This document shows positions 1-24,000 of a stretch of DNA of 24,000 bases, piece after piece (within the stretch, counting starts at the first letter, position 1; the number at the start of each line of letters is the position of its first letter). A program made the translations under genes and the position numbers. The stretch covers positions 5,552,268-5,576,267 of the forward strand of contig NZ_CP064923.1 of the NCBI RefSeq assembly GCF_018336915.1, in the 5' to 3' direction. The notes beneath the pieces are model-generated. The model made no database searches. It was not told where the DNA came from and saw only the letters and a list, made by a program, of their open reading frames with translations. Origin of the DNA: Acaryochloris marina S15 (GTDB lineage Bacteria > Cyanobacteriota > Cyanobacteriia > Thermosynechococcales > Thermosynechococcaceae).

Positions 1-314
1 GCTTGTGTCAGTAGGAAATACATTTTGGGAATGCTCTTGACTCACATTTTCCAAATGGTCCGAATAGCTAGACATAGCGGTGTACCTAATAAGAGGTAAA
101 TGCCTAAGGCTTGTAGCCCATTGACATTGTGTACATTGAGTTCGGGCAAATGAAAAATTTGGATTATTAGTGTGGTGGCATCCTAAGCTTTTGGGCACCA
201 CACTTCTGCATCTAAAGTTACGGATATATCGAAGACTGAAGTTAGAGGCATCATGATACCGTGACAAACTCACCCTAGCCCCAAGACAACTGCTACGGAA
301 ATCCGTACCTCTTC

Positions 315-1103
315 TCAACTGGCGGCCTGATACGGGCAAAATCCTTGTTTACCAAACCCACAATAGGACTCACAGCGTTTATTCTGCCCCGGACGTTGTT
401 CGACCCACTCGCCTTTTTTATGGGTTGTCATCCAGTCCTGAGCTGTGGCTTCCGAGTGGCATACTTTGAGGGCTGATTGGCGGCCTTTTTTCATCACGGC
501 ATAGGTGGTTGGGGTTGCCCAACGTTCTTCCGGTGAGCACATTGAAGGTGGCGTATCACCTTGAGCCGCTTGGTGGAGCTGGATGCGATCTCGCATATAA
601 TCCAAAGACTCAGCCTCAGACCATAAGGGCACCTCAATCACTTCCACAGGTTTTAAGCCATCTCTTTCATGGCGTGGCCCCCAATCGCGAAGCAGGGCCA
701 CAATTTGCAGCTTCTTTATTGTTGAAAGATGGGGAATCCCTGAGCCATCAATGGCGTTTTCCAACAAAAATCGATAGACATTCAGCTGTCGATCCCATTC
801 CACTTTGCCCTCGGTCTTGGCAGATTTCACGGCCCATGAACTGGTGAATTTGTAATCCTGCAACAGGCCATCAGCGGTCACCACCAAATCCATATGACCC
901 GAAATCCGAAAGCCATCCACCTCAGCAATAGCCTCCGTTTCTACATGCTCTTCCTCTGCTGCAAACTCTTCCAAAATCGAATGCATCAGGGTGCCATACA
1001 GGGGCCACAGTCGTTCTGATATATCTTCTTCTAGCTGATCACTGTATTGACGTCTCAACCAGGCAATTAGCGGCGCATCGATCAACTGGGTACAAGATAG
1101 ATC
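315..1103 (-). pseudogene. PD-(D/E)XK (Cas4/RecB-like) nuclease, 3' portion of a gene split by an IS insertion
   Basis: The 256-aa ORF (track 315..1085, TTG start) carries the motifs GHMDLVV (Asp), LQDYKFTS (D-x-K) and QLNVYRFLL (QxxxY). A C-terminal Cys cluster (CESYCGFGKQGFCPY) is typical of Cas4-type Fe-S nucleases. The frame stays open upstream to 1103 (DLSCTQ...) and stops only inside the IS end. The missing N-terminus lies at 2867..2961. Confidence 0.75.
1096..1103. repeat. Target-site duplication GATAGATC, left copy
   Basis: The same 8-mer abuts both IS ends (1096-1103 and 2867-2874). Keeping a single copy restores the nuclease reading frame. Confidence 0.8.
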
Positions 1104-2866
1104 CTACATTCAGCAGGCTAGCTAGCAGAGCAGATAATATTTTTTACAGCCCTTCCCAAGGAACGGCAAGATAAGTTGCTGCCTGCTGTTGAGCTTGATG
1201 AGATGCTTGGCACCATCAAGCCAAACTAAATGGACGGCCTGAAAGCATTGGAGAATCCAACGTAACGTAGGTTTCATAGTTTGTTTCCCCTTCTGATTAG
1301 GGAGAGTTGTTTGTACTTGTTCTAGTGCATTTCTTAACTGTCGTTGTCCTAAGCTGTAGACCATCAAACACAAGGCCATGATCATGGCTAAGGCAGCGAT
1401 ACGCCGAGGTGTCTTCAGGAAAACACTAGAGGCAAAGAAGAGTGGATCTTTGATAAAGCGAAAGCCTCCTTCACACGCCTGCTGGTTCTTATACTCGCGC
1501 AGAATATCATCATTGCTCCATTGCTCTTGTTCCAAGAGATTGGTGGCTAAGATGAAACGACCTGCTTGCCGCCGATAGCGTTCGATGACTGGCTCATTGA
1601 GGGTTAAGGTAGCCTCAATAGAATAGGTGTAGTGAGTCACAACCGTTGCTTTTGTCGGTCGTCCAGCCTTTGAATAATGAGGTTTTTTGTGGATTTTGAG
1701 ATCGTCAAGGGTGTGATACCTGAGGATTTTGCCAAAATCTTGGGCTGCAGCTAAAGCATCTGCAGGGCACAAGAAGGTCTGTTTGCAGAGGGTTTTAAGT
1801 GCAGTAGTTTTTTGGCTAAACGCCTGATCAATCCGCTTTTGCACTTGTTTGAGTCCAGAGTCTCTGCGAGCTTTACTTTCAACCACCAGCCACCGTTGTT
1901 GAATCTCTCCATAGGTACTACATACTTCGACAAAGCTATAGCCGTTGAGAGCACTGGGGTGAAACTGTGAACCCGGCAGCCCTTGTAATAAGTCTTGGGC
2001 TGCCGTTGAACTTGCTGGAACTCGGCTAATCCAAGATGTACTTCCTAATGCTTGCAGATTGTCGGCACTGTAGAGGGCACTATCAGCAACAATCACCTCT
2101 GGCTGTTGCTGACTCCACTGTTGCTTAAATTCATGGATGATAGGCACAAACGTACTTTTGTCCGCATCATTACCGTTGCCCACTTGTAAAAATAAAGGAA
2201 TACCCCCGTCCCCACTCACCAGTAGGTTCAATACAAACTGCTTGAGATCACGACGATTGTCCCGTGAGTAGCCGTAGGTGATTTTCACGGGTATCGGCTC
2301 CTCTGATTCAGCCAGTGCAGGGGAGGGGGACTCAGGTGCAGAGGGGGATTCGTCTGACGCCTCAACCTGTGGTTTATCTAAGTATTGCCCCTCAACACTA
2401 AGGCTTGTCGCATCTAGATGCGCACACCTTAGAGCTACATCGAATTTCTGAACGACTGCCATTGCCACATGGATAAATATCTGGGTCACACCATAGGCAT
2501 AGAGCTTGTCGAGGACTCGACCGATACGGGTATCGTTGAGGTGCTCTGGCAGTACACCTTGACCGAGTAAGTGCTCGGTTGCTTTGCTTTCGAAAAACTC
2601 ACTAAATAAGTACAATGGAGCACTCAAAAAGCCCATACCATTTAGAATCAGGGCTTTGACAACTTGACCACAACTAACATTCTCTTGCTCGTGAGTACCT
2701 AATAATCGATCCACTATTTCGACAATGCCGATCTCATCGACGATACCGGCAATAATACCGAGATGGTCAATATCCTGAACGTCTATCTCTTGAGGTGAAT
2801 ACATGGACTTGCGTTGAGAGACAACCTCAAAATTATCCCTTGATGGTTAGTACCTGCTGAATGTCG
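1104..2866 (-). mobile_element. IS1634-family (IS4 superfamily) insertion sequence, 1763 bp
   Basis: It holds a single 560-aa DDE transposase ORF. The terminal inverted repeats are CCTGCTGAATGTCG (2853-2866) and the reverse complement of 1104-1117 (CCTGCTGAATGTAG), 13/14 identical. It is flanked by the 8-bp direct repeat GATAGATC and interrupts a host gene. Confidence 0.85.
1122..2804 (-). CDS. IS1634-family transposase with DUF4277-like N-terminus
   Basis: The 560-aa ORF has the N-terminus MYSPQEIDVQDIDHLGIIAGIVDEIGIVEIVD, which matches the DUF4277 region of IS1634-family transposases. Its long DDE-type body sits between the IS inverted repeats. Confidence 0.9.
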   Translation of the reverse strand: MYSPQEIDVQDIDHLGIIAGIVDEIGIVEIVDRLLGTHEQENVSCGQVVKALILNGMGFLSAPLYLFSEFFESKATEHLLGQGVLPEHLNDTRIGRVLDKLYAYGVTQIFIHVAMAVVQKFDVALRCAHLDATSLSVEGQYLDKPQVEASDESPSAPESPSPALAESEEPIPVKITYGYSRDNRRDLKQFVLNLLVSGDGGIPLFLQVGNGNDADKSTFVPIIHEFKQQWSQQQPEVIVADSALYSADNLQALGSTSWISRVPASSTAAQDLLQGLPGSQFHPSALNGYSFVEVCSTYGEIQQRWLVVESKARRDSGLKQVQKRIDQAFSQKTTALKTLCKQTFLCPADALAAAQDFGKILRYHTLDDLKIHKKPHYSKAGRPTKATVVTHYTYSIEATLTLNEPVIERYRRQAGRFILATNLLEQEQWSNDDILREYKNQQACEGGFRFIKDPLFFASSVFLKTPRRIAALAMIMALCLMVYSLGQRQLRNALEQVQTTLPNQKGKQTMKPTLRWILQCFQAVHLVWLDGAKHLIKLNSRQQLILPFLGKGCKKYYLLC

Positions 2867-2874
2867 GATAGATC
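2867..2874. repeat. Target-site duplication GATAGATC, right copy
   Basis: This is the direct repeat of 1096-1103, immediately outside the IS inverted repeat. Confidence 0.8.
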
Positions 2875-2961
2875 TGCCTTCCCCACAGAATGATGAGCAT
2901 TTTGCCACTCCACAGCCCGATATAAGGGCATGGGCAAATTCAACTTGTTGGTGAGTTTCAT
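2867..2961 (-). pseudogene. 5' fragment of the IS-split PD-(D/E)XK nuclease gene
   Basis: ATG at 2961 (minus strand) reads MKLTNKLNLPMPLYRAVEWQNAHHSVGKADLS up to the IS boundary. Joining 2875 to 1103 continues in frame as ...GKADLSCTQLIDAPLIAWLRRQY. Confidence 0.7.
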
Positions 2962-3087
2962 TTAATAGGTATAAGAATGTTAGGTGTATTGCGTGAAGGC
3001 AAATCGCCACTATTGTAAGGTTGAAAGTCGGATAGACGAATCGGTCAACGACGACCGAACCAAAGCCTGAGCATCTCAGCAAGGTAA

Positions 3088-3906
3088 GTGATGACGATGA
3101 AAATTAGTGAACTGATTGAGTGGTTTGAAAGCTGGGCTAACCCGTCCTGGCAGGAGAAGTGGGATAACTGTGGTTGGCAGATTGAACCGGGGATTTTGGA
3201 TCAACCGGCTCGGGTACTGGTCTGTTTAACGCCAACCTTAGCGGTGATGGAAGAAGCGATCGCACTTCAGCAGCAGAACACACCTATTAATTTAATTTTT
3301 GCCCATCATCCCTTAATTTTTGGCCCTCTGAAGTCAGTACAAAAGGGCGATTCCATTGGCGATATGGTTCGCCTCTCCATCACTCATCAGATTGGGGTTT
3401 ACAGTGCCCATACCAATTTTGATCAAGTCGCAGATGGCACAGCAGATGTATTGTCTCAACTCTTAGAGCTGCAAAATGCCGAACCCGTAGAACCAACCCA
3501 AGATGGCCTGGGATACGGTCGCGTCGGCAATCTTAAACCCGCTCTAACACTGCAACAGCTCCTCGCCAACATTCAAGCTACTCTGAAGCCTACCGATTTA
3601 TTGGTATCACCCACAGCAGATCGACAGCAGTCTATTGAACGGGTCGCAGTACTCGGAGGGTCTGGAGCTAGCTATATCTCAGCCGTGAGCCAAACAGGTG
3701 CCCAGGCATATCTGACTTCGGACTGTAAGTTTCATCAATTTCAAGAGAGTCGCGATCGCAACCTGATTCTGATTGATGCTGGACATTATGCGACAGAGCG
3801 GCCTGCCTGTGAACGCTTAGCCCAAAAATTTACCAACAAGGGAGTGGAATGGGCGCAACTGAGCCAGTCAGACGAAGATTTCCGCAATTTTTGGGCTGCC
3901 AACTAG
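3088..3906 (+). CDS. NIF3/YbgI-family dinuclear-metal protein (GTP cyclohydrolase 1 type 2 homologue)
   Basis: The 272-aa ORF carries the family motifs FAHHPLIF, SAHTNFD and DAGHYATE. The start is ambiguous: GTG 3088, ATG 3091 or ATG 3097. Confidence 0.85.
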   Translation: MMTMKISELIEWFESWANPSWQEKWDNCGWQIEPGILDQPARVLVCLTPTLAVMEEAIALQQQNTPINLIFAHHPLIFGPLKSVQKGDSIGDMVRLSITHQIGVYSAHTNFDQVADGTADVLSQLLELQNAEPVEPTQDGLGYGRVGNLKPALTLQQLLANIQATLKPTDLLVSPTADRQQSIERVAVLGGSGASYISAVSQTGAQAYLTSDCKFHQFQESRDRNLILIDAGHYATERPACERLAQKFTNKGVEWAQLSQSDEDFRNFWAAN

Positions 3907-3939
3907 AAGGACCAACAATACAACTGCCACAGTTTTGAG

Positions 3940-4395
3940 ATGAAACAGGTTTGCCAAATTTATAGGCAACTCCCTACAAAACTCACCAACAGCATTGAGA
4001 TAGTCGGTATCGTCATTGGGCTGTTGATGATGGTGATACTGGCAAACATAGCTGCAGATGGTTCGGTATTGGCCTTGATCATCTTGTCTCTCGTTACCCT
4101 GGCCCTTATCAGCGCTCAGCCTCTCCAGCATTGGCAGAAACGACGACATGCCCAAAAGCAGTACAAACTGCGTCAGAAAAGGGTTGATCAGCTACTGGCA
4201 GGACGATCCCGAGCAGACATTTTGAAGGCATCACCTTTCAGTTATGGTCGTTGGCCCGATGGTGACGACACTTACGTAATTGATGATCGGAGGATAGGTA
4301 AGATTATTCACCAAGTCTGGAGTCCAGCAGAAGCAGAGTTATGGATCTTAGAGCAAACGTTACATGAAGAAGAAAACGGCGACGAAAGAAAATAA
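3940..4395 (+). CDS. Hypothetical small membrane protein
   Basis: The 151-aa ATG-started ORF has two hydrophobic segments (IVGIVIGLLMMVILANI and VLALIILSLVTLALI) followed by a charged soluble tail. I recognise no family. Confidence 0.5.
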   Translation: MKQVCQIYRQLPTKLTNSIEIVGIVIGLLMMVILANIAADGSVLALIILSLVTLALISAQPLQHWQKRRHAQKQYKLRQKRVDQLLAGRSRADILKASPFSYGRWPDGDDTYVIDDRRIGKIIHQVWSPAEAELWILEQTLHEEENGDERK

Positions 4396-4683
4396 GCACA
4401 CCACGCCTATACAGTTGATTCAACGTTGCTAATACCAATAAGCATCAAAAAGTGTAATTTTGATTTGCTATGAAACTTTGCCAACAAAGGGTTTTACAAA
4501 TTTTATGATTACGCTTTTAGGCTCAAATTGGTATAACCTCAACCTTGATGGATTCAACCCTAGTTCCTTCAATTGGGCTATCACTGCCATACCGTCATCA
4601 GAGATAGGCTCAATCAACTTACCCATACATTCAAGTTTGTTGACCCCGCTTCTGAGCTAAGCTAGTAATGCTTATACACCGCT

Positions 4684-4710
4684 CGACGACATATATCGGT
4701 CGTCGTTTAT
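4684..4710 (+). terminator. Hairpin plus T-rich tract about 20 nt upstream of the hisD start
   Basis: CGACGAC (4684-4690) pairs with GTCGTCG (4699-4705) around an 8-nt loop and is followed by TTTATTGATTT. It could terminate an upstream transcript or act as a leader structure. Confidence 0.35.
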
Positions 4711-4730
4711 TGATTTAAAGGAGACAGCAC

Positions 4731-6038
4731 GTGGTCAGGATTCTCCGGTTGTCAGAGATGACATCTGAAGAACTCGCTTCCATCAAACGACGGGCCGAGT
4801 TAGATATTGAACAGGCGCTAGCTGTCGCCAAAGAAGTCATTGACGAGATTCGCGCTGACGGTGATCAGGGCGTGATCAAATACGTCCGCAAATTTGATTT
4901 TCCCGGTGCCACAACCGAAAATCTGAAAGTGACCGAAGCCGAATTTGCCGTTGCCCGCGAGCAAGTCGAGCCCGAAATCAAAGCCGCGATTGAGCAAGCC
5001 TATCGCAACATCAAAGAAGTGCACGAACGGCAAATGCCAGAAGAAGTGCAGCTTGCCGAAATCGATGGCGGCGTCTTTGCTGGGGAAAAAGTCACCCCTA
5101 TTGCCAGTGCTGGACTATATGTGCCTCGGGGTAAAGGCTCCTTTCCCTCAGTGATGCTGATGCTCAGCGTGCCAGCGGTCGTAGCCGGAGTGGAAAGAAT
5201 TGTTGTCTGTACACCACCGGACAAAAACGGCACCGTAGAGCCTGCCTCTCTTGTCGCAGCTGAACTGGCAGGCGTGAAAGATGTATACAAATTAGGCGGC
5301 ATCCAAGCAATCGCAGGCATGGCGATCGGTACTGACACAGTACCCAAAGTCGATAAAATCACTGGACCTTGCAACGTCTATGGCTCCGCCGCCAAGCGCC
5401 TGCTCTACGGCACCGTTGATGTTGGCTTACCCGCTGGTCCTAGTGAATCGATTATTCTTACGGACGAAACCACTGACCCCCGGATTGCAGCCTTAGATCT
5501 GCTGGTAGAAGCAGAGCATGGTCCCGACTCGGCAGGCTTACTGGTTACCCACAGCGAAGACCTAGCCAAGGCCGCGTCCAAACATGCAGACGACTATATG
5601 CAGCAGTTGCCTGAATGGCGCAAAAACTTCTGTCAGAAGGGCCTGTCTTCTTATGGCGGTATTATTCTCACCTCCAGCCTGGAAGAATCGATTGATTTCC
5701 TCAACGATTATGCCCCTGAGCATTTAGAAGTTCTGGTACAAGACCCCCTCAGCGTTCTCGGCAAAATCAAGAATGCTGGTGAAATTCTCCTCGGTCCCTA
5801 TACCCCCATTCCAACGGCCAACTACTGCATTGGCGTCAACGCCATTCTGCCTACGGGAGGCTTTGCTCGCTCCTACTCGGCGGTATCGGTATACGACTTT
5901 CTCAAGCGCACTGGCATTGGTTATTTAACAAAAGAAGGCTTTGATCGCTTGGGCCATACGGCTCAAACCTTGGCGGAGCATGAAGACTTCCCGGCCCATG
6001 CCATGGCCATTCGTGAGCGTAAGAACCTGCTCCCGTAA
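4731..6038 (+). CDS. hisD: Histidinol dehydrogenase
   Basis: The 435-aa ORF starts at GTG with an AAAGGAG Shine-Dalgarno upstream. It shows full-length HisD features such as GPCNVYG, EAEHGPDS and a YAPEHLE-type segment. Confidence 0.95.
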   Translation: MVRILRLSEMTSEELASIKRRAELDIEQALAVAKEVIDEIRADGDQGVIKYVRKFDFPGATTENLKVTEAEFAVAREQVEPEIKAAIEQAYRNIKEVHERQMPEEVQLAEIDGGVFAGEKVTPIASAGLYVPRGKGSFPSVMLMLSVPAVVAGVERIVVCTPPDKNGTVEPASLVAAELAGVKDVYKLGGIQAIAGMAIGTDTVPKVDKITGPCNVYGSAAKRLLYGTVDVGLPAGPSESIILTDETTDPRIAALDLLVEAEHGPDSAGLLVTHSEDLAKAASKHADDYMQQLPEWRKNFCQKGLSSYGGIILTSSLEESIDFLNDYAPEHLEVLVQDPLSVLGKIKNAGEILLGPYTPIPTANYCIGVNAILPTGGFARSYSAVSVYDFLKRTGIGYLTKEGFDRLGHTAQTLAEHEDFPAHAMAIRERKNLLP

Positions 6039-6057
6039 GGGGCGGTGGAGGGTTACC

Positions 6058-7281
6058 GTGTCCGATCAACTCCTGTATCAGATTCAGACGTTACAGTTTT
6101 CTGATCAGGCAGCGGCGAATGCCCTGCTGAAGGACTTCGTCAATGACAATTTCCCTTTCAATGTGGAGCAGGTACAGGTACGTCCTTCGGCGGTATCCCT
6201 TAACTCCATTAATGGATTTCTGCATACCGTGGAAGGAGACAAACTGTTCTTCAAAACCCACGTTGAACCCCAAAGCCTGATTCATGAGTATTACAACTCC
6301 ACGATCATGGCAGAGGCAGGCTATCCCATTATTCAGCCCATTTTTAGCTCAACAGAATGGGGTAAGCAGCTGCTGGTCTATGAGTTTTTTGAATCCCCAT
6401 CTCTGTTTGATGTGGCTCGTCAGATTGAAACGGGACAGCGAGGCGGAGCTGACCAGATTATTGCCCTGCAGGAAAAAGCAGACCAAGACCTGTGGGCCAT
6501 CTATCAGCAAACCCTGCAGCCTTTATCAGCCGAAGACCATGCCGAAGTCCCCATTCACCAACTGTTTGTCCATCGCCTAGTCGGAGGACGATATCACGAG
6601 TTTTACGCAGGCAAAGAAGTCAAGCTACCAGAACACACCCTGAACTTTGACCCACTCGCTCAACTAACCTGGCAGATTAATGGCATACCTTACCAAGACA
6701 CCCTAGCTGACATTATTCAAACAGCCAGTCAAAAGCTTGTCCCAACCTCTACTCCCTCTGTTGTCGGTCATGGTGATGCTCATAATGGCAATGTGTTCGT
6801 AGATGAAGACGCAGAAACCCTGATCTATTTTGATCCTGCCTTTGCCGGACGGCATTCACCCTTTTTAGATCTAACGAAGCCGATCTTCCATAACGTATTT
6901 GCGATTTGGCTGTATTTCCCCCAAGAGATCGCCAAAGACCTATCCATTAACTTAGAGATCTCAGCAGACCAGATCCAAGTGGATCATGATTTTCGACCAT
7001 CAGCTATACGTCTAAGATTCCTGCAATCAAAGCTCATGCATGTACTCCAGCCCTTGCTTGAGCGCCTAAAAGCTTCTGGTCAACTCCCTGAAACCTGGCG
7101 ACAGGAACTCAAGTTGGCACTGTTTTGCTGTCCTTTTTTAACCATGAACCTCTGCGATACCCAACGCTTTCCGCCAGAAATTACGCTACTGGGCTTATCC
7201 CTAGCAGTAGAAATGGGCAGTTCTAGCACCTCCCAGAACCAGAGCATTTTAGATACTGCCCTGGACCAACTCAACATATAA
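6058..7281 (+). CDS. Protein-kinase-like fold phosphotransferase (APH/choline-kinase-type)
   Basis: The track ORF is trimmed to GTG 6058, which has a GGAGGG Shine-Dalgarno 6 nt upstream; the longer form overlaps hisD. The catalytic-loop motif HGDAHNGNVF is followed by IYFDPAFAG, a DFG-equivalent Asp. Confidence 0.75.
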   Translation: MSDQLLYQIQTLQFSDQAAANALLKDFVNDNFPFNVEQVQVRPSAVSLNSINGFLHTVEGDKLFFKTHVEPQSLIHEYYNSTIMAEAGYPIIQPIFSSTEWGKQLLVYEFFESPSLFDVARQIETGQRGGADQIIALQEKADQDLWAIYQQTLQPLSAEDHAEVPIHQLFVHRLVGGRYHEFYAGKEVKLPEHTLNFDPLAQLTWQINGIPYQDTLADIIQTASQKLVPTSTPSVVGHGDAHNGNVFVDEDAETLIYFDPAFAGRHSPFLDLTKPIFHNVFAIWLYFPQEIAKDLSINLEISADQIQVDHDFRPSAIRLRFLQSKLMHVLQPLLERLKASGQLPETWRQELKLALFCCPFLTMNLCDTQRFPPEITLLGLSLAVEMGSSSTSQNQSILDTALDQLNI

Positions 7282-7325
7282 GCCCTAAGTTAGGCTTCAA
7301 TTGGCCGTCAATTCGGAATCAACCC

Positions 7326-7883
7326 ATGCCGAAGTTTCCCAAGTTGCAGTGTAAGCGCGGCATTCTACGAATGGCAACAGAAGATGATATTGATGCCATC
7401 CTGAGGTATTTCATCGTTAATCAAGACCATTTAGCCCCCTTTGAGCCGATTAAACCGGTGGAGTTTTATACACCCAACTTTTGGCGGGTATTGATTCGCG
7501 ATCGCACCCATGCATTCCTCAACGATCAAGGCATCAAGTTCTTCCTGTTTGATCGGCACAATCCCCAGCAGATTATTGCGGCTATCAACTTCTCAAATGT
7601 AGTGCGAGGGGCATTTCAGTCCTGCACCTTAGGCTTTAGTATTGCCGACCAATATCAAGGTCAAGGCTATATGGCCGAGTCGATACCTGTTGCGATCGCA
7701 TACCTCTTCTCTGACCTCAACTTGCACCGGATTATGGCAGCCTATATGCCCCATAACCAACGTAGCGGCAGACTCCTCCGACGATTAGGCTTTCAACTGG
7801 AAGGATATGCCCCTAGATACCTCTGCATTAACGGGATATGGCAAGACCATATGCTCACTAGCCTCATCAACACTAATATTTAG
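7326..7883 (+). CDS. GNAT N-acetyltransferase, RimJ/RimL-like
   Basis: The 185-aa ORF carries the acetyl-CoA-binding-type motif QGQGYMAES and a C-terminal HNQRSGRLLRRLGFQLEG, both typical of RimJ/L-type GNATs. Confidence 0.85.
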   Translation: MPKFPKLQCKRGILRMATEDDIDAILRYFIVNQDHLAPFEPIKPVEFYTPNFWRVLIRDRTHAFLNDQGIKFFLFDRHNPQQIIAAINFSNVVRGAFQSCTLGFSIADQYQGQGYMAESIPVAIAYLFSDLNLHRIMAAYMPHNQRSGRLLRRLGFQLEGYAPRYLCINGIWQDHMLTSLINTNI

Positions 7884-7962
7884 ATTTTATTTAGATCCGG
7901 CAGTCACCAAACCGAAAAGGACGTGGGCACAATAAAGGTAGCTATTGTCATGGAAGTTCGAC

Positions 7963-7986
7963 GGGGGGCGCAAGCCCCTTTTTTTT
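7963..7986 (+). terminator. Intrinsic terminator
   Basis: GGGGC (7965-7969) pairs with GCCCC (7974-7978) around a GCAA tetraloop and is followed by eight T (7979-7986). Confidence 0.8.
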
Positions 7987-8294
7987 ATAGAATTAGACCA
8001 TAAACACAACTGAAAATCTTGTGAAGTTATTTTGAAGCGTCAAGCTCTCTACAACAAATTTTATTCTTTTGAAAGTTCAAAATAACTTCAACTATCTCTC
8101 ACGTAATTGAGATATTAGCCTTCACAAAATCTTGAGATTTTTCCTATCGTTTTGCTACACATGCGATAGAAACTACAGTTAGAAACCTTGGGATCTTTAT
8201 CCTCAAAGTTTTAAACAATAATTATTTAATATTTACTACAGAAAAGATGTCTGTTTCCATAAGAAATGGGGCATTATCTAATCAATTAGTCTCC

Positions 8295-8324
8295 AAATAA
8301 AAACCCAGCACGGGGGGTGCTGGG
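8295..8324 (-). terminator. Intrinsic terminator oriented for the minus strand
   Basis: CCCAGCAC (8304-8311) pairs with GTGCTGGG (8317-8324) around a 5-nt loop. On the minus strand the hairpin is followed by TTTTTATTT (complement of 8295-8303). No annotated minus-strand gene feeds it. Confidence 0.55.
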
Positions 8325-8343
8325 TCGATATGGGAGGTATTGG

Positions 8344-8385
8344 AACCCTCTGGATGAGTGAATGCATCGCATCCGAGGGTTTTTT
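8344..8385 (+). terminator. Intrinsic terminator oriented for the plus strand
   Basis: ACCCTC (8345-8350) pairs with GAGGGT (8375-8380). After one bulged T, GGATG (8352-8356) pairs with CATCC (8370-8374). T80-T85 follow. No annotated plus-strand gene ends here. Confidence 0.6.
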
Positions 8386-8661
8386 ATGGCATGAATTAAC
8401 TAGTTGTTTATACTCTAACCAATCTTCCAAACCCAGACCTGAGAAGAACTACGGAATTATTATTTCTGTTACCAAAAAACCTCCAGTAAATACACCCACA
8501 TTTACTTTCGCTCTATCGAATAGAAGTCATAACAGCCATAACAGAAACGGAACTTTAGACAGAAATTTATAATATTCACAACAACTTCATAGGGCAATAA
8601 GTGCACGCCCCTCCTGATACGCTGAAATGAATCCATTCAAAGTTTTTATGGCAGAGCAGAT

Positions 8662-10089
8662 ATGGAAACGCAAACCGATTCCAATCCGAGCAACTTAGAT
8701 ATTCAATTCAATTTTTGGCAACAGTGGTATCCAGTCGCTCCCTTAGAAGACTTAGATCCACAGCGCCCCACTGCCATTACGTTATTAGGGCAACATTTTG
8801 TTATTTGGCAACCCAAGCATTCTGACCAATATCTAGTATTTCAAGATCTGTGCTCCCACCGCTTAGCTCCCCTCAGTGAAGGTCGCATTGACGAGCAAAC
8901 CGGTCAGCTCATGTGTAGCTATCACGGTTGGCAATTTGATCAAGAAGGTCTTTGCACCCACATTCCTCAAGCTGAAGCAGTCACCCCTAAGCAGGGACAG
9001 CTGTACTGCGTTACTGCTGTCCCCACTCAAGCGCAAAGTGGACTGTTGTGGGTATGGCCAGATCCAGACACCCGAGAAATTGCTGCCACACAACCTTTGC
9101 CTCTCTCCCCCCTCATTAATGCTGACCAAAACTTTGTCTGGTCCTCTGTCATGAGAGATTTGGCCTATGATTGGCAAACGTTAGTTGAAAACGTCTCTGA
9201 CCCGAGTCACGTTCCCTTTGCCCATCATGGTGTCCAAGGCAATCGCAACCAAGCCGCTCCTATCCCTATGGAGGTTCTGACCTCCACCCCAGAGCTAATT
9301 GAAGTCTTGACCACGGGGAAGTTCGCCACCACAATCACCTTTCAACCGCCCTGCCGCTTGGAATATCAATTTTCTATCGGTGAAGGGAAACAAGCAGCTA
9401 TGGTCACCTACTGTATTCCCATTGCCCCAGGTCGATCTCGCATCGTAGCCCTGTTTGCACGCAATTTTGCCACAGGTCTCATGAAAGTGCTTCCTCGCTG
9501 GGTAGAGCATATGAAAAACCGCAATCCAGTGCTGGATGGCGACATGATTTTGTTACGTGCCCAAGAAAAACAGCTTCTTCAGCACACCCAAACCCAAAAT
9601 TGGCAAACCGCCTACAAGCTCCCCACCAGTGCGGATCGTCTCGTGATTGAATATCGGCGATGGTTCGAAAAGTATAGTCACGGACAAATTCCTTGGGGAT
9701 CTGCTGATGGGCAGATTTTCGTTGCTTCCAACAACTATGACTATTTACAACCTCTAGGAGAGAAGCGACCTCAAATTCTGGATCGATATCATCAACACAC
9801 CTTGATCTGTAGTAGCTGTCGACGAGCGTTGAGCAGAATCAAGCTATTGCAAAAGATTTTGGTAGCTGTCTTTGCGATCGCAATCAGTGGAACAGCAATC
9901 TTGCCTGATTCTTTACTCCCTTCCCGCCATAAGATTGTGCATCTAAATATCATTGAAATTCTTATTTATCAAGAATCTGAATACCCAATCTTATGCTGGG
10001 ATGGGAGTAAGAGTGACGTGGGGGATTCCCATGGTTCTCATAGGGCTTCTAGGGTTAGGGATCTATTATGGGTTGAAATATTGGCTTAA
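8662..10089 (+). CDS. PaO/Tic55-family Rieske [2Fe-2S] non-haem-iron oxygenase; the C-terminus as sequenced is frame-disrupted
   Basis: It has the Rieske motif CSHRLAPLSEGRIDEQTGQLMCSYH, the mononuclear-iron motif ENVSDPSHVPFAHH and the family-typical C-terminal CSSC. The last roughly 50 aa of this frame look non-native. The expected C-terminal anchor is encoded in another frame ending at 10132. Confidence 0.85.
   Translation: METQTDSNPSNLDIQFNFWQQWYPVAPLEDLDPQRPTAITLLGQHFVIWQPKHSDQYLVFQDLCSHRLAPLSEGRIDEQTGQLMCSYHGWQFDQEGLCTHIPQAEAVTPKQGQLYCVTAVPTQAQSGLLWVWPDPDTREIAATQPLPLSPLINADQNFVWSSVMRDLAYDWQTLVENVSDPSHVPFAHHGVQGNRNQAAPIPMEVLTSTPELIEVLTTGKFATTITFQPPCRLEYQFSIGEGKQAAMVTYCIPIAPGRSRIVALFARNFATGLMKVLPRWVEHMKNRNPVLDGDMILLRAQEKQLLQHTQTQNWQTAYKLPTSADRLVIEYRRWFEKYSHGQIPWGSADGQIFVASNNYDYLQPLGEKRPQILDRYHQHTLICSSCRRALSRIKLLQKILVAVFAIAISGTAILPDSLLPSRHKIVHLNIIEILIYQESEYPILCWDGSKSDVGDSHGSHRASRVRDLLWVEILA
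9928..9995. repeat. AT-rich palindromic mini-insert (MITE-like) inside the Rieske oxygenase gene
   Basis: A perfect 10-bp terminal inverted repeat (CATAAGATTG at 9928-9937, CAATCTTATG at 9986-9995) encloses an inner palindrome ATTCTT/AAGAAT (9957-9976). By hand count 18 of 68 bases are G+C, far below the surrounding gene. Confidence 0.55.
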
Positions 10090-10132
10090 ACCCAGATTTT
10101 ATTTTGTGGATTATATCCATGCACATCACTGA
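9998..10132 (+). other. Displaced authentic 3' coding segment of the Rieske oxygenase gene (+1 frame)
   Basis: This frame reads GMGVRVTWGIPMVLIGLLGLGIYYGLKYWLKPRFYFVDYIHAHH*. That is a transmembrane helix plus the FYFVDY-type tail expected at the C-terminus of cyanobacterial PaO-family proteins. Confidence 0.65.
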
Positions 10133-10757
10133 TCAATCGATTTTTAGATAAAAGCCTTGGAAACACTCTGTCCATAAGTGTTTTCAAAGCTATTTTGTAC
10201 AACGTTACACCAACCGTTAGAGTTCAGTGAACGATAGAACCTGCCTACCCGTGAACTGAATTCCATCGACCTAACAACCAAAAGATACAGGTTTATGGCC
10301 AAGAGTTATTACCACAAAAAGTTTTACAAGATAAGAACCTTTATAGTTATTTCATTGATTCATATTAATTTATATGAAATATTACCGATTTCTTCGTGCA
10401 GATTTAATTTGGTAGTCTATTGACAACCAAATCTTCCAAAACTGGGTCTATTGTAACTTCCACAACATTTATGAGGAAGAAATTTCAGCCCTTTCATAAA
10501 TATATTCTTTAGATTAAAATCTTGACTAAAATGCAGAGTATTGCGAATGAGATCGCACGATCAGCTCAGCTGCCATAACGGGGATCAAATTCTTACAATC
10601 TTTACAAGGAAAAGCTTACAAGGATTATTATCGGTATTACAATTTATATGTAAAGAACTGTATTGAGTCCTAGCTATGTAAACCATGAGTATTAAGTATT
10701 TTTTCTTAGCCTGTTTGAGCTGAGTGGAAGGATATACTTCTAGAACAGAAACGCTTG

Positions 10758-11219
10758 ATGTTGTTGAGGTCGCGTATGGATTCGCCCCCTCCTATGTTGT
10801 TTGCGTCAGTCACAGCCTTTTCGATGACGCTAGCTGTATTCCTTTACATAGGACTTGGTGTACTAGGGATTACCCTACGAAGATTGCGACTCCGTCACGG
10901 TGAAGCTTCTTGGGGATGGTTACGTTATATCCACTATGGATTGGGTATCACACTAGTACTGACAATTTTAGAATTAATGACCATCGGTATTTTAGGTGCC
11001 TCCACTTATGAAGGAACCTCCGGTCATTCATCTCACTTACCTGCTGGCCTATTGGTCGCTGGTTTAACCCTTGCTTCTGCTTGGGCCGCCAGTCGTGTGC
11101 ATCCCAAGCGTCCTTGGGCTCGTCCACTCCACGTCAGCATTAATGGCATGCTTTTTCTAGCCTTAACCGCCGTGTCTTGGACAGGCTGGTCCGTGCTTCA
11201 GAACTATTTGCCTCAGTAA
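10758..11219 (+). CDS. Four-helix integral membrane protein, DUF4079-like
   Basis: The ORF has four hydrophobic helices and conserved-looking His residues (IHYGLG and SSHLPAG). The start is uncertain: TTG 10755, ATG 10758, ATG 10776 or ATG 10794. Confidence 0.6.
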   Translation: MLLRSRMDSPPPMLFASVTAFSMTLAVFLYIGLGVLGITLRRLRLRHGEASWGWLRYIHYGLGITLVLTILELMTIGILGASTYEGTSGHSSHLPAGLLVAGLTLASAWAASRVHPKRPWARPLHVSINGMLFLALTAVSWTGWSVLQNYLPQ

Positions 11220-11243
11220 CCTCTGATTCATAATCGAGTCGAC

Positions 11244-11277
11244 AGTACGCAGCATTTGCTGCGTACTCTGTTTTCTT
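11244..11277 (+). terminator. Intrinsic terminator
   Basis: A perfect 10-bp stem, AGTACGCAGC (11244-11253) with GCTGCGTACT (11258-11267), encloses a 4-nt loop and is followed by CTGTTTTCTT. It ends directly at the next gene's ATG. Confidence 0.7.
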
Positions 11278-11709
11278 ATGCAAACACTAAGTGGTCGCTG
11301 TCTCTGCGAAGGGATAGCTTATGAGATTTCAGGCGAACTGGGTCCCATTTTTAACTGTCATTGCTCAAAATGCAGGCGCTGGCATGGAGCTGCTTTTCGC
11401 ACCCGAGCCACCATTACCACTCAGCAATTTAAGTGGATTAAAGGTGAAGACTTACTGTCTCGCTACCATTCTTCCGAGTTTGTAGTGAAGCATTTTTGTT
11501 CTGTCTGTGGCTCCAATCTCATCAGCACCTATGACAATGCGCCTGATAAGATCGGTATTCCATTAGGCGGGCTAGATCAAGCGCCTCACAATGCACCAGA
11601 GGGACACATTTACGTGGGGTCTAAATCTCCTTGGTTCACCATTACAGATGACCTCCCCCAGCACGATATCTGGCCAGGCAGCCATGCCAAAGTCCGTGAG
11701 ACCCGATAA
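11278..11709 (+). CDS. GFA (glutathione-dependent formaldehyde-activating / CENP-V) family protein
   Basis: The 143-aa ORF has the zinc-binding Cys pattern CLCEG...CHCSKCRRWHGAAF...FCSVCGSNL, characteristic of the GFA domain. Confidence 0.85.
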   Translation: MQTLSGRCLCEGIAYEISGELGPIFNCHCSKCRRWHGAAFRTRATITTQQFKWIKGEDLLSRYHSSEFVVKHFCSVCGSNLISTYDNAPDKIGIPLGGLDQAPHNAPEGHIYVGSKSPWFTITDDLPQHDIWPGSHAKVRETR

Positions 11710-11735
11710 GCGCTCTCTCGCGAACATCTCACAGG

Positions 11736-12368
11736 CTAGGCAGTCGGTTCAGTGCCCTGCCAACGCTGAAGTGGCACACAATCTATCCCGAGTTGATCTA
11801 AAGCTCGAGCTACCACAAAGTCTGCCAAGTCTTCGATGGTTTGGGGGTTGTGGTACCAAGCAGGAATCGCAGGCACAATCCGGGCTCCAGCCTCTGCCAA
11901 AGTAGTCAGATTTCGCAGGTGAATCAGGCTAAAGGGGGTTTCTCTAGGCACGATCACTAAAGGGCGTCGTTCCTTCAGGTGAACATCGGCCGTCCGTTCT
12001 AATAGGCTAGAACTGAGACCCGCAGCAATTTTAGCCACCGTACTCATACTGCAAGGAATCACCAGCATCCCCAGGGTGCGAAAGGAGCCGCTGGCAATCC
12101 CTGCACCGACGTTAGTGGCGGCATGGCAGGTTAACTTCCCACCCCATTCATCGGCTTGCTGACGCCAAAATTGCTCTTGCTTACCGGGATCAGCGGGCAT
12201 ACGAATATTTTGCTCGGCTTGCCAAACCTGGTAAGTGGCCTTAGAAGCCACCAGTTCAATCGAATAATTTGCTCGGAGCAAGAACTTAATCGTGCGTACA
12301 GCATAGAGTAATCCTGATGCACCAGAAACGCCTAAAGTAACGGGTAGCGGTGAGTTAGAGTGAGACAC
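11736..12368 (-). CDS. ubiX: Flavin prenyltransferase UbiX/Pad1 family
   Basis: The 210-aa ORF carries GVSGASG, IPCSMSTVAKIAAG, LLERTADVHLKERRPLV and VPRETP, matching UbiX-type FMN prenyltransferases. Confidence 0.9.
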   Translation of the reverse strand: MSHSNSPLPVTLGVSGASGLLYAVRTIKFLLRANYSIELVASKATYQVWQAEQNIRMPADPGKQEQFWRQQADEWGGKLTCHAATNVGAGIASGSFRTLGMLVIPCSMSTVAKIAAGLSSSLLERTADVHLKERRPLVIVPRETPFSLIHLRNLTTLAEAGARIVPAIPAWYHNPQTIEDLADFVVARALDQLGIDCVPLQRWQGTEPTA

Positions 12369-12559
12369 AAGCGTAGGTTATAAAAGAGTGGTATTTCGCC
12401 TTAGCGGAACGTTTTATTATAACGTTGATACTCTGTATTCCTCACAGAGAGAGCGATCCCCAACCTAGACCCTATTCCGTTTGCAGAATCAGTACCATAG
12501 GATTACCAGAGAATAGAGCAAGCCTTCCATAAACGCAGCTTGGCACGAAGGATCCCAGA

Positions 12560-13039
12560 GTGAACAAAACTCTTTTTTCATCCAAAGGCTTAACCCTTCT
12601 AAGTTGGCTATTTTGGATGGCGATAATGGTTCAATTTTCTACCCAGCGATGGGGGGGTGAACAAACCCAATCCATTCTGACAGCGCTTCTAAATTTGAGT
12701 GTGCCAGCTCTGCTCAATGGGCTTAGCCCAGAGCAATTGCACACCTTGAACTTTATCGTTCGCAAGGGTGCTCATTTGACGGAATATGCCATTCTCACCA
12801 CCCTTTGCTTCACAATGGGGACATTCGGGTTCCAAAAGCCTTGGAAATCAGTCTTACCCTTTGCAGTCCTAGGTTCAGCACTCTTTGCGATCACTGATGA
12901 AATCCATCAGAATTTTGTCCCGAATCGCGGTGCTTCTCCTATAGATGTGCTGATTGATATTACCGGTGCATTGATTGCAGTCAGCTTGATTAGTCTTTGG
13001 AAGACTCGTTTTCAACCCAATCCCCCACAAAACCTATGA
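12560..13039 (+). CDS. VanZ-family membrane protein
   Basis: The 159-aa ORF starts at GTG. It is multi-pass hydrophobic and has RKGAHLTEYAIL and DEIHQNFVPNRGASPIDVLID, the VanZ-like signature. Confidence 0.75.
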   Translation: MNKTLFSSKGLTLLSWLFWMAIMVQFSTQRWGGEQTQSILTALLNLSVPALLNGLSPEQLHTLNFIVRKGAHLTEYAILTTLCFTMGTFGFQKPWKSVLPFAVLGSALFAITDEIHQNFVPNRGASPIDVLIDITGALIAVSLISLWKTRFQPNPPQNL

Positions 13040-13396
13040 CGGTTACTCAGTTATTACATACAGCCTTGCTCGTGCAGGATTTAGAGCGATCTCGGCAGTT
13101 TTATGGCGAGGTGTTGGGATTAACGGAATGTCCCCGTCCATTTGATTTTCCAGGGGCTTGGTATCAAATCGGCCCTCAGCAACTGCACGTCATGGTGTCC
13201 CCCGATTATGTCGCCCGACAGGCCAATCAAGAACGATGGGGACGCAATCGCCATGTGGCCCTGGCAGTCTCTGATCTAGAAGACTGTCAAACCCAGTTAA
13301 CGGCAGCTGGAGTAACCTATCAATTAAGCCATTCGGGCCGAGCTGCTTTATTTGTGCACGATCCAGATGGCAATATTATTGAGCTGAGTCAAGTCG

Positions 13397-13419
<23 letters not shown>
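13036..13419 (+). CDS. VOC/glyoxalase-family protein
   Basis: The track ORF is trimmed to ATG 13036, which overlaps the vanZ stop as ATGA. The motifs LLHTALLVQDLERSRQFYGEVLGL and LFVHDPDGNIIEL are typical of glyoxalase/bleomycin-resistance folds. Confidence 0.8.
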
Positions 13420-16770
<3,351 letters not shown>

Positions 16771-16793
16771 CGCAGATCCAACTCAAACCCTAT

Positions 16794-17279
16794 CTACGAA
16801 CCAGAGGTCAATAATGCTACCGCATAAGCGCAAATTCCCTGCTCTTGTCCTACAGGCCCCAGTTTTTCATTCGTTGTGGCTTTTATACCTATTAAATCAG
16901 GACTGAGATTCAAGGTTTTGCTAATGCGATCGCGCATTGCATTGATATGAGGTTTCAGCTTGGGACGCTCTGCCACCACCACCGAGTCAATATTACCAAT
17001 CTGCCAGCCTCGATCCAGAATCAACTGGTGTACCTGTTCCAGCAATTTCAGACTATCTGCCCCTGCCCATTGAGGATCCGTTGGCGGAAAATAATGGCCA
17101 ATATCGCCTAAACTCAAGGCTCCTAACAGGGCATCCATAATTGCATGGGTCAACACATCCGCATCACTATGGCCTTTCAAGCCTAGAGAATGCTCAATTT
17201 GAACTCCCCCAAGAATCAACGGGCGATCTTCAACCAGTTGATGGATATCGTAACCATTACCAATACGGATGGATGTCAT
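16794..17279 (-). CDS. ispF: 2-C-methyl-D-erythritol 2,4-cyclodiphosphate synthase
   Basis: The 161-aa ORF contains [29 protein letters not shown] and LGDIGHYFP, the canonical IspF motifs. Confidence 0.95.
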
Positions 17280-17560
17280 AGTCTCGCTACAGGAATGAAT
17301 TGAAAAACGGCCCAGTGCTCTCGTACCATACTATGACGGCACCTCTGACAGAAAGAGTCGTTGGGCTGCAAAGACATCCTTTTGGGAGGGAAGAACCATC
17401 GATCGTCCACCCTCCATAACCGTTACACCAGCCTAGGTCACTCTTTAGGATTGGAACAGGTTCCCAGGGTCACCGTCTAAACAATCAACACGTTATGCCC
17501 AAAAAGCATACCTACTCAGTTCCCCTACAGTTACTGTTATTGTTTTTCAAATCACAACTT

Positions 17561-18067
17561 ATGCAAAAATTTCTGCTTTTTTCATCCATACTTCTAGCCC
17601 CTTTAGCAGCTACCCCAGTGCTGCATGCTCAGGAAACGGTTTCTCACCTTCCCCTTCCCTATGCTCAACCCTTAGTCATCGCTCAAGACGCAGTAAAAGC
17701 CGACCCCTTCTTTTTGACCCGTGCCAAGAATCTGGCACGGCAAGCAGCCGAACGAGAAAACGGTGGCCTTAGTCAGTACCGGGCTGAAACATCGATGTAT
17801 GGCCCTGCCATCGATTCCCCTCATGTCGAGAATGAAGATGGCAGTGTCACCTTCTCCTTCAAAGGGGGTGCTCCTGGGTTTGTTTCCCCGACTCTAGAAA
17901 CAGTAGCCACCGTTGCTCCTGCAGGCATCGTTACGATCGGTTACAACGGTCCCATTCGTCCCGCAGCCGCTCAGCCCTCCGAGCCTGACCCTACCCCGGC
18001 AGCCCCAGCTTCCATTCCCCAGGTTCCATCTCAAATTATTGACCAAATCAAAGATTTAGTTGAATAG
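17561..18067 (+). CDS. Secreted protein with one copy of an unassigned 87-aa domain
   Basis: The ORF is trimmed to ATG 17561, giving the Sec-type signal MQKFLLFSSILLAPLAATPVLHA/QE. The domain lies at 17702-17962 and is followed by a Pro-rich tail. Confidence 0.7.
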   Translation: MQKFLLFSSILLAPLAATPVLHAQETVSHLPLPYAQPLVIAQDAVKADPFFLTRAKNLARQAAERENGGLSQYRAETSMYGPAIDSPHVENEDGSVTFSFKGGAPGFVSPTLETVATVAPAGIVTIGYNGPIRPAAAQPSEPDPTPAAPASIPQVPSQIIDQIKDLVE

Positions 18068-18236
18068 ACGCCTTATCCATCGGATCTAGCGAAAGAACGC
18101 AGAACAACGCGTTTCTATCACCAGCCATCTGAATTCATCGCCCCCACAGATAGGCATCCCAGACGATAGCCTATGGGTGTTTTCTGCCTTTACTATGGGC
18201 AGATGGTTTTGTTTATCTCTCTTTAGGGTTGTGTCT

Positions 18237-19217
18237 ATGCGCCAGTTTGTTGCTTTTTCAAAGGTTTTATTGCTTCCCCTTTGTTTGGGAATAGGGCAGG
18301 TAGCGGTCTATGCCCAATCCTTACCCTCCGTCACTCCTCCTCCTCAAGCCACAGATCCCTTTTTCCTGACCCGGGCAAAGAACCTAGCCAGACAAGCAGC
18401 CGAACGACAAAATGGGGGTCTCAGACTTTATCGTGCAGAAGCTGCCATGTATGGGCCTGCCATAGATGCGCCCAGTCAACAGAATTCCGACGGCAGCGTC
18501 ACCTTTACCTTCAAAGGCGGAGCACCTGGCTTCGTCACGCCCACAGTAGAGACTATCGCGACCGTTACCCCCCAAGGATTAGTCAGTCTCCAATACAACG
18601 GTCCTTTACGCTCTGTTGCCCTTGCCAAGGTCAAGCCCACCCCCTCTCAAACTCAAGAGCCAACACAACCCCTTAATCAATCGACCAACTCCTTAGAAAA
18701 GCCTGTTTTAATCCCTAGCTCCCAACCCTTACTGCCTAATTCATCTCCACCCTTACCCGCTCAGCCAAAGGCACCAAGCACTCGCCCTCCCAGCTCTGGC
18801 CTACCCACTCTACAGCCAGCACCCGTCATCCCCCCCAGGCAAACATTGCCACCTATCGCGACACAGCCAACACCTGCTATTACCCCCCAGAGCACTCCCA
18901 GCCGCCCAGTTCAGACCTCACCAGCATCTATCCAAAACACATCTATCCAAAACGCTGATTTCTTTCTCTCTCGCGCCAAAAACTTGGCTAGGCAAGCCGC
19001 TATCAACGCTAACGGGGGTTTAGCCCAGTATCGACCTGAAACTTCAATGTTTGGTCCTGCTGCTGGCACCCCACATCAAAAAAATCAAGATGGCAGTATC
19101 ACCTTTAGATTCCAAGGAGGAGTCCCTGGCTATCGCAATCCCACTGTAGAATCTGTGGTCACAGTGACCCAAAATAGCACTGTCACTGTTACGTATAATG
19201 GCCCCATTCGACCATAG
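18237..19217 (+). CDS. Secreted protein with two copies of the same 87-aa domain joined by a Pro/Ser/Thr/Gln-rich linker
   Basis: The ORF is trimmed to ATG 18237, giving the signal MRQFVAFSKVLLLPLCLGIGQVAVYA/QS. The domains lie at 18354-18614 and 18954-19214, with a linker of about 113 aa between them. Confidence 0.7.
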   Translation: MRQFVAFSKVLLLPLCLGIGQVAVYAQSLPSVTPPPQATDPFFLTRAKNLARQAAERQNGGLRLYRAEAAMYGPAIDAPSQQNSDGSVTFTFKGGAPGFVTPTVETIATVTPQGLVSLQYNGPLRSVALAKVKPTPSQTQEPTQPLNQSTNSLEKPVLIPSSQPLLPNSSPPLPAQPKAPSTRPPSSGLPTLQPAPVIPPRQTLPPIATQPTPAITPQSTPSRPVQTSPASIQNTSIQNADFFLSRAKNLARQAAINANGGLAQYRPETSMFGPAAGTPHQKNQDGSITFRFQGGVPGYRNPTVESVVTVTQNSTVTVTYNGPIRP

Positions 19218-19342
19218 GCGCTGCCATTCTGACAAACCTAGGGCAAGCAGCTGCACAAACATCAGCAACGGGGTAAGTTCTCCTAGTAAATGGGTAAACT
19301 AGGACATATCAGACAAAAAATTTATTGTTAAGGATAAGTAGC

Positions 19343-19789
19343 ATGGGTTTGAGCTTCAAGCACTGGAGTGGGGGTATAGCACTAGCCACCTTGATTCTGA
19401 CAGGGAATGGCGTTGCACTAGCTCAAGAAGTTGATCCTCTCGATCGGCCATTACGTCAACCCACCATATCTGAAACGCTGGATCGGCAGTCCAACCTCGA
19501 TAGTTACTGGGAAGATGAGTCCCTCGGAGGGGATGCTAAGTTTCTTTTCAGTGTGGGTACACCAGAAGGAGCCATTCGAAGCGCTGCTGAGCGTGTTGAA
19601 GTGATCTACAAAGATTTACTACAGCAGCAAGATGATGATTTCCCCACCGTTCGCACCCGCGATTTAGCCAATCCTTACGCAACATCATTGCTAGAACTGC
19701 AAAGCCTATCAGGCATTGGGAACTCTGAACCCGAGTCTACTCCCCAATATATTCCTGCTGTAGCCCCTGCTGTTCCTGCGCTTTGGTAG
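19343..19789 (+). CDS. Hypothetical secreted acidic protein
   Basis: ATG 19343 (or TTG 19325) gives the signal-like N-terminus MGLSFKHWSGGIALATLILTGNGVALA/QE. The gene is followed 35 nt later by a perfect terminator hairpin. I recognise no family. Confidence 0.55.
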   Translation: MGLSFKHWSGGIALATLILTGNGVALAQEVDPLDRPLRQPTISETLDRQSNLDSYWEDESLGGDAKFLFSVGTPEGAIRSAAERVEVIYKDLLQQQDDDFPTVRTRDLANPYATSLLELQSLSGIGNSEPESTPQYIPAVAPAVPALW

Positions 19790-19824
19790 AAAGTAAAGCC
19801 AAACTAATTCTCAAAATCCAGAAT

Positions 19825-19869
19825 AGCTAAAGCGCCCAACTTGCATCTCACAAGTTGGGCGCTTTAGCT
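19825..19869. terminator. Bidirectional intrinsic terminator hairpin
   Basis: A perfect 19-bp stem (19825-19843 AGCTAAAGCGCCCAACTTG pairs with 19851-19869) encloses a 7-nt loop. It lies between the 3' end of the plus-strand CDS (19789) and the 3' end of the minus-strand tRNA (19881). Confidence 0.8.
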
Positions 19870-19880
19870 ATTGAAATCAA

Positions 19881-19953
19881 TCCAGGGTGCAGGAGTTGAA
19901 CCTGCCTAGGGCGAATTATGAGTTCGCTGCCTCAACCGCTCGGCCAACCCTGG
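19881..19953 (-). tRNA. tRNA with CAU anticodon, most likely tRNA-Ile2 (lysidine type); elongator tRNA-Met not excluded
   Basis: The reverse complement folds as a 73-nt cloverleaf. Acceptor stem: CCAGGGT/ACCCTGG. U8 and A14 are present. D-arm: GCCG-AGCGGTTG-AGGC. Anticodon stem GCGAA/TTCGC with loop CTCATAA. T-arm: GCAGG-TTCAACT-CCTGC. Discriminator A, and no encoded CCA. The D-arm and anticodon arm resemble plastid trnI-CAU as I recall it. Confidence 0.85.
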
Positions 19954-20180
19954 CTAAATAGCAGTTCTTATATCGTTTGGGATATGACTGTGCAATGCAG
20001 TTGAACAGTTTATCTACTTTCAACCACAGAATCCAGTGAAAATACCAGAATGACTATAGCACTATCCCCTAAGTTATATTATTACTGAATCTGGAAGTCA
20101 TTTTTATATGCACGTCCTGGTATTGCGCTCAGATAAAGCGTCTAAAGACATAGCTCTACTTTTTAACTTGATTCAAACGT

Positions 20181-20912
20181 GTGATCTTGGCAAAAGCGAA
20201 TAAGGCCTCAACCAACAAACCCCGAAATCGATTCAAGATTGATCCATCTATCAAACGCACAGTATTACTCCTACTGTTTATGTTGATAGTCGGATCCATC
20301 TGTGGTGCCGTAGGTTATGTGTTCGCCCGTCAATCTTTAAAAGGCATTACACAACCTGCCACAAACCCATTTCTGAAGGAGTCTGACGATTTAGATCGTC
20401 GCCCACGCCAAGGGGCCGATTTTCTTAACGAGAAAGACCTAATTGCCAAAGTTAAGTCTCAGACTAACGGTGCCAATATCGCCAAAGAGAAACAAAAAAC
20501 AGCACCCAAACCGAAGAAACCCAAATCTTCTGACACCAAAAAGGATCAAAAATCACAGCCGAAGTCTCTCCCGATCAAAGTCAACAATCAGGGAATGAAC
20601 TTTGAGGTCAAGTCTTTAGCCCGTGAGGATGATACGCTCATCCTTAACGTTGCCTTACAGAACAGTAGCGATGACACAATTCAGTTTGTCTATACTTTTT
20701 TAGATATTACTGACGATCAAGGGCAAGCCTTGTTCTCAGAAATTCGAGGGTTACCAACTGAGTTTAAACCTAAAGGAGAAATCTTCTTTGGCACAATCAA
20801 AATCTTGGATGTTCCGCCGGAAACCGTTGAAAAAGTCTCGATTTCCTTAAACGACTATCCTGACCAGAACGTCAAACTAGACATTCAAAATATCCCAGTC
20901 GCTGATGAGTAA
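20181..20912 (+). CDS. Hypothetical single-pass membrane protein with a Lys-rich spacer and a C-terminal beta-rich domain
   Basis: The 243-aa ORF has only non-ATG starts available (GTG 20181 or TTG 20187). It has a basic N-terminus, the TM helix TVLLLLFMLIVGSICGAVGYVF, the low-complexity stretch KEKQKTAPKPKKPKSSDTKKDQKSQPKS, and then a roughly 110-aa domain that may be a DUF4352-type beta-sandwich (unverified). Confidence 0.55.
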   Translation: MILAKANKASTNKPRNRFKIDPSIKRTVLLLLFMLIVGSICGAVGYVFARQSLKGITQPATNPFLKESDDLDRRPRQGADFLNEKDLIAKVKSQTNGANIAKEKQKTAPKPKKPKSSDTKKDQKSQPKSLPIKVNNQGMNFEVKSLAREDDTLILNVALQNSSDDTIQFVYTFLDITDDQGQALFSEIRGLPTEFKPKGEIFFGTIKILDVPPETVEKVSISLNDYPDQNVKLDIQNIPVADE

Positions 20913-20960
20913 GCGCCGATGGCACATGTCTCATAGGGGGCTGGCAAAATCGCGGCTGGT

Positions 20961-22424
20961 ATGACTCCACTCCCACTGCTTTTCTACTGGGCACAGCTCA
21001 GTACTCCCCGATTTTCTGATCAATTTCCAGTACTGAGTGTGCCTGAAATTGGATCGCGGTTGTTAGCCATTGCAGCCTTGATTATCATCAATGGTTTTTT
21101 TGTCACAGCTGAGTTTTCGATCGTTGCTGTTCGTCGCTCCCGCATCAATCAGTTAGTCCAAGAGGGAGATACTCAAGCCAAGTTAGTTCAGCAACTCCAG
21201 CAGGATATTGCTCGGTTGCTTTCAACGACTCAAATTGGGATTACCTTGTCTAGCTTAGCCTTAGGCTGGATAGGCGAACATACTGTCGCCGTGCTGATTA
21301 TCTCGTGGTTACGACAGAGTGCTCTCTCCAACTCAACTCAAGTATTTATCGCCCATACCCTAGCCATTCCCACAGCCTTTTTGGTCATTGCTTATCTGCA
21401 AATTGTGCTAGGGGAGTTATGCCCAAAAGCCCTCGCCTTACTCTATTCAGAAGAACTCGCTCGATTTTTAGGTCCGACTAGCCTAACGATTGCAAGGCTG
21501 TTTAACCCATTAATCTGGATTCTCAACCAATCCACTCGGTGCTTGCTCGGCATGGCTGGCATTGAATACTCAGATCGAGATTGGTATCACCAAGTCACCC
21601 CAGAAGAGCTGCAGTTAATGATTGCAACCTCCACGGAATCCACCGGATTAGAAGCTGACGAAAGAGAGTTACTCACCAATGTCTTCGAGTTTGCAGATGT
21701 CTTGGTGGAAGAAGTGATGATTCCTCGCACCCGTATTGACGCGTTGGAAGAATCTGTGACCTTTCAAATGCTGCTAGAAGAGGTAGCCCGGTCTGGCCAT
21801 AACTATTATCCAGTTATCGGAGAGTCTTTGGACGATATTCGCGGTATTGTTCGCTTCAAAGAGCTAGCCGTTGCTTTTGCTAAAGGAGACCTCCAAAATG
21901 ACACCTCAATCAAGGCATGGGTACAAACAGCTTGGTTCGTTCCTGAAGGCACCTTGATCAATGAGGTGCTGCAGCTCATGCAGAAATATCACCTAGATAT
22001 TGTCATGGTGAGGGAAGAAGAGGTCAATGGTACCGCGGGTTTGGTCACCTTGAATGATCTCGTTCATGAAATCATCGGTGGCGATGATGCAGCTGGCCAT
22101 GATTCCACTCCTCCCATTCAAGAGTTAGATAATCATACGTTCATCGTCCAGGCTCAAACAGACTTAGATGAAGTAAATGAGAATTTAGGGCTAGAGTTGC
22201 CTATTGTTGATGATTATCAAACCTTGGGCGGGTTTTTACTGTTTCAGCTGCAAAAGCTACCTCTCCCAGGAGAAGTTCACCACTTGTATAACCTAGAGTT
22301 CACGATCATCTCTACAGATGGTCCTCGTCTTGACCAAATCCAAATCCATAAATTAGAACTCGGAATCCGCTCAGATCTACCGACCCATTTGGGCACAACG
22401 ACTGATAGTACTCCCAACAATTAG
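20961..22424 (+). CDS. Hemolysin-family / CorC-type protein (DUF21 membrane domain, CBS pair, CorC_HlyC domain)
   Basis: The 487-aa ORF has an N-terminal four-helix DUF21-like region (FFVTAEFSIVAVRRSRI), a central CBS-pair region (VMIPRTRIDAL...) and a C-terminal transporter-associated domain. Confidence 0.85.
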   Translation: MTPLPLLFYWAQLSTPRFSDQFPVLSVPEIGSRLLAIAALIIINGFFVTAEFSIVAVRRSRINQLVQEGDTQAKLVQQLQQDIARLLSTTQIGITLSSLALGWIGEHTVAVLIISWLRQSALSNSTQVFIAHTLAIPTAFLVIAYLQIVLGELCPKALALLYSEELARFLGPTSLTIARLFNPLIWILNQSTRCLLGMAGIEYSDRDWYHQVTPEELQLMIATSTESTGLEADERELLTNVFEFADVLVEEVMIPRTRIDALEESVTFQMLLEEVARSGHNYYPVIGESLDDIRGIVRFKELAVAFAKGDLQNDTSIKAWVQTAWFVPEGTLINEVLQLMQKYHLDIVMVREEEVNGTAGLVTLNDLVHEIIGGDDAAGHDSTPPIQELDNHTFIVQAQTDLDEVNENLGLELPIVDDYQTLGGFLLFQLQKLPLPGEVHHLYNLEFTIISTDGPRLDQIQIHKLELGIRSDLPTHLGTTTDSTPNN

Positions 22425-22561
22425 GGGGACATCCTAGCCTATTGGCCCATAAAAATGGTCGAGAAAAAGTTCTCGATAACGACTTGTAAATACAGCGCTA
22501 TCGAGGAAATGAAGGTGGCTTAAAGCCTTATGGCAATATCAATTAGAGCCAGTCGCTCTAA

Positions 22562-22861
22562 CTAAGCTGTACCAGTAAAAACTACTTCAGGAAAGCGCGC
22601 TTTTGCCTCAGTGAGTGGGCGTCGACGTCCTTCTTCTTGCCAGTAGTTAATGACTTCTGTGGCTTTGTTAAGGATAGAGATTCGCTCAACTTCATCAATC
22701 CAGGTTTTTTTCTCTAATTCAGTTTTGAGATTTTCCCAGGCATCGTTTCGAGGCCAAAAGAAGTAAGAAGTTAGGGGACTACTCCCGTTGCCAACCACTT
22801 GATCCACTGCTAAGGCAACGTTTTCATCAAGCCAGAGCACTTTAAGAATAAACTTTGACAA
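22562..22861 (-). CDS. ycf65: Plastid-specific ribosomal protein 3 homologue (PSRP-3/Ycf65)
   Basis: The sequence [49 protein letters not shown] matches the conserved PSRP-3 core. I place the start at TTG 22861, preceded by GGAGG (complement of 22866-22870). The longer track ORF adds a non-conserved N-terminus. Confidence 0.85.
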
Positions 22862-22983
22862 TCTGCCTCCTAAAACTGAAAAAAAATTATCACTACAGCC
22901 CTCCATTATAGTTGATAACTCTTTATCTCCATCAAAAGCTTTGAGATTTCCTTTGTTCAGTCCCCCAGAGATATTGGAGACTT

Positions 22984-23580
22984 TTAGATTCCACCCGCTG
23001 GCATACCGCCATGACTCCGCGGATCGTCTTGATTCCCCCTGACTGCAGGTTGGAATATAGATGTTTGACCCATTGCTTTCGACGTTGGCAAAGTATCCTC
23101 AGCAACTAGCGCAGCTAAATTATCTGCCAAAATCTGTCGAGGCTGTTGTCCCACTGAGCTCGCTAAGGCTTCACCGCTACCATCCAGATACACAAAATGG
23201 GGAATGCCATCAACGTCAAATTTGAGCACTTCAGGCAGCCACTTGCTGTTGTCAACGTTCAACATCACAAAATTAACTTGATCAGAAAATTCTTGCTTGA
23301 GGCTGTGCATATCATCAGCCATGGCCTGACAACTCGTACACCAATTCGCATAGAACTCCATCAAGGTGGGTTTTTGATTCGTTAATGCGATTTCTATGGG
23401 GGTTGAATCAGCTGCTAGAGCTGATAAGGAAGGTTGTTCAGTTTGCTGGCGAGAACCGAAAAAGAGAGCGATACTGAGTGCGATCGCAACCATAGCAACC
23501 AAAAAATTTCTTAATCGTTGACTGGTCGTTGCTGTATCAGCCTCAGGATTGGACGGCATATCTGATGGATCTAAAGTCAT
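22984..23580 (-). CDS. txlA: Membrane-anchored thioredoxin-like thiol:disulfide interchange protein (TxlA-like)
   Basis: It has the thioredoxin-fold motif [10 protein letters not shown], an N-terminal TM anchor [16 protein letters not shown] and a [12 protein letters not shown] segment. The start is trimmed to ATG 23580 (MTLDPSD...), giving about 198 aa; upstream ATGs up to 23691 are possible. Confidence 0.75.
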
Positions 23581-24000
23581 GAGGTATCCAAGGTTGTGAC
23601 TAATCATTCCCATTCTCAGTTTAGTCATCCACTGGCTGAGTACACACATCTTTACCAAATAAAATCGAACCTTTGGCACTTTTGTCTTCATTTCCCTCGG
23701 TATCAGAGATTGAGACGGATCTCATACATTTTTCCGTACCCTAGCCAGTGATTTACCTCACAACTATCTATCTTCTAATCTTGTAATCTGCTAGATAATT
23801 TCCACAACAGCACTCACTCAATTCGATGTGGAATCAATAGCGACCAGACAATGGTCAGTCAGAAGATCTCAGCATTTTCTCTCAAGCTAATTAATCAGCG
23901 TTTAGCAACTCTCAGAAAACATTTATAAGGGGATTTAGGTGGGGGGCCTATGAAACTTAAAAATCAGCAGATGCTACCGCTCGACGAGCAACTCCGTCAA

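Follow-up and report, generated by a model that had tools for sequence, protein, structure and literature searches.

A 92-nt miniature inverted-repeat element with IS630-family ends interrupts a PaO-family Rieske oxygenase gene in Acaryochloris marina S15

The window, a stretch of 24,000 nt from Acaryochloris marina S15 (contig NZ_CP064923.1, positions 5,552,268 to 5,576,267), carries on its forward strand an open reading frame of a PaO-family Rieske oxygenase at 8662-10089, which is given in the ORF list as a 475-aa protein. Pfam matches were obtained for Rieske (PF00355, 2.3e-22), PaO (PF08417, 2.6e-24) and VanA_C (PF19112), so the product has the Rieske [2Fe-2S] and PaO domains of the PaO/Tic55/LLS1-type Rieske non-haem oxygenases. 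In proteins of this type a C-terminal CxxC motif precedes two hydrophobic helices and a conserved tail, an arrangement that is incomplete in the present product. As an earlier note on this DNA had read from the letters, an insert comes after the CSSC motif and the first hydrophobic helix, both of which are kept in the 475-aa product, and the family-typical end is found downstream of the insert in the +1 frame; the ORF list and hydropathy bear out both points. This displaced native 3' end (10010-10132, forward strand) consists of 40 codons and a stop, terminates at 10132 and encodes ...GIPMVLIGLLGLGIYYGLKYWLKPRFYFVDYIHAHH, including the second hydrophobic helix and the conserved tail. It is recognisable by its match to the C-terminus of the homologue P0001, with which 38 of the 40 residues are identical. 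Hydropathy analysis found the second hydrophobic segment only in this +1 frame and not in the 475-aa product, which therefore lacks its last helix, as had been proposed. An alignment of 12 homologues from Acaryochloris, Nostocales (including Nostoc and Fischerella), Okeania, Limnoraphis and Leptolyngbya shows conservation of both the lost helix and the tail, LKYWLEPKFYFVDYIHA. Three further PaO-family paralogues are present in the same genome (G000), at 38-40% identity. A PaO-family paralogue on a plasmid-sized contig (C4:155492-156631) contains one in-frame TGA, possibly a sign that this family member is damaged too.

The original form of the gene was recovered from close relatives. A protein search returned P0001, a protein of 458 aa that is 98% identical to the window's product over the first 418 residues and ends in ...GTAILPDSLRVTWGIPMVLIGLLGLGIYYGLKYWLEPKFYFVDYIHAHH. 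It is encoded on a 55.9-kb Logan contig (L060) with the same neighbouring genes, and the DNA of this syntenic contig agrees with the window at every position over 53 nt to the left, and over at least 53 nt to the right, of a point at which exactly 94 nt are absent. The empty site in L060 reads GATTCTT followed by TAAGAGTG, with a single TA in TTAA, whereas the window reads GATTCT-T-TA-(92 nt)-TA-A-GAGTG. By the alignment of the two, the insertion therefore consists of a 92-nt element (9916-10007) and the extra copy of a duplicated TA. The left and right copies of this duplicated target lie at 9914-9915 and 10008-10009, both identified from the empty site GATTCTT-TA-AGAGTG and from the TA found on either side of the element when the site is filled. 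Gaps of exactly 94 nt were also found in the orthologues of G002 and G005 (about 90% protein identity) and of G001 and G006 (about 80%), which settles, in favour of an insertion, the question of whether orthologues carry the segment. The frame is shifted because 94 is 3n+1. Deletions of 97 or 100 nt would restore the frame as well, but the alignments show exactly 94 nt missing. The original protein had 458 aa and read ...AILPDSL/RVTWGIPMV...HAHH across the site, the slash marking the insertion; in the present product residues 1-418 are native and the last 57 derive from the transposon and then from sequence read in the wrong frame.

The element is a miniature inverted-repeat element (MITE) of 92 nt with 38% G+C and no coding capacity (9916-10007), delimited by the 94 nt, element plus one TA, that are missing at the empty sites. 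Its left terminal inverted repeat, CTCCCTTCCCGCCATAAGATTG (9916-9937, forward strand), matches the left ends of insertion sequences (ISs) in the genome, and its right repeat, CAATCTTATGCTGGGATGGGAG (9986-10007, forward strand), is complementary to the left one at 19 of 22 positions. The earlier note had singled out a smaller block of 68 nt (9928-9995), and its description of that block holds: the perfect 10-bp inverted termini CATAAGATTG...CAATCTTATG occur once in the window, where 100 shuffles gave an expectation of 0.00, the G+C content is 18/68, and an inner palindrome ATTCTT/AAGAAT lies at 9958-9963 and 9971-9976. What did not survive is the block as the unit of insertion. Copies elsewhere in the genome share a 98-nt unit with the same ends (9913-10010 here, made up of T, TA, the 92-nt MITE, TA and A), and the 10-bp repeats are therefore the perfect inner part of imperfect 22-bp repeats, counted with the flanking TTA/TAA left out. 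The 68-nt block thus comprises the inner 10 bp of each terminal repeat and a 48-nt AT-rich core. Likewise, the proposed deletion of 67 nt (9929-9995), joining the frames as ...LLPSRPGMGVRVTWG..., does not remove the whole transposon, 27 nt of which would stay behind in the gene, and its junction is seen in no relative; the original junction is ...PDSL/RVTWG.... The kind of event had thus been named correctly, a miniature inverted-repeat insertion rather than a single-base error, as the copies and empty sites show; its size, put at 67-68 nt, is in fact 94 nt. Folded as single-stranded DNA, the unit forms one long hairpin (-17.7 kcal/mol, z = -5.8).

To find further copies, the genome (7.1 Mb in seven contigs, 99% completeness) was searched with 9915-10010 as the query, and the copy flanks were compared by pairwise BLAST, which delimited the 98-nt shared unit. 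Six copies at 99-100% identity, the window's included, and one diverged copy at about 80% were obtained, so that the expectation of further copies was borne out five times over at near identity. The six main copies show no more than one base of difference, and all copies read TTACTCCCTTCCCGCCATAAGAT(T/C)G...CAATCTTATGCTGGGATGGGAGTAA in sites of the form T-TA...TA-A. One of the further copies lies at C1:4783637. Three of the six near-identical copies lie inside genes and three are intergenic, one of the latter between convergent genes, and either orientation occurs. Besides the oxygenase gene, a copy at C1:1729639-1729736 interrupts a 441-codon gene of a PapA_C/condensation-type acyltransferase, and another at C1:26867-26964 interrupts a 256-codon gene of a multi-pass membrane protein. 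Once 94 nt are taken out, long open frames of 470, 441 and 256 codons, respectively, reappear at the three in-gene copies. At the membrane-protein locus (C1:26867), the homologues in G002 and G005 lack exactly 94 nt, which provides a second empty site; at the acyltransferase locus (C1:1729639), an empty site was sought, and the interrupted gene had no DNA-level homologue in G002, G005, G001 or G006. The MITE was absent from both large Acaryochloris genomes searched, G002 and G005, and occurs once in each of two Acaryochloris MAGs (93% and 79% identity), the sole matches of a pattern scan of genome contigs. A scan of metagenome contigs with the MITE core pattern gave no match. The MITE therefore shows, under a size criterion of less than about 600 bp without coding capacity, the features by which such elements are recognised: it is short and non-coding, has terminal inverted repeats, is dispersed in several copies, is flanked by a target duplication with a matching empty site, and shares its ends with an IS.

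The ends point to a particular partner. The outer 14 nt of the MITE, TTACTCCCTTCCCG, also terminate two 1167-bp elements on the chromosome (C1:2148834-2150000 and C1:2167665-2168831), one truncated IS copy, and two plasmid IS copies that are interrupted by another insertion. Over the first 24 nt, TTA plus the left repeat, the MITE agrees at 24 of 24 positions with the left end of ISAcma32, an IS630-like element of A. marina MBIC11017 (plasmid pREB3), and at 23 of 24 with the left end of the genome's own 1167-bp IS, which in turn shares 82% identity along its entire length with elements annotated as ISAcma32 on plasmids of Acaryochloris marina. The product of the 1167-bp IS contains Pfam DDE_3 (7.5e-21) and HTH domains, and its two halves scored 101.4 and 99.6 bits against the IS630 transposase model NF033545, whose cut-off of 100 is set for the whole protein; together they cover model positions 1-297 of 299. 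The MITE is inserted at TA with a 2-bp TA duplication, as IS630/Tc1-mariner-mobilised elements are, and its partner encodes an IS630-family DDE transposase. When nine MITE copies and three distinct IS sites were considered together, with the two identically flanked plasmid IS copies counted as one, 11 of the 12 insertion sites had the context T-TA-A, which suggests, from these sites, a target preference for TTAA. A single-copy element of 112 nt at C1:370532-370643 has related ends, TTACTCCTATCCCG...CGGAAAGGGAGTAA, and an unrelated interior; it is possibly another MITE that transposases of the same group recognise.

The transposase gene of the partner has an unusual layout. None of the genome's partner-IS copies has a single uninterrupted transposase frame. 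In the chromosomal copies C1:2148834-2150000 and C1:2167665-2168831 the transposase is split between two frames that meet at an A8 run, GTAAAAAAAACTG, so that a +1 shift or the loss of one A in the mRNA is needed there. In ISAcma32 of A. marina MBIC11017 the frame changes at the corresponding position, where the run is A7 and follows GTT, and the two-frame layout common to both elements suggests, as far as sequence comparison goes, a conserved programmed slippage. The plasmid copies (C2:8061-11008 and C2:118270-121212) have A7, which gives a single frame, but are interrupted by the second insertion; a 549-residue open frame of that insertion, of which 534 aa were scanned, had no NCBIfam match. 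These two interrupted copies have identical flanks in opposite orientation, and their arrangement points to a putative large inverted duplication on the C2 plasmid.

Only the ends of the MITE relate it to the IS. A blastn comparison (word size 7) of the MITE core with the IS interior revealed no homology, the match being limited to the outer 24 nt; an origin of the MITE from the 1167-bp IS by internal deletion is therefore hypothetical. Compared with ISAcma32, the MITE has the same left end and the same T-TA...TA-A contexts, but lacks the transposase gene and everything else between the ends. It resembles IS630/Tc1-mariner-derived MITEs in being non-coding and 92 nt long, in having terminal repeats of roughly 22-24 bp in common with an IS630-family IS of the same genome, in the TA duplication, in its multiple near-identical copies, and in its presence or absence between relatives. 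It departs from them in that both of its ends resemble the IS left end, in its AT-rich core without detectable IS homology, and in its very low copy number, seven in the genome. Plant Stowaway elements are the eukaryotic counterpart of such IS630-mobilised bacterial MITEs. Among cyanobacteria, MITEs have been described as MaeMITEa-h in the IS-rich genome of Microcystis aeruginosa NIES-843, where they are implicated in mutation and rearrangement; compared by description, these differ from the present element in their length of 150-435 bp and in their 20-240 copies per family, and the paper names no parent IS families for them (PMC2779907). IS activity in the genus Acaryochloris is documented (PMC8763236). 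Among the papers searched, neither the 92-nt element nor any other Acaryochloris MITE was found described. The 92-nt element represents a small MITE family that is new, although elements of its kind are thoroughly known.

The mobilisation of a MITE by an IS630-family transposase has a biochemically studied model in ISY100 (ISTcSa) of Synechocystis PCC 6803, which moves by cut-and-paste. Its transposase alone excises and integrates the element in vitro, integration is almost always into TA, which is duplicated, and the 24-bp repeats are probably the sole requirement in cis, given that shortened elements retaining 30-bp ends transpose no less well than the complete one (PMC2170065). The MITE at 9916-10007 has the same cis features, terminal repeats and a TA duplication. 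ISY100 differs from it in sequence and has a single-frame transposase; the two are related by family only. By analogy with ISY100, the MITE is likely mobilised in trans by an ISAcma32-like transposase.

Taken together, the region 9916-10007 is very probably a non-autonomous MITE with the ends of an ISAcma32-like IS630 element, which was recently inserted in the oxygenase gene and shifted its tail out of frame. Direct observation covers the MITE and its further copies, the duplicated TA, the empty site, the IS with matching ends and the shifted frame. In the mechanism that we propose, the IS-encoded DDE transposase would bind the terminal repeats of the MITE, cut the element out and paste it into a TA dinucleotide, which would be duplicated, the target here having been the TA of TTAA. 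The insertion fell between codons 418 and 419 of the 458-codon oxygenase gene and added 94 nt (3n+1), and translation now passes through the MITE into the wrong frame and ends at 10089, leaving the native last 40 codons intact in the DNA but unread in the +1 frame. The MITE insertion is a recent, ordinary insertion mutation. As helix 2 and the conserved tail are missing, loss of function or mislocalisation is the expected outcome, and the 475-aa product is, judging from its sequence, probably non-functional or mislocalised.

The altered protein might instead be tolerated, or even work, as a one-helix Rieske oxygenase with a new tail of 57 residues. This reading is unlikely, although a serious one. 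The insertion leaves the Rieske, catalytic and PaO domains intact, as well as the CxxC motif and helix 1, and neither the MITE nor the remainder of the gene contains an in-frame stop. However, few stretches of the family's C-terminal region are as well conserved as the lost helix and the ...KYWLEPKFYFVDYIHA tail, and the new tail, being transposon plus out-of-frame sequence, has no homologue. The rest of the gene was considered as well. At codon 65 (8854-8856) the Rieske motif reads C-S-H in the window, against C-P-H in the other 11 of 11 aligned homologues, including the 98%-identical P0001. When the differences between the window and L060 were polarised with G002 and G005, the window's lineage showed five non-synonymous private changes, P65S being one of them, and one synonymous change, as against three and three in the sister lineage. 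This pattern in the window's lineage hints at a possible relaxation of constraint, in numbers too small for a test.

A further idea is that the MITE acts as a reversible switch, in which the slippage-dependent transposase would excise the MITE together with one TA from some copies of a polyploid chromosome and so restore the 458-codon gene, the three interrupted genes being toggled across the population; we regard this as very improbable. It is hardly any more probable, and if anything slightly less so, that the repeat serves the host as a structured element, such as a REP-like element, a terminator or a regulatory hairpin. The strong hairpin and the intergenic position of three of the six near-identical copies, one between convergent genes, would suit such a role, but no T-run follows the hairpin, the other three copies interrupt genes, presence and absence vary between close relatives together with the TA duplication, and the ends equal those of an IS630-family IS.

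An assembly or sequencing artefact, in which a repeat was misplaced or a simple indel introduced and the real gene is intact, is more doubtful still. Repeats can be misplaced and the MITE is one, yet it is far shorter than any length that would be a problem for reads, is embedded in unique sequence and shows the clean TA duplication at TTAA that marks the copies at unrelated loci, in an assembly of seven contigs with 99% completeness; with 94 nt between the flanks, a single-base indel is out of the question. Least credible of all, to the point of being negligible, is removal at the level of RNA or translation by an intron-like element, ribosomal bypass or programmed frameshift with the native protein still being made, for although taking out exactly 94 nt restores the frame and the MITE folds into a strong hairpin, no Rfam family was found in 9700-10300 (only a chance mir-5470 match of 19.9 bits against a gathering score of 98, E = 0.24), 94 nt are far below the size of any self-splicing intron, the relatives' DNA is without the element, and its IS-matching repeats, TA duplication and intergenic copies in either orientation are the features of a transposon.

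The insertion of a recently mobile MITE thus accounts for the locus, and several consequences follow for its annotation and for the organism. The gene should be read as interrupted by a mobile element, not as encoding a 475-aa protein. A MITE family is defined together with its likely mobilising IS and its target, the TA within TTAA. This genome has seen recent movement of non-autonomous elements, which interrupt at least three genes. To our knowledge, the function of a cyanobacterial PaO/LLS1-type oxygenase of the interrupted gene's kind has not been tested. The strain provides a natural C-terminal truncation of such an oxygenase, which can be compared with the intact gene of a close relative.

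Follow-up and report, generated by a model that had tools for sequence, protein, structure and literature searches.

What are we to make of two adjacent cyanobacterial genes that between them encode three copies of an exported domain found in no catalogue? The question arises at the forward-strand pair ProtA (17561..18067; 168 aa, one domain) and ProtB (18237..19217; 326 aa, basic, two domains) in a stretch of 24,000 nucleotides from Acaryochloris marina S15 (hereafter the window). RefSeq models of this strain agree with both open reading frames (WP_249369621.1, I1H34_25340, for ProtA and WP_212663631.1 for ProtB). GenBank starts ProtA at an upstream ATG at 17495, which yields 190 aa, and both start variants were found by exact-sequence look-up. 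AM1_2916 and AM1_2917 are the orthologues of ProtA and ProtB, respectively, and orthologues of ProtA are present in all Acaryochloris loci examined.

An earlier note, written from the letters alone, had described three units of exactly 87 aa, and we recover the same three, also by an independent DNA repeat search: copy 1 in ProtA (17702..17962, +), copy 2 in ProtB (18354..18614, +) and copy 3 at the very C-terminus of ProtB (18954..19214, +). The identities counted by hand in that note are reproduced as well (65/87 for copies 1 and 2, 55/87 for copies 1 and 3); copies 2 and 3 share 50/87, and the repeat search gives nucleotide identities among the copies of 70% and 61%. Had the DNA diverged mostly at synonymous positions, as was claimed, differences should pile up at the third codon position, and they do (53/81, 54/101 and 57/107 of the differences in the three comparisons). 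Copies 1 and 2 use different codons for 39 of their 65 shared residues, and NG86 estimates place dS at saturation in all three copy pairs, with dN at 0.18-0.36. Saturated dS and low domain dN/dS in the comparison with MBIC11017 (0.007 for copy 1, 0.027 for copy 2, 0.074 for copy 3) bear out the suggestion of selection on the protein, which is strong and purifying; the corresponding values for the non-domain parts are 0.23 for the ProtB linker and 0.15 for the ProtA tail. When the window copies are compared with domain 1 and domain 2 of other two-domain proteins, no clear mapping emerges, with identities all between 42% and 64%; only copies 1 and 2 are clearly nearest to each other (75%).

Might the unit nevertheless belong to a family that is already described? 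The earlier note could assign it to none, and our searches concur: scans of Pfam and NCBIfam with full proteins and single copies give sub-threshold noise only (hmmscan, Pfam-A, E <= 10), a profile search of PDB sequences finds no relative (E >= 0.8), and Foldseek with the domain model against PDB and BFVD returns no significant structural neighbour. The literature offered nothing relevant on the motif string, on AM1_2916/AM1_2917 and their UniProt ids, or on the relative A0238/B1XMR3, and the AM1_2916/AM1_2917 genes are not among the entries in the supplements of two A. marina omics papers. PF22112 (OmcA-like_N) and PF21265 (SBB_T7) tags on relatives can be set aside: they sum 25-29 bits from two or three stretches of 17-31 residues that sit on a repeated DGSxTFTF hairpin and cover about 30/167 model positions, and PF21265 matches the window proteins at E = 0.03-0.07.

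The module thus left unassigned defines a cyanobacteria-restricted domain family catalogued in no database, for which we use the working name RAKNLARQ-NGGL domain. Its members carry, after a signal peptide, the motif RAKNLARQAAExxNGGLxxYR[AP]ExxM[HFY]GP, followed by DGSxTFxFxGGxPG and later YNGPxR, and both window proteins show this pattern. The family profile recovers 315 representatives, and there are more than 854 homologous 90%-identity clusters. Its match to each window copy (E about 1e-53 to 1e-55) is partly circular because these copies sit in the seed alignment, of which a single-sequence search is independent. The earlier note would have dropped its proposal had profile searches led to a characterised family or had homologues and expression both been lacking; we find no such family, homologues are many, and one of them, A0238, is detected as protein. 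Hosts are chiefly mat-forming, gliding filamentous cyanobacteria, with no Nostocales, Prochlorococcus or marine Synechococcus among the matches listed. Mean column identity across cyanobacterial orders is about 50%, more than is usual in a generic binding module; conservation at this level would also be in keeping with a subunit of a fixed complex.

Family proteins contain one, two or three copies, with a domain ending no more than five residues from the C-terminus in 71% of them, and in most members the domain is the whole mature protein. Fused forms are uncommon, and most types come from just one or two 50%-identity clusters, the partners (as named by Pfam or by the source) being RICIN lectin, a Calx-beta giant protein, SYLF/Ysc84, BsuPI (in two separate clusters), TPR plus Trypsin_2, and pentapeptide repeats. 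Net charge within the family spans -11 to +7. ProtA is acidic (-5 to -8) and ProtB basic (+4 to +14) in each of the Acaryochloris pairs; in the window, copy 1 has a net charge of about -1 to -2, copies 2 and 3 have a pI of 9.4 and 10.2, and ProtB from its first domain to the C-terminus has a pI of 10.35 and a net charge of +11.

As for genomic context, no neighbouring gene accompanies the family throughout; synteny is lineage-specific only and involves HemJ plus a kinase, a Beta-lactamase2-family gene, or HI0933/LpxD. Two uncharacterised genes downstream in the window co-occur with the ProtA/ProtB pair only within Acaryochloris, even when jackhmmer is included. Promoter and terminator scans of the locus are at chance level, and Rfam finds no structured RNA there. 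A terminator-like hairpin with a T-run lies between the two genes (18183..18213, +), a weak candidate from a consensus scan that yields 3 sites against 2.0 expected by chance; it falls within an alternative extension of ProtB from GTG-18177.

As for the fold, the earlier note had guessed at one helix followed by about four strands, and this is what AlphaFold2 predicts for the single domain (pLDDT 96, pTM 0.86): a helix at residues 4-19 and strands at 41-43, 49-56, 65-71 and 77-84. The module is, on this model, an autonomously folding unit in which the alanine face of a 16-residue helix packs on a four-stranded antiparallel sheet. Twelve positions are invariant in the family (A8, N10, A12, R13, N20, G21, Y26, M32, F51, G55, P58 and N82), and all twelve are present in all three window copies. 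The family alignment holds no conserved Cys or His and no catalytic-type triad. On a helical wheel A8, A12 and A15 share one face, with N10, R13 and Q14 (plus R7 and E17) on the opposite one, so placed that solvent exposure of the polar residues is predicted from wheel geometry alone. The invariant polar residues could also be purely structural, for example by capping the helix or by pairing with E66 in a buried salt bridge. That tandem domains pack against each other in a fixed way finds no support: in a compact two-domain relative AlphaFold gives each domain a pLDDT above 90, the linker one of about 54, and the pair a pTM of 0.53.

Do the best Foldseek matches, weak as they are (E > 0.3 throughout; cystatin-like proteins, a fungalysin propeptide, BamE, pilins), nonetheless hint at kinship? 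The earlier note, on impression only, was reminded of small inhibitor or PepSY-like modules, a likeness that these matches neither bear out nor overturn. PepSY (PF03413) and FTP (PF07504) domains are likewise small exported alpha+beta units with a single helix on a four-stranded antiparallel sheet, occurring singly or in tandem, and it is with the fungalysin propeptide 4k90_B that the domain model reaches its best TM-score (0.55), a weak match at a Foldseek E of 2.1. However, PepSY/FTP profiles match neither protein nor any single copy (hmmscan, Pfam-A, E <= 10), the motif RAKNLARQAAExxNGGLxxYRAExxMxGP is unrelated to PepSY, and no M4/M36 peptidase or PepSY-type membrane protein is found among the neighbours at 79 loci or as a fusion partner. 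Cystatin-like proteins (cystatins, latexin, Bacteroides 4r4k) also lay a helix across an antiparallel sheet and give the top Foldseek E-value (0.33), but the TM-score for 4r4k is only 0.24, cystatin (PF00031) has no Pfam match, and the QxVxG loop motif is absent from all three copies. BamE/SmpA_OmlA and BLIP-like proteins are similarly made of small periplasmic units of a helix plus three or four strands. BamE chains recur among the weak matches, yet at a TM of 0.24-0.30 and an E of about 2; SmpA_OmlA (PF04355) has no Pfam match, and the window proteins have no lipobox, ProtA lacking Cys altogether and the LPLC of ProtB being unfit as one. BLIP is a tandem of small alpha+beta units; PF07467 has no Pfam match, BLIP is not among the best 50 Foldseek matches, and the tandem domains of the relative, with their low-confidence linker, are not predicted to form one surface.

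Where would such a domain act? Both proteins had been credited with Sec-type signal peptides, and by rule both have them: in each, a hydrophobic core of 12 residues (Kyte-Doolittle mean 2.31 in ProtA and 2.1 in ProtB) is accompanied by a single basic residue and an A-x-A-type site. In ProtA the signal peptide (17561..17632, +; aa 1-24; Sec/SPI type) reads MQKFLLFSSILLAPLAATPVLHA, with QE following the candidate cleavage site after LHA; in ProtB (18237..18314, +; aa 1-26) it reads MRQFVAFSKVLLLPLCLGIGQVAVYA, with QS following the candidate site after VYA. For the relative A0238 of PCC 7002 (ACA98250.1; 332 aa, 35.705 kDa, three domain copies), PsbU-APEX2 directed to the lumen gave an enrichment with a log2 mean of 6.02, comparable to PsbV (5.95) and PetC (5.96), and the protein was not in the cytoplasmic GFP-APEX2 samples (PMC7880944). 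Because the authors of that study warn that many PsbU-APEX2 matches are periplasmic or plasma-membrane proteins, we place A0238 in the thylakoid lumen and/or the periplasm and no finer. The signal-peptide rules, together with this labelling of the relative outside the cytoplasm only, are why we accept that ProtA and ProtB are exported. Between its domains ProtB has a low-complexity linker (18615..18953, +) that was expected to be roughly 113 aa long and rich in Pro, Ser, Thr and Gln; it measures 113 aa, with 25% Pro and 61% Pro/Ser/Thr/Gln, evolves fast and accumulates indels (1-17 gapped positions among orthologues), and, judged by composition, is plausibly a cell-envelope or extracellular spacer. 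In ProtA the domain is followed by a Pro/Ala-rich spacer (17963..18034, +), different in length and sequence among orthologues, and by the C-terminal motif IIDQIKDLVE (18035..18064, +), which orthologues L002-L007 keep despite the variable spacer before it and which probably forms a short amphipathic helix or serves in docking.

The reading we favour, and to which we give about an even chance, is that the exported module is a non-enzymatic, extracytoplasmic binding (adaptor) domain with a polar-ridge surface, multivalent on flexible spacers and used as a targeting handle in fusions. We infer the binding function, the surface, the multivalency and any cooperation between the paralogues. The module would act in the periplasm and/or the thylakoid lumen, binding through the predicted solvent-facing ridge of invariant polar residues on the helix (R7, N10, R13, Q14), which may extend into the N20-G21-G22-L23 turn and Y26-R27-x-E29. 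Flexible spacers of low complexity between several copies would make binding multivalent, and in other cyanobacteria, where a lectin, an adhesin or a lipid-binding, inhibitor-like or protease-containing protein has the module at one of its ends, it may serve as a handle to the same target. The acidic one-domain and basic two-domain paralogues, kept adjacent in Acaryochloris, might act jointly. In this mode of working the closest likeness is to LysM, SH3b and SLH domains on Pro/Thr-rich linkers, which are also small, non-catalytic and exported, come in one to three copies on low-complexity spacers, and either stand alone or form the end of a bigger enzyme or adhesin; there is, however, no kinship in sequence or fold, and the module's sole localisation data include the thylakoid lumen. 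A bolder version, which we consider rather unlikely, is that the domain is the recognition module of an undescribed cyanobacteria-specific extracytoplasmic system, its ridge binding one conserved target in the lumen or periplasm (for example a photosynthetic complex on its lumenal side, or a cyanobacterial envelope polymer), with ProtA and ProtB forming a heteromeric multivalent scaffold there and other lineages delivering lectins, adhesins, inhibitor-like domains and proteases to that target.

Several other scenarios might account for the same observations. Imagine that the module inhibited or regulated a hydrolase outside the cytoplasm, be it a serine protease or an enzyme of the beta-lactamase or penicillin-binding type, in the manner of PepSY/FTP propeptides, cystatins or BLIP. 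Weak best matches to 4r4k, 4k90_B (TMq 0.55), latexin and sialostatin would then make sense, as would a fusion (P0178) with the domain N-terminal to TPR and a Trypsin_2 peptidase, the C-terminal BsuPI 'proteinase inhibitor' domain in two clusters, and a position directly 3' of a same-strand Beta-lactamase2-family gene in 11 Microcoleus or Tychonema loci. We nonetheless regard this as unlikely: every fold match has E > 0.3, Pfam inhibitor families have no match at E <= 10 save spurious ones of about 28 residues, the beta-lactamase adjacency is limited to one cyanobacterial family, only one cluster has the protease fusion, a hydrolase neighbour is lacking in most members, the window genes included, and the BsuPI fusion equally favours a carrier role. 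Decidedly unlikely, in our view, is that the proteins are thylakoid-lumen accessory factors that attach to a photosynthetic or respiratory complex on its conserved lumenal side. A cyanobacteria-only family with conservation unusual for an exported protein would suit such factors, and so would the one fusion to pentapeptide repeats, a class associated with the thylakoid lumen. The labelling of A0238 on a par with PsbV and PetC also speaks for them, but the same authors caution of periplasmic contamination in the PsbU-APEX2 set and list Synechocystis 6803 as lacking a homologue (Table 1, PMC7880944). The lineages missing among the matches listed are a further difficulty, and the fusions to a 2729-aa Calx-beta protein and to a ricin lectin better suit the cell surface.

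Synteny raises the very unlikely alternative that a membrane sensor histidine kinase has the two-domain form as its accessory partner in the periplasm or controls it as a target. In about 10 loci spanning Thermosynechococcaceae, Acaryochloridaceae, Petrachloros and 'Lyngbya' confervoides, HemJ, a kinase of about 445 aa and the two-domain gene follow one another on the same strand; two transmembrane segments flank an extracytoplasmic loop of about 135 aa in the kinase, and in PCC 6312 a GerE-type response regulator lies directly upstream. Yet the window and most lineages lack this kinase, intergenic gaps of 125-270 bp give no indication of translational coupling, and the synteny is perhaps mere inheritance within related orders. 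About equally unlikely is self-assembly, with the module as structural unit of a fibre, sheath or matrix and a pilin-like helix-on-sheet fold. The globular domain of type IV pilins does share a helix, a long loop and a four-stranded antiparallel sheet with the module, 8v7p has the top Foldseek probability (0.51) among the PDB matches listed, very strong conservation along most of the sequence would suit many subunit-subunit contacts, and mat-forming gliders are the main hosts. But the TM-score is 0.35, the window signal is of Sec type and no prepilin leader (G, then F/M-x-x-x-E after the cut), the helix is polar with no hydrophobic N-terminal half, tandem domains show no fixed packing, family charge varies widely, and no pilus, assembly or secretion genes are adjacent in the loci examined. 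Finally, some RefSeq/JGI records of relatives and Table 1 of PMC7880944 carry the name purine nucleoside permease, which for A0238 is at odds with 'uncharacterized protein' in the supplement of the same paper. This reading has the label alone in its favour and is almost certainly wrong: Pfam NUP (PF06516) and all transporter families have no match at E <= 10 in the window proteins or A0238, the signal peptide is the sole membrane segment, and the mature protein consists of one to three small soluble domains. We therefore reject the label, which the domain content contradicts.

The cyanobacterial periplasm and thylakoid lumen contain many proteins of obscure role, and the sorting of proteins to one or the other is an unsettled question. 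Here is a family that is cyanobacteria-only, conserved far beyond what is usual for exported proteins and absent from Pfam, NCBIfam, PDB and the literature, concealed in some records and in one proteomics paper (PMC7880944) by a wrong name; defining it would correct a spreading 'purine nucleoside permease' annotation. Since A0238 is encoded in the genetically tractable PCC 7002 and comes with proximity-labelling evidence, knock-outs, tagging and pull-downs are feasible now. If the module merely proved to be a small binding or inhibitor fold, the gain would be a new DUF-type entry, useful yet modest. If it is a targeting handle, the way several larger cyanobacterial surface proteins are built would be explained, and the module could find a second use as a localisation tag.

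ProtA, the one-domain paralogue, occupies 17561-18067 on the forward strand (168 aa, start MQKF), with an in-frame upstream ATG at 17495 that would extend it to 190 aa; ProtB, its two-domain neighbour, occupies 18237-19217 on the same strand (326 aa, start MRQF, or 346 aa if translation began at an upstream GTG at 18177). Exact-sequence look-up returned I1H34_25340/QUY42464.1 (190 aa) and RefSeq WP_249369621.1 (168 aa) for ProtA and QUY42465.1/WP_212663631.1 (326 aa) for ProtB. These records and the MBIC11017 orthologues, AM1_2916 (B0CBD0) and AM1_2917 (B0CBD1) respectively, are annotated as 'hypothetical protein' throughout. The Sec-type signal peptides claimed in the earlier note are recovered by rule in both proteins (one basic residue, a hydrophobic core and Sec/SPI-like cleavage sites predicted at LHA-QE in ProtA and VYA-QS in ProtB), and a lipobox is absent from both N-termini.

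The three 87-aa copies of the domain (copy 1 at 17702-17962 in ProtA; copies 2 and 3 at 18354-18614 and 18954-19214 in ProtB; all forward strand) lie exactly where the earlier note had placed them. The identities it gave, 65/87 between copies 1 and 2 and 55/87 between copies 1 and 3, are reproduced, the remaining pair sharing 50/87 residues, and all three emerge again from a DNA repeat search, with 70% and 61% nucleotide identity. The claim that they diverge mostly at synonymous positions also holds: third codon positions account for 53/81, 54/101 and 57/107 of the differences. Given saturated dS, low dN (0.18-0.36) and the dominance of third-position differences, we infer old duplications maintained by selection on the protein. 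Since the locus is only ~85% identical in DNA between the window and MBIC11017, dN/dS can be compared by region between orthologues: it is 0.005/0.723, 0.016/0.594 and 0.036/0.484 for copies 1, 2 and 3, as opposed to 0.159/0.678 for the ProtB linker and 0.083/0.56 for the ProtA tail. Among more distant Acaryochloris genomes, linker and tail carry indels, whereas the domains are nearly gap-free (one gapped position, copy 3 versus the L007 locus). By this pattern few parts of the locus are as constrained as the domains, and the linker, which is 113 aa long as previously described and consists of 25% Pro and 61% Pro/Ser/Thr/Gln, behaves as a spacer.

The domain had been described as unassignable to any family, and our searches agree. 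Neither Pfam-A (24,736 models) nor NCBIfam gave anything above noise for whole proteins or single copies, and a profile built from A1, our alignment of 61 domain sequences, found no PDB sequence below E = 0.8. Precomputed PF22112 (OmcA-like_N) and PF21265 tags on some relatives are artefacts of short matches summed over a repeated DGSxTFTF hairpin, and searches across 8 million papers turned up nothing relevant on the motif, locus tags or UniProt ids. With A1 as input, AlphaFold2 modelled copy 1 with high confidence (mean pLDDT 96, pTM 0.86) as a helix (4-19) joined to four strands (41-43, 49-56, 65-71 and 77-84) by a long loop that includes two short helical turns. Foldseek returned no match at E <= 0.1 in PDB or BFVD, and the top PDB matches are all weak: cystatin-like proteins (E 0.33, TM 0.24), type IV pilins (probability 0.51, TM 0.35), the fungalysin propeptide 4k90_B (TM 0.55, E 2.1), BamE, latexin and sialostatin. 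The predicted fold therefore falls in the broad class to which the earlier impression of an inhibitor- or PepSY-like module pointed, a single helix lying against a small antiparallel sheet; membership of any matched family is unsupported. In a model of mature P0026, a compact two-domain relative (alignment A2), both domains are confident while pTM is 0.53 and linker pLDDT ~54, which indicates that tandem domains would be beads on a flexible string with no fixed pseudo-dimer.

Twelve positions are invariant family-wide (A8, N10, A12, R13, N20, G21, Y26, M32, F51, G55, P58, N82) and a further set is at least 90% conserved (Q14, A15, G22, L23, R27, G34, T50, F53, E66, V71). On a helical wheel A8, A12 and A15, with L5, L11 and A16, form one face and N10, R13 and Q14, with R7 and E17, the opposite one; from this geometry, the alanine-bearing face presumably packs on the sheet. 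Conserved Cys and His residues are absent from the family domain, and Cys is missing altogether from 98 of 110 domains.

The family is cyanobacterial. A single-sequence search returned 75 relatives, cyanobacterial without exception; an exhaustive HMMER profile search of 1.84 billion representatives returned 315 at E <= 1e-3 and 206 at E <= 1e-10, a named-database profile search at least 854 clusters, and a search of 185,579 species genomes 213 confirmed stretches. Among the 80 stretches listed, a few carry only an 'uncultured bacterium' label and every lineage-named locus is cyanobacterial, apart from one contig labelled as a Sphingobacterium thalpophilum MAG (L077, CALRTB020000006.1). Evidently this contig was mis-binned or stems from contamination, since its protein is 96% identical to a Picosynechococcus protein; the gene is flanked by an ABC ATPase and a nitroreductase-family gene, like A0240 and A0239 in PCC 7002. 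Family members are encoded by Acaryochloris, Thermosynechococcaceae, Picosynechococcus, Leptolyngbya-like genera, Coleofasciculus, Microcoleus, Tychonema, Oscillatoria and Planktothrix, among others. Of the 216 proteins retrieved with a near-complete match to the domain, 139 contain it once, 73 twice and four three times; the N-terminal leader has a median of 44 residues, and 71% of the proteins finish no more than 5 residues after their last copy. The adjacent one-domain plus two-domain gene pair is specific to Acaryochloris. Fusions are a minority and place the domain at the mature N-terminus or extreme C-terminus in every case, with partners comprising a RICIN lectin (WP_083636655.1), a 2729-aa Calx-beta protein, SYLF/Ysc84, BsuPI (two separate clusters, Picosynechococcus strains included), TPR plus a Trypsin_2 peptidase, pentapeptide repeats, and two recurrent C-terminal modules without a Pfam match. 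The latter occur in two groups of relatives (P0157, P0183, P0156; and P0134, P0202, P0148, P0137, P0124); one module contains NGYRVTF...WRYYVEELP...DLSNWVLGLPxC...GIKWQPGGGF and the other ALxLxRLxN...LDVLxxPxT...VYQIxA...W. Either could be another cyanobacterial domain that is still uncatalogued.

Across the family as a whole, no neighbouring gene is conserved. In the window, the pair is flanked on one side by divergently transcribed ispF and a ROK kinase gene, with pyrG beyond, and on the other by genes for a secreted 154-aa protein (19325-19789, +), a tRNA-Met (CAT; 19881-19953, -; Rfam and ARAGORN agree), a 243-aa protein with one membrane segment and a Lys-rich region (20181-20912, +) and a CNNM/CorC transporter, the tRNA dividing the locus from the membrane-protein and CNNM genes. 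The 154-aa and 243-aa proteins lack Pfam matches, and their genes adjoin the pair in all Acaryochloris loci and nowhere else among 79 loci. Three lineage-specific arrangements recur instead: HemJ (UPF0093), a two-transmembrane HisKA/HATPase sensor histidine kinase (~445 aa) and a two-domain gene, in that order on one strand, at ~10 loci in several families (L010, L011, L013, L014, L016, L023, L025, L028, L032, L065), with queE and queC just after on the opposite strand in many; a Beta-lactamase2-family gene followed by a one-domain gene at 11 Microcoleaceae loci; and, in Coleofasciculus, an HI0933 flavoprotein gene followed by the domain gene and then LpxD. These are leads toward functional coupling, short of proof.

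Elsewhere in the window, a PD-(D/E)XK-nuclease-like ORF (315-1085, -) adjoins an IS-type transposase (1122-2804, -; DUF4277 plus DDE_Tnp_1, 560 aa) at the left end. The APH-like ORF at 5941-7281 (+) overlaps hisD (4731-6038) by ~100 nt, and the ORF at 14059-15912 (+), whose CTP synthase domain begins at residue 66, overlaps a MOSC gene (13397-14185); both longest-ORF starts look over-extended. A 92-nt tRNA-Gly (GCC) that ARAGORN alone calls, inside the APH-like ORF (6613-6704, -), is probably a false positive, as Rfam does not confirm it. Unrelated to the domain genes, a Rieske/PaO-type oxygenase of the pheophorbide a oxygenase family (8662-10089, +) may deserve attention in an organism with chlorophyll d.

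Experimental data on the family come from SYNPCC7002_A0238, which is named 'purine nucleoside permease' in Table 1 of an APEX2 proximity-proteomics study of PCC 7002 (PMC7880944); according to the same table, Synechocystis 6803 lacks a homologue. The supplement lists it (B1XMR3) as uncharacterised and gives a mass of 35.705 kDa, a hydrophobic stretch spanning residues 21-38 and, at 44-45, NQA-QT as a weak SPI site (PMC7880944). Searching from the mis-binned contig led to PCC 7002 ACA98250.1 (332 aa), whose calculated mass of 35.705 kDa and NQA-QT at 44-45 agree and which has three domain copies (E ~1e-40 each); A0238 is thus a three-domain family member. It was unidentified in cytoplasmic GFP-APEX2 samples and is among 123 proteins passing all four enrichment analyses with lumen-targeted PsbU-APEX2, at a mean log2 enrichment of 6.02, beside PetC and PsbV; the authors add the caveat that many of the proteins enriched in this way belong to the periplasm or plasma membrane (PMC7880944). 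This shows that one family member is produced and extracytoplasmic, in a compartment that the PsbU-APEX2 data do not fix. An accessory role in photosynthetic complexes in the lumen is one reading, though we think it unlikely. The permease label, carried over into that Table 1, sits on P0051, P0026, P0034, P0079, P0322, P0428 and A0238 itself (P0474) in some RefSeq and JGI records; there is no transporter or NUP-family signal, so the name looks like a propagated misannotation, and we give a permease next to no credence.

Our preferred reading, which we put at roughly even odds, is a non-enzymatic binding or adaptor module. The domain is small and self-folding, without catalytic-type conserved residues; it comes in one to three independent copies on flexible spacers, forms the whole of most mature proteins and a terminal appendage elsewhere (on lectin, adhesin, lipid-binding, inhibitor-like and protease proteins), and its invariant polar ridge is predicted to face solvent. 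Tandem copies would add avidity, and the 113-aa Pro-rich spacer, if extended, could by our estimate reach tens of nanometres. A hydrolase inhibitor, to be set beside the weak cystatin-like matches, strikes us as doubtful, if a little less so than the lumenal role; partnership with the adjacent sensor kinase, a neighbour in only one of the three arrangements, is improbable, and a self-assembling structural subunit, to be set beside the flexible P0026 model, marginally more so.

Two further features are particular to the Acaryochloris paralogues. Across the window pair and loci L002-L009, mature proteins (first domain to C-terminus) are acidic for ProtA (pI 4.4-4.8, net -5 to -8) and basic for ProtB (pI 9.3-11.1, net +4 to +14) in every pair; across the family, the net charge of the domain spans -11 to +7. 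ProtA also ends, after a Pro-rich spacer of variable length and sequence among orthologues, in a conserved motif, IIDQIKDLVE (18035-18064, +), kept in Acaryochloris orthologues (e.g. GIVDQIQELIK in L007), which may be a docking motif. Opposite charge together with this conserved C-terminus suggests that ProtA and ProtB may cooperate. Although it does not yet demonstrate a new mechanism, the family presents a well-supported, testable puzzle in the extracytoplasmic biology of cyanobacteria, readily accessible through a model organism.
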